From Leptolyngbyaceae cyanobacterium (lineage in GTDB: Bacteria > Cyanobacteriota > Cyanobacteriia > Phormidesmidales > Phormidesmidaceae): a DNA stretch of 64,000 nt. The stretch covers positions 1 to 64,000 of the forward strand of contig JBHJHA010000060.1 of assembly GCA_050331235.1 (NCBI GenBank). Direction: 5' to 3'. The translations under genes and the position numbers were made by a program. The notes beneath the pieces were generated by a model, which searched no databases, was not told where the DNA came from, and saw only the letters and a list, made by a program, of their open reading frames with translations. This document shows positions 1 to 64,000 of this stretch, piece after piece; the first letter of the stretch is position 1; every line of letters starts with the position of its first letter.

Positions 1-459
1 AGCCCCCCCCCAGATAGCTATCAGTAAATATAGGGGAATCAGCTCCAACTCATAAAAGAGGAAGAACAGCAGTAAGTTATGGGCAAGAAACGCTCCGGCA
101 ACAGCAGCATTAATTAGCAAAATCAAGCTGTAGTAGAGCCGCGATCGCGAAATTGTCTCAGAGCTGGCATAAACAGCAATGCCCCCCAACAGACTGTTGA
201 TCAACAATAGCGGCATCGACAAACCATCAATGCCCAACTGATAAGTCAAACCCAGGGCATCAACCCAAGGCAGCGATTCCACAAACTGTAGCGTTGGCTG
301 CTGGATATCAAACTGGGTAGCTAAGTAGCCTGCCCATAAGAGGGACAGCCCTTGAATAATCAGGGCCACCAGCCCAACTTGCCGAGCCGGCGACTTTTGT
401 GGCCAGAGGCTAACGATTAAAGCCCCCACTAGGGGGATGAGTATCAGGGCGCTCAGCAT
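1..459 (-). CDS. ndhD4: NDH-1 CO2-uptake subunit NdhD4, 5' part (runs off the window start)
   Basis: Translated by hand from ATG at 459: MLSALILIPLVGALIVSLWP...GIDGLSMPLLL...LLLFFLFYELELIPLYLLIAIWGG, typical of NdhD/NuoM. Begins 10 bp downstream of ndhF4. Confidence 0.9.
   Translation of the reverse strand, partial: MLSALILIPLVGALIVSLWPQKSPARQVGLVALIIQGLSLLWAGYLATQFDIQQPTLQFVESLPWVDALGLTYQLGIDGLSMPLLLINSLLGGIAVYASSETISRSRLYYSLILLINAAVAGAFLAHNLLLFFLFYELELIPLYLLIAIWGGA
141..148. repeat. HIP1 octamer GCGATCGC (one example; dozens of copies across the window, often as GGCGATCGCC)
   Basis: Seen at 141, 541 and repeatedly throughout, in coding and non-coding DNA; hallmark of many cyanobacterial genomes. 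Confidence 0.95.
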
Positions 460-469
460 ATCTTTCGCT

Positions 470-2308
470 CTACCACATCGTCCAAGTCATTAGCAGGCCT
501 AATAAGCCAACCCCGATCACAATGGTCAGGATGTATCCCTGCGATCGCCCAGAAATGCTGTATTTCAGGCTTTCCCCTCCCATTAGAGAGGCGAGGCCGA
601 TACTATTGACCAGGCCATCTACGACGTACCGATCAAACCAGCTACTAGCCCGCGATAGCTGCTCCACTAGCCATACGACGGTAAAGCGGTAGAGCTTCTC
701 AGTGTAAAAATCATAGGCCAGTAGATCTTGCAAGATCCGGTAGGGCTTTTGAGCCGAACGAGCGAGGGATTGACTCAGGGAAATCAGCGCCCCCAGGACG
801 ATGCCCGCCATCCCCGACATCACCAAGGCAACTAAGGCAAACGTATTGATATATCGCCACGGCGGCAGCAAATCCATCCGCTGCATCAAGAAAGGTACTG
901 CCACGGTCACAACAACTAAAGTCACCATCGGTACCGCCATCGGCCAGGGAACTTCCGGAGCCCGACGGGTCTTTGGCTGCGCTGCACCTAAAAAGATGAG
1001 GCGAAATACTCGGGTCAAATTCAATGCGGTCAAAAAGTTGACGAGCAAAAAGACCACCACCAGGGCGGGCTGCTCCCCCCAAAAAAAGTCAATGCCTAAC
1101 AGATATCCCCAAAAGCAGCCCAGGGGAACCAGCCCTAATAGACCCGAGGACGCGACCACAAAAGAAACACTTGTGGCAGGCATTTTAGGACCCAGTCCCC
1201 CCATCTCAGTCAAATCTTGGCAGTTAGTGGTGAGGATGACCGAGCCCGCGCTCATAAACAACAGCGCTTTGGCGATCGCGTGGGTCAACAAAATAGTGAG
1301 CGCTACACCGGGCCACTCCATCCCCACGGCGATAAATACGAGCCCCAGATAAGCGCTGGTCGAATAAGACAGAGTTCGCTTGATATCCACCTGGGCCAAA
1401 GCCACACAGGAAGCCCCAAGCGCCGTCACCGTGCCGATAAAGACTAACGTCCCTAGCGCCGTGGGAGAAAGGACCACGATCGGCTGCAGGCGGATGAGCA
1501 CATAGGCCCCACAAGTGACGACAACCGAGTTCCGCAAAATCGACGCCGGATTTGGCCCTTCCATGGCTTCATCAAGCCAAAGATGCAGGGGAAACTGGGC
1601 ACACTTGCCGGCTGGCCCTGCAATCAGCGCAACGCCTAAAAGGGTAGCCACCAGGGGTGTCAGCTCAGCTACCTTAACCCACTCGTACAAGTCGTTGAAC
1701 CGGAGGCTACCCGCAAAAGCAGACAACGCAATGACGCCCATGAGCAACAGCACGTCGCCAATCCGCTTCGTCAAAAAAGCATCGCGGGCTGCCGTGACCA
1801 CCAACGGCTGAGCGTACCAAAACCCCACCAACAAATACGTCGACAAGGTCAACATTTCCAGCAGGGAATAGGATAAAAACAGGGAGCTACTGAGTATCAC
1901 ACCGCTCATGGCGGCTTCAAAAAAACCCATCAAGCCGAAAAACCGCCCCAGCGCCCAGTCCTTTTCCATGTACCCCAGGGCAAACAGCTGAGCCAAGAGG
2001 CTTAATCCGGCAATCAGCAACACAATGCCCAGGCTGAGCACCGAAAACTCAAACGAAATATGGAGATCAAGATCGGCCACCTGGAACCAATTCCAGCTCA
2101 CCTCTTGCGCGCCCTGCCCCCAAATGCTGCCAAACGTAAAGATGGCGTGGATAAACGCCACTAGAGTCATCAAAAGGTTCAGGTAGGCCGCCGGTCGCTG
2201 CCCGGTCAACCGAATCAACCCGACCGACCATGGCAGGGTCATGACCGCGCCCACTAATCCATAGACTGGAATCAACCAGCCTGACTGCATCCAAAACTCT
2301 GTCATCAA
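470..2308 (-). CDS. ndhF4: NDH-1 subunit NdhF4 (low-affinity CO2 uptake)
   Basis: NuoL/NdhF motifs (GKCAQFPLHLWLDEAMEGP). The YMEKDW signature fits the F4 clade. Divergent from the ccm operon, as is usual for ndhF4-ndhD4. Confidence 0.9.
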   Translation of the reverse strand: MMTEFWMQSGWLIPVYGLVGAVMTLPWSVGLIRLTGQRPAAYLNLLMTLVAFIHAIFTFGSIWGQGAQEVSWNWFQVADLDLHISFEFSVLSLGIVLLIAGLSLLAQLFALGYMEKDWALGRFFGLMGFFEAAMSGVILSSSLFLSYSLLEMLTLSTYLLVGFWYAQPLVVTAARDAFLTKRIGDVLLLMGVIALSAFAGSLRFNDLYEWVKVAELTPLVATLLGVALIAGPAGKCAQFPLHLWLDEAMEGPNPASILRNSVVVTCGAYVLIRLQPIVVLSPTALGTLVFIGTVTALGASCVALAQVDIKRTLSYSTSAYLGLVFIAVGMEWPGVALTILLTHAIAKALLFMSAGSVILTTNCQDLTEMGGLGPKMPATSVSFVVASSGLLGLVPLGCFWGYLLGIDFFWGEQPALVVVFLLVNFLTALNLTRVFRLIFLGAAQPKTRRAPEVPWPMAVPMVTLVVVTVAVPFLMQRMDLLPPWRYINTFALVALVMSGMAGIVLGALISLSQSLARSAQKPYRILQDLLAYDFYTEKLYRFTVVWLVEQLSRASSWFDRYVVDGLVNSIGLASLMGGESLKYSISGRSQGYILTIVIGVGLLGLLMTWTMW

Positions 2309-2709
2309 CTTTCAACTTCGATGTGCCACCTCCTATGGGAGGCAGTTGACAGTATTAGCAAAACTGGCTGCCAAAGTCTCCGTGATGGGGTTGCCAATCA
2401 TGGGTGACACCGTAGCCGCGCCGAATACTTACTATTCACTGAAAATGACGGGTCAAACGAATCGCTTTCAGTTCACCCTTAGATCAAGAGGCTGTGAAAT
2501 CACCCGAAATAATCGGGGAAGCTTCGTTTGGGCTTTAATTTTTAGCCTTTTCATCATACCTGAAGATGGCATCCCCTCAGGGGCGATCGCGAGCACTCCC
2601 AAACCCTTTTAACGCTAGGCCACAGGCGTCCCAGTCAGGCCACCCGCATTACCGGAGCAGACACTTCCGAAAAAATTACGATTTGTAGCTTAACAAGTCG
2701 AGACATTTC

Positions 2710-2756
2710 ATTAGCTGTATTGATGTTTCATATTAAAGACAATCATCGAGGCTTAT
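2710..2756 (+). promoter_or_regulatory. Three LysR-type (CbbR/RbcR-like) ATNA-N7-TNAT boxes upstream of ccmK
   Basis: ATTAGCTGTATTGAT 2710-2724, ATTAAAGACAATCAT 2732-2746 and ATCATCGAGGCTTAT 2742-2756, directly abutting a -35 element. Confidence 0.65.
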
Positions 2757-2757
2757 A

Positions 2758-2786
2758 TTGCCAAGGGTACGGCGGACTCATATTCT
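2758..2786 (+). promoter_or_regulatory. Sigma70-type promoter of the ccm operon
   Basis: TTGCCA (2758-2763) - 17 bp - TATTCT (2781-2786), about 150 bp upstream of the ccmK2 ATG. Confidence 0.6.
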
Positions 2787-2934
2787 TGATTTACATGGAG
2801 TTTGAGTAGGCCATAGGTATGGCTTGATGCCTCAGTTGGTTTTGGCCTACGACATCAGATTGAGTTTGCTAAGCCGAGTTAAGGATTGCAACGCTAGTGA
2901 CTCACAGGATCTTAAAAGAGGGAGATAACGACAA

Positions 2935-3243
2935 ATGCCTATTGCAGTTGGAATGATTGAAACCAAGGGCTTTCCTGCGGTGGTTGAGGCCGCTGACGCC
3001 ATGGTCAAAGCTGCTCGTGTAACTTTGGTCGGTTACGAAAAAATTGGGAGTGGCCGGGTAACTGTAATTGTTCGAGGCGACGTATCCGAGGTACAGGCCT
3101 CTGTCTCTGCTGGCATTGAATCGGCAAAGCGAGTCAATGGCGGTGAGGTGCTATCGACGCATATTATTGCTCGTCCTCATGAAAACTTGGAGTTTGTTCT
3201 GCCCATTCGCTATACGGAAGCGGTAGAGCAGTTTAGGACCTAA
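2935..3243 (+). CDS. ccmK2: Carboxysome shell hexamer CcmK2
   Basis: BMC domain [29 protein letters not shown]...; short 102-aa form; GGGAG SD. Confidence 0.93.
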
Positions 3244-3393
3244 TGCCTCATGGGGATTTGCCCCGTTGAGGCTGTTAGTCAGCCATAGGACCCGCAGCAA
3301 GGTGTTGATATCGTTGCTTGGGGACGATGGCTGGGCGTCTTTAGATTGATGAATTTATTGTTTGGCTAAGCAGGTTACAAGGAGTTATTAGGT

Positions 3394-3732
3394 ATGGCCA
3401 TTGCAGTTGGCATGATTGAGACCTTAGGCTTTCCCGCTGTTGTGGAAGCCGCAGACGCGATGGTTAAAGCGGCCCGCGTCACTCTAGTTGGGTATGAAAA
3501 AATTGGTAGCGGTCGAGTGACCGTGATTGTTCGAGGCGACGTTTCTGAAGTTCAGGCGTCTGTTTCCGCCGGCGTTGACAACGTCAAGCGCGTCAATGGT
3601 GGTCAAGTTCTCTCGACTCACATCATTGCTCGCCCCCACGAAAACCTCGAATTTGTCTTGCCGATTCGCTATACCGAGGCGGTTGAGCAGTTCCGTGAGA
3701 GCGTGAGTGGCATTCGCCCCTACGGACGTTAG
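3394..3732 (+). CDS. ccmK1: Carboxysome shell hexamer CcmK1
   Basis: Near-identical BMC paralogue with the ~10-aa C-terminal extension typical of CcmK1; AAGGAG SD. Confidence 0.92.
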
Positions 3733-3745
3733 GTAACTGCCAACT

Positions 3746-4048
3746 ATGATTTTGGCTAAAGTTCGCGGCACAGTCGTGAGTACCTGCAAGGAGCCCAGTC
3801 TGAGAGGCGTCAAGTTTCTGATGGTGCAGCTGATCAGTGATACGGGCGAGGCTTTGCCTGATTACGAGGTGGCTGCCGATGTCGTTGGTGCCGGACCAGG
3901 AGAATGGGTGTTGATTACCCGTGGGAGCGGCGCTCGAGAACACGACGGGTACCATGATCGCCCAGTAGATGCTGCGGTGATTGCCATTGTGGATACAGTG
4001 TCGTTGAGTTCCGGCACGCTTTACAGCAAACGTGACGACTTTAACTGA
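3746..4048 (+). CDS. ccmL: Carboxysome vertex pentamer CcmL
   Basis: EutN/CcmL motifs AKVRGTVVST, VAADVVGAG, DAAVIAIVD; position in the operon. Confidence 0.95.
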   Translation: MILAKVRGTVVSTCKEPSLRGVKFLMVQLISDTGEALPDYEVAADVVGAGPGEWVLITRGSGAREHDGYHDRPVDAAVIAIVDTVSLSSGTLYSKRDDFN

Positions 4049-4160
4049 TGAGACGGAGAGGTGATTGGGCTAGTGTATTGGGCCAACGCCTCTCCTAATG
4101 GTGAATGTGAGCCAATCCATGAGAGACGGTAGCTGATTAGTGAAGGGAGGTATCGGGTTA

Positions 4161-6176
4161 ATGTTGCCCCGTAGTACAGCAGCCCCGCCAACGTCTTGGT
4201 CACAGAACTTGGCAGAGCCTAGAATAAACGACTCAGCGATTATCCATGATTTTTCCCAGGTATTGGGAGATGTGAGAATTGCGGCAGATGTGTTGGTTGC
4301 ACCTGCGACATCCATCCGGGGGGATGGTAACTGTGCCTTTGGCATTGGTGCCGGTTCCTCCATTCTGGATGGGGTGATTATTCATGCCTTGAGAGAGGGG
4401 CGAGTTCTGGGTGACAATGACGAATGTTACGCCGTTTGGATCGGAGAGCAGGTGACGATCGCCCACAAGGCGATTATCCAGGGTCCCGTTTACATCGGCG
4501 ATGGAGCATTTGTCGGCTTTCGATCAACGATCTTTAATGCTCGGGTAGGGGCTGGCTGCGTCGTCATGATGCATGCCCTAGTTCAGGATGTCGAAATTCC
4601 TCCCGGCAAAGTCGTCCCCTCCGGTGCTGTGATTACCCAGCAGGCACAGGCTGATCAGCTCGCCGATGCCAAACCACAAGACCGCGCCCTTGTGGATGAA
4701 CTTTTAAGTATGAACCGAACCCTACGCGCCGGCTATGCTCACGCCTCTGTGCGTCGTCAACCGGTTGCTGAGACCCGCGATCGCCCACCCCTTACCTCTA
4801 TCGCTCAAGACAACGGAACTAAGACCATGCAATCCCAAAGACTGAATTCTGATGTCGTCCATCAGGTACGACAACTGCTCCATCAAGGCTATCGAATCGG
4901 GACTGAGCACGCGGATGCGCGCCGTTATCGGAGTAATGTCTGGCAAACCTGTGCGCCCATTCAGTCAAGTCGGGAGGGGGAAGTTCTCAGATCACTAGAG
5001 GGCTGCTTGGAGGAACATTCAGGGGAATATGTCCGGATGTTTGGCATCGACCCAAGTGCCAATCGCCGTGTTGCCACCACTACAATTCAAAGGCCGGATG
5101 GCAAAGCAGTAGAAGTACAGACGACATCAGTGCCGCGAGCAGGCGCATCGTCGATGTCAGCTACCCCCCGCTCTTCGGCGGCCGGTAATGGCAACCACGC
5201 TGATGCCGACCTCGTACAACAGGTTCGCGGCTTGCTGCAGCAGGGATACAATATCGGTCTGGAACATGCCGATGCCCGTCGCTTTCGCAGTAATGTGTGG
5301 CAAAGCTGCTCCCCCGTGCGATCCAACAATGAACGCGAGGTCATGGCTGCTCTACAAGCTTGCTTGAATGAGCATCAAGGTGAGTATGTGCGCATGTTTG
5401 GCATCGATCCGATCGCTAAGCGGCGCGTCACTTCTGTCACGATTCAGCGGCCGGATGGTCGGGCTAAATTGAGTGGCGGAGGTTCATCCCCTCGTTTTGA
5501 CAGTACAAACGGCTCTAACAACCAATCTTCTGGTAATGCTGGCAGCATCCCTGGCGATGCCGCACAGCAGGTCCGAAGCCTATTGAGCCAAGGGTACAAA
5601 ATCGGCATTGAACATGCCGATGCCCGTCGTTTTCGCAGCAACGTGTGGCAAACCTGCGCCCCGGCTGATTCGGGCCGCGAAGCCGATGTGTTGTCATCGC
5701 TCAACGCCTGCATTCAAGAGCATGCAGGGGAATATGTACGCGTCTTTGGCATCGATCAAGCGGCCAAAAAGCGACTCTCACCCATTATCATCCATCGACC
5801 CGGGGCAGTAGTCACTAACCGCCGAGAGGTGATGTCTTCCACCTCAGCTAACACCACCAATCCGGTCAGTTCTCCCCCTTCCTATGGCACTGCTTCCCGC
5901 AACGGCCATAGCCAGCGGCTATCTGACGAAGTGGTTCAACAGGTGCGGCAGCTCATTAATCAGGGGTATCGCATTAGCCTCGAGCATGCTGACGTTCGCC
6001 GCTATCGGAGCGGCGCTTGGCAGACTGGTGGGGTACTCGAAGGACAAAACCCTTCCGGCGTTTTGTCTGCCCTAGAAAGCAGGTTGGCGTCTCACTCTGG
6101 TGAATATGTGCGGCTAGTTGGGATTGATCCCCAGGCGAAGCGCCGAGTACTCGAAACGACCATTCAACGTCCTTAG
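4161..6176 (+). CDS. ccmM: Carboxysome scaffold CcmM (gamma-CA-like domain + four RbcS-like SSUL repeats)
   Basis: N-terminus [14 protein letters not shown], hexapeptide beta-helix, then four QVRxLLxQGYxIxxEHADxRRxR...GEYVRxxGID repeats. ATG at 4161 preferred over the ORF-track GTG at 4140. Confidence 0.96.
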
Positions 6177-6190
6177 CGATTCCAGGCATA

Positions 6191-6772
6191 GTGCACATCC
6201 ATGGGCAGCCACTGGCAGTTGACTATTACATCGGAGCCAACGTTGAGTTGGCCCCGGGGGTCGTGGTTGCCGCTGGGTGTGTTTTAGAAGCTGCGCCCGG
6301 AGCCCGATTAGTCATTGCCTCTGGCGTTTGCATCGGAACGGGGGCAGTTATCCAAGCGGTTGGGGGGAAGTTGACTTTAGGCACAGAGGTTAATTTGGGA
6401 GCAGGCGTTTTGATTGTGGGGCGTGGCACGGTCAACCCTCGGGCCTGCATTGGCTCCGAGAGTACGCTATTTAATCCACACATTGACAGTGGCACCGTGC
6501 TGCCCGCTAAGTCGTTGGTCGGTATGCCTGCTGGTTTGCCGGGCGATCGCCCCTCAGAAACCGCTCCGCCAACTGAAACTAATGGTGATGGTTCAGCGAC
6601 TGATGTCCCTACCCCCGACGTGATACCTGACAACCATCAGCCCCTGAACGGGAATACTCCTGGCAAGACTGTTTATGGTCGCGAACAGGTGATGCAATTG
6701 ATGAAAACGCTGTTTCCCCATCGCGACGCGCTCGACAGTTCCCCTGAACGGGATGCTGAGGTCAACAACTGA
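6191..6772 (+). CDS. ccmN: Carboxysome assembly protein CcmN
   Basis: Hexapeptide repeats, Pro-rich linker and C-terminal encapsulation peptide VYGREQVMQLMKTLFPH. Confidence 0.93.
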   Translation: MHIHGQPLAVDYYIGANVELAPGVVVAAGCVLEAAPGARLVIASGVCIGTGAVIQAVGGKLTLGTEVNLGAGVLIVGRGTVNPRACIGSESTLFNPHIDSGTVLPAKSLVGMPAGLPGDRPSETAPPTETNGDGSATDVPTPDVIPDNHQPLNGNTPGKTVYGREQVMQLMKTLFPHRDALDSSPERDAEVNN

Positions 6773-6848
6773 ATCTGACAGTCCATCTCTTTCTAACCAC
6801 AGTTCTTACAATAGAAGAACATTCATCGCTTATCCGTGAGGCCCCAAC

Positions 6849-7694
6849 ATGGTGGCAACTAACCCCAAGCAGCTTTCTCTCTCCAAGCCCTCTCCCCGTG
6901 CCCAACGATGGGCTTCTAAGTTGAAGGGGGCAGCCCTAGGGTTGGTCTCCACGCAAAGTTTTCCGGCGGTAGTGGGGACGGCGGATGCCATGCTCAAGTC
7001 TTCCGATGTCATGCTCATCGGTTACGAGAAAACCGGGGCCGGGCAATGTACTGCTGTAGTACGAGGCGGTGTCGCGGATGTCCGCATGGCAGTGGAGGCC
7101 GGCACCGCTACGGCAAAGCAATTTGGGCAGTTTATTTCAGCGTCTCTCATTCCCCGCCCCCTCGCTAATCTAGAGGCCGTTCTCCCAATTTGTCTGCATC
7201 TGGATGCCCTTGAGCAAGTTGGCCAAGGCCGGGTCGGTAGCGGTGCTCTTGGGCTCTTGGAAACCCGTGGGTTTCCGGCCATGGTGGGGGCAGCCGATGC
7301 CATGACCAAGGCTGCAGAGGTGCAGGTCGTCGCCCACCAATCTATTGGCGATGGGCTATGTACCGTGATCATTCGTGGTTCACTCTCCAACGTGGCGATC
7401 GCCGTTGAGTCGGGAATGCACGAAGCGGAACGGATTGGCGAACTGCATGCAGTGATGGTGATTCCTCGACCGTTAGATGAGCTGGAACAGTCCTTGCCGA
7501 TGGCGGAGGAGCTCGTCACGGAAAGGCCAGTACGCTTGCCGCTAAAGCTCGACGAGAAAGAGAAAGAGCTGGTCGCTTTGCCAGAAGCCGCAGCCGCCGA
7601 AGTCAAGCAAGAAATGGCTTTAGAAGAGCCTGCGGCCCAACCAGAACGGGGCGTTCCTCAGCCCCCACCTCTGCAAGCCGGAGAGCTCGATTGA
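6849..7694 (+). CDS. ccmO: Tandem-BMC shell protein CcmO
   Basis: Two BMC domains (ALGLVSTQSFPAVVGTADAMLK; ALGLLETRGFPAMVGAADAM) following ccmN. Confidence 0.95.
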   Translation: MVATNPKQLSLSKPSPRAQRWASKLKGAALGLVSTQSFPAVVGTADAMLKSSDVMLIGYEKTGAGQCTAVVRGGVADVRMAVEAGTATAKQFGQFISASLIPRPLANLEAVLPICLHLDALEQVGQGRVGSGALGLLETRGFPAMVGAADAMTKAAEVQVVAHQSIGDGLCTVIIRGSLSNVAIAVESGMHEAERIGELHAVMVIPRPLDELEQSLPMAEELVTERPVRLPLKLDEKEKELVALPEAAAAEVKQEMALEEPAAQPERGVPQPPPLQAGELD

Positions 7695-7711
7695 CTCTCG
7701 CCTGAGCTCGG

Positions 7712-8737
7712 CTAGCGATTCACATTCGCCGCTGACCAAGCCGTCAACGCTTGCCAAACCTGATCAAGTAGGTCTGGAGCTTCCGCATCAAACCAGTAGA
7801 TTGGGCGTTTGCGAAACCAGGTCCGCTGGCGTTTCGCAAACTGGCGAGTGTTTTTCACAATGAGCTGCTCCGCTGCGACCAAAGAATAGTCCCCAGCTAA
7901 ATAACCTAAAATTTCGGCGTAGCCCAGGGTTTGCAGCAGCGACAGCTTAGGTCCATAGCGCTGACATAACTGTTCCACCTCCTGGACCAAGCCTTGCTCA
8001 AGCATTTGAGCCGTGCGGTAAACGATTCGCCGCTGCAGAATGGGCGGCTCACAATCTAACCCGATATATAGGATGGGATAGCTTGGCGGATTTTGACCCT
8101 GTTGGGCCGATAGGGGAATACCCGTAACGTAGACTACCTCTAAAGCGCGAATGGTGCGGACCGAGTCATGGGGATGAATGCGATCGCCCGCCGCCGGATC
8201 AACCTGCTGGAGCATCGCGTGGCAGTGAGCCTGGCCAAGGTGCGCGAGTTGAGAGCGCAACGCCGGCTGAGGAGCCACGGGGGGAATCTGCAAACCATCG
8301 ACCACTGAAGAAATGTAAAGACCTGTACCGCCCACTAAGCAGGGCAGACGTTCTCCGCTATTGTGTAGCTGCGCAATCAACAACTGGGCCGCGCGCTGAT
8401 ATTCCGCCACGGTTATCGTCTCAGTTGGTCTGCGAATATCAATTAGATAATGGGGTACCCGCGATCGCTCCGCCACGGTGGGCTTAGCGGTGCCAATATC
8501 CAGCTCCTGATAAACCAACCGGGAATCGGCACTCAAAATGGACAGCGGCAATCTTTCTGCCAGGGCTAAGGAAAGTCCCGTTTTCCCCGTCGCCGTTGCC
8601 CCCGCAATCACCAATATATGGGGACACTGCATATAGCGTAGATCAGGCGTACCTTGGGGAGATGGCTGGGTAGGCGAAGAATTTGTCGATAACATCCCTT
8701 GGTCAGATGTCCTCAGAGACTGCGCTATGCACTGCAT
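7712..8737 (-). CDS. miaA: tRNA dimethylallyltransferase (true start probably further downstream, e.g. ATG at 8632)
   Basis: GATATGKT P-loop, DSRLVY...DIGTAKP, VGGTGLY, FAKRQRTWF. Confidence 0.95.
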   Translation of the reverse strand: MQCIAQSLRTSDQGMLSTNSSPTQPSPQGTPDLRYMQCPHILVIAGATATGKTGLSLALAERLPLSILSADSRLVYQELDIGTAKPTVAERSRVPHYLIDIRRPTETITVAEYQRAAQLLIAQLHNSGERLPCLVGGTGLYISSVVDGLQIPPVAPQPALRSQLAHLGQAHCHAMLQQVDPAAGDRIHPHDSVRTIRALEVVYVTGIPLSAQQGQNPPSYPILYIGLDCEPPILQRRIVYRTAQMLEQGLVQEVEQLCQRYGPKLSLLQTLGYAEILGYLAGDYSLVAAEQLIVKNTRQFAKRQRTWFRKRPIYWFDAEAPDLLDQVWQALTAWSAANVNR

Positions 8738-8825
8738 GAGTGCATTTGTGTTAAAATTTTAGGGTATTTTTGACTCACCCCAAGTCTAGGGGCGTTAATG
8801 CGCCTTTTCAGGAGTAAGAAACTTT

Positions 8826-10763
8826 ATGGCGAGCAACTACGGTGCTGAGCAGATTCAGGTACTAGAAGGTCTAGAACCGGTTCGTAAGCGACCTGGAATG
8901 TACATCGGCAGCACCGGCCCCCGTGGACTGCATCATTTAGTTTATGAGGTCGTTGATAACTCTGTCGACGAAGCCCTAGCCGGGTATTGTTCTCGCATTG
9001 AAGTAGAGCTCAATCCTGATGGCTCTGTCACGGTCCACGACGATGGTCGAGGGATTCCGACGGATGTCCACCCACAGACGGGGAAGTCCGCCTTAGAGAC
9101 GGTTTTGACCGTTCTCCATGCGGGCGGAAAATTTGGCGGCGGCGGCTACAAAGTCTCTGGGGGACTCCACGGCGTTGGCGTATCCGTGGTCAATGCACTA
9201 TCAGATTGGGTGGAAGTGACGGTTTGGCGCAACCATAAAACCCATGTACAGCGCTTTGAGCGGGGGGTATCCATTGGTGACTTACAGGTGAGTGATAGCG
9301 GCAGCGATCGCACCGGCACGTCAGTATCCTTTAAGCCTGACAGCACAATTTTTACTACCACTACCGAGTTTGACTACGATACCCTAGCAGGTCGCCTCCG
9401 CGAACTGGCTTATCTCAACGGTGGCGTCGATATCGTCTTTACCGATCACCGTTTAGAATTGCTCAAAGCCGATGAGCCCCGAGTCTCTCGCTTTCACTAT
9501 GAGGGCGGCATTAAAGAGTACGTTGAATATATCAACAACGAAAAACAGCCGGTGCACGAAGAAATCGTCTATGTACAAGGCGAGCGAGACGGGGTACAGG
9601 TCGAAGTCGCACTGCAATGGTGTATCGATGCCTACTCCGACAATCTGCTGGGCTTTGCCAACAATATTCGCACGGTGGACGGTGGCACCCACCTAGAAGG
9701 CCTCAAAACCGTTTTGACTCGGACCCTCAACACCTTTGCTCGCAAGCGCAACAAGCGGAAGGAAAATGAGTCTAATTTAAGCGGCGAAAACATTCGGGAA
9801 GGGCTGACAGCAGTGATTTCTGTCAAGGTCCCGGAACCGGAGTTTGAGGGCCAAACCAAGACCAAACTCGGCAACACCGAAGTACGTGGTATTGTCGATA
9901 CCCTCGTAGGCGAGACGCTGACCGAGTATCTGGATTTTCATCCCAGCGTCGTTGACACTATTTTAGACAAAGCAATTCAGGCCTTTAACGCGGCGGAAGC
10001 AGCTAAACGAGCTCGGGAGCTGGTGCGCCGTAAGTCGGTGCTGGAGTCATCGACCTTGCCCGGTAAATTGGCCGACTGCAGCAGCCGCGACCCCAAAGAA
10101 TCAGAAATCTTTATCGTTGAGGGGGACTCCGCGGGCGGTAGCGCGAAGCAAGGCCGCGATCGCCGCTTTCAGGCGATTTTGCCACTGCGGGGTAAGATTC
10201 TCAATATTGAGAAAACCGATGATGCTCGCATTTACAAAAATACGGAAATCCAGTCGCTGATTACGGCCTTGGGCTTGGGCATCAAAGGGGAAGAGTTTGA
10301 TGAATCGCAGCTCCGCTATCACCGGATTTGTCTCATGACTGACGCCGATGTAGATGGAGCACACATCCGTACACTGCTATTGACCTTTTTCTATCGTTAT
10401 CAACGGGCGCTGATTGACCAAGGCTTTGTTTATATTGCTTGCCCACCTCTGTACAAGATTGAGCGGGGACGCAATCACTGGTACTGCTACAGCGATCGGG
10501 AGCGGGACGAAATCTTAAATGGCTTTCCTGACAATGCTAACTATGGCATTCAGCGCTTTAAGGGTTTGGGTGAGATGATGCCCCAGCAGCTCTGGGACAC
10601 CACTATGAATCCAGAAAGTCGGACCCTGAAAAAAGTTGAGATCGAAGACGCCGCTGAAGCGGATCGTATCTTTACCGTGCTGATGGGCGATCGCGTCGCA
10701 CCACGTCGTGAGTTCATCGAAACCTACGGCCCTAAGCTCGATCTGGACGACTTAGATATTTAG
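8826..10763 (+). CDS. gyrB: DNA gyrase subunit B
   Basis: [49 protein letters not shown]. Confidence 0.98.
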
Positions 10764-11196
10764 TGACGGTGATTGGTACCAGCAAGGCAAATGCTGCGCT
10801 GCCAAGCACCGGGCGCACCGGACCGAGCAAATGAGTGTAATCGCAGCTTGTCATCAGCGTCAACTTGGTCATGCCCCAAACCGATGGGGGCTCATGGAAT
10901 CCCTTGGTCGTCGTTAGCTGGCTAGAGCAAGAGCTCATAGCTGCATTAGACCCGGAATTTAGTTTTGTCCAGACTACTGCATCGAGGCCAAAAGAGGCGA
11001 ACGAATGCTGGATTCGATAAACTTAAGTTTGGGACAAGGATTTTGGATAAGTCAAGCGACCCGCTCCCCCTTTGAGGAGGCGTCTTCAGTGGGGAGGGTG
11101 GGACTGGAAACAGCTCAACTTCAATCTGAAGGAGCCAGATCTCCGCTCAGGCGAGCATTGTGCACGATCAACAGCAAGATATATGGTAAGTGTGGC

Positions 11197-11799
11197 CTAT
11201 CGCCAAACATAAATTAGGATGAATAATACAATCCAAATTACGTCTACGAAATGCCAGAAAATTGATGCTGCGTTGACTCCATACTCGCCACTTTCATAAT
11301 TATTGGGGATAAACGATCGCCCCAGCATGACGCCTTGCAGCATGACGCCTGTAAGGACGTGTAAACCATGAAACCCGGTCAACAAATAAAACGTGCCGCC
11401 AAATAGTCCGTCTGTAAAGCCAAAGGGTAGCCCCAACCACTCCACCGCTTGCCCATAAAGAAAAAAGCTGCCCATCGCCATGGTTAGCAACCAAAAAATG
11501 CGAAAGCCCCACAAATTTTCTCTATGTAGAAATCGCTACGCAAAATAAATTACGAAACTACTAGACACAAGAACAATGGTGTTAATCAACGGATAGCGGA
11601 ATTCGAGGCCATCAAACCCTGCTGGATACCAATCGGCTGTGCTGGTTTTGTAAACGATATAACCCACAAAAAAGCTGATAAAAATAACGCTTTCCGAAAG
11701 CAAGAAGACGATGAACCCAAACATGCGATGGTCTTCTTCTTCGTGCTCCATAGCGTGAACGTTTTGCGCCTTCGTCTGATCGAGATTAGCTGTGCTCAC
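11197..11799 (-). pseudogene. ctaE: Haem-copper oxidase subunit III (ARTO type), interrupted by one in-frame TAG at 11536-11538
   Basis: Both ORF-track halves lie in one frame (603 bp): ...SSSFVIYFA*RFLHRENLWGFRIFWLL... Motifs FLLSES, TGFHGLHV and WHFVDVIW are intact. The stop may be a sequencing error. Confidence 0.8.
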
Positions 11800-13468
11800 T
11801 GACTAACTCCTTTGCGGGGGTGTTTTCAACTAAAGGTTCATCACTGCCGTAGCCGTAGGGAGCTGACACGACCACTGGAATCTCATCAAAGTTTTCATGG
11901 GGTGGAGGAGAGGCCACGAGCCACTCGAGACCGATTGCGCGCCAAGGGTTATCGCCTGCTTCCTTACCCCGAGTCCATGCACTCAGCATATTCAAAATAA
12001 ATGGAATCGTAGAAACTCCCAGCAGAAAGCCTCCTAAACTCGCTAGCACATTCCAAAAGGCGAACTCTGGGTCATAGGACGCCACCCGACGCGGCATGCC
12101 CATCAGCCCAGCGGGGTGCATCGGAAAAAAGTTGAGATTGGCCCCGATAAAGGACAACACAAAGTGCAACTGCCCTAAGCCTTCGTAATACATACGCCCC
12201 GTCATCTTAGGAAACCAATGATAGATGGCGGCATAAAAGCCCATCGTCACAGTTCCATACAGCACATAGTGAAAATGACCGACGACGTAGTAAGTGTTGT
12301 TGACATGAATATCGAACGGCACTGATCCCAATGTGATGCCAGTAATACCAGCAAACACCCACATGGCCAAACCGCCTAAAGCAAACAACATCGGTGTATT
12401 AAGGCGTAGCTTGCCGCCCCATACGGTTGCCACCCAGGCAAATACTTTGATCCCTGTGGGCACTGAGATAGTCATGGTAGAAAACATGAAGATCATGCGC
12501 ATCCAGCTAGGCGTACCGCTGGCAAACATATGATGCACCCAGACAATGAGGCTCAAACCTGTGATCACAAGGGAAGAAACCGCCACGACTGGATAACCGA
12601 ATAGCGGCTTACGTGAGTAAACCGGAAAGACTTCTGAGAAAACACCAAAAATCGGCAGGATAATAACATAAACTGCTGGATGCGAGTAGAACCAAAAGAA
12701 ATGCTGATAGAGAACCGGATCGCCACCTAGCTCCGGATTAAAAAAGCTGGTTCCCGCTGTGAGATCAAATAGCAGCATGACCGCTCCAGCCGTCAGTGCC
12801 GGTAAACCAATGAGCTGGATAAGCTGAGCGGCTAAAACAGTCCAGCAAAAAACAGGCATTTTGAACCAGCCCATGCCCGGTGCCCGCATCCGAAAAATGG
12901 TGGTCACAATATTGACCGCACCCATAATGGAAGAAACCCCAGATAAGGCAACGGCCACCAACCAAAGAAACTGACCATTAATCAAATTACCTGTAGGATT
13001 TTGCAGGCTGACTGGGGGATAGGCCCACCAACCTGATTGCGACGGTCCCCCTGGCACAAAGAAACTGACCGTCAAAATGATGCCAAACACCGGTACCAAC
13101 CAAAAGGCGGCGGCATTGAGCCTGGGAAATGCCATATCCCGTGCGCCAATCATCAGCGGCACCAAATAGTTGGCAAGTCCATTCAGCATAGGAAATGTCC
13201 ACATGAACAGCATGAGGGTGCCATGCATGGTGAACAACCCGTTGTAGACTGTGCGGTCAACCAGATCGGCTTCGGGGGTAATCAGCTCACCCCGCATGAT
13301 CATGGCTAATAGCCCCGCAAACAAAAAGAATGCGAAGGCCGTCACAATGTATTGAATGCCAATGACCTTGTGATCAGTGCTGAAGGTAAAAAATCGCTTC
13401 CAATTATCGGGAGCACCGGGTTGAGGCTGCAAACTTGGCTGCAGAGCCTCTAAAGATGCATTACTCAT
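11786..13468 (-). CDS. ctaD: Haem-copper oxidase subunit I (A2-type YS motif)
   Basis: TDHKVIG, TMHG, WFYSHPAVY, VWVHHMF, VGHFHYV metal-ligand motifs. Confidence 0.95.
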   Translation of the reverse strand: MSNASLEALQPSLQPQPGAPDNWKRFFTFSTDHKVIGIQYIVTAFAFFLFAGLLAMIMRGELITPEADLVDRTVYNGLFTMHGTLMLFMWTFPMLNGLANYLVPLMIGARDMAFPRLNAAAFWLVPVFGIILTVSFFVPGGPSQSGWWAYPPVSLQNPTGNLINGQFLWLVAVALSGVSSIMGAVNIVTTIFRMRAPGMGWFKMPVFCWTVLAAQLIQLIGLPALTAGAVMLLFDLTAGTSFFNPELGGDPVLYQHFFWFYSHPAVYVIILPIFGVFSEVFPVYSRKPLFGYPVVAVSSLVITGLSLIVWVHHMFASGTPSWMRMIFMFSTMTISVPTGIKVFAWVATVWGGKLRLNTPMLFALGGLAMWVFAGITGITLGSVPFDIHVNNTYYVVGHFHYVLYGTVTMGFYAAIYHWFPKMTGRMYYEGLGQLHFVLSFIGANLNFFPMHPAGLMGMPRRVASYDPEFAFWNVLASLGGFLLGVSTIPFILNMLSAWTRGKEAGDNPWRAIGLEWLVASPPPHENFDEIPVVVSAPYGYGSDEPLVENTPAKELVSEHS

Positions 13469-14378
13469 AAGTTTCCTCTTCTGCGCTGGCGTAATTAACG
13501 ACGGGGGGCTCAGCCGGCTTAACAGTCTTCCAGCCTAAACTGATGGGATTTTCTTGGTTGCGGGCAAATTCCTCATAGGCCCGATTGTCGGCGGGGGCAG
13601 GCGATCGCTGCGCCGCCGTAGCCAGCCAATCCTGGTACTTTTCTGGTGACTCCACAACGACATAGCTTTGATTAGCCGCAAAATAGGTGCCGCTAAAGTC
13701 AGAATCGCGCACACGATAGCGTCCTTCACGCACCGGCGTAAACTCAAAGCTGATCTCACGGCCAGGAATAATATCCTGCTTGATGCGAAAGGCAGGGACA
13801 TAGAAGCCATGGAGAACGTCTTCGGACACCAGCTTAAGATATGCCCGCTGATCAACCGGCAGATGCAGTTCCGTACTGCTCACGTCTTGATCGGGATAGT
13901 GAAATTCCCACGCCCATTGTCGGGCTCGCACTTCAATCGGTTTAGTCGGTTCAGCTGCCGCAACCAGGGGAGCAGCATTAGCCGAGGCCATGCCCATCGC
14001 CTTGGGCTCCATGGAACCCAAGATTTCCATACGATCATAGGTCTGGTAGCTGGCAAAAGCGATGCCCACTATGACTAAAGTTGGCACCACCGTCCAAATG
14101 ATTTCCAATTTGATGTTCCCTTCTATGGGGGGACCATCACTGGTGTCGTATTTAGGTGCCCGCTGAAAGATCATTGAGTAAATCAGCGTTCCAACCACAC
14201 CAAAAAAGATGAGGCTGCCAACCGTCGTCATCAGGCTAAAGAGATCATCCACCAACATCGACTCAGCCGATGCCTGGGGCGGTAACCAGCGATAGGCTTG
14301 TTGCCCAATCCAAAGGCTCAACAGCGTATCGGCGATCGCCAAGCCAATCACGACAAAAATCCAACGTTGCTTAAACAT
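13461..14378 (-). CDS. ctaC: Haem-copper oxidase subunit II lacking CuA ligands (ARTO type)
   Basis: LEIIWT, QWAWEFHY and DVLHGFYVP are present. The CuA segment CxExCGxxHxxM is replaced by DSDFSGTYFAAN. Confidence 0.9.
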   Translation of the reverse strand: MFKQRWIFVVIGLAIADTLLSLWIGQQAYRWLPPQASAESMLVDDLFSLMTTVGSLIFFGVVGTLIYSMIFQRAPKYDTSDGPPIEGNIKLEIIWTVVPTLVIVGIAFASYQTYDRMEILGSMEPKAMGMASANAAPLVAAAEPTKPIEVRARQWAWEFHYPDQDVSSTELHLPVDQRAYLKLVSEDVLHGFYVPAFRIKQDIIPGREISFEFTPVREGRYRVRDSDFSGTYFAANQSYVVVESPEKYQDWLATAAQRSPAPADNRAYEEFARNQENPISLGWKTVKPAEPPVVNYASAEEETYE

Positions 14379-14384
14379 TGCAGC

Positions 14385-15035
14385 TTATAGCCTCAAACTC
14401 TTTATGACCACATTCAGAAGCTGGGCATTGGGATCAAGCCCTTCCTTGAGCAGACGATCAGCCGTGACGTGAATGCCAAAGTCAGAACCTAGATGAGCTC
14501 CCAGCGTTCCCTGTAAAAACATCAGGACAAAAATTCCGAGTCCCGCTAACAGGTAACTCCACTGCACCTGTCGAGCTCGATCAACTCGCCAGACATATCG
14601 CTGGAAGCCTCGCCAAACAGTCATTCCGACAATCAGCGCCAGCAGTAAAACGCCGCCTAAGCCATGCCATACCATCGTATCCATTGCCCCTAATCCCCAG
14701 GGGCTTTGAATACTCATATCGGGCTCAGCCAAAATAATTTCATAAAAGCCAGCGGCAACGGTGAAGAAAGTCACCACTGCCCCAGCCACCATGTTGAACC
14801 AGCCCACATCATATAAATTTGAGCTAACCACTGGAATAGCTAGAAACTTAAAGATTGGCTTTTCTAGGGGATATAGGGCAGCGACGATATCAAACGCGAT
14901 CGCAACGATAAATAAGCCCAAGGTCAAGTGAACAAGATTGGGATGAATTGGAACTTTATAGGGCAATCCGTTGGCTTGGGCCCCTAGCCATAGCGTCGAT
15001 GCCGCGCCCTGCAATACTGCAATAGCCATAGCCAT
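14385..15035 (-). CDS. DUF2231-like membrane protein
   Basis: PIHPNLVH N-terminal motif, about four TM helices, further His residues (WHG, AHL, IHV); in the oxidase operon. Confidence 0.75.
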   Translation of the reverse strand: MAMAIAVLQGAASTLWLGAQANGLPYKVPIHPNLVHLTLGLFIVAIAFDIVAALYPLEKPIFKFLAIPVVSSNLYDVGWFNMVAGAVVTFFTVAAGFYEIILAEPDMSIQSPWGLGAMDTMVWHGLGGVLLLALIVGMTVWRGFQRYVWRVDRARQVQWSYLLAGLGIFVLMFLQGTLGAHLGSDFGIHVTADRLLKEGLDPNAQLLNVVIKSLRL

Positions 15036-15535
15036 TAAAGAAGACCTCCTCGGATAGCTTCAACCACCGGCGCAGAGTGCAAGCCATACACCCAGACTAA
15101 ATTGTCACCTAGATAAATCTGAAAGAATACAATCATCATCAGAATTGCATCCACGCCCACATAAACCGCCGGCAGAGAGTCAGTATTACGCAGGCGAATA
15201 ATGTATCGCCAACCCGTGATCAGGGCCAACAACCCAGATAAGGACCAGCCGATGAGCGTGTGCAAATTTAGGGTGCCAGCGGCTGCAGCGTAGGGAGTCG
15301 CCAACCCCGCCTCGATTTGCCCAAAGATGATCGCAATAAAAATTGAAACCGTGGCAAATACCATGTTCCACCATCCCACCTCTAAGAGGCGGGAATTTTT
15401 GTTGAAATAGCCAATGACGTCACACAAAATGCCAAACAGCACCATCGCAATCACAAAGTGCACCACGATGGGGTGAATCGTGTCGGGGTAGGGTAAATTG
15501 TGGTCGTTGAGGGGGGGCAGTAAATTTTCGAACAC
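15035..15535 (-). CDS. DUF2231-like membrane protein
   Basis: TIHPIVVHF motif, four TM helices, NLHT and GLHS; GTG start with AGGAG SD; stop overlaps the next gene's ATG. Confidence 0.75.
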   Translation of the reverse strand: MFENLLPPLNDHNLPYPDTIHPIVVHFVIAMVLFGILCDVIGYFNKNSRLLEVGWWNMVFATVSIFIAIIFGQIEAGLATPYAAAAGTLNLHTLIGWSLSGLLALITGWRYIIRLRNTDSLPAVYVGVDAILMMIVFFQIYLGDNLVWVYGLHSAPVVEAIRGGLL

Positions 15536-16391
15536 AAGCGTCTCCTAAGAGAACAAATCTGACACTTCTCCCAGCTCCACTCCAGTGATGAGCATAGTCA
15601 TCGATATCTTGGTGAATAAGCAAAACTATCGCAGGCTGGCGATATTCAGCCTGATTCTAAACGCGACGCTTTGCTGAGAAAAGCGTAACTGCATTGTAAC
15701 CATGACGATTGCAATTTTCAGGTCCGCTCCGATGATTCTCAAGTGGAACTTGATTGAGTCAAATCTATTCTAGGCTGGGTGGCTCTGCTGTCAGAAAACT
15801 GTCCAGAGTTTCTTGAAAACCTTTACAGAGCAGACGCTCCAGCGATTACCAGACCGCATCGAGTGACTGTTGTTGACTTGAACGATGGGCCGCTCCAAAT
15901 CCTTCGCCAGACTGTTGGTTTAAATAATGGAAACTCAGGCTTCAGTTTAATTCAAGATTTTTCTTTATTGGGCGTTAAAGACACATCCAGCTGTTAATCG
16001 TCACCACAAAAAGCTTAAGAATAGATTAGGAACGCTGAGACTCTCAATGTATTTTGATACTTAGTTGGTCATGAGCTTATCGATAATGCCCGGAGTGAAA
16101 TCACCAGATCGATATTGATGCAGTACGGTCAAAATCCGTATTTGGCACAGGGGGATATTGCACATTCTGGTTGGGAGATGTTTCAGCAGGTGCCCCTAGA
16201 CAATAGCTATCATTTGACTGGCGAGGGATCACCGTGGGTAAAGCGGTACCGAGTTCAAAGTGTAAGAAAAAGCTGTGTCACAAGCGATCTAGCGATTGAA
16301 AGTCTCTCAACTTGACCGCGGCTTACTCCGGTATCCGTACTGAAGCTTTTGAGCTGATTCGGTATTCGCCTCTGCTGCAACCATAGCGCTG

Positions 16392-17474
16392 CTACAGACC
16401 TCGATCGCCGCTGTGGGTAAAAACATGAAGGGCTTCAGGATTGACTTTTACGCGAACGGTTTGCGCAAGTTCTAGCCGGTGATCGGCTGAAGTCCGTGCG
16501 TGAAATTGCTCTCCGCCGGCAGTCATGATGGTGTAGCGATATTCACGGCCGAGAAATTGGCGATCGCCCACTACTAACGGCCCTTCGGGATCGGCTATCA
16601 AAGACAGGTCCTCCTGCCGCACCATGAGCTCACCGACCGTGCCATCAGCGACTTTTTCCTTACTCGGGAACGTCCCTAGCCGGGTGTGCCAATGGTGGTG
16701 TCGACATTCCCCAGCAACAAAATTTGCTTGAGTTACGAAGCCAGCTACAAATCGAGATGCCGGTTGGCGATAAATGGCTTCAGGAGTGCCAATTTGCTCA
16801 ATACTGCCCGCTCGCATCACTGCCAACCGGTCAGAAATCGAGAGCGCTTCTTCTTGGTCATGGGTGACAAATACCCCAGAAGTTCCGACACTTTTGAGAA
16901 TACTACGGACTTCTTGACGCAAATATAGTCGCACCTGAACGTCTAAATTGCTAAAGGGTTCATCCAATAAAATCAATGCTGGCCGTGGCGCGATCGCCCG
17001 GGCCAAAGCAACTCGCTGCTGTTGCCCCCCGGACAGCTCATGGGGAAACCGTTTCTCAAAGCCGGTGAGCCCAACTAGGGCGATCGCCCGTTGGGCCTCT
17101 TCATGAATTTGGCAAGTCGCTAGTTTGCCACGACGAGCAAGATTCTTGAGGCCAAAGCTAACATTGTCCAAGACGCACAAATGGGGAAACAGGGCGTAAT
17201 CTTGGAATACGACACCCACGTCGCGGCGTTCAGGCGGATACCAAACACCATCGCCACAAACCTGATGGCCCGCCAGATCTACGGTGCCATGTTGAGGTTT
17301 CTCAAACCCGGCAATGACTCTCAGTAATGTGGTTTTGCCGCATCCAGAGGGGCCCAGCAGTCCCAGCAGATCCCCTTGATTGAGGGTGAGGCTCACCCGA
17401 TCAATTGCCGGCGTCGGCTGGTGCCGAAATTGTTTAACTAAACTGTCAAGCTTCAGGATGACCGAGCGCGTCAT
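16392..17474 (-). CDS. futC: Fe3+ ABC transporter ATP-binding subunit (FutC/FbpC type)
   Basis: GPSGCGKT, LSGGQQQRVALARA, LLDEPFSNLD and a C-terminal TOBE-like region. ATG at 17474 chosen; Fur-like box upstream. Confidence 0.8.
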   Translation of the reverse strand: MTRSVILKLDSLVKQFRHQPTPAIDRVSLTLNQGDLLGLLGPSGCGKTTLLRVIAGFEKPQHGTVDLAGHQVCGDGVWYPPERRDVGVVFQDYALFPHLCVLDNVSFGLKNLARRGKLATCQIHEEAQRAIALVGLTGFEKRFPHELSGGQQQRVALARAIAPRPALILLDEPFSNLDVQVRLYLRQEVRSILKSVGTSGVFVTHDQEEALSISDRLAVMRAGSIEQIGTPEAIYRQPASRFVAGFVTQANFVAGECRHHHWHTRLGTFPSKEKVADGTVGELMVRQEDLSLIADPEGPLVVGDRQFLGREYRYTIMTAGGEQFHARTSADHRLELAQTVRVKVNPEALHVFTHSGDRGL

Positions 17475-17505
17475 GGGGCAGGTGCCATTGCAGTAATGGG
17501 TGATT

Positions 17506-17524
17506 ATTGCCAATCATATTCAAC
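17506..17524 (-). promoter_or_regulatory. Fur-box-like palindrome
   Basis: ATTGCCAATCATATTCAAC, an imperfect TTG-N11-CAA inverted repeat about 30 bp upstream of the futC ATG. Confidence 0.5.
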
Positions 17525-17560
17525 AAATGTCACGCCAACAGATCTTTTCGACCGTTCCCC

Positions 17561-18802
17561 TCAAAAAAGTTTGGAGGGGGTACTCGATAGGCTATATTGC
17601 CGGCCGCGCCAGGACTTTGGCGTCCTTAGTGAGGATAGCCAAATGCGAATGACCGCTAGCGGATCGGCTAAGGGAGAAAGCCAGAAGGCCCAACAATAGG
17701 GGGATTGGCTTAGATCATAAGACGGCAAAATCGCAAACTGTAAAGCGATGCGGGCCGCAATCAAGCTAGTGTTGAGTCCCAGACTCAGTTGAATGGGGAG
17801 CGAGGGCTGCTCTAAGCTAATGCCCCACAGTAAGCAGGGTAAGCCGAACCAAGGTAAAGCTTGAACACTGGTTAGAAACCAAAGGTCGCCACCTACCTGT
17901 CCGGTAGAAGAAGCGTCCTTTAAATCCAGCGATCGCCCCCATTCGCGCCAAGTTTCACGCAAGCCCTCATACATACGGACCTTCAGTAGTTGCGAGCCGT
18001 CCCAAAAGCCAACCTTTGCCCCTGATTGAGCCGCATGGCGAGCCAGCGTCACATCGTCACAAAACGACTGTCGGGCAACGGCATAGCCCCCCAAGCGGTC
18101 TAGTAGTTCACGCCGACAGAGAAAGCATTGGCCGTTTGCCATGACTCGCTCAGCACCGTCTTCGGCAGCCCCTGTCGGCCCAAAGCGGTAGATTAGAGTC
18201 ATCAATAGAGCTGGCTGCAACCAGATCTCGCCTAAGCCCTTCAGGATAAACCGAGGGGACAAGGATACCAGGTCGTACCCTTCAGCGGCCGCGGTCGCAA
18301 TCAGAGCCGGTACCAAGCCGGGTTGCGGTTGGGTGTCAGCATCTAATCCTAAAATCCACTCGCTGTGAGGTGAACTGTGTTGGTAGCCGTAGTGTAGGGC
18401 CCAAGGGCGACCCACCCACCCCGAAGGTAAAGGGTCGTCAGTCAACAGTTGGATCCGGGGATCGGTCGTTTGAGCCTGCTGGACGATTTCGCGAGTGCCA
18501 TCTTCAGAGCGACTATCAACAATGAGGATCTCGCGCACTTCTGCCGTTTGTTGAGAGAGACCCAATAAGCACGGTGAAATACGGAGGGCTTCATTAAGGG
18601 TCGGGACGACGACGCTAACGCTGTTTAGCTGGTCCGGGGTCAACGGCTCGGGTTTGAGGGGAGGACGGCGAGTGGGTCCTCGAAGTAAGCGTGACAGAAG
18701 GACCATCACTGCCGGTAGCTGCAAGACCAGGAGCACCAGCGCGATCGCACTGATGACCACTGACCAAAAACTAGAAGAAAACATGCAGTCAAGCCTTACC
18801 AA
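17561..18802 (-). CDS. cruG: Carotenoid (myxol) 2'-O-glycosyltransferase, GT2
   Basis: VVVPTLNE, LDADT, MANGQC, FCDDVTLAR, WREWGRSLDLKDA; directly downstream of cruF. Exact start uncertain. Confidence 0.88.
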   Translation of the reverse strand: MVRLDCMFSSSFWSVVISAIALVLLVLQLPAVMVLLSRLLRGPTRRPPLKPEPLTPDQLNSVSVVVPTLNEALRISPCLLGLSQQTAEVREILIVDSRSEDGTREIVQQAQTTDPRIQLLTDDPLPSGWVGRPWALHYGYQHSSPHSEWILGLDADTQPQPGLVPALIATAAAEGYDLVSLSPRFILKGLGEIWLQPALLMTLIYRFGPTGAAEDGAERVMANGQCFLCRRELLDRLGGYAVARQSFCDDVTLARHAAQSGAKVGFWDGSQLLKVRMYEGLRETWREWGRSLDLKDASSTGQVGGDLWFLTSVQALPWFGLPCLLWGISLEQPSLPIQLSLGLNTSLIAARIALQFAILPSYDLSQSPYCWAFWLSPLADPLAVIRIWLSSLRTPKSWRGRQYSLSSTPSKLF

Positions 18803-18804
18803 AC

Positions 18805-19725
18805 TTATTTTGAGAGCCCTGCGGAAGCTGCCATTTTCATGACAGGAGGCTCCGAGGGCTGAGTGTCAGACGCTGGCAACTCCAAAACCTCAGTCGGTGT
18901 CGCGAACCAACACAGTAAAGCGGGTAACGCCCCGACCAGAAGGCCCAACAAAACGGGGACATAAATGCCGCCACCGAGACTCATAAACATGGCAAAGGCA
19001 AAGTTGGCTAGATACATTGTGAGCGGCAATGTCAGCTGTTGTCTGGTGACTGTTTTGAGACGCCCATTGCGACGCCATAGAATCGCTGCCACAGTCATAA
19101 AGGTGGCGCCGGTGACAAACCAGCCCGCAAAGTTTTCATAGGGCATGCCAAAAAATGCCCCCGGTTCATGCCAATACCAAAACGGCATGGCTGTTTGGCT
19201 CATGGCCGGATCTAGGACAAAATCCCAGGACATCAGCAACAGGGCTCCGGTAGCGATCGCAGCAAGTTGATGCGTCCAAGACCGCTGCTTAGCCACAAGT
19301 CCTCCCCGAGCTAGCAGGTAAGACGACACACCTAAATAGAACCAAGACAGCGGGATCGTGAAGGGAACCAGCCCTGCAATCTTGTAGCCAAGACCATTGA
19401 GATAGCTATAATCCCCAAAGGGAAACCCGGTGCTCGTGCCTGATAGCTCACTGGTCAAGGAAATGGCGATCGCAGGTAAACAAAAGGCGAGTAGAGCCTT
19501 CCAACCAAATGACCGCCGCAAGTAGAGAGCAACGGCGGCAGTTCCTAAGAGAATGTAAACCACCCCTCCCCCGGCCATGCTCCAACGGTAGAGGGTCGGA
19601 CCAGCGGGTAAATAATCCAATATTTCAGGATGGGGCATTACCCACAACAACCCTGCCAAACCGAACGCCATCGAGAGCACATGGCCCCATAGGCACCACT
19701 TTTCAACGCGCATTAACCGAGTCAT
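18805..19725 (-). CDS. cruF: Gamma-carotene 1'-hydroxylase
   Basis: SELSGTSTGFPFGDYSY, VPFTIPLSWFY, WDFVLDPAM, GMPYENFAGW. ATG at 19725 chosen. Confidence 0.9.
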   Translation of the reverse strand: MTRLMRVEKWCLWGHVLSMAFGLAGLLWVMPHPEILDYLPAGPTLYRWSMAGGGVVYILLGTAAVALYLRRSFGWKALLAFCLPAIAISLTSELSGTSTGFPFGDYSYLNGLGYKIAGLVPFTIPLSWFYLGVSSYLLARGGLVAKQRSWTHQLAAIATGALLLMSWDFVLDPAMSQTAMPFWYWHEPGAFFGMPYENFAGWFVTGATFMTVAAILWRRNGRLKTVTRQQLTLPLTMYLANFAFAMFMSLGGGIYVPVLLGLLVGALPALLCWFATPTEVLELPASDTQPSEPPVMKMAASAGLSK

Positions 19726-20261
19726 GTACGAATAAACCTCTAACTGCGTGTTCAGTCGCTTTCGTCCGCCGAAGCTGAGAGCTGCAACATTTCTTATTGA
19801 AATCGTGCCCCACTTCACAGGTTTTGTAAAGTTTGCAAAAAGGCACCCTGTGCAGCGAGCGATCGCTGAACTAGCTTTAGTGTATGGCGTGACACCGTCT
19901 TGTGCAGTTACCGTGATTGCCGTTTCGCATCTGTGCCGTCCATTGACATCTGAAACGCGCTGGCACCCGGGGGCTGGAGGCAGACTGATACAAACTCCAA
20001 TTCTCTGCGCTGAACAGGGGAACCCTGTCGAGAAAGCTGGAGCTAGCTGGTCGTTGGTCGCAGTGGTGGTGGTGGTTTGGGGTCGTTCGTAGCCTTAACC
20101 GTGATTCGGAGGTTCACAGCTACGTCCCCCGATCACGTTTCTAGACAATTCCGGTGAATTCTCTCAAGCAGAACGCCCAAAGTTTTATAGACTGACCCAT
20201 TAGGTAAGGTCGCGGTTAACGGTTGAGCTATAGCGAAAAGTTTAGGAGACAGGGAACAACC

Positions 20262-21446
20262 ATGATTCTCGTTTGGGGGCTAGGGGCGATCGCGCTACTG
20301 GTATTGGGTGTTTATAGCTGGCTGGAATGGCAGTATCGACAACGGGCGGGCAACCACCTCACCTTTGCAGCGGGCCAGTGGAATATTGAGCAATACGAGC
20401 CCACTCGATATCAGATTGTCGGCATTCCAGAGTTGATCAACCGCACCCCGGCATCGGAAATCATGGTGCCAGAGCTGTCGGCTGAAACGACCCTACTGGC
20501 TAAGGGCAGTGTGGCAGAGATTCAAGTCAATTTGACGATTACTCCCCAACATCCTGATGCGGAGCCGCGCTCAGACGGCTACTGGTTTGCCTACATTGTC
20601 AAGTTACGCAAGCGGACTCAGTTCAAGGTCACCGTCGATATCACTGGAGCTGACCTGCGATCGCTCAAAGCCTTGTGGGTGCGCGTTCACTACTTGACCT
20701 ATGGCCCTGGCGGTCGGTTGCCTAAAACCGGACATGTCATTGTCCCGCTGAAATTTCCTGACCCGGCGATGACGCCAGCCTGGCGGGAAACACCCCAGGC
20801 TCAAGTGCTACCAGTCCCCACCCATCTGCTTACGCACCTTGACACCCCCATCGAAGTCATCGAGCGGTATGTGTCTACGCACGCTACGCCTGGCGATATC
20901 ATCACCTTGGGAGAGACCCCGCTGGCCATTATGCAGGGGCGCTGGCGGCATCCCTCTACTGTTCAACCGGGATGGTTGGCTAAGCGGCTATGTTATTACT
21001 TCTTGCCGACCTCCAGCTTGGCCACTGCCTGTGGTCTCCAGACATTAGTCGATCTCGTTGGGGCTTGGCGGGTCTTGTTTGCCTTCGTCGGCGGAGCACT
21101 GAAAAAGGCAATTTTGCGCCAGGGCGGCGGATTTTATCAGCTAGCTGGCGAGCAAGCGCGGCTAATCGACGATGTTACAGGCACCCTACCGCCCTACGAT
21201 CAATTTATCGTGCTTGGGCCTGAGGACCCCCAGCAAGTCGTTGACGAAATTGAAAAGGCAACGGGTCTGGGCGCAGCGATCGTTGATGTAAATGATCTGA
21301 AGGCAGTCAAGATTGTTGCTGCTAGCCCCAAGGTCAACCGGGCGGTAGTCACTCAGGCCCTTATTGACAATCCGGCGGGTAATGCCGACGAACAAACGCC
21401 TCTAGTGTTGGTGAGACCCGGCGAAAAGCCACGGAGAAATTCTTAG
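20262..21446 (+). CDS. Membrane-anchored protein with a C-terminal F420-0:gamma-glutamyl ligase (CofE)-like domain
   Basis: N-terminal TM helix; LIDDVTGTLPPYDQFIVLGP, IVDVNDL, DNPAGNADEQTP. ATG at 20262. Confidence 0.7.
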   Translation: MILVWGLGAIALLVLGVYSWLEWQYRQRAGNHLTFAAGQWNIEQYEPTRYQIVGIPELINRTPASEIMVPELSAETTLLAKGSVAEIQVNLTITPQHPDAEPRSDGYWFAYIVKLRKRTQFKVTVDITGADLRSLKALWVRVHYLTYGPGGRLPKTGHVIVPLKFPDPAMTPAWRETPQAQVLPVPTHLLTHLDTPIEVIERYVSTHATPGDIITLGETPLAIMQGRWRHPSTVQPGWLAKRLCYYFLPTSSLATACGLQTLVDLVGAWRVLFAFVGGALKKAILRQGGGFYQLAGEQARLIDDVTGTLPPYDQFIVLGPEDPQQVVDEIEKATGLGAAIVDVNDLKAVKIVAASPKVNRAVVTQALIDNPAGNADEQTPLVLVRPGEKPRRNS

Positions 21447-21550
21447 GTGAGCGATGTCGTTCGTTTGCCAGTAAGGCGATTAGGACAGCGCGTTATGATG
21501 TTGAGCACAGGGCTCATTGAGTTCCCGGTTGATCACCATAGCTTTTGCAT

Positions 21551-22813
21551 ATGTCCCAGTCAGACTCGCAGAAATTAGACTTGCAGTTGCGCCCGCTTTA
21601 TCCTCGCGATATCGACGCTTTGGAGAGCTGGAGCGGTGAAAGCATCGCGATTCCTGATCTTGACTCTCGTTTGGCCGGGGTTGTGAGCTCTCAAAGCTTG
21701 GTGCAGCACCCTTTGGCCGCTTGGTGGCAGCGTGTGACGACCCTGACGCTACCCAACCAACCTCGCTGGTCGGGTTTTGTCGCCACGCTGAATGACAATC
21801 TCTGCGGCATGATTGAGATTTCTCCGTTTAATCGGACTCGGAGTACATGGCAGGTCAATCGCCTCGCGGTTAACCCTGAGGTTATACCACCGAGCACTGA
21901 GGGGCCCCTGGATAGCGTTGGCTCGCAGCTATTGCGCCATTGTTTTGAAGCTGTTTGGGAAGCAAGGATGTGGCTGGCGGAGGTAGACATTGAGCAAAAG
22001 TCTGCCTTAGCCTTATATCGACAAAATGGATTTCAGCCGCTGGCTCAGGTAACCTACTGGGAAATTAGTCCTGACATCCTAACCGACCAGGCCGCCCAGG
22101 AGCCTGACTTACCGAATTTGATGACGGTCAGTAATGCGGACGCGCAGTTGCTATATCAGCTGGATACAGCAGCCATGCCGCCCCTAGTCCGTCAGGTATT
22201 TGACCAACAAATTCAAGACTTCAAGGTGGAGCCACTCAAGGGCATAGCCGCAACAGCGCGCCAGTGGATGCATCGCGAAAATCGCATTCAGGGCTACATC
22301 TTCGAGCCACAGCGAAAGGCAGCGATTGGACGGTTTGATTTGGTTGCATGCCGCGGTAAGCATCGCTACCACTCGGCTGAGCTCACTGTGCACCCAGCTT
22401 ATACATGGCTATACCCTGAGTTGCTAAGCCATATGGCCGGTTTGCTGCAAAGCTATCCGGCTATGCCACTGCGGGTCACTTCTCGAGACTATCAACCTGA
22501 GCGCGAAGAATTTTTGTTAAAAATCCAAGCGAATCCGGTGGAGCGAACACTTATGCTTTCGCGCTCGGTTTGGCACAAGGTGAGAGAGGCCAAACCAGCG
22601 GCCTTGGAAGGATTACAGCTGCCCGAGGTATTAGCTGGATTGCAGCCCGCTGGTAAGCCTGTCCCGGGCCGCATGTCGTGGCAGGCTGAGATAGATGATC
22701 AGAGCCCGTCACGATCGCCCTCAACGCAACCACTTAATCGCTACGAATCTGGCGATCGCGGCTCGGCCCATCAGCGGTCAAAGCCTGATAATCTATCGGG
22801 ACAATCTGGTTAA
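21551..22813 (+). CDS. GNAT-family N-acetyltransferase (two-domain, cyanobacterial)
   Basis: VGSQLLRHC and ALALYRQNGFQ acetyl-CoA-binding motifs; sits upstream of ruvX. Confidence 0.8.
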   Translation: MSQSDSQKLDLQLRPLYPRDIDALESWSGESIAIPDLDSRLAGVVSSQSLVQHPLAAWWQRVTTLTLPNQPRWSGFVATLNDNLCGMIEISPFNRTRSTWQVNRLAVNPEVIPPSTEGPLDSVGSQLLRHCFEAVWEARMWLAEVDIEQKSALALYRQNGFQPLAQVTYWEISPDILTDQAAQEPDLPNLMTVSNADAQLLYQLDTAAMPPLVRQVFDQQIQDFKVEPLKGIAATARQWMHRENRIQGYIFEPQRKAAIGRFDLVACRGKHRYHSAELTVHPAYTWLYPELLSHMAGLLQSYPAMPLRVTSRDYQPEREEFLLKIQANPVERTLMLSRSVWHKVREAKPAALEGLQLPEVLAGLQPAGKPVPGRMSWQAEIDDQSPSRSPSTQPLNRYESGDRGSAHQRSKPDNLSGQSG

Positions 22814-22840
22814 GACGCCGACTGACATCGCGGGAAGCAA

Positions 22841-23329
22841 GTGGCTAAAGAATACGTTTCAGCGCTAGCTCTGGATATTGGCCGTAAACGCATTGGTGTA
22901 GCGGGATGCGATCGCCTCGGCATGTTGGTGACTGAGCTGCCCACCCTACAAAATCGATCGTTTACTACCACCGTGGAAGCGCTAAACTCTCTAGTTCAGC
23001 AGCGGCAAGTCAATATTTTGATAGTCGGCCTACCTTACACGTTGGGTGGAGAACTGGGTCGGCAGGCTCAATGGATCAAATCTTTTGCAGAAAAGTTGTC
23101 GGCGGTGCTCCAATTACCCGTAGAGTATGTAGATGAGCGGTTGACCTCCTTTCAAGCTGAACAGATGTTACAGGCTGAAGGGGTGACTCTGTCTCGTCGA
23201 AACAAGGAACTGATTGATCAAAAGGCCGCCGCCATTATTTTGCAGCAATGGCTTGACCAGCGAGCAAGGCAGCTGCCAACTAACGTTCAAGTTTCCTCTA
23301 CTGAGCCCGTCACTGGAGACCCGGAATGA
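22841..23329 (+). CDS. ruvX: YqgF/RuvX pre-16S rRNA nuclease
   Basis: ALDIGRKRIGVA, VGLP, DERLTS, IDQKAAAIILQQWL. Confidence 0.92.
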   Translation: MAKEYVSALALDIGRKRIGVAGCDRLGMLVTELPTLQNRSFTTTVEALNSLVQQRQVNILIVGLPYTLGGELGRQAQWIKSFAEKLSAVLQLPVEYVDERLTSFQAEQMLQAEGVTLSRRNKELIDQKAAAIILQQWLDQRARQLPTNVQVSSTEPVTGDPE

Positions 23330-23898
23330 CCCCTACGGATTCTAATTACGATCAAGATTTGCCGACCTTGACGATTAAAGACGAAATGGGTCGTGCTTTA
23401 CTGTGCCAAATAGAGCAGACATTTGAGATTGAAGGGCGTCAGTATGCGCTATTGTTGCCGTTGGATACGCCTGTAGAGATTTTTGCCTGGGAAGAAGATG
23501 AGTCTGGCGAAACGGACTCTTTGGTTGATGTCGAAGAAAACGATATTGAGCAGCTCCTACCAACCGCGCGAGCGGTTTTGGCCGAACATGACTTGACTCT
23601 GCAGCGAACGGCTGTGACTCTGAGCGTCGCCGGTGACATTCCAGAGCCCCAAGAAGAAGATTGCTTTACGTTAGAGCTAGGGGACCTCGACGAAGATGGG
23701 GAAACCGATACCGAGGAGTTTCAGACCTTGGCAACGTTTTTCCATAACGACATGGAATACACTATCTGTACTCCTATCGATCCATTGTTGCTCTTTGCTG
23801 AAGTCCCGGGAAAGGGTGAGGCGCGGATGATTCCCCCCGACGAGTTTGAGCGACTCCGGCCAGAGATTGAATCGACTCTCTTTGAGATATTGGAATAA
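23326..23898 (+). CDS. Acidic DUF3727/DUF1292-like protein
   Basis: Highly acidic; YALLLPLD, ARAVLAEHDLTLQRTA, PIDPLLLFA; ATGA overlap with ruvX. Confidence 0.75.
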   Translation: MTPTDSNYDQDLPTLTIKDEMGRALLCQIEQTFEIEGRQYALLLPLDTPVEIFAWEEDESGETDSLVDVEENDIEQLLPTARAVLAEHDLTLQRTAVTLSVAGDIPEPQEEDCFTLELGDLDEDGETDTEEFQTLATFFHNDMEYTICTPIDPLLLFAEVPGKGEARMIPPDEFERLRPEIESTLFEILE

Positions 23899-24097
23899 TC
23901 GCTGGGATGTGGGCGAGACCCGATGCCCACTAACACGGCTTCTGAAAAATTGAGATCATATAGGCAAGTTGTCGGCGCGATTGCCCTTTGGTGGCTAGGT
24001 CGGCACATTTGAGCCGATTGGGTATCGTGACCTATGCCGGAAACGGCTAGAATAACCGTCGTTGGCATATGTTTTGCTCTGCTATCGGCAATTTTTC

Positions 24098-25183
24098 ATG
24101 GCTTCTCGACTTCCCAGACTGTTGTTTTTCTTTCTACTACTGCCGGTGGCCTTAGGCATTGCAGGCTGGCAAGGATGGGCCTGGTGGAGTTGGGCGACAG
24201 CACCCGTAGCCGATGCCTCGGCCGAGGGAGCCTCAACGGGCGATGTGACATCCCCAGCACCATCGGTGCAAATTCAAATTCCCCAGGGAACCTCCGGTCA
24301 ACAAATTGGGCGTGATTTAGAAGCGGCAGGGCTTATTCGTTCCCATGTTGCTTGGAATCTTTGGAGTCGTTGGCAGCGATCGCGACAGGAAGCGGGATAT
24401 CAAGCGGGCACCTACGCCCTATCGCCCACCCAATCCTTACAAGATATTGCTGCTCAGATTCGCTCCGGGGAGGTTTTGCAAACCTCGTTTACGATTCCAG
24501 AGGGGTGGACCCGGGAACAAATGGCTGCAGCCTTCGAAGAGCGCGGATTCTTCGCCGCTGCGGATTTCTTGGCCGTCACTCAACAGTTACCGAGTGATCG
24601 CTTTCCCTGGCTGCCACAGGAGTTACCCCATCTAGAAGGCTTTTTGTATCCCGATACGTATCTCCTACCAGCTGAGTCCGTTACTCCAGAAGACATTCGC
24701 GATCAAATGCTGGAACGATTTGAGACCGTGGCTCTGCCCATTTACCAGCAGGGCAATTCCACCTTTTCACTGCTGGAGTGGGTTACGTTAGCCAGCATTG
24801 TGGAGCGAGAAGCGGTCATTCCCGAAGAACGAACCGAGATTGCCGCTGTGTTTAACCGACGACTCGAAGAATCGATTCCTTTAGGGGCTGATCCCACGGT
24901 CGAATATGGTCTTGGAGTAACACAGACGCCTGAGCAACCGCTGACACTGGCCCAAGTCAACACGCCATCACCTTACAATACTTATGTAAATGCGGGTTTG
25001 CCCCCAACTCCCATTGCCAGCCCCGGTTTACCAAGTTTAGAAGCCAGTTTAGATCCGGCGGCAACGGAATATCTATATTTCGTTGCTCGGTACGATGGTA
25101 CGCACGTTTTTAGCCGCACTCTGGCAGAGCACGAAGCGGCACAGAGGCGCATTCGCGATGCGATTGATGGTACAACACCGTAG
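24098..25183 (+). CDS. mltG: Endolytic transglycosylase MltG
   Basis: N-terminal TM, TIPEG, LEGFLYPDTY, LASIVEREA, SPYNTY..GLPPTPIASPG, YLYFV. Confidence 0.95.
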   Translation: MASRLPRLLFFFLLLPVALGIAGWQGWAWWSWATAPVADASAEGASTGDVTSPAPSVQIQIPQGTSGQQIGRDLEAAGLIRSHVAWNLWSRWQRSRQEAGYQAGTYALSPTQSLQDIAAQIRSGEVLQTSFTIPEGWTREQMAAAFEERGFFAAADFLAVTQQLPSDRFPWLPQELPHLEGFLYPDTYLLPAESVTPEDIRDQMLERFETVALPIYQQGNSTFSLLEWVTLASIVEREAVIPEERTEIAAVFNRRLEESIPLGADPTVEYGLGVTQTPEQPLTLAQVNTPSPYNTYVNAGLPPTPIASPGLPSLEASLDPAATEYLYFVARYDGTHVFSRTLAEHEAAQRRIRDAIDGTTP

Positions 25184-25305
25184 CTTCTAGGTGGCTAGAG
25201 ACATGGTCAGGCTGGCCCCTTAGGCCCTCAGTTCTGGGGCAGGAACCATATCGGTAGCGCCAATCGAGTAGACTAAATGGCTCATGCCCATCAATCTACG
25301 CTTCT

Positions 25306-25812
25306 ATGTGCAGCCATAAATTGCAACCCGATCTGGTCCTAGGTCAGCCGGTCATCGGCCTAACCCTTGACCTCATTCAGCAATATCAGATTCAAGGTCT
25401 AATTTTAGACGTTGATGAAACGTTAGTGCCATTTCGGGAGGCTGACACCACAGAGGAAGTGAAAGTCTGGTTTGCCGCCCTCAACGCGGCAGTGCCGATC
25501 TGGTTGGTCAGCAACAACTTAAATGAACCACGCATCCGTCGCATTGCCGAAAGCCTTTCAGTGCCTTATATCACTGGTGCACGCAAACCTTCGCGGCGGC
25601 AGCTCAAGAAAGCGGCCGAGGCAATGCAACTACCGGTAGAACACATTGCGATGGTGGGCGATCGCCTGTTTACAGATGTCTTGGCGGGCAATCGCCTGGG
25701 CATGTTTACTATTTTGGTCGAACCGATGGTCTACCCTATGGGCAAACCAGGGAAATATGTACTACGGTCTTTTGAGGTATGGATTTCGCAACTTTTAGGC
25801 GTTTCTTTGTGA
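25306..25812 (+). CDS. yqeG: YqeG-family HAD IIIA phosphatase
   Basis: DVDETL, VSNN, ARKP, GDRLFTDVLAGNRLG. Confidence 0.9.
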   Translation: MCSHKLQPDLVLGQPVIGLTLDLIQQYQIQGLILDVDETLVPFREADTTEEVKVWFAALNAAVPIWLVSNNLNEPRIRRIAESLSVPYITGARKPSRRQLKKAAEAMQLPVEHIAMVGDRLFTDVLAGNRLGMFTILVEPMVYPMGKPGKYVLRSFEVWISQLLGVSL

Positions 25813-25988
25813 ATCCATGAAGTCCAGCCACTTCACGGTTCGCAATGTAACGCAGGAAAAATTACCAACCCAGAAATATAAAGACATTATTATAAAACAA
25901 CTGATACGAATCAACTTGGGAGAGCATAGCAATCATTAAAAGGAGTCAAGCACTAATAAAGACTCTCATTATAAAAAGCGGAAACGCT

Positions 25989-26027
25989 GAGGCATCGTCT
26001 AACGGTTGAGGCGATGCCTCTATTTTT
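25989..26027 (+). terminator. Rho-independent terminator
   Basis: GAGGCATCGTCT / AGGCGATGCCTC 12-bp stem (one G-U pair) followed by TATTTTT. Confidence 0.8.
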
Positions 26028-26241
26028 GTGGCGTACTGATGGTTGAGAATCTTTGACGCTGCTGTGTACCAGAGCTCTAGGCTACATGTCGCTTCATTGC
26101 CGCATGGCAAAAAGTTGGTGATTATATCGGGCAAACTTACGGCGGAGTTTGCATTTGCATGGTGGGAAAGCTACTGGCTCTACAATGCATCAATAATTGA
26201 GGTAAGTTGGGTCGAGTTGCCGGTCCCGTGGAGAGCTTACG

Positions 26242-27027
26242 ATGACAACTTGGCGATGGCACCTGGATAGCCAGCATCCTTATCTGACGACAACGCTACT
26301 CGATCAGTGGCCCCATGGCTTCTTTACCCGAAAGTCTTGGCCGGCCGTGCCTGAAGACTTAATATCTCGCTTAGCCACCAACGCTCAAGTCTATCGGGCC
26401 AAGCAGGTACACGGTAACCGGATCGTCTCAGCTCAGAACTGGGCAATCCATTCACCAACTTCGCCATAGCCGGAAGCCGACGCCGTGATGACCTGTGGTC
26501 CTGAGCAGGCTGCTTGGGTCTGTACAGCGGACTGTACACCGGTCTTGCTGGCCGATGTTGATACAGGGCAAGTGGCAGCTGTACATGCGGGATGGCGCGG
26601 CTCTGCGTTGCGGATTGTGCCTAAAACCATCGCCAAAATGCAGGCTCAAGGCAGCGAGCTAAGCCACTTACGCATCGCTCTAGGACCGGCTGTGGCAGGC
26701 GAGGTATACCAGGTCTCGACCCATGTCGCGGCAGAAGTCGGCCGCTCCCTAGTCAACACAATCAGCGATTTGGCAAAGAAGACTGATGATGAGTTGGTGA
26801 CCGAGCTCCAGGCTTTTGAGTGCCCACCGGTGCTGCCTGACGTGACCCCAGGACGCGTTCGGCTGGATGTTCGGCGGGTCAACGTTCTTCAGGTACAGGC
26901 ATTGGGCATTCAAGCTGAGCAAATTGCGATCGCGCCCCACTGCACATATCAAGAGCCGGAGACGTTCTTTTCCTATCGCCGCACCCACGAAAAAAAGGTG
27001 CAGTGGTCTGGCATTGTTAATTGCTGA
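26242..27027 (+). pseudogene. pgeF: PgeF/YfiH laccase-domain protein, interrupted by one in-frame TAG at 26467-26469
   Basis: Single frame: ...HGFFTR...QVHG...SPTSP*PEADAVMT...TADCTPVL..VHAGWRG...FFSYRR. The stop may be a sequencing error. Confidence 0.8.
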
Positions 27028-29113
27028 CTTCTTCCGGGGGGGAGTCAGGGGAAGCCAAATTGTTAGGTGCTGGTGAGGCTTGGCCGTTGGTCGCGGCTTC
27101 GGTAGCGTGGCCGTTTTTTTCAGAACTTTCAGTGGCCGGTGTGGGCGTTGCCGCCGGATCGGGGGCCGGGGCCTTGTCGATGACTTTGGCAGGCAAAGGA
27201 ATATCTTCGACGGTGGGCAGCGTTTCCACATTCAGCTTCGTTGGCCGACTGCCTCCAGATAGGCGCTGCAATAGCTTAGGCTTGGGGTCATGGAGTAGAT
27301 AAACAATGCGATCGCCCGCTTTCCAGTTATCGTCCTCAGTTAGAGAAACCCACATCCGATTATTGCGCTTTACCAATAGCGGGATCAGCTCACCACTGCG
27401 GATCAAGGCCCGGAGGTGAGCCCGCTGCATCAGCGACCCTTCTGATCGCAAGGCAGTTTCTCCCAGTCGAACGGCCCCTTCGGTAAGATGTCCATTCCAT
27501 AACTTCAAGGCAATAGTCGGAAATAACGCCTTTGCGGTTGCCGATTTTTGGGTGCTGTTGCTCTTTTTCGCCGCGGATTTTTTCGCGTTTTTTTCCTTCG
27601 CGAGGTCTTCTTTAGGAACGACCGAGACAATGCGCGGCGGTTGAAATTCCTCTTGGGCTTGCTGAGCAACAACCGCATTGATATCACCGTTGTTGGTGAT
27701 GGTTAACAGCGTTGCAGCTGCGGCGATGCCAGCTTCTTCTAACACCTCGGCATCAAGGGCGCTGTTGACAAACACCGGTAGATTTTCCTGTTTGGCCGGC
27801 TTGCAGGCTTCTGGATTAGTATCAATCAGAGCGACGGATTCACCATTTTCCTGAAAGAGCCGCGCAATGAGAAGACTGAGCGGATTGCAGCCCACCACGA
27901 CTAAGCCGCTGCCCTCTTTTTGACCAGCCAAGCCTAATCCCCTTGCAAGCAGGCTAGCGGTGAGGCCTTGGGCTAATACGGTAATGATAATTGTCAGAAA
28001 CACGAGCGCTTTAATGGCATCTCCACCACTGATGCCGCGATCGGTTAACAAAATGGCAAACAGAGACGCGACCGAGGCGGAAACGATACCCCGGGGTGCA
28101 ATCCAACTAAGGAAGGCTTTTTGCCGCCAGTTGAGATCACTTGAAGCGGTGCAAACAGCTATGTTGACAGGTCTCACCACCAACATAAGAACGGCTACCG
28201 TCAGTACGGCTCCACGCCCCAAGGCAAAGATACTGGCAATGGAGAGATCCGCTGCCAACAAGATAAACAGGACAGACACCGCCAAAATGGTGAGCTGTCC
28301 CTTAAACCGACGCAGTAACCGTTCATCGGGAATGGACAAAGCCCGTAGTACGATACCAGCGACGACGGCAGCCATTAAACCTGATTCACCCTGTAATTCT
28401 TGGGCAACGCCGTACAGGCCCCACAGGCTAGCCAGCACAACGAGATTCCGCAATTCTTCAGACAAAAAGTCGGTCTGCTTGAGGAAGATGCCTAGCAAAG
28501 CCCCCCCAATACTCCCAAGAATAGCGCCGGTGCCCAACCGCACAGTTAACCCTGTGATGATGAGCAGCGGATCAGCATCTCCGTTTAAAATAATTTCTAA
28601 GACGACAACCGCCAGGATAGCCCCCACGGGGTCAATGAGCACCCCTTCCCCTTCCAGTAGGGTAGCGACTTTGCGATCAACGGATACCTGTCTGAGTAGG
28701 GGATTGATCACGGTTGGCCCAGTTACTACAACCAAGGAGGCGTAGAGAAAGGCCAGGGACCACGGAAACTCACCGAGCCAATGAGCCTCCATGTCACCTC
28801 CTAGCAGTGTGTCAAAAACCCCGGTGGTGACCAAATTGCGGAGACTATTGGATACTTTGTCGAGTTCTTTGAGCTCTAAGCTCAGCCCTCCCTCAAACAG
28901 GATTAGGGCAACACTAAGAGAGACTAAGACCTCAAGGCCGACGCCCAACTCGTTTGGACGCACCAAGCCCAAACCATCAGCCCCGAGGCCGATGCCAAAC
29001 AGTAGCAGGAAGATAATACTCGGGACCTTGAGATACTCTCCCAAGACCTGTGCCCCAATGCCCGCCAGCACAGTAAGCACAATTTGAATCGTGATCTCAA
29101 GTGAGTTATCCAT
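27017..29113 (-). CDS. CPA1 cation:proton antiporter (NhaP-like) with TrkA-N/RCK domain
   Basis: About 12 TM helices, ILFEGG, TGPTVI, LEGEGVLIDP, APRGIVSA, then VVVGCNP..ALIDTN. Pro/Ala-rich tail. Confidence 0.88.
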   Translation of the reverse strand: MDNSLEITIQIVLTVLAGIGAQVLGEYLKVPSIIFLLLFGIGLGADGLGLVRPNELGVGLEVLVSLSVALILFEGGLSLELKELDKVSNSLRNLVTTGVFDTLLGGDMEAHWLGEFPWSLAFLYASLVVVTGPTVINPLLRQVSVDRKVATLLEGEGVLIDPVGAILAVVVLEIILNGDADPLLIITGLTVRLGTGAILGSIGGALLGIFLKQTDFLSEELRNLVVLASLWGLYGVAQELQGESGLMAAVVAGIVLRALSIPDERLLRRFKGQLTILAVSVLFILLAADLSIASIFALGRGAVLTVAVLMLVVRPVNIAVCTASSDLNWRQKAFLSWIAPRGIVSASVASLFAILLTDRGISGGDAIKALVFLTIIITVLAQGLTASLLARGLGLAGQKEGSGLVVVGCNPLSLLIARLFQENGESVALIDTNPEACKPAKQENLPVFVNSALDAEVLEEAGIAAAATLLTITNNGDINAVVAQQAQEEFQPPRIVSVVPKEDLAKEKNAKKSAAKKSNSTQKSATAKALFPTIALKLWNGHLTEGAVRLGETALRSEGSLMQRAHLRALIRSGELIPLLVKRNNRMWVSLTEDDNWKAGDRIVYLLHDPKPKLLQRLSGGSRPTKLNVETLPTVEDIPLPAKVIDKAPAPDPAATPTPATESSEKNGHATEAATNGQASPAPNNLASPDSPPEEVSN

Positions 29114-29539
29114 AATCGCGGCGCTGATTTGGCAGCAGAATCATTAGATTGGGAAATTCTGCCGGGAATCAATCATGCCTCCTGAAACCAGCGACAGGCT
29201 GTACAGAAAACTCAGACGTACTTGATATCTGATTAAAGGAGAATCCACAAGCTAAATCCATAGTCATCAAGGGCAACCAACTAGCAACAAAGTCGTCGCT
29301 GAATATCGCTTACAGTTTACTGCCCCAAAGATTACGGCGCATCTTTTGCCGTGTGGATAAGAGCCGGCGAATATCTTTCCAACTGGCATCAAAATGCTAA
29401 TTTACTTAGGATAACACCTGATCTGAATTGGTCTCTGGAGTTGCCGGCGTGAGGCCGCGCCAGCCCAGCCTGTTGCCATGACCGCTCCCTTCAGAGTTAA
29501 GTCATAATAGATAGTCTCAGTTATAGATTTTTTTCAGTT

Positions 29540-30649
29540 ATGCCGGCTTTCATTCGCCCCGAGCTTCAGCGGTTTTCGGCCTACGGCGCGCACGCTTCAA
29601 CCGAAGAGCTGTCCCTGCCGAAATCAGTTGATCAGCTAGATACCAATGAATCTTCTTACGATTTGCCCGGTGAGTTGAAGGACAAATTGGCCTGGGAGTA
29701 TCAGAACACGATTAAGGCCAACCGTTATCCCGACGGGGGACACTTTGATTTGAGAGCGGCGATCGCTGCATATGCTAATGAGTCTGCTGATTTACATCCA
29801 GCGGCCATCACGGCTGACCATGTCACGGTTGGCAACGGTTCAGATGAGTTGATTCGCTCATTATTGATTGCCACTTGTGTGGGGCGGACAGGAGCCATCT
29901 TGGTGGCAGAGCCCACGTTTTCGATGTATCGAATTTTGGCTCAGACTTTAGGGGTTGAGGTGATTGCCGTTGAGCGTGACCCCCAAACCTTTGCCATACA
30001 GGTGGCAGCGGCTCAGTCAGCGATCTCCAACGCAGCGACTCCTGTGCGGATGATCTTTATGGTGTCTCCCAACTCCCCGACTGGCAATAGCCTAACGACC
30101 GCCGAGTTGAATTGGATGCGGAATCTATCGACCGACATTTTAGTGGTTGTTGACGAAGCTTACTTTGAATTTTGCCAACAAACGGTACTTGCCGACGCAT
30201 TATCACGGCCAAACTGGCTGGTGACGCGGACGTTCTCCAAAGCCTTTCGTCTCGCGGCTCACCGGGTGGGGTATGCCATCTCTACTCCAGAGACGATAGC
30301 AGTTTTAGAAAAAGTCCGTTTGCCCTACAACCTGCCTAGCTTTTCACAGTTTGCGGCTTTATCTGCCTTAAAACAGGCTCCAGCATTGCTGGCTAAAGTA
30401 GCGGAAGTGCAGCATGAGCGGGACTTAATGATGTCGGCGTTGGCCAAGCTACCCAATTTACAAATCTGGCCAAGCGATGCCAACTTTATTTACGGCCGCC
30501 CCACGGATCACGGGGCCGACAAAATCGCACAGCAGCTCTATCAGCTAGGGTCAAAGATACGTCATACCGGCGGTGGCTTGCGCATCACTGTTGGGACGCC
30601 CGCTGAAAATCAACGCACCATCAGCCACCTCAAACAGGTGCTTTTGTAG
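29540..30649 (+). CDS. hisC: Histidinol-phosphate aminotransferase
   Basis: LDTNES, NRYPD, GNGSDELI, PNSPTG, VDEAY, RTFSKAFRLAAHRVGY. Confidence 0.92.
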   Translation: MPAFIRPELQRFSAYGAHASTEELSLPKSVDQLDTNESSYDLPGELKDKLAWEYQNTIKANRYPDGGHFDLRAAIAAYANESADLHPAAITADHVTVGNGSDELIRSLLIATCVGRTGAILVAEPTFSMYRILAQTLGVEVIAVERDPQTFAIQVAAAQSAISNAATPVRMIFMVSPNSPTGNSLTTAELNWMRNLSTDILVVVDEAYFEFCQQTVLADALSRPNWLVTRTFSKAFRLAAHRVGYAISTPETIAVLEKVRLPYNLPSFSQFAALSALKQAPALLAKVAEVQHERDLMMSALAKLPNLQIWPSDANFIYGRPTDHGADKIAQQLYQLGSKIRHTGGGLRITVGTPAENQRTISHLKQVLL

Positions 30650-30672
30650 TTCATCAAATCGGATGCCCGAAA

Positions 30673-31143
30673 CTATTGTCGACGCGCTTTGCGGACAGTG
30701 CAGGGGAAGACACCCACGAGCATCGAGAATGCCTCATCAGGCACGCTATCAACGATCGCTTTGTCAAAGTATGTTTTGAACTGATCCAGGATCATTTGGG
30801 CCCGCTCAATGGGAATGGGTTTGTCGGTGAAGTTTTGGGTGAGGCGAATCCACTGCAAGCGAATCCGAATAGCCTTTTGCTGGTCTTCGTAAGTCTTCGG
30901 CTCCACTAGGGAGAGGTTGCCTAAGGCCGTAATGTGATCGCACCGCTCGTCAAGCGCACCGCCAACAGCTGCACCCGGACCAGCAAACTCTGCGTGGAAT
31001 TTTTTGTAAACGACAATACCGTTGCGGCGTCGGCTATTGACAACCCAAAGTTTGCCGCTGTTGATTTTGTCCAAAACGATGTCCGTATGGGAAGGTTGCT
31101 TCACGGGATGAGGGGCCACATCGTCTCGATAAGTTTGGGGCAT
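30673..31143 (-). CDS. Conserved cyanobacterial hypothetical protein
   Basis: 156-aa ORF with motifs SRRRNG, HAEFAGPGAAVGG and LVGVFPCTV, recalled from a cyanobacterial hypothetical family; function unknown. Confidence 0.7.
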   Translation of the reverse strand: MPQTYRDDVAPHPVKQPSHTDIVLDKINSGKLWVVNSRRRNGIVVYKKFHAEFAGPGAAVGGALDERCDHITALGNLSLVEPKTYEDQQKAIRIRLQWIRLTQNFTDKPIPIERAQMILDQFKTYFDKAIVDSVPDEAFSMLVGVFPCTVRKARRQ

Positions 31144-31613
31144 AGTGAATAATTATTCAATCGAAGACTAGCGGGAATCTAGCGGTCAATGATTAAAGAT
31201 AAAACTAAGGCGGTCAACTACTCCGTGGAGGAGTTTTGTTTGTTAGATCTTAGGCATATTTAATTTCCACTTCATTCTAGGGGAAGAGCCTGATAAAACC
31301 GACTTGAACGCCGTGCGGTCTCTGAAGCTGCTATGAAGTTCTCATCAAATTCCGATGATTTCTATGTAAACTCCGCAGCAGCCTCACCATAGGCATCAAG
31401 CAACTTACCTGACTGCGATCGGGGAATAGGCGTTGCGAAAGTCCCACTCATTCCAATCCCCGAAGGTTTAGCTTGAAAAGTCCAACTCTAATAATCGCAG
31501 GACTATGTCAGCACTTCTACTGAAATTCGTAGGAGTTTGGAGTTATTCTGCCCCTATCTTTGACAGGGCTAACAGCCGCGACCATATCGCCGATTAGTCA
31601 TAAGAAAATTGCC

Positions 31614-31647
31614 ATGCCTGGATCTGCAATTTTGTGGGTTCAGGCAT
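31614..31647 (-). terminator. Possible terminator hairpin after the oxidoreductase gene
   Basis: ATGCCTG...CAGGCAT outer stem with an imperfect inner stem, 45 bp past the stop; only a weak U-tract. Confidence 0.4.
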
Positions 31648-31692
31648 CGCTTATAGGGCTAAAGCAGGGATCGATTTGTTGGGATACAAGAC

Positions 31693-33129
31693 TCAGCGGC
31701 CTAACCAGCGGCGGAGGTTGAAAAAACGTCGCAAAATCGACTGCAGGCGCGTGTTGCTGGCATAGGTTTGTTTGGTCAGCTGTAACGCAGTTTTACTGTT
31801 GATCTCTGAAAGGGTGGGATAGATGTGAATGATCGATTTGAGCGCTCCGACTTTGAGCTTGTTGCTCATGGCCAAGATCACCTCATGAATCAGCTCTCCA
31901 GCAGCGGGACCGACAATATGGGCTCCTAGAATCTCACCATTCTTACGGGTGATAAACTTGGCAAACCCGATACCGGCTCCCTCAGCCAAGGCTCGATCCA
32001 CATGGTCAAAGTCATGGCGTAACACCATCACATCGTCGCCATAGCGTTTACGGGCTTGGTCTTCGGTGAGCCCGACGCGAGACAGCTCTGGTTCGGTAAA
32101 TGTTGCCCAGGGAATCACGCGATAATCGGCTTTCTTAGTCGGTAGGACAAGGGCATTTTGCATGGCCACGGCCCCTTCATACCCCGCAACGTGAGTAAAT
32201 TGATAACCGCCGATGACATCTCCAGCCGCGTAAACTTTGGGATTGGTCGTTTGCAGTTTTGAATTCACCTGGATACCAGCTTTGCTCACTTCAACGCCAG
32301 CTGCCTGAAGATTCAAGGTCTCAATATTGGGAACGCGACCTGTAGCCACTAAAATTTCATCAACCGTGAGGCGATCGCCGGTATCCGTCACGATAACTTT
32401 TTGTCCCGATTCCAGGATCACCTCTTTGGCTCGTGTATTGGTGAGAATCTTGATCCCTTCTGCCTCCATCTGCGCCTGCACAACCTGTGCCGCTTCTGGC
32501 TCTTCTTTGTCCATGATGTGCCCGTGACTGGCAATAATCGTTACTTGGCTGCCTAACCGGGCAAAGGCTTGACCAAGTTCACAACCGATGGGACCAGCCC
32601 CAATGACTGCCAGGGCATTGGGGCGCTGCTCAATGCTAAAAACATTGAGATTGGTCAGATAGCCGGCCTCCTTTAAACCATTGATAGGAGGCAAACCAGG
32701 GCGACCGCCGGTGGCAACCAAGTATGCGCGAGCCTTGAGCTGGCGGCCGTTGACCTCGAACGTCTGAGCATCAGTAAATTGCCCTTCGCCAAAGATCACC
32801 TCAACCCCCAATGACTCAAATCGTTCTGTTGAGTCGTGCTCTTGGATGGTGTCGATGACACGGTGAACATGACCTAGCGCCTCGCGAATACGAATGTCAT
32901 GAATGGAAGCTTCAATGCCATATTGCGCGGCATTCCTCACATCGTGGGCGACTCTGCCAGCATGGATCAAGGACTTGCTAGGAACGCACCCATAATGTAA
33001 GCAGTCACCCCCAAGTCGATGCTCTTTTTCAACCAAGGCAACTTTGGCATTGAGTTGGGCACCCGCGCTAGCGGCTACTAACCCCGCAGACCCCCCTCCA
33101 ATAATGACGAGATCGTAGTCGACAGCCAT
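31693..33129 (-). CDS. Class I pyridine nucleotide-disulfide oxidoreductase (MerA/LpdA-like)
   Basis: GGGSAG, GGDCLHYGCVPSK, GAGPIGCE, AAGDV, HIYPTLSE; ATG 33129 with AAGGAG SD. Confidence 0.88.
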   Translation of the reverse strand: MAVDYDLVIIGGGSAGLVAASAGAQLNAKVALVEKEHRLGGDCLHYGCVPSKSLIHAGRVAHDVRNAAQYGIEASIHDIRIREALGHVHRVIDTIQEHDSTERFESLGVEVIFGEGQFTDAQTFEVNGRQLKARAYLVATGGRPGLPPINGLKEAGYLTNLNVFSIEQRPNALAVIGAGPIGCELGQAFARLGSQVTIIASHGHIMDKEEPEAAQVVQAQMEAEGIKILTNTRAKEVILESGQKVIVTDTGDRLTVDEILVATGRVPNIETLNLQAAGVEVSKAGIQVNSKLQTTNPKVYAAGDVIGGYQFTHVAGYEGAVAMQNALVLPTKKADYRVIPWATFTEPELSRVGLTEDQARKRYGDDVMVLRHDFDHVDRALAEGAGIGFAKFITRKNGEILGAHIVGPAAGELIHEVILAMSNKLKVGALKSIIHIYPTLSEINSKTALQLTKQTYASNTRLQSILRRFFNLRRWLGR

Positions 33130-33350
33130 GGCGTTCTCCTTGTCATCCAATGCGTTCAACAGCTTACTTTGATTTTCAGGTAAGTAACTGAGGCCATGCT
33201 GAGAGGACCCTGCAAATATTCACATATCTACAGGAACGGGGAGTCCGATGGATATCGCTAGTCGCCATGTAGGATTTGACATCGCCCGGAGAAGGCCGAT
33301 GTCAATGTTCGGTTTCACAAGGCCAAGACTTCAAACTGGCCAAGTGAGGC

Positions 33351-33833
33351 TTAGATGGAGAGCCCAAGCTTAACGCCCAAAGCTGCATGAACGAATAGGA
33401 GCAGCATAGCGATGCTGCCGATGTAAGCGTGAGCAGTTCTCAGGGCGGGTTGACCACCACCAAACTTAGAGAGTGAGATCGCGCCATTGAGCCCCAAAAT
33501 CCCGAGGGCGGCGGAGCCAGTCCAAAAATGCGGACTTTGTAAAATAGGTTGATCTTGCATGACCAGCGATAACACACCGCCGATGTAGCCGAGAGCAATA
33601 AACAGGAACATCATCGGGGCAAGCTTTTTATGATCAGCCAATGCCGATTGGGTAGTTTCCGGTACGGTCGCAGTACGGCCGCGCCAGCCCGCCCACGCGA
33701 CATAGAGACCCAGGACAAAAATAACAATACCCATCATGGCAGGATGCCCCCAGTGGATGATGGGCTCAGGCATATCAAATTGAGCAAACCAGTCTGCGAT
33801 CGGTTTTAACCAAGCAGTGAGTTGAGCAGCCAC
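33351..33833 (-). CDS. DUF4079-like membrane protein
   Basis: HWGHP, DHKKLAP, SPHFWTG, RTAHAY, VHA; four TM helices. Confidence 0.75.
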   Translation of the reverse strand: MAAQLTAWLKPIADWFAQFDMPEPIIHWGHPAMMGIVIFVLGLYVAWAGWRGRTATVPETTQSALADHKKLAPMMFLFIALGYIGGVLSLVMQDQPILQSPHFWTGSAALGILGLNGAISLSKFGGGQPALRTAHAYIGSIAMLLLFVHAALGVKLGLSI

Positions 33834-33886
33834 GTCAAATCTCCTTTCAACAGCGGGCGGTCGTTACATGCCTTAACATGCCATAT

Positions 33887-34783
33887 CTATTGCAATTGCG
33901 CAGCTGTTTCGGTCGACTCTTTGAGCAGGGGAAACCCCAAGGCTTCCCGCTGGTCATAGTAAAGCTGGGCGACTTTGCGTGCTAGCCCACGAACCTGGCG
34001 AATATATCGAGTTCGTTCCGTCACAGAGATGACGCCCCGAGCATCGAGCAAATTGAAGGTATGGGAGCATTTCAGCACATAGTCATAGCTTGGTAAAACG
34101 AGCCCTTTTTCCATAAGCTGCTCAGCTTCTTGCTGGAACAAGTTGAAGAGCGTGAACAGGAGTTCGGTATTAGACTCGTCAAAGATGTATTGGGATTGTT
34201 CAATTTCTCCCTGCATATGCACGTCGCCATAGGTGAGGGTGTCGTTCCACCGAATTTTGGCGATCGCATCGACCTCTTTCAAGTACATAGTGAGGCGCTC
34301 CAGACCATAGGTCAGTTCAATGGATACCGGGCGACAATCTAATCCACCGCATTGTTGGAAGTAGGTAAACTGAGTAATTTCCATCCCGTCCAGCCATACC
34401 TCCCAGCCCACTCCCCATGCCCCCACAGCAGCATCTTCCCAGTTGTCTTCTACAAAGCGAATGTCATGATCTTCTGCTTTGATGCCGAGGGCGCGTAAAG
34501 ACTCCAAATACAGGTCTTGAATGTCAGGCGGGGAGGGCTTAATCAGCACCTGATATTGATAGTAGTGCTGATAGCGGTTAGGGTTTTCGCCGTAGCGTCC
34601 ATCGGCTGGGCGGCGACAAGGCTCAGCATAGGCAACGGACCAAGGCTCAGGACCGATGGCTCGTAAAAATGTATGGGGGCTCTTCGTGCCTGCCCCTTTT
34701 TCAGTATCGTAGGGCTGTACAATCAAACAGCCTTGCTTACTCCAAAAGTCGTGCAGGGTCGTAATTACTGATTGAAAATACAC
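33887..34783 (-). CDS. glyQ: Glycine-tRNA ligase alpha subunit
   Basis: [48 protein letters not shown] start at 34783 with GAGG SD. Confidence 0.96.
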
Positions 34784-34942
34784 GCCAGTTCTTTCCTCGT
34801 CCACTCTGAATAAATCAACCTTAGTCGACTTTACGGTAGAAAGGCGGCAGATTCTAGGGGAACCTGGAAGACCCATCTGTCGTGCCACAGCAGGGCGTCG
34901 CCGTGGCCGTCACTCAAAACTACGGAGCGGGGTGCCTAGCAG

Positions 34943-36280
34943 CTAAAGGACTAAATTACGTCCGGGATCGCCCAAGATATAAGGAGTCTGACCCATGACA
35001 ATTTTAGGCTCAAAGGTGTCTGGCGGAGCAGCTTGTCCCCAGTGCTGCTGTAAAGACAGCAGCAAGGCATCCTGTTGTGCCCTTAGCAGTTCAATATCGC
35101 CGCCCCAGTTTTGAATCGAAAACCACACAGGTCCTCGCTCTTGGGTAGGGAAGTATCCTGCCAACGAGCTAACTGTGTTGAGGGTGCCCGTTTTGAGCGC
35201 AGCTTGAGTGGGCAACTCGCGAAAAATCAAAGTGCCTTCGTCTTGGCCAAAGACGGGCATCACATCGGAGATCGATAGGCCGTGGGGCCGTAGCTGACGC
35301 TGGATATCCAGTAGAATTGCCACCACCGCCCGGGGCGAGAGCCGATTTTCAATACCTAAGCCAGAGCCGTTGATCAAACGAATTTCGTCAGTGGGCACGC
35401 CGGTTTTGGCTGCAGCCTTGGCCGCAACGGTGTTAGGACCGCCAGCCGCACGGGCAAATTGGTCAGCCATAGCGTTGTTGCTGTAGATGTTCATCGCCTT
35501 GAGCAACGGCACTAGGGGCAGCGATTGGTGACGGACGAGCCACTGCGGAGTCATCACAGCAGTGGTTGGTTCGACGACAATGCTGCCGGCGATCGCCAAA
35601 TTAGGGGCGGCAGTGTCGGGAGGCATCGTACTGTGAACGTAATACACCTCATCGGACCAGCGATTGACATCCACCGCTTGCATAAATAACTCGCCAGAAC
35701 GATAGGAATCCGGTTCAAAATTCATGGCGAACTCGCCCAAGATGATCAGATTGCCTGTCACCTGTTGAATACCCTGCTGGTTGAGCGTGTTAGCTAAGGC
35801 GATCGCCTCCTCCCAAACAAAATACGGATCGCCTGTCCATTCAATGACTAGATCACCATTGATAATGCCGTTTTCTAGGGTGCCGGTGTAGCCAAACTTC
35901 GTTTCAAACCGGTGGCTCACTGGCCAGGTCTCCAATGCGGCTAATGTTGTGGCCATTTTGGTGAGAGATGCCGACGACAAGGGCCGGTAAGGCTGATTGA
36001 CCGCGATCGCAGTGCCCCCGGTTTGTACCCAAATACCCTGTGCTTCTGGGTCAAAGCCCTGCTCGGCCAAACGAGCAAGGTAGTTGCGCACAATTGCTTT
36101 AGCTTCCGGGTCAGGGGCATTCATAGTCAACACCCATGGCGACTCCCAGCCGGCAATTGTTTGCAGAGAGGGCCACGGCATCGGCTCTAGAGGAATAGTC
36201 GATGTTGGCTGATTGCTCAACAGGGAAAATATGCTTAACGCCATCAGGAGGGAACTTTGAAGCATTGACCCATTTATCAC
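34943..36280 (-). CDS. dacB: D-Ala-D-Ala carboxypeptidase/endopeptidase, peptidase S13 (PBP4)
   Basis: SxxK (SLTK), SxN (SNN), NGSGL and KTGTL motifs; signal peptide. Confidence 0.88.
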   Translation of the reverse strand: MINGSMLQSSLLMALSIFSLLSNQPTSTIPLEPMPWPSLQTIAGWESPWVLTMNAPDPEAKAIVRNYLARLAEQGFDPEAQGIWVQTGGTAIAVNQPYRPLSSASLTKMATTLAALETWPVSHRFETKFGYTGTLENGIINGDLVIEWTGDPYFVWEEAIALANTLNQQGIQQVTGNLIILGEFAMNFEPDSYRSGELFMQAVDVNRWSDEVYYVHSTMPPDTAAPNLAIAGSIVVEPTTAVMTPQWLVRHQSLPLVPLLKAMNIYSNNAMADQFARAAGGPNTVAAKAAAKTGVPTDEIRLINGSGLGIENRLSPRAVVAILLDIQRQLRPHGLSISDVMPVFGQDEGTLIFRELPTQAALKTGTLNTVSSLAGYFPTQERGPVWFSIQNWGGDIELLRAQQDALLLSLQQHWGQAAPPDTFEPKIVMGQTPYILGDPGRNLVL

Positions 36281-36389
36281 GCAACGGCCATTATCCTAGC
36301 GGACACAAGCATCATTCGGAGCATGGCTATCAGTGCACAAAGCCCTGATGTGGCCGTTAGTGAAGAGGGAATGGCACAAGGCCATAGAC

Positions 36390-36422
36390 AAAAAAATCCC
36401 CCTGATCAACTAGGGGGATTTT
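36390..36422 (-). terminator. Rho-independent terminator of the PEP-CTERM gene
   Basis: AAAATCCCCCT / AGGGGGATTTT stem; the A-run at 36390-36396 gives a U-tract on the minus strand. Confidence 0.8.
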
Positions 36423-36461
36423 AATTCACTTACTCAAGTCAGGGATGCGATCGCGCTAGAC

Positions 36462-37193
36462 CTAAGCCAGTTTTTTCTTTACCGCGCTGCCTGCAGCTAC
36501 AGCCCCCACAGCCAACACCGCCAAAGCTGACATGGGCTCAGGGACGTCTGCTGAGCTGGTTAATCCCTTAGCAACTAGAACCACGTCGTTAAAGTCGCGA
36601 TCGCCACCGTTGTAGAGGTCTTCAAAACCGATGAAGGTGAAGTACTCACCGGAAGCTTCGTCATTGTAGCCAAATGCCGTGATGTGATTGATGCCGTCAG
36701 GATTTTCATCCGGATTAGCACCATACACGTTAGTACCACCGTTGTAGCCATTAGCTTTGATGAAAAGCTCAAATTGTGCGACCGCGGGGAGTCCGCCAAA
36801 GTCACTGAGTTCGAAGCCATCACCAGCATTTAGAGAGCCGCCAGAGCCCTGCTTAGAGGCATTCCCAAACAGCATTTGCTTTTCACTATCGGCAGCAGAA
36901 AATAAAACCTGGTTTTTGTAACCAGCACCCTCATCAATGAAGTAAACTTCCACTGATTTCGACGTATCAAATATTAAGGTAGATGCATCTAGTTCTTGAA
37001 GTTGAGCATCGGACAGTGCTTCTCTCTCACCGTTCACGTTGGACTTAAAGAAGTCCAACAGTTCTTGACTGTAGCTATCGGTGAAGCTCGTGGCAGTTTT
37101 TTGGAAGGTAAAAGCTTGAGCTTCTGCAGCGGCCAAGGTAGATGCGAAAGCAGCTGTAGCAATAGCGAGTTGTGCTTTAGTGAAAATTTTCAT
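36462..37193 (-). CDS. Secreted PEP-CTERM protein with a DUF4114-like domain
   Basis: Signal peptide ending AQA; YFIDEGAGYKN, IGFEDLYNGGDRDFNDVV; C-terminal VPEP + TM + KKK. Confidence 0.88.
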   Translation of the reverse strand: MKIFTKAQLAIATAAFASTLAAAEAQAFTFQKTATSFTDSYSQELLDFFKSNVNGEREALSDAQLQELDASTLIFDTSKSVEVYFIDEGAGYKNQVLFSAADSEKQMLFGNASKQGSGGSLNAGDGFELSDFGGLPAVAQFELFIKANGYNGGTNVYGANPDENPDGINHITAFGYNDEASGEYFTFIGFEDLYNGGDRDFNDVVLVAKGLTSSADVPEPMSALAVLAVGAVAAGSAVKKKLA

Positions 37194-37626
37194 GATGGAA
37201 CTCTTGCGAAATGACATTCTCAAGATAAGTGAAATAATTTGCTAGCGGCAGGCTTTTGTGTCGAATTTTACAGGTTCTTTGATTTTAGATTTGATTGGCT
37301 TGAAATTTGGAGTAACAGTCTTACAAGAACTCAAAAAAGAGCTTTTCAAATCGTGGAAGCTGCGTATATTTCCGGTTATTTGAAAGCATTTTGACTGCAG
37401 AAAAAATGGATCTCAGAGAAAGCGCTGAGGCCTCTAGTACTGCCCGTCCGTAAGAACATCATCTGACAAGCAGGTAAGCAGCGGCCCAGGCGGCTGGTGT
37501 AGTGATTTCCACTTGGATGCCACAAGAGAGTCTAACTGCGGACTGCCTCGCCAGCATCGCAGGACTGTTCAGCCGCTTGGGTAGCTTCTCCCAGGCAACT
37601 CTAAAGGGGCATGATTAGCCAGTGGG

Positions 37627-40443
37627 CTATGGACGCGGGTCTTTATGGGGGAGACCCATGGATTTTCCTTTGTTAGTCATGGCTAATACGATGCGGCTCA
37701 TAATGCGTCCATCATCCAACTTTTGCAGAGTAAACTCGCCACCGACTTGCTGCATCAGAGTCTTACAAATGCTGAAGTGCAATCCTGGTGGAACATCTAA
37801 CAGCGAGGGAACCAAAATATCATCTGGGCGGCCGTGCTCTAAGTCTTTGAGCAGTTGCCGGGGAACATCACCATCGTCGGTAATGGCCAGCTCCATTAGG
37901 GTACGGTCTAGCGGTCGGCACCAAATATCGAGACGCCCATGTTCTGGCGATCGCTGACACGCTGCCACCATGAGCTCGTAAAGTACTAGCTCAATCTTTT
38001 CTAAATCGCCAGAGATGATGACATTGCTCTCGTTATGCACCTTGGCCCAGAGCTGATGCTCTTGAATAAGGGTATTGACCCGCTCCATTAGTCGATTGAG
38101 TAAGCTGACAAGGGGGGTGGTTTGCTGATGCTTACGGAGCTCCCAAGCTTCATTTTGCAAGACACTATTGACGCCGCCGGTAAGTTTGCCAAGTTGGCGT
38201 ACGAGCTGTAGCTGTCGCTGAGCCGTCAGTCCTTTGCCCTGGGTGATCGGATCACTGAGGCGATCAAGGTTGACCTCGAGTTGGCGATGGACCTCGGCAA
38301 GGCGTTTATGTTTATACCAGTTGAGGGCTACCAGCGAGTCCTGACGTTCTAGTAACAGATTGACAATATTGAGATGACGGCGGGACCACGCCAACTGATT
38401 AGATAGCAGAGAAACCAGACTGAAGTGATGGCTAGTCCATCGGCGATCGCCCCGGTCTGCAATAACCCAGACACCATTAGGAACATGCTTATCGGCGGTT
38501 TTGAGGCCTACAACTAAGAATTTGCTGGTGGGAGGGCCTTTGATCCAGGCTCGTGTATCTTCAGGAAAATCTTCCCAAGTCACGGGGAGGGGACCATCCG
38601 TTTGCTGTGACCAACTGATAATGGCATCCGTAGGAACTGATATCTGCGCATGGCGGTCAGCATCAAAATCGATGTTGCGAGAAATGACGTGATTCACCTG
38701 AGCCACTTCATCCCCAACCGCCCAGGTGACTAGGACTACCAAGTTGGCATCCAATAAATCAATTAGATGTTGACAAGCGGATTCTTCTAATTTCTTGAGC
38801 TCAAAGGTTTGCTGTAGGGTCTTGAGCCCCCATTGAATGGCACTGTAGATATCTTCTTGTTGGTCAGTTTGTCGCTGGAGCTTCCATTGCCGCAGAATCA
38901 GACTAATCTGCTGGGCAATTTGCAGGAGGAGCTGACCTTCGTTGTTAGCCCACTGACGCGGCGTTTGACTCGCGACTAAAACAACCCCCTCGGGTGCACT
39001 ACCTGGCGTAATGTTGCAAGCCAAGATACTTTGCAAGCCTAAGGCCTCGAAGTTTTCCCGCCAGGCCAAGAGCTTGAGATCATTGGTGAGATCGTTAATT
39101 GCGATCGCCGATTCGCTATCTTCCAACATTTGCCAGTCGACCTCATCCAGTGAGGGCCAAGCCGTTGACAGCCGTTTGCGCGGCAGCTTACGTTTTTGAA
39201 AAATAACTTGGTAGCCGCCATGCTCAAGATCATGGAGCAGCACCATAAACTGCTGAACCCCCAAATTCTGACAGAGATTTTCACCACATAAATCTAAGGT
39301 GTTTTGCCAGTCAGCTTCGCTTTGAATACTGCGCACCAGACCCGTGAGGAGCTCGACTTCCTGGGCGGATTCCTGACGCACCTCTTGAATCGATAGCACC
39401 GGCATCATCAAGCCAGTTAAATTCGCAACCGTTTTGAGGTAGTTGCGTCCTGGCTCTGACCACAGCCGAGCCTCATTGCTCTCAACGCTAATGAAGCCTA
39501 AAAAGGTCTGATGCTCGAAAATCGGTGCCACCATCAGAGCACTGGCTTTTAGCAACTGCATAAACCGATCAGGGACATTAGCTGCATTAGAACTTTGGGC
39601 TTCGCCGACAACTAGGGGCTGTTGCTTACTCAGGACCTGATAGACGCCCCGCACCTCACTGACGGGAATTTGGAGTCCTGGCTTGTCCTGGGAATAGGAC
39701 TTCGTTGTTTTGCTTTGCCGTGCTCGGATGGTGAGACGTTCCCAAAATTCAAACTGAGTGGGATTGAGCCAAAAGATGCGGACTCGGTCAGGATTAACGA
39801 ACTGAAAAATGGATTGGGCAACGGCGGTCAGCTGCGTATCTCTATCTTCGATAGTTTGCAATTGAGTGATTAAACTCGCTAGGGCCACGCCAGGGGCTTT
39901 GCGCTGCTGGGTCTGCAGGGCCTGCTCGCGCTTGTGCAAAACGTCGGCGAGGGCACTGCAGGTGGTGGAAATAAAGGTGCGATCGCTATTGCTGATTGTT
40001 TGTCCCCACTGCTCAGACCCCATGATCAAAAGCCCGTAGCAAACATCACGGCGCCGCACAGGAAAAATGAGCGCTCCCTGGATGCCGAACTGATCGGCCA
40101 TTTCGTTCCAGGCGGCAATGCGCGACTCAACTCGCAAGTCACTGATGATCAGCGGCCGCTGTTGAATGACGACCTGTTCCATCAAGTCGCCAGGGGCGAG
40201 CGAAAATGTACTTTTTAGAGAGCGATGGGGCTTAGGCGCGATAAACCCTTGACTGACAATCTGATGCTGGACTCGTTCGTACAGACCAAACCACAGGAGA
40301 GAGTAGTGCAACTCCTCTTTGAGGTTTTCCAATAAAGATGAAATCAACCGATCAAGATCCTCCGTCTCCCGAAGGAGCTTGAGGATCCTGGCAAGAGCTG
40401 CCAAACGCCTTTCTGGATTGGGATTGGGTAAGGTCGAAACCAT
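37627..40443 (-). CDS. Multi-GAF sensor with a degenerate histidine-kinase ATPase domain
   Basis: Repeated GAF segments (GALIFPV, LMVAPIF, GVVLVAS...W) and a C-terminal HATPase-like region (LAITDDG, GLHFSIC..LMQQVGG). Confidence 0.8.
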   Translation of the reverse strand: MVSTLPNPNPERRLAALARILKLLRETEDLDRLISSLLENLKEELHYSLLWFGLYERVQHQIVSQGFIAPKPHRSLKSTFSLAPGDLMEQVVIQQRPLIISDLRVESRIAAWNEMADQFGIQGALIFPVRRRDVCYGLLIMGSEQWGQTISNSDRTFISTTCSALADVLHKREQALQTQQRKAPGVALASLITQLQTIEDRDTQLTAVAQSIFQFVNPDRVRIFWLNPTQFEFWERLTIRARQSKTTKSYSQDKPGLQIPVSEVRGVYQVLSKQQPLVVGEAQSSNAANVPDRFMQLLKASALMVAPIFEHQTFLGFISVESNEARLWSEPGRNYLKTVANLTGLMMPVLSIQEVRQESAQEVELLTGLVRSIQSEADWQNTLDLCGENLCQNLGVQQFMVLLHDLEHGGYQVIFQKRKLPRKRLSTAWPSLDEVDWQMLEDSESAIAINDLTNDLKLLAWRENFEALGLQSILACNITPGSAPEGVVLVASQTPRQWANNEGQLLLQIAQQISLILRQWKLQRQTDQQEDIYSAIQWGLKTLQQTFELKKLEESACQHLIDLLDANLVVLVTWAVGDEVAQVNHVISRNIDFDADRHAQISVPTDAIISWSQQTDGPLPVTWEDFPEDTRAWIKGPPTSKFLVVGLKTADKHVPNGVWVIADRGDRRWTSHHFSLVSLLSNQLAWSRRHLNIVNLLLERQDSLVALNWYKHKRLAEVHRQLEVNLDRLSDPITQGKGLTAQRQLQLVRQLGKLTGGVNSVLQNEAWELRKHQQTTPLVSLLNRLMERVNTLIQEHQLWAKVHNESNVIISGDLEKIELVLYELMVAACQRSPEHGRLDIWCRPLDRTLMELAITDDGDVPRQLLKDLEHGRPDDILVPSLLDVPPGLHFSICKTLMQQVGGEFTLQKLDDGRIMSRIVLAMTNKGKSMGLPHKDPRP

Positions 40444-41027
40444 GACGAGACAGTGATTTTCGGAATTTATAGAGCGTCACCCGTCAAAGACGGCAAAAGC
40501 GTTGCAGGGTTTGCCGCCGAAAAGCATAGGGCTAAGTGCCAAACTGAAAGTGATGGATGAAGGTTAGCAAAAAACCCCAGAACTAGCCCGTATATGAACG
40601 ATATATAGAGTTTGACTAGTGCGGTTTTTGATCATCTCCAACAGCTTTCAAAAAGAGTCGCGGTAACGCTGCTGTGCTGTCATGTCATGCAGCCAACCAA
40701 CAGCAACTAACCCTAAAGGCTTCATCGCACTCGATCAGGCTAGCTGCTGCGATTAAGCAACATCTAGGCATGACGAACAGGTTATGTGTCAACCATGCCA
40801 CGCTCTGAACGATAATTTTGTAGAGTGAACAACTAGATAAGTAACCTGTAGTCGGGATGGTAGGCGTTTCAACAGTTGAGCGATCGCCGGGCTCAGCTGA
40901 GTTAGCCGCTTTATCCTGTGAGCGTCTTACCATTAGAGCCTACCGACTAGCTGACGGTACAGACTTCGTTAAGAGACTTCAAAATCGTGAGCTGTTATGT
41001 CATTTGCAGCTAGAGAGATAAAAATCT

Positions 41028-42194
41028 ATGGTTGATTGGTATCAACAGGGGCTGAGACCACTGCTTTTTTACGGCGTGAGGGCAGATCCTGAGTGGCTCC
41101 ATCGACAAACCTTAATCGCACTCAGAAATGTTGCGACTGCCGACCTGATTCCCGGAGAGATCCAGTCCCGTGCCTATCACGCTTTGCGAACTTGGCTAGG
41201 CGATCGCTATCAATATGCCAATCCGCGTTTGCAGCAATCCCTATGGCAGATTGACTTTCCCAATCCTTTGGGGCTGGCGGCCGGCTTTGACAAAGATGGC
41301 CTAGCAGCCCCCGCATGGTCACTGTTGGGATTTGGATATGCGGAGCTAGGCACAGTTACCTACCATGCCCAGCCAGGCAATCCCCGGCCTCGGTTATTTC
41401 GTTTGCCTAAGGACCAAGCGGCCATCAACCGCATGGGCTTCAACAACCAGGGGGCGGCACAGTTAGCCGAGCGCCTGCGCTTTTACCAACAACATCGGGC
41501 TGCGGTCATTCCCCTTGGCATCAACCTGGGCAAATCTAAAGTCACCCCTTTAGATCAAGCGGTAGAGGACTATCTCGGTAGCTTTCGACTGCTCAAGCAG
41601 TTGGGTGACTACTTTGTAGTCAATGTGTCATCGCCAAATACGCCGGGGTTGCGATCGCTCCAAGCGGCTGAAAATCTCAGCCCCATTTTGGCCGCTCTAC
41701 AAGCTGAGAATAGCGATCGCAAACCGTTACTGGTGAAAATTGCGCCTGATCTCGATTGGGACAGCGTAGAAGTCGTCTTGGCCTTGGCACAGACCCATCA
41801 ACTTGGGGGCATCATCGCCACCAATACCACTATTCAGCGTCAGGGCTTAAAGACTGATCGGATTTTGCAAACCGGCAATCGTGCGACTGAGGAACCCGGC
41901 GGATTGAGCGGCGCTCCCCTGCGACATCGAGCCACCGCAGTAGTTCGGTTTTTAGCCACTAAGAGTGAAGGGAGCATGCCAATTATCGGTGTGGGTGGCA
42001 TCTTTAGTGCTCAGGACGCATGGGAAAAGATCAGTGCTGGCGCTTCCCTCTTACAGGTATACACTGGTTGGATTTATCAAGGGCCCGGAATGTCTACACA
42101 GGTACTCAAAGGCCTGGTGCGGCAGCTAGATCATCATCGGCTTGACAACATTGGTGATGCGGTAGGGCAAAATCTCCCCTATATCTCTGAGTAA
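41028..42194 (+). CDS. pyrD: Quinone-dependent dihydroorotate dehydrogenase
   Basis: GLAAGFDKDG, NRMGFNN, NVSSPNTPGLR, KIAPD, GGLSG, GVGGI. Confidence 0.96.
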   Translation: MVDWYQQGLRPLLFYGVRADPEWLHRQTLIALRNVATADLIPGEIQSRAYHALRTWLGDRYQYANPRLQQSLWQIDFPNPLGLAAGFDKDGLAAPAWSLLGFGYAELGTVTYHAQPGNPRPRLFRLPKDQAAINRMGFNNQGAAQLAERLRFYQQHRAAVIPLGINLGKSKVTPLDQAVEDYLGSFRLLKQLGDYFVVNVSSPNTPGLRSLQAAENLSPILAALQAENSDRKPLLVKIAPDLDWDSVEVVLALAQTHQLGGIIATNTTIQRQGLKTDRILQTGNRATEEPGGLSGAPLRHRATAVVRFLATKSEGSMPIIGVGGIFSAQDAWEKISAGASLLQVYTGWIYQGPGMSTQVLKGLVRQLDHHRLDNIGDAVGQNLPYISE

Positions 42195-42195
42195 G

Positions 42196-42564
42196 CTATT
42201 CGTCACCGTAGACGGTTTCATCTTCAGCTTGCCAGGCGGGGTCAACGATACAGATAAACACTAGCGGCTCAGAACCGGTGTTATGGATATGCTGGCGAGC
42301 TTTGGGGGGAATGTAAATTGCATCGCCAGCGCTCACCGTTTGGGTCTCTTCGTTGATATACATGTCTCCTTGCCCGCTGATGATGTAGTACACCTCTGAG
42401 GTTTTGAGGGCATGATCAACGGATGTCTGGCCTACCGGCACGACTGCATGGGCCAAACTATATCGCAGGGCAAGCGGCTGTTTATCCGGATGGAGCAGTT
42501 CTCTCAGCTGGGTATGATCGCCAGCAATAAACATGTCGCAGTCTTGCAGATTTCTCACTAGCAT
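42196..42564 (-). CDS. Cupin-domain protein
   Basis: HALKTSEVYYIISGQG and IPPKARQHIHNTG cupin motifs; ATG 42564 with AGGAG SD. Confidence 0.85.
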   Translation of the reverse strand: MLVRNLQDCDMFIAGDHTQLRELLHPDKQPLALRYSLAHAVVPVGQTSVDHALKTSEVYYIISGQGDMYINEETQTVSAGDAIYIPPKARQHIHNTGSEPLVFICIVDPAWQAEDETVYGDE

Positions 42565-42618
42565 GGGCGATCGCACTCCTCGATAGTTCCGACCCCGGTT
42601 TCTGGGCAAGCGGTTCAG

Positions 42619-42957
42619 TTACCTGATTAGGTTCGCGTCTGATGATGGCACATCTAAGCGATTGGCCTCAAAGTCTCCACAGTGAATGGCGGCTTCGGAT
42701 AAAGCTTCTTTAGGATGCAGCGGACATTTCAGAAAATAATTACCGGAGAAGTATTGGCAGTCAGCACAAGGAATTTGGTGCATCTTTTGGGCCCGGCGCA
42801 CACCATTGCGCAGGGTCGACCACAAACTCCAAACTCCAAATAAAACGGTTGCCCAAGCCACCACAAAACAAATCGGCACCAATATCGGCTGAATGAGTTG
42901 GACTAACCGATAGACAAGTAAAAATAAAAAATCGAAAATTTGAATCATTTCTGACAT
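42619..42957 (-). CDS. Small membrane protein with a C-terminal Cys/His metal-binding motif
   Basis: TM helix followed by HQIPCADCQYF...LKCPLHP...AIHCGDFE. Confidence 0.7.
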   Translation of the reverse strand: MSEMIQIFDFLFLLVYRLVQLIQPILVPICFVVAWATVLFGVWSLWSTLRNGVRRAQKMHQIPCADCQYFSGNYFLKCPLHPKEALSEAAIHCGDFEANRLDVPSSDANLIR

Positions 42958-43037
42958 TAATCAGGCTGCATCGCCTCCAATCTAACGTGTTCCTATCTAC
43001 CTGATAGATTAATATCTATAACGAAAGATAAATCGCA

Positions 43038-43076
43038 TAAAACAACGGGTCATCACGATATCGCGATGACCCGTTG
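43038..43076 (-). terminator. psaC terminator
   Basis: CAACGGGTCATC / GATGACCCGTTG perfect 12-bp stem, followed by TTTTA on the minus strand. Confidence 0.75.
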
Positions 43077-43101
43077 CTAAAACCGATAAGAACGAACTGG
43101 C

Positions 43102-43365
<264 letters not shown>

Positions 43366-44121
43366 TTAACGGGACATTTATACACGCCATAGAAACTTCG
43401 CAATTCAAGAAATCTCTATAACGAACAGACAGCAAGGGTTCTCCAATCTTTGTAGATAGTCTACGGCGTCTCTTTTCGCGGACTCGGGTCAAGCCCATAA
43501 AAGTTTATGGAACGTAATATAGCGGCGCGATCGCTCACAACCGCTGGATCCCAGAAATTTCCAGCGCTGAACTGCGGGGCAAACCGTCACTGGTTCAAAT
43601 ATTCTGTACCGAGGCTAAGCATTTTCTCCGGTGCTCAACACATCGGTCGACAACAGCTGCGCTGATAGAGAATATTGTGGCCAGGAATGTGGCGGCGCCA
43701 TCAGCGGAAATTAGCAGACCGAATCTGAATCGCTGGAAGAAAGCCGCCGCTCAACCCGGGATTGAAACATTTCAGCAGCGATGAGCATCGATGTGTTAAA
43801 ACCGTCCACGAGTTAGCTAAATCGGTCTTCAAAGGCTTTCATCAGCCATCCTTGGGAAGCTTTGACGTCTGATGGACAGGTTTCTGAGAAGGCTCCCGGT
43901 CGATCAACGGTTGCTGCTGGGTCGTTCCTTTAGCTGCTGTCTGAAGATGAGAGTCCGAACAGCCAGACCCGCAAGATTCTCAAATCCACCCCGAGACGAG
44001 GCACGCATTCCGAAACTATTTAGGGATGCCTGAAGCCAAAACACTTTGCTTGATTTTATGTCGCACTCGTGGTTTAGGTTTTAGAGGTGTTTAATTGTGG
44101 TTTCCGAGAAGGATTTGAATT

Positions 44122-44367
44122 ATGAGTCAGGAAGCGGTTTTCGAGAAGGTTCAAAAGATTGTCGCTGAGCAGCTGGGCGTTGATGAGGCTGAAGTTAAGC
44201 CCGAAGCGAGCTTTGCGAATGATTTAGGCGCAGACTCCTTGGATACCGTCGAGCTAGTGATGGCTCTCGAAGAAGAATTTGACATTGAAATTCCCGATGA
44301 AGCAGCTGAAGGCATCGGCACCGTACAGGCGGCTGTTGATTTCATCAAAGAAAAGAAAGCGGCTTAG
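44122..44367 (+). CDS. acpP: Acyl carrier protein
   Basis: [20 protein letters not shown]. Confidence 0.98.
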
Positions 44368-44448
44368 CGATCGAGAGCGTTGAGCATCATGTTGTAATGC
44401 GGATGCAGCCCCTTATCTGGGGAAGTGTATCTGTTTAGTAGGTGAGCT

Positions 44449-45702
44449 ATGGCAGAGTTGGAAAAAAAGCGCGTTGTCATTACCGGGCTCGGAGCCATCA
44501 CGCCCATTGGCAACAATTTGGAAGATTACTGGCAAGGATTGTTAGCCGGTAAGTCAGGGGTTGGGCCGATTACGCTCTTTGATGCCTCCCAACACACGAC
44601 CCAAATTGCCGCCGAGGTCAAGGGGTTTGACCCCCATCAGTTTATGGATCGTAAAGATGCCAAGCGGATGGATCGCTTTTCCCAATTTGCTGTCGCTATG
44701 AGTCAGCAAGCGCTGGCTGATGCTCAACTTGAAATTACCGATTTAAATGCCGAGCAGGTCGGTGTCATGATCGGAACTGGAGTCGGCGGTCTCAAGATTA
44801 TGGAAGAGCAGCAAGCGGTCTACCTCAATCGTGGCCCTAGTCGCTGCAGCCCCTTTATGGTGCCAATGATGATTGCCAATATGGCTGCTGGTCTAACGGC
44901 GATTCAAACCGGTGCTAAAGGCCCTAATTCTTGTCCGGTGACAGCCTGTGCAGCAGGCTCCAATGCCATTGGCGATGCCTTTCGGATGGTGCAGCAAGGC
45001 TATGCCCAAGCGATGATCTGTGGTGGCACAGAAGCGGCAGTCACGCCGTTGTCAGTAGCAGGCTTTGGTTCGGCGCGGGCTTTGTCTACACGCAATGATG
45101 CCCCCCACTTGGCAAGCCGCCCCTTTGATCGCGATCGCGATGGCTTTGTCATTGGCGAGGGTTGCGGCATTTTAATTTTGGAAGCCCTTGATCACGCATT
45201 GAGTCGCGGTGCCCGCATTTACGCCGAAATCACAGGCTATGGTATGACCTGTGATGCTTACCACATGACGGCTCCGGTGCCGGGAGGGGCAGGTGCCGCA
45301 AGGTGTATCCAGCTCGCCCTCAAAGATGCTGGAATCACACCAGAGCAGGTGAGCTATATCAATGCCCACGGTACGAGCACCCCTGCCAACGATCCCACGG
45401 AAACTCAAGCCATCAAAACCGCGTTAGGTGCGAGGGCTCATCAAATTGCCGTCAGCTCAACCAAGTCGATGACAGGTCATTTGTTAGGGGGCTCTGGCGG
45501 CATTGAGGGGGTGGCTGCAGCGATGACAGTACATCATAATCAAGTACCGCCGACGATTAATTTAGAGAATCCAGACGAAGGCTGCGATCTGGATTACGTA
45601 CCTAACCAAGCTCGTCAAATGTCAGTTGACGTTACCCTGTCCAATTCTTTTGGCTTTGGTGGTCACAATGTGACCTTAGTTTTTCAGAAATATCGTGACT
45701 GA
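44449..45702 (+). CDS. fabF: Beta-ketoacyl-ACP synthase II
   Basis: TACAAG, NAHGTST, KSMTGHLLG, SNSFGFGG. Confidence 0.97.
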   Translation: MAELEKKRVVITGLGAITPIGNNLEDYWQGLLAGKSGVGPITLFDASQHTTQIAAEVKGFDPHQFMDRKDAKRMDRFSQFAVAMSQQALADAQLEITDLNAEQVGVMIGTGVGGLKIMEEQQAVYLNRGPSRCSPFMVPMMIANMAAGLTAIQTGAKGPNSCPVTACAAGSNAIGDAFRMVQQGYAQAMICGGTEAAVTPLSVAGFGSARALSTRNDAPHLASRPFDRDRDGFVIGEGCGILILEALDHALSRGARIYAEITGYGMTCDAYHMTAPVPGGAGAARCIQLALKDAGITPEQVSYINAHGTSTPANDPTETQAIKTALGARAHQIAVSSTKSMTGHLLGGSGGIEGVAAAMTVHHNQVPPTINLENPDEGCDLDYVPNQARQMSVDVTLSNSFGFGGHNVTLVFQKYRD

Positions 45703-45979
45703 CGCTACAATTGGCCCAATAAGTACAATGACTTAGTGGGTTTTGGGCGTTTGCTCAAAGCTTTACTGGTCCTTATATTCAATATCTCTAACACTCATTT
45801 CAGGATTTTCTCTATCCCTCATTAAGAGGGCTCAACTTGTGAGACAGCAAGGGGAGTGAGATGATGAAACTTGCTGGTGTGAGTTTAGAGGCTGTCAGAC
45901 TAATTTGCCTTTGAAGCGCCTAGTTGTTTCAGGGCATGAGTCCCAGGTTATTGCTGTCCCGTCTTTGAGTTGTAGGTTT

Positions 45980-47980
45980 ATGGTTGTCGCATCCCAATCT
46001 TTAGACGCAATATGCGTTAATTCGATTCGATTTTTGGCGATTGATGCTGTCCAAAAGGCTAATTCTGGTCATCCTGGTTTACCGATGGGAGCCGCTCCGA
46101 TGGCTTATGTCCTGTGGGATAAGTTGATGCGGTTTAATCCCAAAAATCCTCAATGGTTTAACCGCGATCGCTTTGTATTGTCAGCTGGTCATGGCTGCAT
46201 GTTGCAGTATGCACTACTGTACTTGACCGGCTACGATAGCGTTTCTCTTGATGACATTAAACAGTTTCGTCAGTGGGAGTCAACCACACCCGGACACCCT
46301 GAAAACTTTGAAACGCCTGGGGTTGAAGTGACAACCGGTCCTTTAGGGCAGGGCATTTGTAATGCAGTAGGTTTGGCCATGGCCGAAGCGCATCTGGCGA
46401 GCCGGTTTAACAAACCCGATGCCGAGATTGTCGATCACTACACCTACGCCATCTTAGGCGATGGCTGCAACATGGAAGGGGTTTCTGGTGAAGCTTGTTC
46501 CCTCGCTGGTCACCTAGGGCTCGGAAAGCTCATTGCGCTATACGACGACAACCATATTTCCATTGATGGCTCCACGGATATCGCCTTTACCGAAGATGTC
46601 TCAAAGCGCTTTGAGGCTTACGGCTGGCACGTATTGCACGTAGAAGACGGCAACTCTGATCTGGCAGCAATTCAAAAGGCGATTGAGGAAGCTAAGGCGG
46701 TCACTGACAAGCCCACCATGATCAAGGTGACGACCACCATTGGTTACGGCTCACCCAATATGGCCAACACTGCGGGCGTGCATGGATCACCCTTAGGTAG
46801 CGACGAAATCAAGCTAACTCGCGAAGCTTTGGGTTGGAGTGTCGGCGACTTTGATGTCCCCGAAGATGCCTTAAACCACATGCGCAAGGCGATCGATCGC
46901 GGTGCCAGCTATCAGGCTGAGTGGGAAGAATTGCTTGCTACCTATCGGACTCAATATCCGGAGGATGCAGCGCTCTTTGAACGGATCCTGTCGGGCAAGC
47001 TGCCGGAAAACTGGGCTGATGCGCTCCCAACATACACCCCCGATGACAAGGCGATCGCCACTCGCAAAACTTCCGAAGCGACCTTAAATGCCTTAGCACC
47101 GGTAATTCCTGAAATGATTGGGGGCTCGGCTGACTTGGCTAAGTCCAACAACACGCTCATGAAAATCTCCGGTGATTTTCAAAAGGACGCCTACGAAAAC
47201 CGCAACATTCGCTTTGGTGTGCGGGAGCACGGCATGGCGGCAATCTGCAATGGGATTGCCCTGCACAACTCTGGTTTGGTGACCTATTGCGCCACTTTCC
47301 TCGTCTTTGCTGATTACATGCGAGCGGCCATTCGCTTGTCTGCCTTGTCCAAGGCCGGTGTCATTTACGTCTTGACCCATGATTCCATTGGTCTGGGTGA
47401 AGATGGCCCCACTCACCAACCGGTTGAAACGATCGCTTCTTTACGCGCAATTCCAAACCTGACGGTCATTCGTCCCGCTGATGGTAATGAAACCTCTGGA
47501 GCTTACAAGGTCGCCATCACCAATCGGGAAACCCCAACCATTTTGGCGCTTTCTCGTCAGGCCCTACCGCAAATTACCGGCTCCTCAATTGACGGAGTCG
47601 CAAAAGGAGCCTATGTCATCTCAGATAGTGACGGTACCCCTGACCTCATCTTGATCGGGACGGGTAGTGAACTGCAGCTTTGTGTTGCCGCTGCTGAACA
47701 GCTAACGGCTGCTGGCAAAAAGGTTCGCGTAGTTTCCATGCCGACTTGGGAACTATTTGACGCCCAAGATGACACCTACCAAGAGTCCGTTTTGCCCAAG
47801 GCTGTCACCAAGCGCCTCGCCGTTGAAGCGGGAATTTCGATGGGCTGGTGCCGCTATGTTGGTGCTGAAGGCGATGTGCTCAGCGTTGAGCGGTTTGGCG
47901 CTTCGGCACCGGGTAAGACAGTGTTAGAAAAGTTTGGCTTTACCGTCGATAACGTTGTTGCCAAAGCGAACGCTTTGTAA
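45980..47980 (+). CDS. tkt: Transketolase
   Basis: [48 protein letters not shown] 45980. Confidence 0.97.
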
Positions 47981-48035
47981 CTACTGACAATATAAACGTG
48001 CTTGGCCCAATGGTCGGTAGCTGATGCCAACAGGC

Positions 48036-48857
48036 TCAAGAGAGTTGCTCTTGGGCCTGTTTTGTGGTGTGTAGGATATGTTCAGGCGTAAGGCGATCGC
48101 CCTCAACCGTCTCGGGAGCAGCACTCAGCCATAATAGAAACTCAAGATTGCCAGCCGGGCCAGCAATGGGCGAAAAGGTGAGACCGCGATCGTGCCAGCC
48201 CAGCGAATGTGCTGTCTGCAAAACGTGATTAATCGCCCAGGCTTGATCCTGAGGCAAACGGACAACTCCTTTTTTGCCAATTTTTTCCCGTCCTACTTCA
48301 AACTGAGGTTTAACCAACAACACCGCTTCACGGGGCGCTTGTAACAACTGCCAAAAAGCCGGTAAAACCTTAGTCAGCGAAATAAACGAAACATCCATCA
48401 CGCCCAAATCGGGCCACGCAGCAGTTGGGGGATATAGATCTTGGGGGCTCAAGTGTCGGAGGTTAGTCCGTTCCCTGAGGACGACTCTGGGGTCTTGGCG
48501 GAGTTTCCAGGCGACTTGACCATAACCGACGTCAACCCCATAAACCTGCCTAGCACCGGCTTGCAGCAAACAGTCGGTAAATCCGCCGGTGGAGATACCG
48601 CCGTCCAAGCAGATGCGATCGCCCACCGTAATGTCAATTCTTTTCAAGGCTTTGTCGAGCTTTTCGCCCCCCCGGGAGACAAACGGGGCTCGCTGCTTGA
48701 CAAGCAGCTCCGCATCGAGGGGCACCAGCGTTCCGGGTTTGTCAATGACTTGATGATTGACCTGCACTTCCCCAGCTCGAATGATCCGCTGTGCCCACTG
48801 CCGCGTTTCACAGAGCCCCCGATCTACCAAAAGCACGTCCAGTCGTTGTTTTGCCAA
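48036..48857 (-). CDS. tlyA: TlyA-family rRNA 2'-O-methyltransferase
   Basis: S4 domain RLDVLLV, FVSRGGEKL, DGGISTGGFTD, LVKPQFE, GNLEFL. Confidence 0.92.
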   Translation of the reverse strand: MAKQRLDVLLVDRGLCETRQWAQRIIRAGEVQVNHQVIDKPGTLVPLDAELLVKQRAPFVSRGGEKLDKALKRIDITVGDRICLDGGISTGGFTDCLLQAGARQVYGVDVGYGQVAWKLRQDPRVVLRERTNLRHLSPQDLYPPTAAWPDLGVMDVSFISLTKVLPAFWQLLQAPREAVLLVKPQFEVGREKIGKKGVVRLPQDQAWAINHVLQTAHSLGWHDRGLTFSPIAGPAGNLEFLLWLSAAPETVEGDRLTPEHILHTTKQAQEQLS

Positions 48858-48958
48858 GCAAGCCTCCAGCTCTGGGGCAAGAAATCAATGGGGCCATTAT
48901 GCGGCAGGACCGCAATCCCATGACCGTCAATCACGGATGATGATGATTCTGCCGGACG

Positions 48959-49552
48959 TTAGTTCAGCGTCACTTCGTCTTGGAAGCTGGTACGTCGGGT
49001 AAACGAGAAAGGACCTGCCAAAGCTCCCCAGACGTGCTCATCGGTGGCCGGATCGCGGCCGCGATCCCAACTCTGAAACTTTTCGCCATCGATTTCAAAC
49101 ACGCTGTCGAGATAGGTGGTCTTGCCGTTGCGCTCAACCATGCATCCCTTGCCGGGTTCAACCATGCCCTTAAAGCTATGGCCTGTCCAGTCGACTTGCA
49201 TATTGCACCGGGACATCAGTTCTAGCCGATCGCCCGTGAGGCCACTCAACCGACTTCTGTCCCGAGCAGCCCCGTAGAGACTTTCAGCGTCTTTGATGGT
49301 GTAGTTCTCAATCTCGATGCGGTCATTAGCAGTCAAAAGCTTGAGGACGCGCGCGCGGTAGGGCTGCTGGAGCGAAAAGTCATAGGCTTGTTCGAGATAG
49401 AGCGCCACCCCATCGAGCAGGCCGTAGGGTAGGGGCCGCATACACACCCGAATGTGAGCATACAGTGGGGGATTATCAAATGCCTGTTGCTGATTGCTAA
49501 AATCGGCTGCCATCCAGCGGGCGAGGGTCGCAATATCAGTCGGATGTGTCAT
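48959..49552 (-). CDS. cpcT: T-type phycobiliprotein chromophore lyase
   Basis: LARWMAADFSNQQQAFDNPPLYAHI, EQAYD...PYR, DRGRDPAT..VWG. Confidence 0.85.
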   Translation of the reverse strand: MTHPTDIATLARWMAADFSNQQQAFDNPPLYAHIRVCMRPLPYGLLDGVALYLEQAYDFSLQQPYRARVLKLLTANDRIEIENYTIKDAESLYGAARDRSRLSGLTGDRLELMSRCNMQVDWTGHSFKGMVEPGKGCMVERNGKTTYLDSVFEIDGEKFQSWDRGRDPATDEHVWGALAGPFSFTRRTSFQDEVTLN

Positions 49553-49729
49553 GGTCGAAAGGCTAAACAAAGAGATAGATATCGGTGCAATGTTGAACTC
49601 TGGACGGCTAACCTGACGACTGATGAGACGGGCATTTTTTGACCCCTGGGAGCCGTCAGCAGCACTTTACCTGCACCGCTTTGACCATATCGCCTGCATA
49701 GGATCAGGTGCACTCTACCCTTACAACTT

Positions 49730-50512
49730 TTAACTAGAGGCACTGGTGTAAAAGCGCAAAGCAAACTGCCAAAACCACCGCGAAACTTGTAGTAAAGCGA
49801 TCGCCAAGGCGACCGATCCTATCACCCACAACCCACTGACCTTACCCAGCAACGTTTCCGCCGGCACGGTGGTTAAAAATGCTACGGGAATGACAAATGT
49901 AAGAAGGATCCGGTAGGCCATAGGATAAGCGGCAATGGGAAAACGGCCCGCTTCCAACAGCCCCCGTAGGACTTCAGTCACGTTGTAGATTTTGACGAAC
50001 CAGATGCTGGTGGCGCCTAGCATAAACCAGAGACTGTACAGACTCAAAAAGCCAAACGCCAGCGGCGCGATCGCCAAACCATAAGCAGCGGTGGAAATGC
50101 CTAACCGTTGACCGGCATACACGATGACGATCAGGCCGAAGAGTAAATCGGGTAACCCCCACGGAGATAGCGTGCGAGTAGATAGCCAAAACTGTGAACT
50201 GATGGGCTTAAGCAAGACAAAATCAAGGGTTCCTTCCTGTACTTCACGCACAATCTTGTTGAGATTGGGCGATAAGAACGTAGCGGAAAACCCCTGGAGC
50301 AATGTGAAAATACCCAACACAACCAGCGCTTCTTCCCAGCTCCAGTCTTGAAACTGATACCCCGTACGGTAAAAGAGAAACAGGCCAAACAGGCTGCCGG
50401 CTAGCCCCCCGAGGCTGCTTAGCGCGGCCACCCAAAAATTCAGTCGGTACTCTAGCTCAGCGGCGATCGCCGTTCCCCAAAACAGCTGCAACACCTGCCA
50501 GTAGCGCTGCAT
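49730..50512 (-). CDS. ABC-2 family permease (DUF990-like)
   Basis: AELEYRLNF, GTLDFVLLKPISSQF, GRFP, ALRFYTSASS; ATG 50512 overlaps the upstream stop. Confidence 0.85.
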   Translation of the reverse strand: MQRYWQVLQLFWGTAIAAELEYRLNFWVAALSSLGGLAGSLFGLFLFYRTGYQFQDWSWEEALVVLGIFTLLQGFSATFLSPNLNKIVREVQEGTLDFVLLKPISSQFWLSTRTLSPWGLPDLLFGLIVIVYAGQRLGISTAAYGLAIAPLAFGFLSLYSLWFMLGATSIWFVKIYNVTEVLRGLLEAGRFPIAAYPMAYRILLTFVIPVAFLTTVPAETLLGKVSGLWVIGSVALAIALLQVSRWFWQFALRFYTSASS

Positions 50513-51327
50513 CAGGCCCCCATCCCAGAATATTGCCGCAGTCCTCGTCGCCAGAGCCAGCGGTTGATCACGAGAAAGATGAGACTCCACAGCGCGATCG
50601 CCAGGAAACCCTGACCAATATCCGTCGGGCGACCCACCAGCAGATTCGCTGGAAAGTAGATCAAATATGGAAACGGCGTCCACAAAATCACGGCCCTCAC
50701 GGCCTCCGGAAACACATCTAATGGTGCAATCATGCCAGATAGGAAGGTATAAATCAGGTACCAAAACTGCTCAATTGCATTAGCCCGTTCCGTCCAAAAG
50801 GAAAAGAGCGCAAATGTATATTGAATGATAAACCGCAGACAAAAAGCCAAGCCGGTCGCGATCGTGCTCCACAACACCGCCCTTGGAGAGGGTATCCAAA
50901 GCGCCTGGGGATACAGCAAAAAACAAAGCAGCAGCAATCCGACGATGAAGGGCAACCGAGCCAACCGCTCTGACACATGACTAAAAAAGTGCCGCCAGAC
51001 CGGATCAATGGGCTGTAGGAGGAAAGGCGATAGCTTCCCCTCAACCACTTCCCGCTCAAACTCCCAAATCACCCAAACCACCGTGAGCTGCCTAACCAAA
51101 AACACAGCCAGAAAGTAACGGACAAACACCGTAGCATCTAAGGCAAACTGCTCAGTTTGAGCCGCCTTGGCCCAAATGCCCATAAAAATCAACGGAAAGG
51201 TGCCAGAAAGCACCCAAAACATGAGCTCTGCGCGATACTCCACCATGTAGGCGTAATACACCGACAGCAAGACTCGAGAAATGGGCAGAAATTGCCGAAG
51301 AATTTTCACCGGTTTCTGGGCGGGCAC
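50512..51327 (-). CDS. ABC-2 family permease (DUF990-like)
   Basis: YMVEYRAE, GKLSPFLLQP, SGMIAPLDVFP, GLRQYSGMGA. Confidence 0.85.
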   Translation of the reverse strand: MPAQKPVKILRQFLPISRVLLSVYYAYMVEYRAELMFWVLSGTFPLIFMGIWAKAAQTEQFALDATVFVRYFLAVFLVRQLTVVWVIWEFEREVVEGKLSPFLLQPIDPVWRHFFSHVSERLARLPFIVGLLLLCFLLYPQALWIPSPRAVLWSTIATGLAFCLRFIIQYTFALFSFWTERANAIEQFWYLIYTFLSGMIAPLDVFPEAVRAVILWTPFPYLIYFPANLLVGRPTDIGQGFLAIALWSLIFLVINRWLWRRGLRQYSGMGA

Positions 51328-51673
51328 GGCTACCTTGAAGGATGTTGCACTGCTATCAGAGCCACTCTATCGCTTTCTCAGGCAAAAAGTGGCTGCGCTT
51401 TCGAGCTGAGCTGGGGCTGGACTCTGCCCAACTCCTCAAATCCAGTCCCGCTTGCAAGAGAGATATTTTCCATTGCCCCACCCACCGACGATCTTTTAGC
51501 CGCACAAGGTCAAAGTTTTCGGGTATAATCGAAACTCTTGCGAGAGCTCGAGCTCTTGCCATTCCCGTCTGCTTAAGCAGCGGGACTTTGAAATTGACTG
51601 CCCGGTTTAGCTCGGTCCCTTGCGAACTGAGGAGTACACCCCATCACGGAGAAAACGGTAGGTAAACATTAGC

Positions 51674-52657
51674 ATGGTCAATCAGGTAGAGCAGGAAAAG
51701 GATACAGATATTGGGTTTACCCATGACGATTTTGCAGCACTGTTAGATAAGTACGATTATCACTTCAGCCCGGGTGATACCGTTGCTGGCACAGTTTTCA
51801 GCTTGGAGCCCCGAGGCGCACTCATCGATATCGGTGCTAAAACTGCCGCCTACATCCCTATCCAGGAGATGTCGATTAACCGTGTGGAAGATCCTGACGA
51901 AGTTTTGCAATCCGACGAAACTCGGGAATTCTTCATTCTCACTGACGAAAACGAAGATGGACAGTTAACTCTCTCCATTCGTCGCATTGAATATATGCGG
52001 GCTTGGGAACGCGTGCGTCAGCTGCAGGCCGAAGATGCCACCGTCCGTTCTGAGGTGTTTGCCACTAACCGAGGCGGCGCACTGGTTCGCATCGAAGGGT
52101 TGCGGGGCTTTATTCCAGGCTCTCACATCAGCACTCGCAAACCGAAGGAAGACTTGGTCGCTGAAGAGCTGCCCCTCAAGTTCTTGGAAGTGGACGAGGA
52201 GCGTAATCGGCTTGTCCTCAGCCATCGCCGAGCGCTTGTGGAGCGTAAGATGAATGGCTTGGAAGTTGGCGAGGTTGTGTTGGGTACTGTTCGTGGCTTG
52301 AAGCCCTACGGTGCTTTTATCGACATCGGCGGTGTCAGCGGTTTGCTGCACATCTCGGAAATTTCTCATGATCACATCGACACGCCCCACAGCGTCTTCA
52401 ACGTGAATGACGAAATCAAAGTCATGATCATTGATCTCGATGCTGAGCGGGGACGGATTTCGCTGTCGACCAAACAGCTGGAGCCTGAGCCTGGCGATAT
52501 GGTGAAGAACCCCGACTTGGTATTTGACAAGGCGGAGGAAATGGCTGAGAAGTATCGCGAAGCGATGGCTAAGAAAGCTGAGGAAGAAGCTGCCCAAGCT
52601 GCAGGTGAAGAGACCAGCGAATACACTGATGATGAGTATTCCGCAGTCGAAGAATAA
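51674..52657 (+). CDS. rps1: 30S ribosomal protein S1
   Basis: Three S1 domains; DFAALLDKYDY, AWERVRQLQAED, YGAFIDIGGVSGLLHISEIS. Confidence 0.97.
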   Translation: MVNQVEQEKDTDIGFTHDDFAALLDKYDYHFSPGDTVAGTVFSLEPRGALIDIGAKTAAYIPIQEMSINRVEDPDEVLQSDETREFFILTDENEDGQLTLSIRRIEYMRAWERVRQLQAEDATVRSEVFATNRGGALVRIEGLRGFIPGSHISTRKPKEDLVAEELPLKFLEVDEERNRLVLSHRRALVERKMNGLEVGEVVLGTVRGLKPYGAFIDIGGVSGLLHISEISHDHIDTPHSVFNVNDEIKVMIIDLDAERGRISLSTKQLEPEPGDMVKNPDLVFDKAEEMAEKYREAMAKKAEEEAAQAAGEETSEYTDDEYSAVEE

Positions 52658-52686
52658 GGCCGCAACATTCTGCTTCTAATTACTCT

Positions 52687-52718
52687 GGAGTCACGACTAA
52701 CGTTGTGGCTCCTTTTTT
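52687..52718 (+). terminator. rps1 terminator
   Basis: GGAGTCACGAC-TAAC-GTTGTGGCTCC stem-loop followed by TTTTTT. Confidence 0.8.
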
Positions 52719-52802
52719 GTGAGAACTGTGTTTGGGCTCAACTGAGTTCCTACGGGATAGGCATGTAAAAACGGCTTGCCTGGAACCGTGGACGAGTTGA
52801 GA

Positions 52803-53897
52803 CTATCCGCCGTAAATAATGGCGTCAAATAGGACGTAGCGCTCTTCACCAATATTGAGAAAGACGCGATCCCCCTGGCGGGTACTGCTAAATGCTCCAG
52901 AGCCCCCCTCGACCTGGACGGGATTGCCATTCTCAAAGTAGACGGTAAAGGTGTTGCCGTACTGGGTGGTGATATCGACATAGCCACTGCCGTTGCCTTC
53001 GCGGACGACTCCGAAAGGACACTCTCCGTTGGCCTCAGCTGGGGTCATAGCGCAGGCGATCGCACCCGTCGCGTTATAGCTGGTGCCTGGGACGATGGCG
53101 TCTCCTGGAGAACTGCTTGCTCCCGCATTACCGCCTCCAGAAATGATCATTTCTAATCGATAGTTGGCTGCTTCCTCGCGGCGGGCGGCACTGCGCATCA
53201 AATACACGCGCACTTTGTAATCGCCGGTTTCGGGCAAGCTGCCTTCGTACTGATTGCCATTGATGGAGCCGTTGAAGATGGCCTCGTCATTGCTGCCGGG
53301 GGGCAAAATATTGAAGTAGTTGGCGGTATTGTCAGTCGCCATGCTGATGTTGGCATACTGACCGGCTTGCGCGTTCAGCACATAATCGATGGTGTTGTAG
53401 CCAACGATGGTGGCTTCGACGGTAGCGCTGGTGGCTCCGGGTTGAAACTGAACACGCTGCTTGGGAATGCCGTCTGAACTAGGCTGGCTACTGACAGGGC
53501 CAGAGTTGGATGGCGGTGCAGAGCTGCTTGACTCTGCTGTAGGTGCGGCCGCAGTTTCTGATGAACTGCCTGATTCGGCGAGAGTACATTCAGTCAATAT
53601 GATCGCGTTGTTGACCTCAACGACTGCCTTTTCACCGTCGATCAGGAGTTTGGTACTGCCATCGCTATAGGTGGTGCCAGAGTCTGACTCGACCAGCGGC
53701 AAGGCTAGATTTGGGCGATCGGGCAAATCAGCAACCGCTTCATTTGGCGATAGGCGAGCCGTAAACTCGGTACCGCCTTTGCATTGGTACGTTACGAGTG
53801 AGCCTTGGCCGGTTGCGGTGTTGGTGTCGGTATTACAGCCCAATAAACAAAATGATGTGAGCAAACCAGCACTCACTCGAAAAGATTGGTTCTTCAT
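52803..53897 (-). CDS. Lipoprotein with MliC-like + PliG-like lysozyme-inhibitor domains and an unnamed C-terminal domain
   Basis: Lipobox LLGC; YQC...SDSGTTY...C (MliC); RVQFQPG...GY...AGQ...LPETGDYKVRVYLMRSAARR (PliG); ATG 53897. Confidence 0.75.
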   Translation of the reverse strand: MKNQSFRVSAGLLTSFCLLGCNTDTNTATGQGSLVTYQCKGGTEFTARLSPNEAVADLPDRPNLALPLVESDSGTTYSDGSTKLLIDGEKAVVEVNNAIILTECTLAESGSSSETAAAPTAESSSSAPPSNSGPVSSQPSSDGIPKQRVQFQPGATSATVEATIVGYNTIDYVLNAQAGQYANISMATDNTANYFNILPPGSNDEAIFNGSINGNQYEGSLPETGDYKVRVYLMRSAARREEAANYRLEMIISGGGNAGASSSPGDAIVPGTSYNATGAIACAMTPAEANGECPFGVVREGNGSGYVDITTQYGNTFTVYFENGNPVQVEGGSGAFSSTRQGDRVFLNIGEERYVLFDAIIYGG

Positions 53898-54032
53898 GGG
53901 TGTTCTCAGTCTCAAGTTGCTTGTGATCAAACCGCTAGGGCTCTCACCCAATGCTTGTTATCAGGTGAGAGCCGTCACGCATGACCGGGTTTGCCAGAGC
54001 TACCGCAATGGCGTCTACTAGCTTTGGCTTGG

Positions 54033-54632
54033 TTACTCAGGCAAGGGTCGATCAATGGTGCTGGCGGGCAATCCAGGCATCAACACTGGACCGTCGCTGG
54101 TCATCTCAACTTCGTAAAAAACGCGACTTTCTCGCGATGCACAGCACAGGGCGTCTTCACGACTGTAGCGGTTGAACGAGGCATCGATAGCGCCATCGCG
54201 ATAGAGGTTGACGTCAAAGAGGCTACCGTCGGTACGGGAGTCCATCAGGTTCGGTGACAGCGTGCCGGCGAATTCACCATCGACGAAGACAAAGGTCTGA
54301 TAGCTGAAGGGGCGACACATCCCGTCGGCATCAGCCATGCCAGTGATTACTGTGGTGTCACCAAAGATGTAAGCCGGTCCAGAGAGGGACCATCCCGCCG
54401 CTTCAACGAGAGCATCTTCATAGAGTCGGGACTTACGAATCGTTTGCTCACACTCTGGCAGGTTGGAAAATTCTGAATTGGGCGCTTGAGGAATTTCGGC
54501 ACCAGCGACATTCCAGTTGGTGTCGCCGTCGAGCCAGGTACCGTCTTGGCTGGTTTGGGCTGAGGTGTGGGGCGCTAAGAGCAGAGACGCCAGCACCATA
54601 GAGCCAGAAATCAAAGAGACTGTTTTCATCAT
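54033..54632 (-). CDS. Secreted LppP/LprE-like protein
   Basis: Signal peptide; WLD..NWN..GA.IP.AP, DGMCRP, FAGTLSP..MDSRTDG, F.RY...DALCC, recalled from that family. Confidence 0.6.
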   Translation of the reverse strand: MMKTVSLISGSMVLASLLLAPHTSAQTSQDGTWLDGDTNWNVAGAEIPQAPNSEFSNLPECEQTIRKSRLYEDALVEAAGWSLSGPAYIFGDTTVITGMADADGMCRPFSYQTFVFVDGEFAGTLSPNLMDSRTDGSLFDVNLYRDGAIDASFNRYSREDALCCASRESRVFYEVEMTSDGPVLMPGLPASTIDRPLPE

Positions 54633-54736
54633 GGTCGATGTACCTATCGAGGTTTTTGGAAGTGAAGACTGATTGCCCAGCGGCTAAATCCGCTGCTGGG
54701 GCATTGCGAAGCCGAAAAATATTAGAGTCTGCGACC

Positions 54737-55399
54737 CTAGTCTATGCCCGTCACGACGATTTCATCGAGGCGGAAAAACTCTTCGTCATTGATGTTGATA
54801 AAGTACTGACCGTCTAAATACTGGGTTTGCAAATTGTCTCCTGGATCAATTGCGTGCAGCGCACCGCCATAAAAGGCCAAGTGGTGCTCAGTGCCCGTGA
54901 CTCCGTACAGGGTTAGGCTGGAGTTGCCCGGATCGCCAAAAATGACGTCAGTCTCACACTGGCTGTCGTAGGTGGGGGCCACAATGGAACAGGGCACCCA
55001 ACCACCCCCACGTTGGGGCTCATTAATAGCAGCAGTGTTAGCGCTCGTCTCGCCACCGTCCCAGTACACAAAGATCGAGACATCGGCGAGGCGATAGATA
55101 GTGCCAATTTCCCCCAGGCCATCTTCGCGTATGGCTCGTTGCCCATATTGATCGGTATAGGTGTTGGCCTGATTGGGGTCGGGGACCAGTTCGTAGGTGG
55201 TCCCATCCTCAAGGGTAAGGGTGACAAAGCCCTGTCGCTGAGAAAAGGTGCAAGGACCATAGCTAGTGGCGGTATCTTCGCCGATGGGATACACGTCACA
55301 GCGGGCTTGGGCCGTATCGGCTCGAGCACTCGTGGCGAGCCCCACCGTGGCGATCGCGGCGCACAACGATACAGAGAAAGTAGACAAACGAGACATCAT
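54737..55399 (-). CDS. Secreted two-domain hypothetical protein
   Basis: Signal peptide ending ARA; ARCDVYP..GPCTFSQRQG domain; C-terminal domain resembles that of the 52803 gene; GGAG SD. Confidence 0.75.
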   Translation of the reverse strand: MMSRLSTFSVSLCAAIATVGLATSARADTAQARCDVYPIGEDTATSYGPCTFSQRQGFVTLTLEDGTTYELVPDPNQANTYTDQYGQRAIREDGLGEIGTIYRLADVSIFVYWDGGETSANTAAINEPQRGGGWVPCSIVAPTYDSQCETDVIFGDPGNSSLTLYGVTGTEHHLAFYGGALHAIDPGDNLQTQYLDGQYFININDEEFFRLDEIVVTGID

Positions 55400-55620
55400 A
55401 AATTCACTCCTCTACACAAGATATACAGCTGATTTAGTTAGCCACTGCGACCCGAGCAAGCGATTGAAAACTGAGTTGTAGTTGACCGCTAAGTCAGCTT
55501 TTGTTTCCCAACAATCTACTAGAAAAATACCGTGAGCTGACCTGTCCGCGTCAAAAACAGCGCGTAAACTTTGCCGCCGCAGATAGACAGATAAGACTTC
55601 CTCGTAGAGAACGATATCCA

Positions 55621-57612
55621 TCAGTTTTGAGGCAGTAAAAAGTCAGGTCGTAGAGCCGGTACACAGGTTTGGTTGAGTGGGCGATCGGGCTGGGTGAGAA
55701 ACTGCTGGATCAGATCTTGAGCACACGGGGAATATTGCAGCGTGATGTGTCCTGCACTGGGTAAAAATACAAATTGGCTGTTGCTTAAGGTGTCCGCTGC
55801 CAGCCGAGACCAGTTGGCGGGTGTCTGGGTATCGTAATGACCCGCTAAGACCAGCGTGGCAATGTCGCTGACCACAGGTGCTTGTTCGATCGCATCCGGC
55901 GTCCCCGCAGCGAAGCCATCGCAAATGGCAAAGTAACTCGCCACCGTATCAAACGGGCGACGGAGCGGCACTAGTGGCAGCGCCTGATAATAGGCCCAAG
56001 CCTGGCTCAGATCTTCGAAGGGCACTTCCTCCTGGCACTGGACGGCATAGTGCATCCCTTCGGCAATTTCGCCATAAAAGCGCGGCAGGGGTAGATCGGC
56101 GATCGCCAATGCAGAAAAAATGGCGTCTACATCGGCCTGACTCAGCTCCATCGTCAACGACATCAGGGATGCCGGTGGCGGCGCTTCCAGCGACAACCCA
56201 AAGTTGAGGAAATTGAGCAGTAGCGTCTGGGTCTGAGGTACGTCGTGGCGGCCCATGAGCGAGAGCAAATATTCCGCTAAGTAAAGCCCGCCAGGGGAAC
56301 GGCGATCGCTGATTTCCTGATACACCTGGGCCAGCCACTGATCGGCCAATGGCTGCCCCGTCGTCGGTGGATCGGCCAGCGGTGGAGTGCGATCGGTGGG
56401 CGCTGCTTCAGTCGGAGCGTTAATGATTTGCTCGATGTAGGTGGTGCCGTCTCCCTGGCTAAATTCCTGCAGGATCAGGGGCAGGGTGGCGGCGAGCTGC
56501 GGGTTGCGATTGAGGCGCCCAAACAATTCAGCGACAGTGTCGGCATTGACTATGATGGGCTCCGGTGCACTGCTAGCTAAAGTCAGCGGCGTCTGATCTA
56601 AGGTAGCGGCCAACGCTAAATAGGTGCTCCGCAGGTGAGGAAAGGCGGCATGGCAGGCTGCGTCCGTCTCGCAGTCGGTGAAAAACTGTTCGGCGGCGAT
56701 CGCCGCCAGCCCCGGGGTGAACTCATTGGAATCGATGTTAGGCGGCTCAACCGAATCTAAAATCACGCTGCGGATGCCGCTATCGGGAAAATCGCGCATG
56801 ACCGTCAGCGCCAACCGCGTTCCGTAGGAAACGCCCAGCAGATTGTACTGGTCGTAGCCTAGCGCCTGTACCAACGCCACAACATCGGCAGCACTGCGTT
56901 GACTGTTGTATTGAGCTAAGTCAACCCCGCGATCACGCCAAAACTGGCTGCACTGCTGTAGCGAGCTGTAGCGAGGCAGTTGGCGATATTGGGCGACGTA
57001 TTCCGCCGGGGTAGTCGCAACTTGAGGGTCAATAGCTGCAGCTACCACCAACTGGGTAAACACCGTCAAAAAGTCATCAATACTGCCACCGGCTTCGAGT
57101 AGAGGTAAGACTGCCGGTGTGTAGCAGTCGAGAGCCTCAGAAAAGGCGGTGCCGCGCTGGGCGATCAAAACCACATCCCGTTCAGCGCGAATGTCGCTGA
57201 GCCAGTCGGCGTAGCTGTGTACTGCATAAAAAGGACTGCCGCCGGGACCGCCCTCGAGCCACACCACCGGATCAGCGGCGGGGCGATCGCCCGTGGCATG
57301 CAACACCAGATAAGACACCTGTATGGAGCGGCTGGTGTCTGGCTGCTCCCAGTTTTCCGGCACGGTTAGCTGACCGCAGGAGACTGCTCCCAAGTCACTG
57401 ATATCTACCGGACAGTCAATGGAGCTCAGGCTGGTTGACGCCCATGCCGTTGAGGTTTCTGGGAGATTGGCTGCCCCCAATACTCCGCTGATTAGCAAGC
57501 TGGGCCAGCCCAGCCGCGCCATCCATCCTAAGGGCGATCGCACTTGCTTTGAGCCTCCGGTAAACGCGTTCATCGCGGGATCTGGTGGACGCTGCCGCCG
57601 ATCGGGGGACAC
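55621..57612 (-). CDS. Secreted alpha/beta hydrolase (TAP-like peptidase/esterase)
   Basis: CGQLTVPENW, LEGGPG, QRG, GVSYG nucleophile, G.YD.QTP, GH. Start uncertain. Confidence 0.85.
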   Translation of the reverse strand: MSPDRRQRPPDPAMNAFTGGSKQVRSPLGWMARLGWPSLLISGVLGAANLPETSTAWASTSLSSIDCPVDISDLGAVSCGQLTVPENWEQPDTSRSIQVSYLVLHATGDRPAADPVVWLEGGPGGSPFYAVHSYADWLSDIRAERDVVLIAQRGTAFSEALDCYTPAVLPLLEAGGSIDDFLTVFTQLVVAAAIDPQVATTPAEYVAQYRQLPRYSSLQQCSQFWRDRGVDLAQYNSQRSAADVVALVQALGYDQYNLLGVSYGTRLALTVMRDFPDSGIRSVILDSVEPPNIDSNEFTPGLAAIAAEQFFTDCETDAACHAAFPHLRSTYLALAATLDQTPLTLASSAPEPIIVNADTVAELFGRLNRNPQLAATLPLILQEFSQGDGTTYIEQIINAPTEAAPTDRTPPLADPPTTGQPLADQWLAQVYQEISDRRSPGGLYLAEYLLSLMGRHDVPQTQTLLLNFLNFGLSLEAPPPASLMSLTMELSQADVDAIFSALAIADLPLPRFYGEIAEGMHYAVQCQEEVPFEDLSQAWAYYQALPLVPLRRPFDTVASYFAICDGFAAGTPDAIEQAPVVSDIATLVLAGHYDTQTPANWSRLAADTLSNSQFVFLPSAGHITLQYSPCAQDLIQQFLTQPDRPLNQTCVPALRPDFLLPQN

Positions 57613-57745
57613 CCGCTATCTCTCCACCCCGCCATCTCAGCTCAACCTACCATGAGCTATTGCGGGTTGAGGCGGTTCTCAAAAAGCTGGAAGCTAGCAG
57701 CGAATTGCCCTATGTTGTAAGGCGACTCAGCGATCGCAATTAGTC

Positions 57746-58864
57746 ATGATTCAGGCTTATTTGGTGCCCATCGAGGAGGCCGCTTTCGTTTTCTTTGGGC
57801 TGGCGGTGCTGCTGCTCATCCCCATTTGCGCAGTGCACTATCGGCGGTTTGGCTACGTTATGCCGTCCCGCGCTACGGTGTTTTATTCGCTGCTGTTTTA
57901 CAGTCTGTGTGCGGTTTTTTTAGTGAGTCTGCCGCTGCCGACGATCACGGCGGACTTTTGCGAGGTGCATACTCTGGCGCGTCAGGTGCGCCTTACCCCA
58001 TTTCAGTTTGTGCCCGACATCATTTTGGGGAACCAAATTACCCTGCGGCATTTCAACCTGATTTCGATGTTGGTGAGCTCGGTGTTCCTCCAGGCGTTTT
58101 TCAACTTTTTGCTATTGATGCCGCTGGGCTTTTACCTGCGGTATTACTTCAATTTGGGGTGGGGAGGAGCTGCTGCGATCGCCCTCGCGGTGACGGGACT
58201 GTTTGAGCTATCGCAAATCACGGGGTTGTTTGGCTTCTATCCCTGTCCCTATCGCACCTTTGATGTGGATGATCTTATTCTCAATACCGCTGGGGCTTTG
58301 GTGGGTTACGGGACGATGCCGTTTTTCAGTGCCCATCTGCCCAATCTGCAGGCGCGCCATGCGCCGCCGGTAGCCGTGTCTTGTGGGCGACGGTGGGTGG
58401 CGTTTGCTGTGGACTGGTTTTTGGCTAACAGTGTGTCTCGGCTGCTGGGGGCGCTGCTGCTTGGGCTGCATACGCCCCATGCACTTTGGCTGGACGGCTT
58501 GGTGTATGGTCTGTGGTTTGTCGGGGTGCCGAGTTTGTGGCAGGGGCGCACCGTGGGCAAAGCGCTGGTTAATATTCAGCTTGTGCAGTCTTCTGGGCAA
58601 CCGGTGCAGCTGAGTCAACTGGCACTGCGTTATGGATTGTTGCTGGGGCTGCCAGTGCTTACGGAGGTGGCGTTGCTGCATCAGTTATCAGAGCAACAGA
58701 GAGGATGGATCACGATCTCGCTCTTGATACTTCTAGTTCTAGAGGCGATCGCGCTAGCTGGCCTCATGCTGGTTCGCCCAGACCATCGGGGACTACATGA
58801 TCTCATGGCTGACACTCATCATCACGTTCTCGCATCCCGCCAGCAAAATACCGTCAGCCTCTAA
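57746..58864 (+). CDS. VanZ-family membrane protein fused to an RDD domain
   Basis: FNFLLLMPLG, FELSQITG, FDVDDLILNTAG (VanZ); RRWVAFAVD, GRTVGK, RGLHDLMADT (RDD). Confidence 0.85.
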   Translation: MIQAYLVPIEEAAFVFFGLAVLLLIPICAVHYRRFGYVMPSRATVFYSLLFYSLCAVFLVSLPLPTITADFCEVHTLARQVRLTPFQFVPDIILGNQITLRHFNLISMLVSSVFLQAFFNFLLLMPLGFYLRYYFNLGWGGAAAIALAVTGLFELSQITGLFGFYPCPYRTFDVDDLILNTAGALVGYGTMPFFSAHLPNLQARHAPPVAVSCGRRWVAFAVDWFLANSVSRLLGALLLGLHTPHALWLDGLVYGLWFVGVPSLWQGRTVGKALVNIQLVQSSGQPVQLSQLALRYGLLLGLPVLTEVALLHQLSEQQRGWITISLLILLVLEAIALAGLMLVRPDHRGLHDLMADTHHHVLASRQQNTVSL

Positions 58865-59064
58865 GGCGACATACCTGATGTAGGGCTCTTGCCTGTGAAG
58901 AGGTTGCTCGATTTTGGTCAGTGCCTTGGGCCAGACTTTATGACTTGGGCATCAACTCAGAGATCGCCAGCGCTATGTCAGAAACTAAGGCAGATTTCAG
59001 CGTATCCGTTGCGGTATGAATCGGGTCTTTACGGTAAGAGAATATTGCTCAGCAAGGAGGCGAG

Positions 59065-59808
59065 GTGTTTACAGTTCACTGTCAGGGTGTGCGATTTGAG
59101 GCGATCTCAGCCATCCTGTGGGATAAAGACGGTACCTTAGCCGACTCCCACAGCTTTTTAAGGACTTTGGCAGAGCGGCGATCGCGCCTGCTCGATCAGC
59201 ACGTGCCCGGCGTTTATGCCCAGCTTATGGCAGCCTTTGGCTGTGGGGAAGTACAGTATGATCCCGCCGGTTTGATGGCGGTTGGCACCCGCTATGACAA
59301 TGAAGTGGCCGCCGCCACCCTAGTAGCGATGACAGGAAGGCCCTGGGCAGACGCTTTGGCGCTGGCTCAAGATGTCTTTGTTGAGAGCGATCGCAGTTTG
59401 TCTCACAAAGCCCCTCTAACGCCTCCCCTGCCTGATATTCCTCCACTGCTCACAGCGCTGCAGCAAATGGGACTGAAACAGGCAATTTTGTCCGGCGACA
59501 CCACCCAAAATATTCAAGATTTTGTTGCCCACTATCAACTAGAGGCGGCGATCGCCTGGTGCGCCGGCAGTAAGGTGCCCCCTGGTAAGCCCGATCCTCA
59601 GATGGTGCGAACCGCCTGTGTAAAACTGGGAGTGCAGCCTGATCAGTGTTTGGTTGTGGGGGACTCTGGTTTGGACCTGCAGCTGGCGCGAAATGCTGGT
59701 TGTGGCGGATTCGTCAGTGTGACCTGGGGCGGCAGTCCGGCGATTGTGGGAGCTGATGCCGTGTTGACCCACCCGCAGCAGTGGCAATGCGAACCGTCTC
59801 CAACCTAG
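59065..59808 (+). CDS. HAD-family hydrolase
   Basis: DKDGTL motif I, KPDP, VGDS..D. Confidence 0.85.
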   Translation: MFTVHCQGVRFEAISAILWDKDGTLADSHSFLRTLAERRSRLLDQHVPGVYAQLMAAFGCGEVQYDPAGLMAVGTRYDNEVAAATLVAMTGRPWADALALAQDVFVESDRSLSHKAPLTPPLPDIPPLLTALQQMGLKQAILSGDTTQNIQDFVAHYQLEAAIAWCAGSKVPPGKPDPQMVRTACVKLGVQPDQCLVVGDSGLDLQLARNAGCGGFVSVTWGGSPAIVGADAVLTHPQQWQCEPSPT

Positions 59809-59877
59809 TGAAATGGCGATAGCCTGAGAAACAGCTGGCTTCAGCTTGCTGGTAAACGTCCTCTATCAAGAACTCAG

Positions 59878-60447
59878 ATGATGGCAAACTCCACATGGGC
59901 GCTTAAGGAATGGGCTGTCGTTGTCGATGCGCTGCTTTCGGGCGACTTGATTCTCCTGGTGCGAAAAGGCGGTATTCGAGAACAGCGGCCAGTATTTGAA
60001 GTGCCGAGCGATCGCGCACTGCTGTTTCCTACCTATGAGCATCAGCAGGTGGCGGCACTGCGATCGCCCTGGCAGTCACAGCTCCGGTCACAAGCGGTGT
60101 ATGAGGTTGGGGCCTCGGTATCGCTTTCTGGCTGGGCCGAAGTCACCCACCAACTGCCTCTGAAGGGCTCCGATGTGATTGAGCAGCTCCATCCATTTCA
60201 CATCTGGACCGATGCTTGGCTCACCGAGCGCCTCGCCTGGAAGCCGGAGCGACCTGCTTTTGGCCTCTTGCTACGGGCCTATTGTCTCAGCCAGCCGGTG
60301 TTGTTGACCTATCAAAAACACCACGGCGGCTGCCGTTCCTGGCTGGAGCTCGATGACTTTGCCGAGCTACCCATCAAAACCCCAGTATTGTCGGAGCTAG
60401 ACTACCAACAGCGGGTTAAGGATATCCAGCAGGCGATCGCGAGCTAA
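59878..60447 (+). CDS. DUF1802-family protein
   Basis: ALKEWA, RKGGIRE, LFPTYEHQ, GGCRSW. Confidence 0.82.
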   Translation: MMANSTWALKEWAVVVDALLSGDLILLVRKGGIREQRPVFEVPSDRALLFPTYEHQQVAALRSPWQSQLRSQAVYEVGASVSLSGWAEVTHQLPLKGSDVIEQLHPFHIWTDAWLTERLAWKPERPAFGLLLRAYCLSQPVLLTYQKHHGGCRSWLELDDFAELPIKTPVLSELDYQQRVKDIQQAIAS

Positions 60448-60899
60448 TCCAGCTTTTTACAGTAGCGCTACGGATAAGGCGATTCCCCACTGCCACCTTC
60501 CCCTTGTGAATGACTCCCGATAAAAGTCGTCCTGCCGCTGACGTCGCAAACCTTCCATAACCAGGTTGTCCAGCTGAAAAGCTGCGGCCCATCACTCGCT
60601 CCGCACCTCAGGTTGAACCCAATGCCCACAGACAGCCCCATCTGCGAGGTCCAGAACACCAGCTCGTCTTGGTCGTAGGACGTGCAAACTTGGATGACGG
60701 TTGAGGGAAATTCAAATTCACCCCAGTTGCCACGCCATCACGCAGTCCGTCTAGCCGTGTTACGACCCGCTACAGGCGATCGCCAAAACCAGGGCAGAGG
60801 ATGAAGCACACCTTGAGACTAGACCTCAGTACCTAGCTCCTAATCCCTCGCCCCGTCCACGAACAATCTGTGCTGAGTCAGCTTGAGGACCGTTATCAA

Positions 60900-62294
60900 T
60901 CAAGGCCATTCGGCAGCGATCAAATCCTGGACAGCAGCCTGCAAATCGTTCGTCAGGCTAGCGACTGCTTGGCGCCGGTTCGCTTTGTAAGCAGGCCAGC
61001 GATCGCTCACGTTCAGCGGCTCGCCAATGGAGAGATAGGCAACCTGATCGCCCAAGGGAGGCCGCGGAAAAGGATTTTTACCTTTAATCCGGACGATGGT
61101 GTCACGCAGCAGCAACAGCGTTTCGGCAAACCTTTCGACGGTGGGCTTTTCTTGCACATAGCGTCCCGTGACCGCCACAAAACTCTCAACCAGGCGCATA
61201 TGCCACATTCTTAAACTGGCTTCTTCTGCAATGCGATCGGCCAGCCCGCGCTCTGTCGGCGAAAATCGACTTTTCTCAGGCCTCAACTCTTCCCGGTAAA
61301 TCCAGTCCCATCCCGCCTGTTCAATCTTGCGGCAGCGGTCAATCACCGATCCTTTGGAGGGGATATGGAAAAACGACTCAGCCACTTCCAAGGCGGCATT
61401 TAGCAAGCGATTTAAGCGCTCAGGCAAATCAGCCTCCCCTGATTCATTCGCTGGGAGCGGCATTTGGAAAAAGTCGCGGTAGTAAGACTCCATCAGCATT
61501 AACAGATGGTTGCCTAGGTTGAGTAACCGGGGATAGAGCACCTGAGCGATCGCGGTGGGTTCAGACGGTAGACTGTGGGCCGCGGCAGCTTGGGGCGCGA
61601 TACCGATATCAGCCTCCAGTTCGGCCAACAGAGCTGCTAACGCTGGCCAAGGTGCCACTCGATAAAAGTATTGAATGCCCAATGGTAAAATCACTACCGG
61701 CTCGCTGCGATCGACTTTCAGCAAATCATCCACACACCAAAAGCCAAACTGGGCAATGCCCGGCTCAAACGGACTGACAACTTCAGTGTGGCCGTTGTTA
61801 GCTCCCTCCGGAGCGGCCGCCATGGGAAATTGGCCGTTGGCAAAGAGGTTGCGCGCTGACTTGAGTCCCTGACGATCCACCTTGCCGCGCTGAATCGACG
61901 TGCCTCCGAGGCGGGCGTAAAATCCCCCCAACCAGTCGCCAGCCCAGAGGGGAATGCCGCGATCATAGATGAAGTGAACGTGGGGAGTCCCCGGTAGTGA
62001 TTGCCCCTGCTGGCGGGCGATCGCCGGTAGCTCATTCCACAGCAAATTCATCAAACAGTAAGCATCATCAGGACTGGGATGCCGAAAAGCAATGAGAAAC
62101 CGCACTTCACCGGCCTGAAACTGACGAAACAGCTCGATGAGCGTCTCAGCGCCACGGACGTCGAGCTTTTTGACACTGCATCGAAAGCGCATCCACCACG
62201 GCAGAAAGGTCTTCGCGGCCCATAACACCTTGGGGTCAAAGTTGGGCGGCAAAAAATCTAACGGAGGCTGGGCATAGTGGGGCGTGTGAGTCAT
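60900..62294 (-). CDS. Phospholipid/glycerol acyltransferase family protein
   Basis: HxxxxD motif (RHPSPDD), APEG; long cyanobacterial form. Confidence 0.8.
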   Translation of the reverse strand: MTHTPHYAQPPLDFLPPNFDPKVLWAAKTFLPWWMRFRCSVKKLDVRGAETLIELFRQFQAGEVRFLIAFRHPSPDDAYCLMNLLWNELPAIARQQGQSLPGTPHVHFIYDRGIPLWAGDWLGGFYARLGGTSIQRGKVDRQGLKSARNLFANGQFPMAAAPEGANNGHTEVVSPFEPGIAQFGFWCVDDLLKVDRSEPVVILPLGIQYFYRVAPWPALAALLAELEADIGIAPQAAAAHSLPSEPTAIAQVLYPRLLNLGNHLLMLMESYYRDFFQMPLPANESGEADLPERLNRLLNAALEVAESFFHIPSKGSVIDRCRKIEQAGWDWIYREELRPEKSRFSPTERGLADRIAEEASLRMWHMRLVESFVAVTGRYVQEKPTVERFAETLLLLRDTIVRIKGKNPFPRPPLGDQVAYLSIGEPLNVSDRWPAYKANRRQAVASLTNDLQAAVQDLIAAEWP

Positions 62295-62430
62295 GACCGC
62301 GGCTGTCCAAAAGGGGCTGTCCGGCAGAAATCCTGCCCTCTGACCGCTAGTTTAGGTGACAAGCAAGGCGTCGCGATCGCTCCGCCATGGAGTTTTGTCG
62401 GTTACTCCAGCTCAGCTGTAACCATGGCCG

Positions 62431-63531
62431 TTAGTCTGCGCTGAGATGGTATTGCTGGGTACCCGGAACACTATTGATATACCCCATCAGCTCCAGCTGA
62501 GTCAGCGCACTGAGAATATCACCGGTGGATAAGTCCGTAGCCTGCTGCACAATCGCATCGAGCGATCGCGCCTCCGGTGTGAGCGTTTGCAAAACGGTCA
62601 ATAGTATCGGTGGCAAATTAGGAGTAGGCCGGCTTGCGAGGGCCACTGTCTCCACAGGCATCGCGCCCAAGGCCCCAATCAGCGTATCCTCTTGCAAAAT
62701 CATCTGGGCACCTTGGCTCAAGATATCTAAACAGCCATGGCAACGCCAATTGTCTAAACTACCTGGAATGGCAAACACATCACGACCGTAGTCATTGGCG
62801 AGTTTGGCCGTGATGAGAGCCCCCGATTTTCGGGGAGCTTCGCTGACCAAAGTGGCTCGGCTCAAACCAGCAATAATACGATTGCGCTTAGGGAAATGCA
62901 TTTTTTCGGGTTGAGTGCCCGGCGGGTGTTCACTGATCAACAGGCCGTGCTCCGCGATCGCGCTCTGGAGAGCCCGATTGCGATAGGGATAAACGATGTC
63001 AACCCCAGTGCCCAGTACTGCAATGGTTTGCCCCTGCGCCTCGAGACAGCTCTCATGGGCCACGCGATCGATACCATCGGCCAATCCCGATAACACTAAA
63101 AAACCAGCCCGACTCAAGCTTGTCGTCAGACGACGAGTCCACCGCTTGCCATACTCCGACGGGCTGCGGGTGCCAACAATGCCCACAGCTGGAATCTGGT
63201 CGCAGGCCGTCAACAATTCTAAGCGCCCGGCATAGTAGAGTACCGGGGGTGGATCTGGGATTTCGTACAGCAGGGTAGGGTAGGCATCGTCCGCCGGGGT
63301 GACAAAGTTTCCCGGAGCCCGCACCGCTGCCGTTAGATCAATTTTGGGCCGATGTTCCGCGATCGCCCAGGCTAGCTTGAGCCCAATGCCCTCGACCCTC
63401 AATAACTCCTCCGGGGCAGCGGCCCAAGCAGCGGCCAAAGAGCCAAACTGCTGAGCCAACCGTTTTTGCAAAATGGGACCCAGTCCTGGTATGTGACTCC
63501 AAGCAAACCAAAACGCGCGCTCTTTCGCCAA
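62431..63531 (-). CDS. dprA: DNA-processing protein DprA
   Basis: IPDPPPVLY, IVGTR, SGLADGID, FPKRNRIIAGLS, SGALITA, C-terminal winged helix. TTG at 63531 with GGGAG SD preferred. Confidence 0.93.
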   Translation of the reverse strand: MAKERAFWFAWSHIPGLGPILQKRLAQQFGSLAAAWAAAPEELLRVEGIGLKLAWAIAEHRPKIDLTAAVRAPGNFVTPADDAYPTLLYEIPDPPPVLYYAGRLELLTACDQIPAVGIVGTRSPSEYGKRWTRRLTTSLSRAGFLVLSGLADGIDRVAHESCLEAQGQTIAVLGTGVDIVYPYRNRALQSAIAEHGLLISEHPPGTQPEKMHFPKRNRIIAGLSRATLVSEAPRKSGALITAKLANDYGRDVFAIPGSLDNWRCHGCLDILSQGAQMILQEDTLIGALGAMPVETVALASRPTPNLPPILLTVLQTLTPEARSLDAIVQQATDLSTGDILSALTQLELMGYINSVPGTQQYHLSAD

Positions 63532-63692
63532 GATGATGCTCCCTTTTTTGGGCAGTGACACAGGAGGAGCGTGACGCCTTCGTCGAAAGTGGTTTCCAAC
63601 CGCTACCAATAAGTCTGGCGGTCTGATCGGCGTTACACTCACATTTCCATATGTCGCCTTAGAGTACCCGTCATCGGATCGTAAGACACTCG

Positions 63693-64000
63693 TTAAGAAG
63701 CGCTTGGGGTCGGCTGCTGTCGCTGCTGCTCTAGATAAGTAAAAACGGTCTTGTCCCCAATATCCGGGGGAATCGGCTGTACCCCTTTACGCAGAGCGAA
63801 AATCACAAAGTTCGCTGCCCACAAAGCTAGTAAAAAGGCTTTCCACTGGAGCGGCAAAAAGCCAAACAAATGACCTAGCAGCAAAATCGGCACGAGGGGG
63901 GTCAACACCTTCGTTTCCAATCGGTTAAAGCAAAAGGCTTCTTTAAAGTAAATGCCTGTTAGAGCCGCAAAGGTAAACCCCACCCCCCATAGGGAAGCCG
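63693..64000 (-). CDS. DUF2301-like membrane protein, 3' part (runs off the window end)
   Basis: ALTGIYFKEAFCF and DIGDKTVF motifs. Confidence 0.75.
   Translation of the reverse strand, partial: ASLWGVGFTFAALTGIYFKEAFCFNRLETKVLTPLVPILLLGHLFGFLPLQWKAFLLALWAANFVIFALRKGVQPIPPDIGDKTVFTYLEQQRQQPTPSAS

Follow-up and report, generated by a model that had tools for sequence, protein, structure and literature searches.

A predicted cyanobacterial lipoprotein joining MliC-type and PliG-type lysozyme-inhibitor domains to a widespread unnamed beta domain

Within the window analyzed here, a 64,000-nucleotide stretch of a Leptolyngbyaceae cyanobacterium contig, the minus strand carries at 52803–53897 an open reading frame without internal stops that encodes a 364-residue predicted lipoprotein with an MliC–PliG–D3 architecture, D3 being our label for its unnamed third domain. 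Reading from the N-terminus, and with all features on the minus strand, the protein begins with a signal peptide and a lipobox (53835–53897) that we read by eye as LLGC after a hydrophobic stretch in a short N-terminal signal, with Cys21 as the predicted site of lipid attachment; an L-x-G-C box is also present in full-length relatives. Domain 1 (residues 33–106; 53580–53801) is an MliC/PliC-family barrel with Cys39 and Cys104, assigned by a PF09864 match and a fold match to 3oe3, and it holds the first MliC motif as SDSGTTY (residues 71–77; 53667–53687; family consensus SxSGAxY) with Ser73 kept, while the second motif position reads IDG (residues 86–88; 53634–53642) with Asp87 in place of the family lysine. 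A Ser/Ala/Pro-rich linker (residues 107–141; 53475–53579) follows, which is predicted to be disordered (pLDDT <50 at 111–139) and is poorly conserved, at 9–42% identity among relatives. Beyond it lie domain 2 (residues 142–253; 53139–53474), a PliG-family domain by phmmer against 4dzg and by Foldseek that contains Tyr167, Arg235 and Arg239, and domain 3 or D3 (residues 265–364; 52806–53105), an unnamed eight-stranded beta domain with Cys282, Cys293 and a C-terminal GG. The AlphaFold2 model, computed with 115 sequences, resolved these three regions (~33–106, 142–253 and 265–364) as confident beta domains joined by low-confidence linkers (full length: mean pLDDT 82, pTM 0.44), and all three domains are acidic. 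A first-pass annotation made from the letters of the sequence had described the lipobox, the cysteine pair, SDSGTTY, the Ser/Pro linker and domains 2 and 3, and all of these are present at coordinates that it placed correctly to within about 10 bases.

Three genes for predicted exported or hydrolytic proteins lie upstream on the same strand: a secreted protein with an LppP/LprE domain (54033–54632; PF14041, 38.7 bits), of a type also found near the family gene in locus L008, a secreted protein without a Pfam match that combines an unnamed N-domain with a distant D3-like C-domain (54737–55399; hhalign to the D3 profile 89.7%, E 1.9e-6), and a TAP-like alpha/beta hydrolase (55621–57612; PF08386, PF00561). 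Across phyla, 15 of 81 loci have a member of the 54737–55399 family beside the PliG–D3 gene, and there its N-domain is fused to SH3b or YsaB. Recurrent neighbors over these 81 loci include TAP-like hydrolases (7), YkuD (5), PrsW (5) and an LprI-containing cluster (4), and the domains encoded in genes adjoining family loci include SH3b, LprI, MliC and YkuD. Upstream of the genes of the cluster we saw no shared promoter module, with 3 promoter-like sites found against 3.0 expected. Divergent from the secreted-protein cluster is a VanZ–RDD fusion membrane protein (57746–58864, plus strand), and on the other side an 11-pair hairpin followed by a T run (52687–52712, plus strand) comes after the ribosomal protein S1 gene and so sits between that gene and the convergent fusion gene. 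The window also contains a CpeT/CpcT gene.

The gene and its three-domain architecture are not an assembly artefact, since there are 19 further three-domain homologues and a separately assembled contig from a stromatolite-metagenome run covers the stretch with zero differences, though that contig possibly comes from the same source and is not an independent sample. From three further runs (X2–X4) only short pieces were recovered, the shares in X3 and X4 being small. We also considered two exogenous origins for the fusion: a recent foreign origin was rejected because the GC (54.6%) and GC3 (0.595) of the gene resemble those of its neighbors (genome GC 52.6%), and a phage origin was rejected because no relatives were found in viral contigs.

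Evaluating domain 1 against known families, we found a PF09864 (Pfam MliC) match of 25.4 bits, or 28.3 as an isolated domain, over a cut-off of 22, and a score of 19.7 for the NCBIfam equivalog NF008475, whose threshold is 168. The predicted fold is an eight-stranded barrel (model strands 34–106) with Cys39 and Cys104 on the first and last strands, and it superposes on Salmonella PliC 3oe3 (Z 12.0, rmsd 1.7, 74 residues aligned), on Brucella PliC and PhiA (7dpy; Z 11.6 for both) and on Neisseria ACP (6gq4; Z 10.7). With the MliC/PliC family as known from E. coli YdhA, P. aeruginosa MliC, Salmonella PliC and Neisseria SliC, domain 1 thus shares the barrel, the first-to-last-strand cysteine pair, the SGxxY loop and a lipoprotein N-terminus, and it differs in its second motif and in being fused to two more domains. 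The family motifs are given as SxSGAxY and YxxxTKG in the available text of PMC5507604, and in that of PMC6033465 Ser89 and Lys103 of P. aeruginosa MliC are named as lysozyme contacts and the SliC S83A/K103A double mutant is reported to have lost inhibition. The first motif is kept in domain 1 with its contact serine and a threonine for the consensus alanine, and the pattern SxSGxxY occurs in 9 of the 4080 stop-to-stop frames of at least 150 aa in the genome. The second motif is not: the corresponding segment reads TKLLIDG, the tryptophan and lysine are lost, and alignment sets Asp87 in register with the motif lysine of E. coli MliC, a replacement that the first pass had suspected. Given this failure of the second motif, domain 1 by its sequence is a member of the MliC fold family and not of the canonical c-type inhibitor class.

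We evaluated how the motifs are distributed among relatives. The motif-2 lysine is present in 5 of the 21 MliC-bearing proteins among the best 120 homologues, and in a domain-1 tree of 33 sequences our protein falls in a 15-member clade (support 99/97) in which that lysine is lost throughout (15/15); 6 members still have the motif-1 serine, 5 have threonine in its place and 4 have leucine or an insertion. Elsewhere the motifs are commoner: among 104 other long proteins, both patterns are matched by 89 of the 112 MliC domains, stand-alone MliC lipoproteins of the same family carry ASGARY and WNKG, and the three-domain relatives P0016, P0018, P0019 and P0020 retain both. The domain is under purifying selection and is not decaying, as among four clade members it is 80–95% identical with pN of 0.03–0.14 against pS of 0.62–0.77 (dN/dS values of 0.000, which reflect saturated synonymous sites, were set aside), and it is the sole MliC domain that we found in this genome, which is 95.5% complete.

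These observations bear on the proposal of the first-pass annotation that one surface-anchored protein blocks two muramidase classes, which would have domain 1 still inhibit c-type lysozyme. As to surface anchoring, what the sequence shows is a lipobox. The domain assignments and the fusion behind that proposal hold up, and its c-type half is weakened. Inhibition by domain 1 may persist, because Ser73 and the SGxxY loop are intact here and the published loss of function came from a double mutant; the Pfam score, fold and cysteine pair, the purifying selection and the four relatives with both motifs also speak for it, as does Neisseria ACP, which has the MliC fold and neither motif and yet inhibits lysozyme according to the available text of PMC5507604. 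Against it stand the exchange of a lysine for an acidic residue here, the clade-wide loss of that lysine, the altered serine in 9 of 15 members and the case of Brucella PhiA, a motifless MliC fold that in the accessible portion of PMC8334348 inhibited neither hen lysozyme nor SagA. PhiA and ACP are both single-domain structural neighbors without the motifs, whereas domain 1 has the SGxxY loop, and from what is available of these sources motif loss in MliC folds can go either with absence of inhibition (PhiA) or with inhibition through another surface (ACP). On balance we consider dual inhibition by this particular protein unlikely. The loss of the lysine in all 15 clade members and of the serine in most, set beside the 89 of 112 domains that keep both motifs, instead suggests that domain 1 has likely switched its target or weakened in this clade, and relatives with both motifs are, by sequence, the better candidates for true dual inhibitors.

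For domain 2, neither Pfam nor NCBIfam returned a PliG model match. Searching with phmmer gave an E-value of 8e-16 to Aeromonas PliG 4dzg and of 2e-7 to 1.2e-6 to three enterobacterial PliG chains, a profile search against solved PliG structures gave 2.9e-23 to 1e-12, and domain 2, alone of the three domains, matches phrog_2177 in PHROGs. The model likewise resembles 4dzg (Foldseek TM 0.88, rmsd 1.3; Z 18.3, rmsd 1.6, 110 aligned). Compared with the known PliG proteins (Aeromonas hydrophila 4dzg; E. coli 4dy3/4g9s; Salmonella 4dy5), domain 2 has the same predicted fold, is 36–38% identical to 4dzg in structural alignments and reads TGDY at the PliG SGxY site; the solved chains are single domains of 111–114 aa, whereas domain 2 lies inside a lipoprotein and is always followed by a further domain. 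The tyrosine of its GY pair and both arginines, which the first pass had picked out by likeness to E. coli PliG, are indeed kept, with Tyr167, Arg235 and Arg239 aligning to E. coli positions 47, 115 and 119. We take Tyr47, Arg115 and Arg119 to be the E. coli residues that mediate inhibition, plugging the active-site cleft of g-type lysozyme. Pfam, phmmer and the predicted folds agree with the first-pass identification of an MliC–PliG fusion; that annotation had given domain 3 no identity.

The triad is complete in 110 of the 121 domains of the best 120 homologues (both arginines in 120/121) and in 65 of 88 PliG domains from genome loci, in a more distant sample found via D3 it is complete in 17 of 55 (both arginines in 42/55), and in weaker domain-2-like domains from genomes of the same family it is complete in 0 of 14. 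In these alignments the arginine surface is a stable feature of the PliG domain and the tyrosine varies with distance. A different interpretation holds that the protein inhibits nothing and is an envelope scaffold or adhesin that reuses inhibitor-like folds for binding. The fold of domain 2 is also that of non-inhibitory collagen-binding and PPC domains, many genomes of the family carry the weaker look-alikes without the triad, and modules appear to be shuffled freely, but nearly all close family members have the arginine pair, which those look-alikes lack, and the likeness to PliG in sequence and fold (Z 18.3 and 14.1) is well above that to same-fold PPC domains (Z ≤12.3). We regard the scaffold interpretation as improbable. 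Inhibition of g-type (GH23) muramidases in the manner of PliG is the likely role of domain 2, favored by its greater closeness to PliG than to PPC domains and by a triad that is kept in close homologues and in none of the 14 look-alikes.

Two side observations concern module reuse. The domain-2-like domains without the triad, stand-alone or fused (L086–L088; L101–L111), show the PliG/PPC fold being widely reused among these cyanobacteria. A second type of cyanobacterial lipoprotein (L089:808–1860, minus strand; P0293, P0294) joins an MliC domain lacking both motifs to the N-domain of the 54737–55399 family (shown for P0293 and P0294), and this pairing of a degenerate MliC with the neighbor's N-domain suggests that such modules have been shuffled repeatedly.

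We then assessed where the fusion occurs and how it is built. Among the best 120 of 805 homologues, 98 are D2–D3 proteins (D2 denoting domain 2), 20 are D1–D2–D3, one is D1–D2 with another C-terminus and one is D2–D2–D3, and in that set all three-domain carriers with names are cyanobacteria, the named full-length homologues being Leptolyngbya, Halomicronema, Elainellaceae and Synechococcales records. Among the best 80 of 283 genome loci, the D2–D3 core extends over cyanobacteria, alpha-, beta-, gamma- and delta-proteobacteria, Bacteroidetes and Gemmatimonadetes; five of these loci, each of them cyanobacterial, also have domain 1. Screening 150 other family genomes turned up the fusion in 3, which belong to the same genus (3/12), and D3 was present in 11 of 301 genomes of the phylum. 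On a domain-2 tree covering the first 60 proteins only, the distribution of the fusion needs 3 changes, and a single origin is not established. Seen from the MliC side, a PliG-like domain was found in none of 104 further long MliC proteins (7995 candidates scored, not a full census). By sequence, then, the fusion is an MliC domain added to a PliG–D3 core that several phyla share widely and that lacks annotation, and databases name the fusion proteins after the MliC domain only and the D2–D3 proteins as hypothetical.

The view of these inhibitors as mainly single-domain proteins of animal-associated proteobacteria, held in the first-pass annotation, calls for correction on two points. Cyanobacteria were already reported in 2008 to have MliC-type proteins (PMC2267010, available text), MliC is commonly fused to META, PF09619 (YbaY-type), LprI or hydrolase domains, and the PliG-like domain is half of the widespread PliG–D3 family. 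In M. tuberculosis LprI–MliC, a published fusion in the accessible part of PMC7933661, and in META–MliC and YbaY-type–MliC, MliC is a module of a multidomain exported protein as it is here, but the partners differ, being PliG in our case. We found no description of an MliC–PliG fusion or of PliG–D3 among the titles and abstract openings of the accessible literature.

D3 is the least familiar of the three domains. Its model (pLDDT 93) has eight strands and then a final helix, and it matched nothing in Pfam, NCBIfam or PHROGs, one row at chance level in a PDB profile search, and hypothetical proteins only in the Atlas; against the MliC profile hhalign gave a probability of 0.3%, with no profile similarity seen. 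In the comparison with known lysozyme-inhibitor folds (MliC, PliI, Ivy), VIA-align returned weak matches to generic barrels (best Z 6.5, rmsd 3.3) and Foldseek none below E 0.001. D3 might instead be a cargo barrel of Slam (type 11) secretion, which would be C-terminal and eight-stranded and go with a Slam transporter gene: it weakly resembles NHBA/TbpB barrels (Z 5–6), and PF04575 gave no match in this genome, although the control gave no match anywhere either. This absence of matches does not establish a new fold. The D3 profile gathers 1186 clusters at 50% identity, and among its best 150 matches the domain reaches to within 3 residues of the C-terminus in 144, a terminal GG occurs in 126 and 54 also carry domain 2. 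In a Pfam scan of the 113 longer proteins among 147 new ones, the partners of D3 were SH3b (31), META (11), LysM (5) and DUF992 (5), none catalytic, and this company supports the view of D3 as likely an accessory binding module. Residue 317 is arginine in 96% of 153 D3 domains, phenylalanine here and valine in the relative P0010, on which basis D3, to judge by its sequence, deviates in the fusion proteins too.

The protein could act in the periplasm mainly to restrain the cell's own peptidoglycan-cleaving enzymes, either a Slt-type GH23 lytic transglycosylase or GH24 lysozymes, and the genome does encode one Slt-family and two GH24 enzymes, with YkuD, LprI and SH3b genes at family loci. In keeping with such a role, animal g-type lysozymes nest within bacterial lytic transglycosylases in the available text of PMC12855814, and MltA and MltB were partly inhibited in vitro by E. 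coli MliC in that of PMC10139938, although the same text rates MliC as no more than a weak inhibitor of transglycosylases whose binding could not be detected. Housekeeping control fits poorly with a gene so patchy beside a near-universal Slt (38 of 41 genomes of the class, against the rarity of D3 in the phylum and of the fusion in the family), and no peptidoglycan hydrolase was recognized among the 45 largest neighbor clusters of the 81 loci, so that we give control of the cell's own enzymes a low chance of being the main function. As a separate observation, the two GH24 lysozymes are paralogues of 234 aa on contigs C92 and C70 (L113:1225–1929, plus strand; L114:1459–2163, minus strand) that have in common an unnamed N-domain, a proline linker and no obvious signal peptide, and the L114 gene comes after a 383-aa gene on the same strand.

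Taken together, our preferred interpretation, which we put at a probability of roughly 0.5, is that of a predicted lipid-anchored envelope protein with three independent beta domains, whose PliG domain is a likely inhibitor of g-type (GH23) lysozymes from grazers or predatory bacteria, whose MliC domain has likely lost or changed its c-type target, and whose D3 likely serves as the accessory module. Such a protein would have arisen by fusion of a cyanobacterial MliC lipoprotein to the N-terminal side of a secreted PliG–D3 protein, the MliC part supplying the membrane tether and the flexible linkers leaving the domains free to work independently. With Tyr167, Arg235 and Arg239, domain 2 would occlude the active-site cleft of g-type muramidases that arrive from outside, as E. 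coli PliG does, and selection may have retained domain 1 because it binds a different partner or contributes to structure. For the placement of related lipoproteins, the accessible text of PMC2267010 puts E. coli MliC at the inner face of the outer membrane, and that of PMC6033465 describes SliC as displayed on the surface. Grazers and myxobacteria are plausible outside sources of g-type lysozyme in biofilms: in the available text of PMC12855814, placozoan grazers of marine biofilms digest with g-type lysozyme and predatory myxobacteria carry g-type lysozymes nested among animal ones. The preferred interpretation is weakened by a tyrosine that is less fixed in the broader sample, by a fold common to non-inhibitory domains and by the patchiness of the gene. 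A bolder version takes D3 itself for a new widespread muramidase-inhibitor domain and PliG–D3 for a defense of free-living bacteria against g-type lysozymes made by early animal grazers and by myxobacterial predators; the fusion would then be a three-headed inhibitor with an MliC head now directed at a new class of enzyme. We give this version a low probability.

Lysozyme inhibitors have been studied as immune-evasion factors of animal-associated bacteria. Their wider role could lie in defense against enzymes from outside or in holding the bacterium's own autolysins in check (PMC10139938 and PMC10746161, available text), a question that becomes testable beyond pathogens with a PliG domain whose contact surface is conserved among bacteria from soil, sediment and mats in several phyla. 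The fusion in addition offers a natural series, with MliC motifs intact in some relatives and eroded in this clade, along which a change of inhibitor specificity can be tracked; should the proteins prove non-inhibitory, they would be a further case of small envelope modules being recombined. The unannotated PliG–D3 family, which is widespread, and the D3 domain itself are the larger lead. As a minor observation on annotation, Paracoccus plasmids (H11, H12) encode PliG-like domains labeled 'DNA breaking-rejoining protein', which is probably a propagated misannotation.
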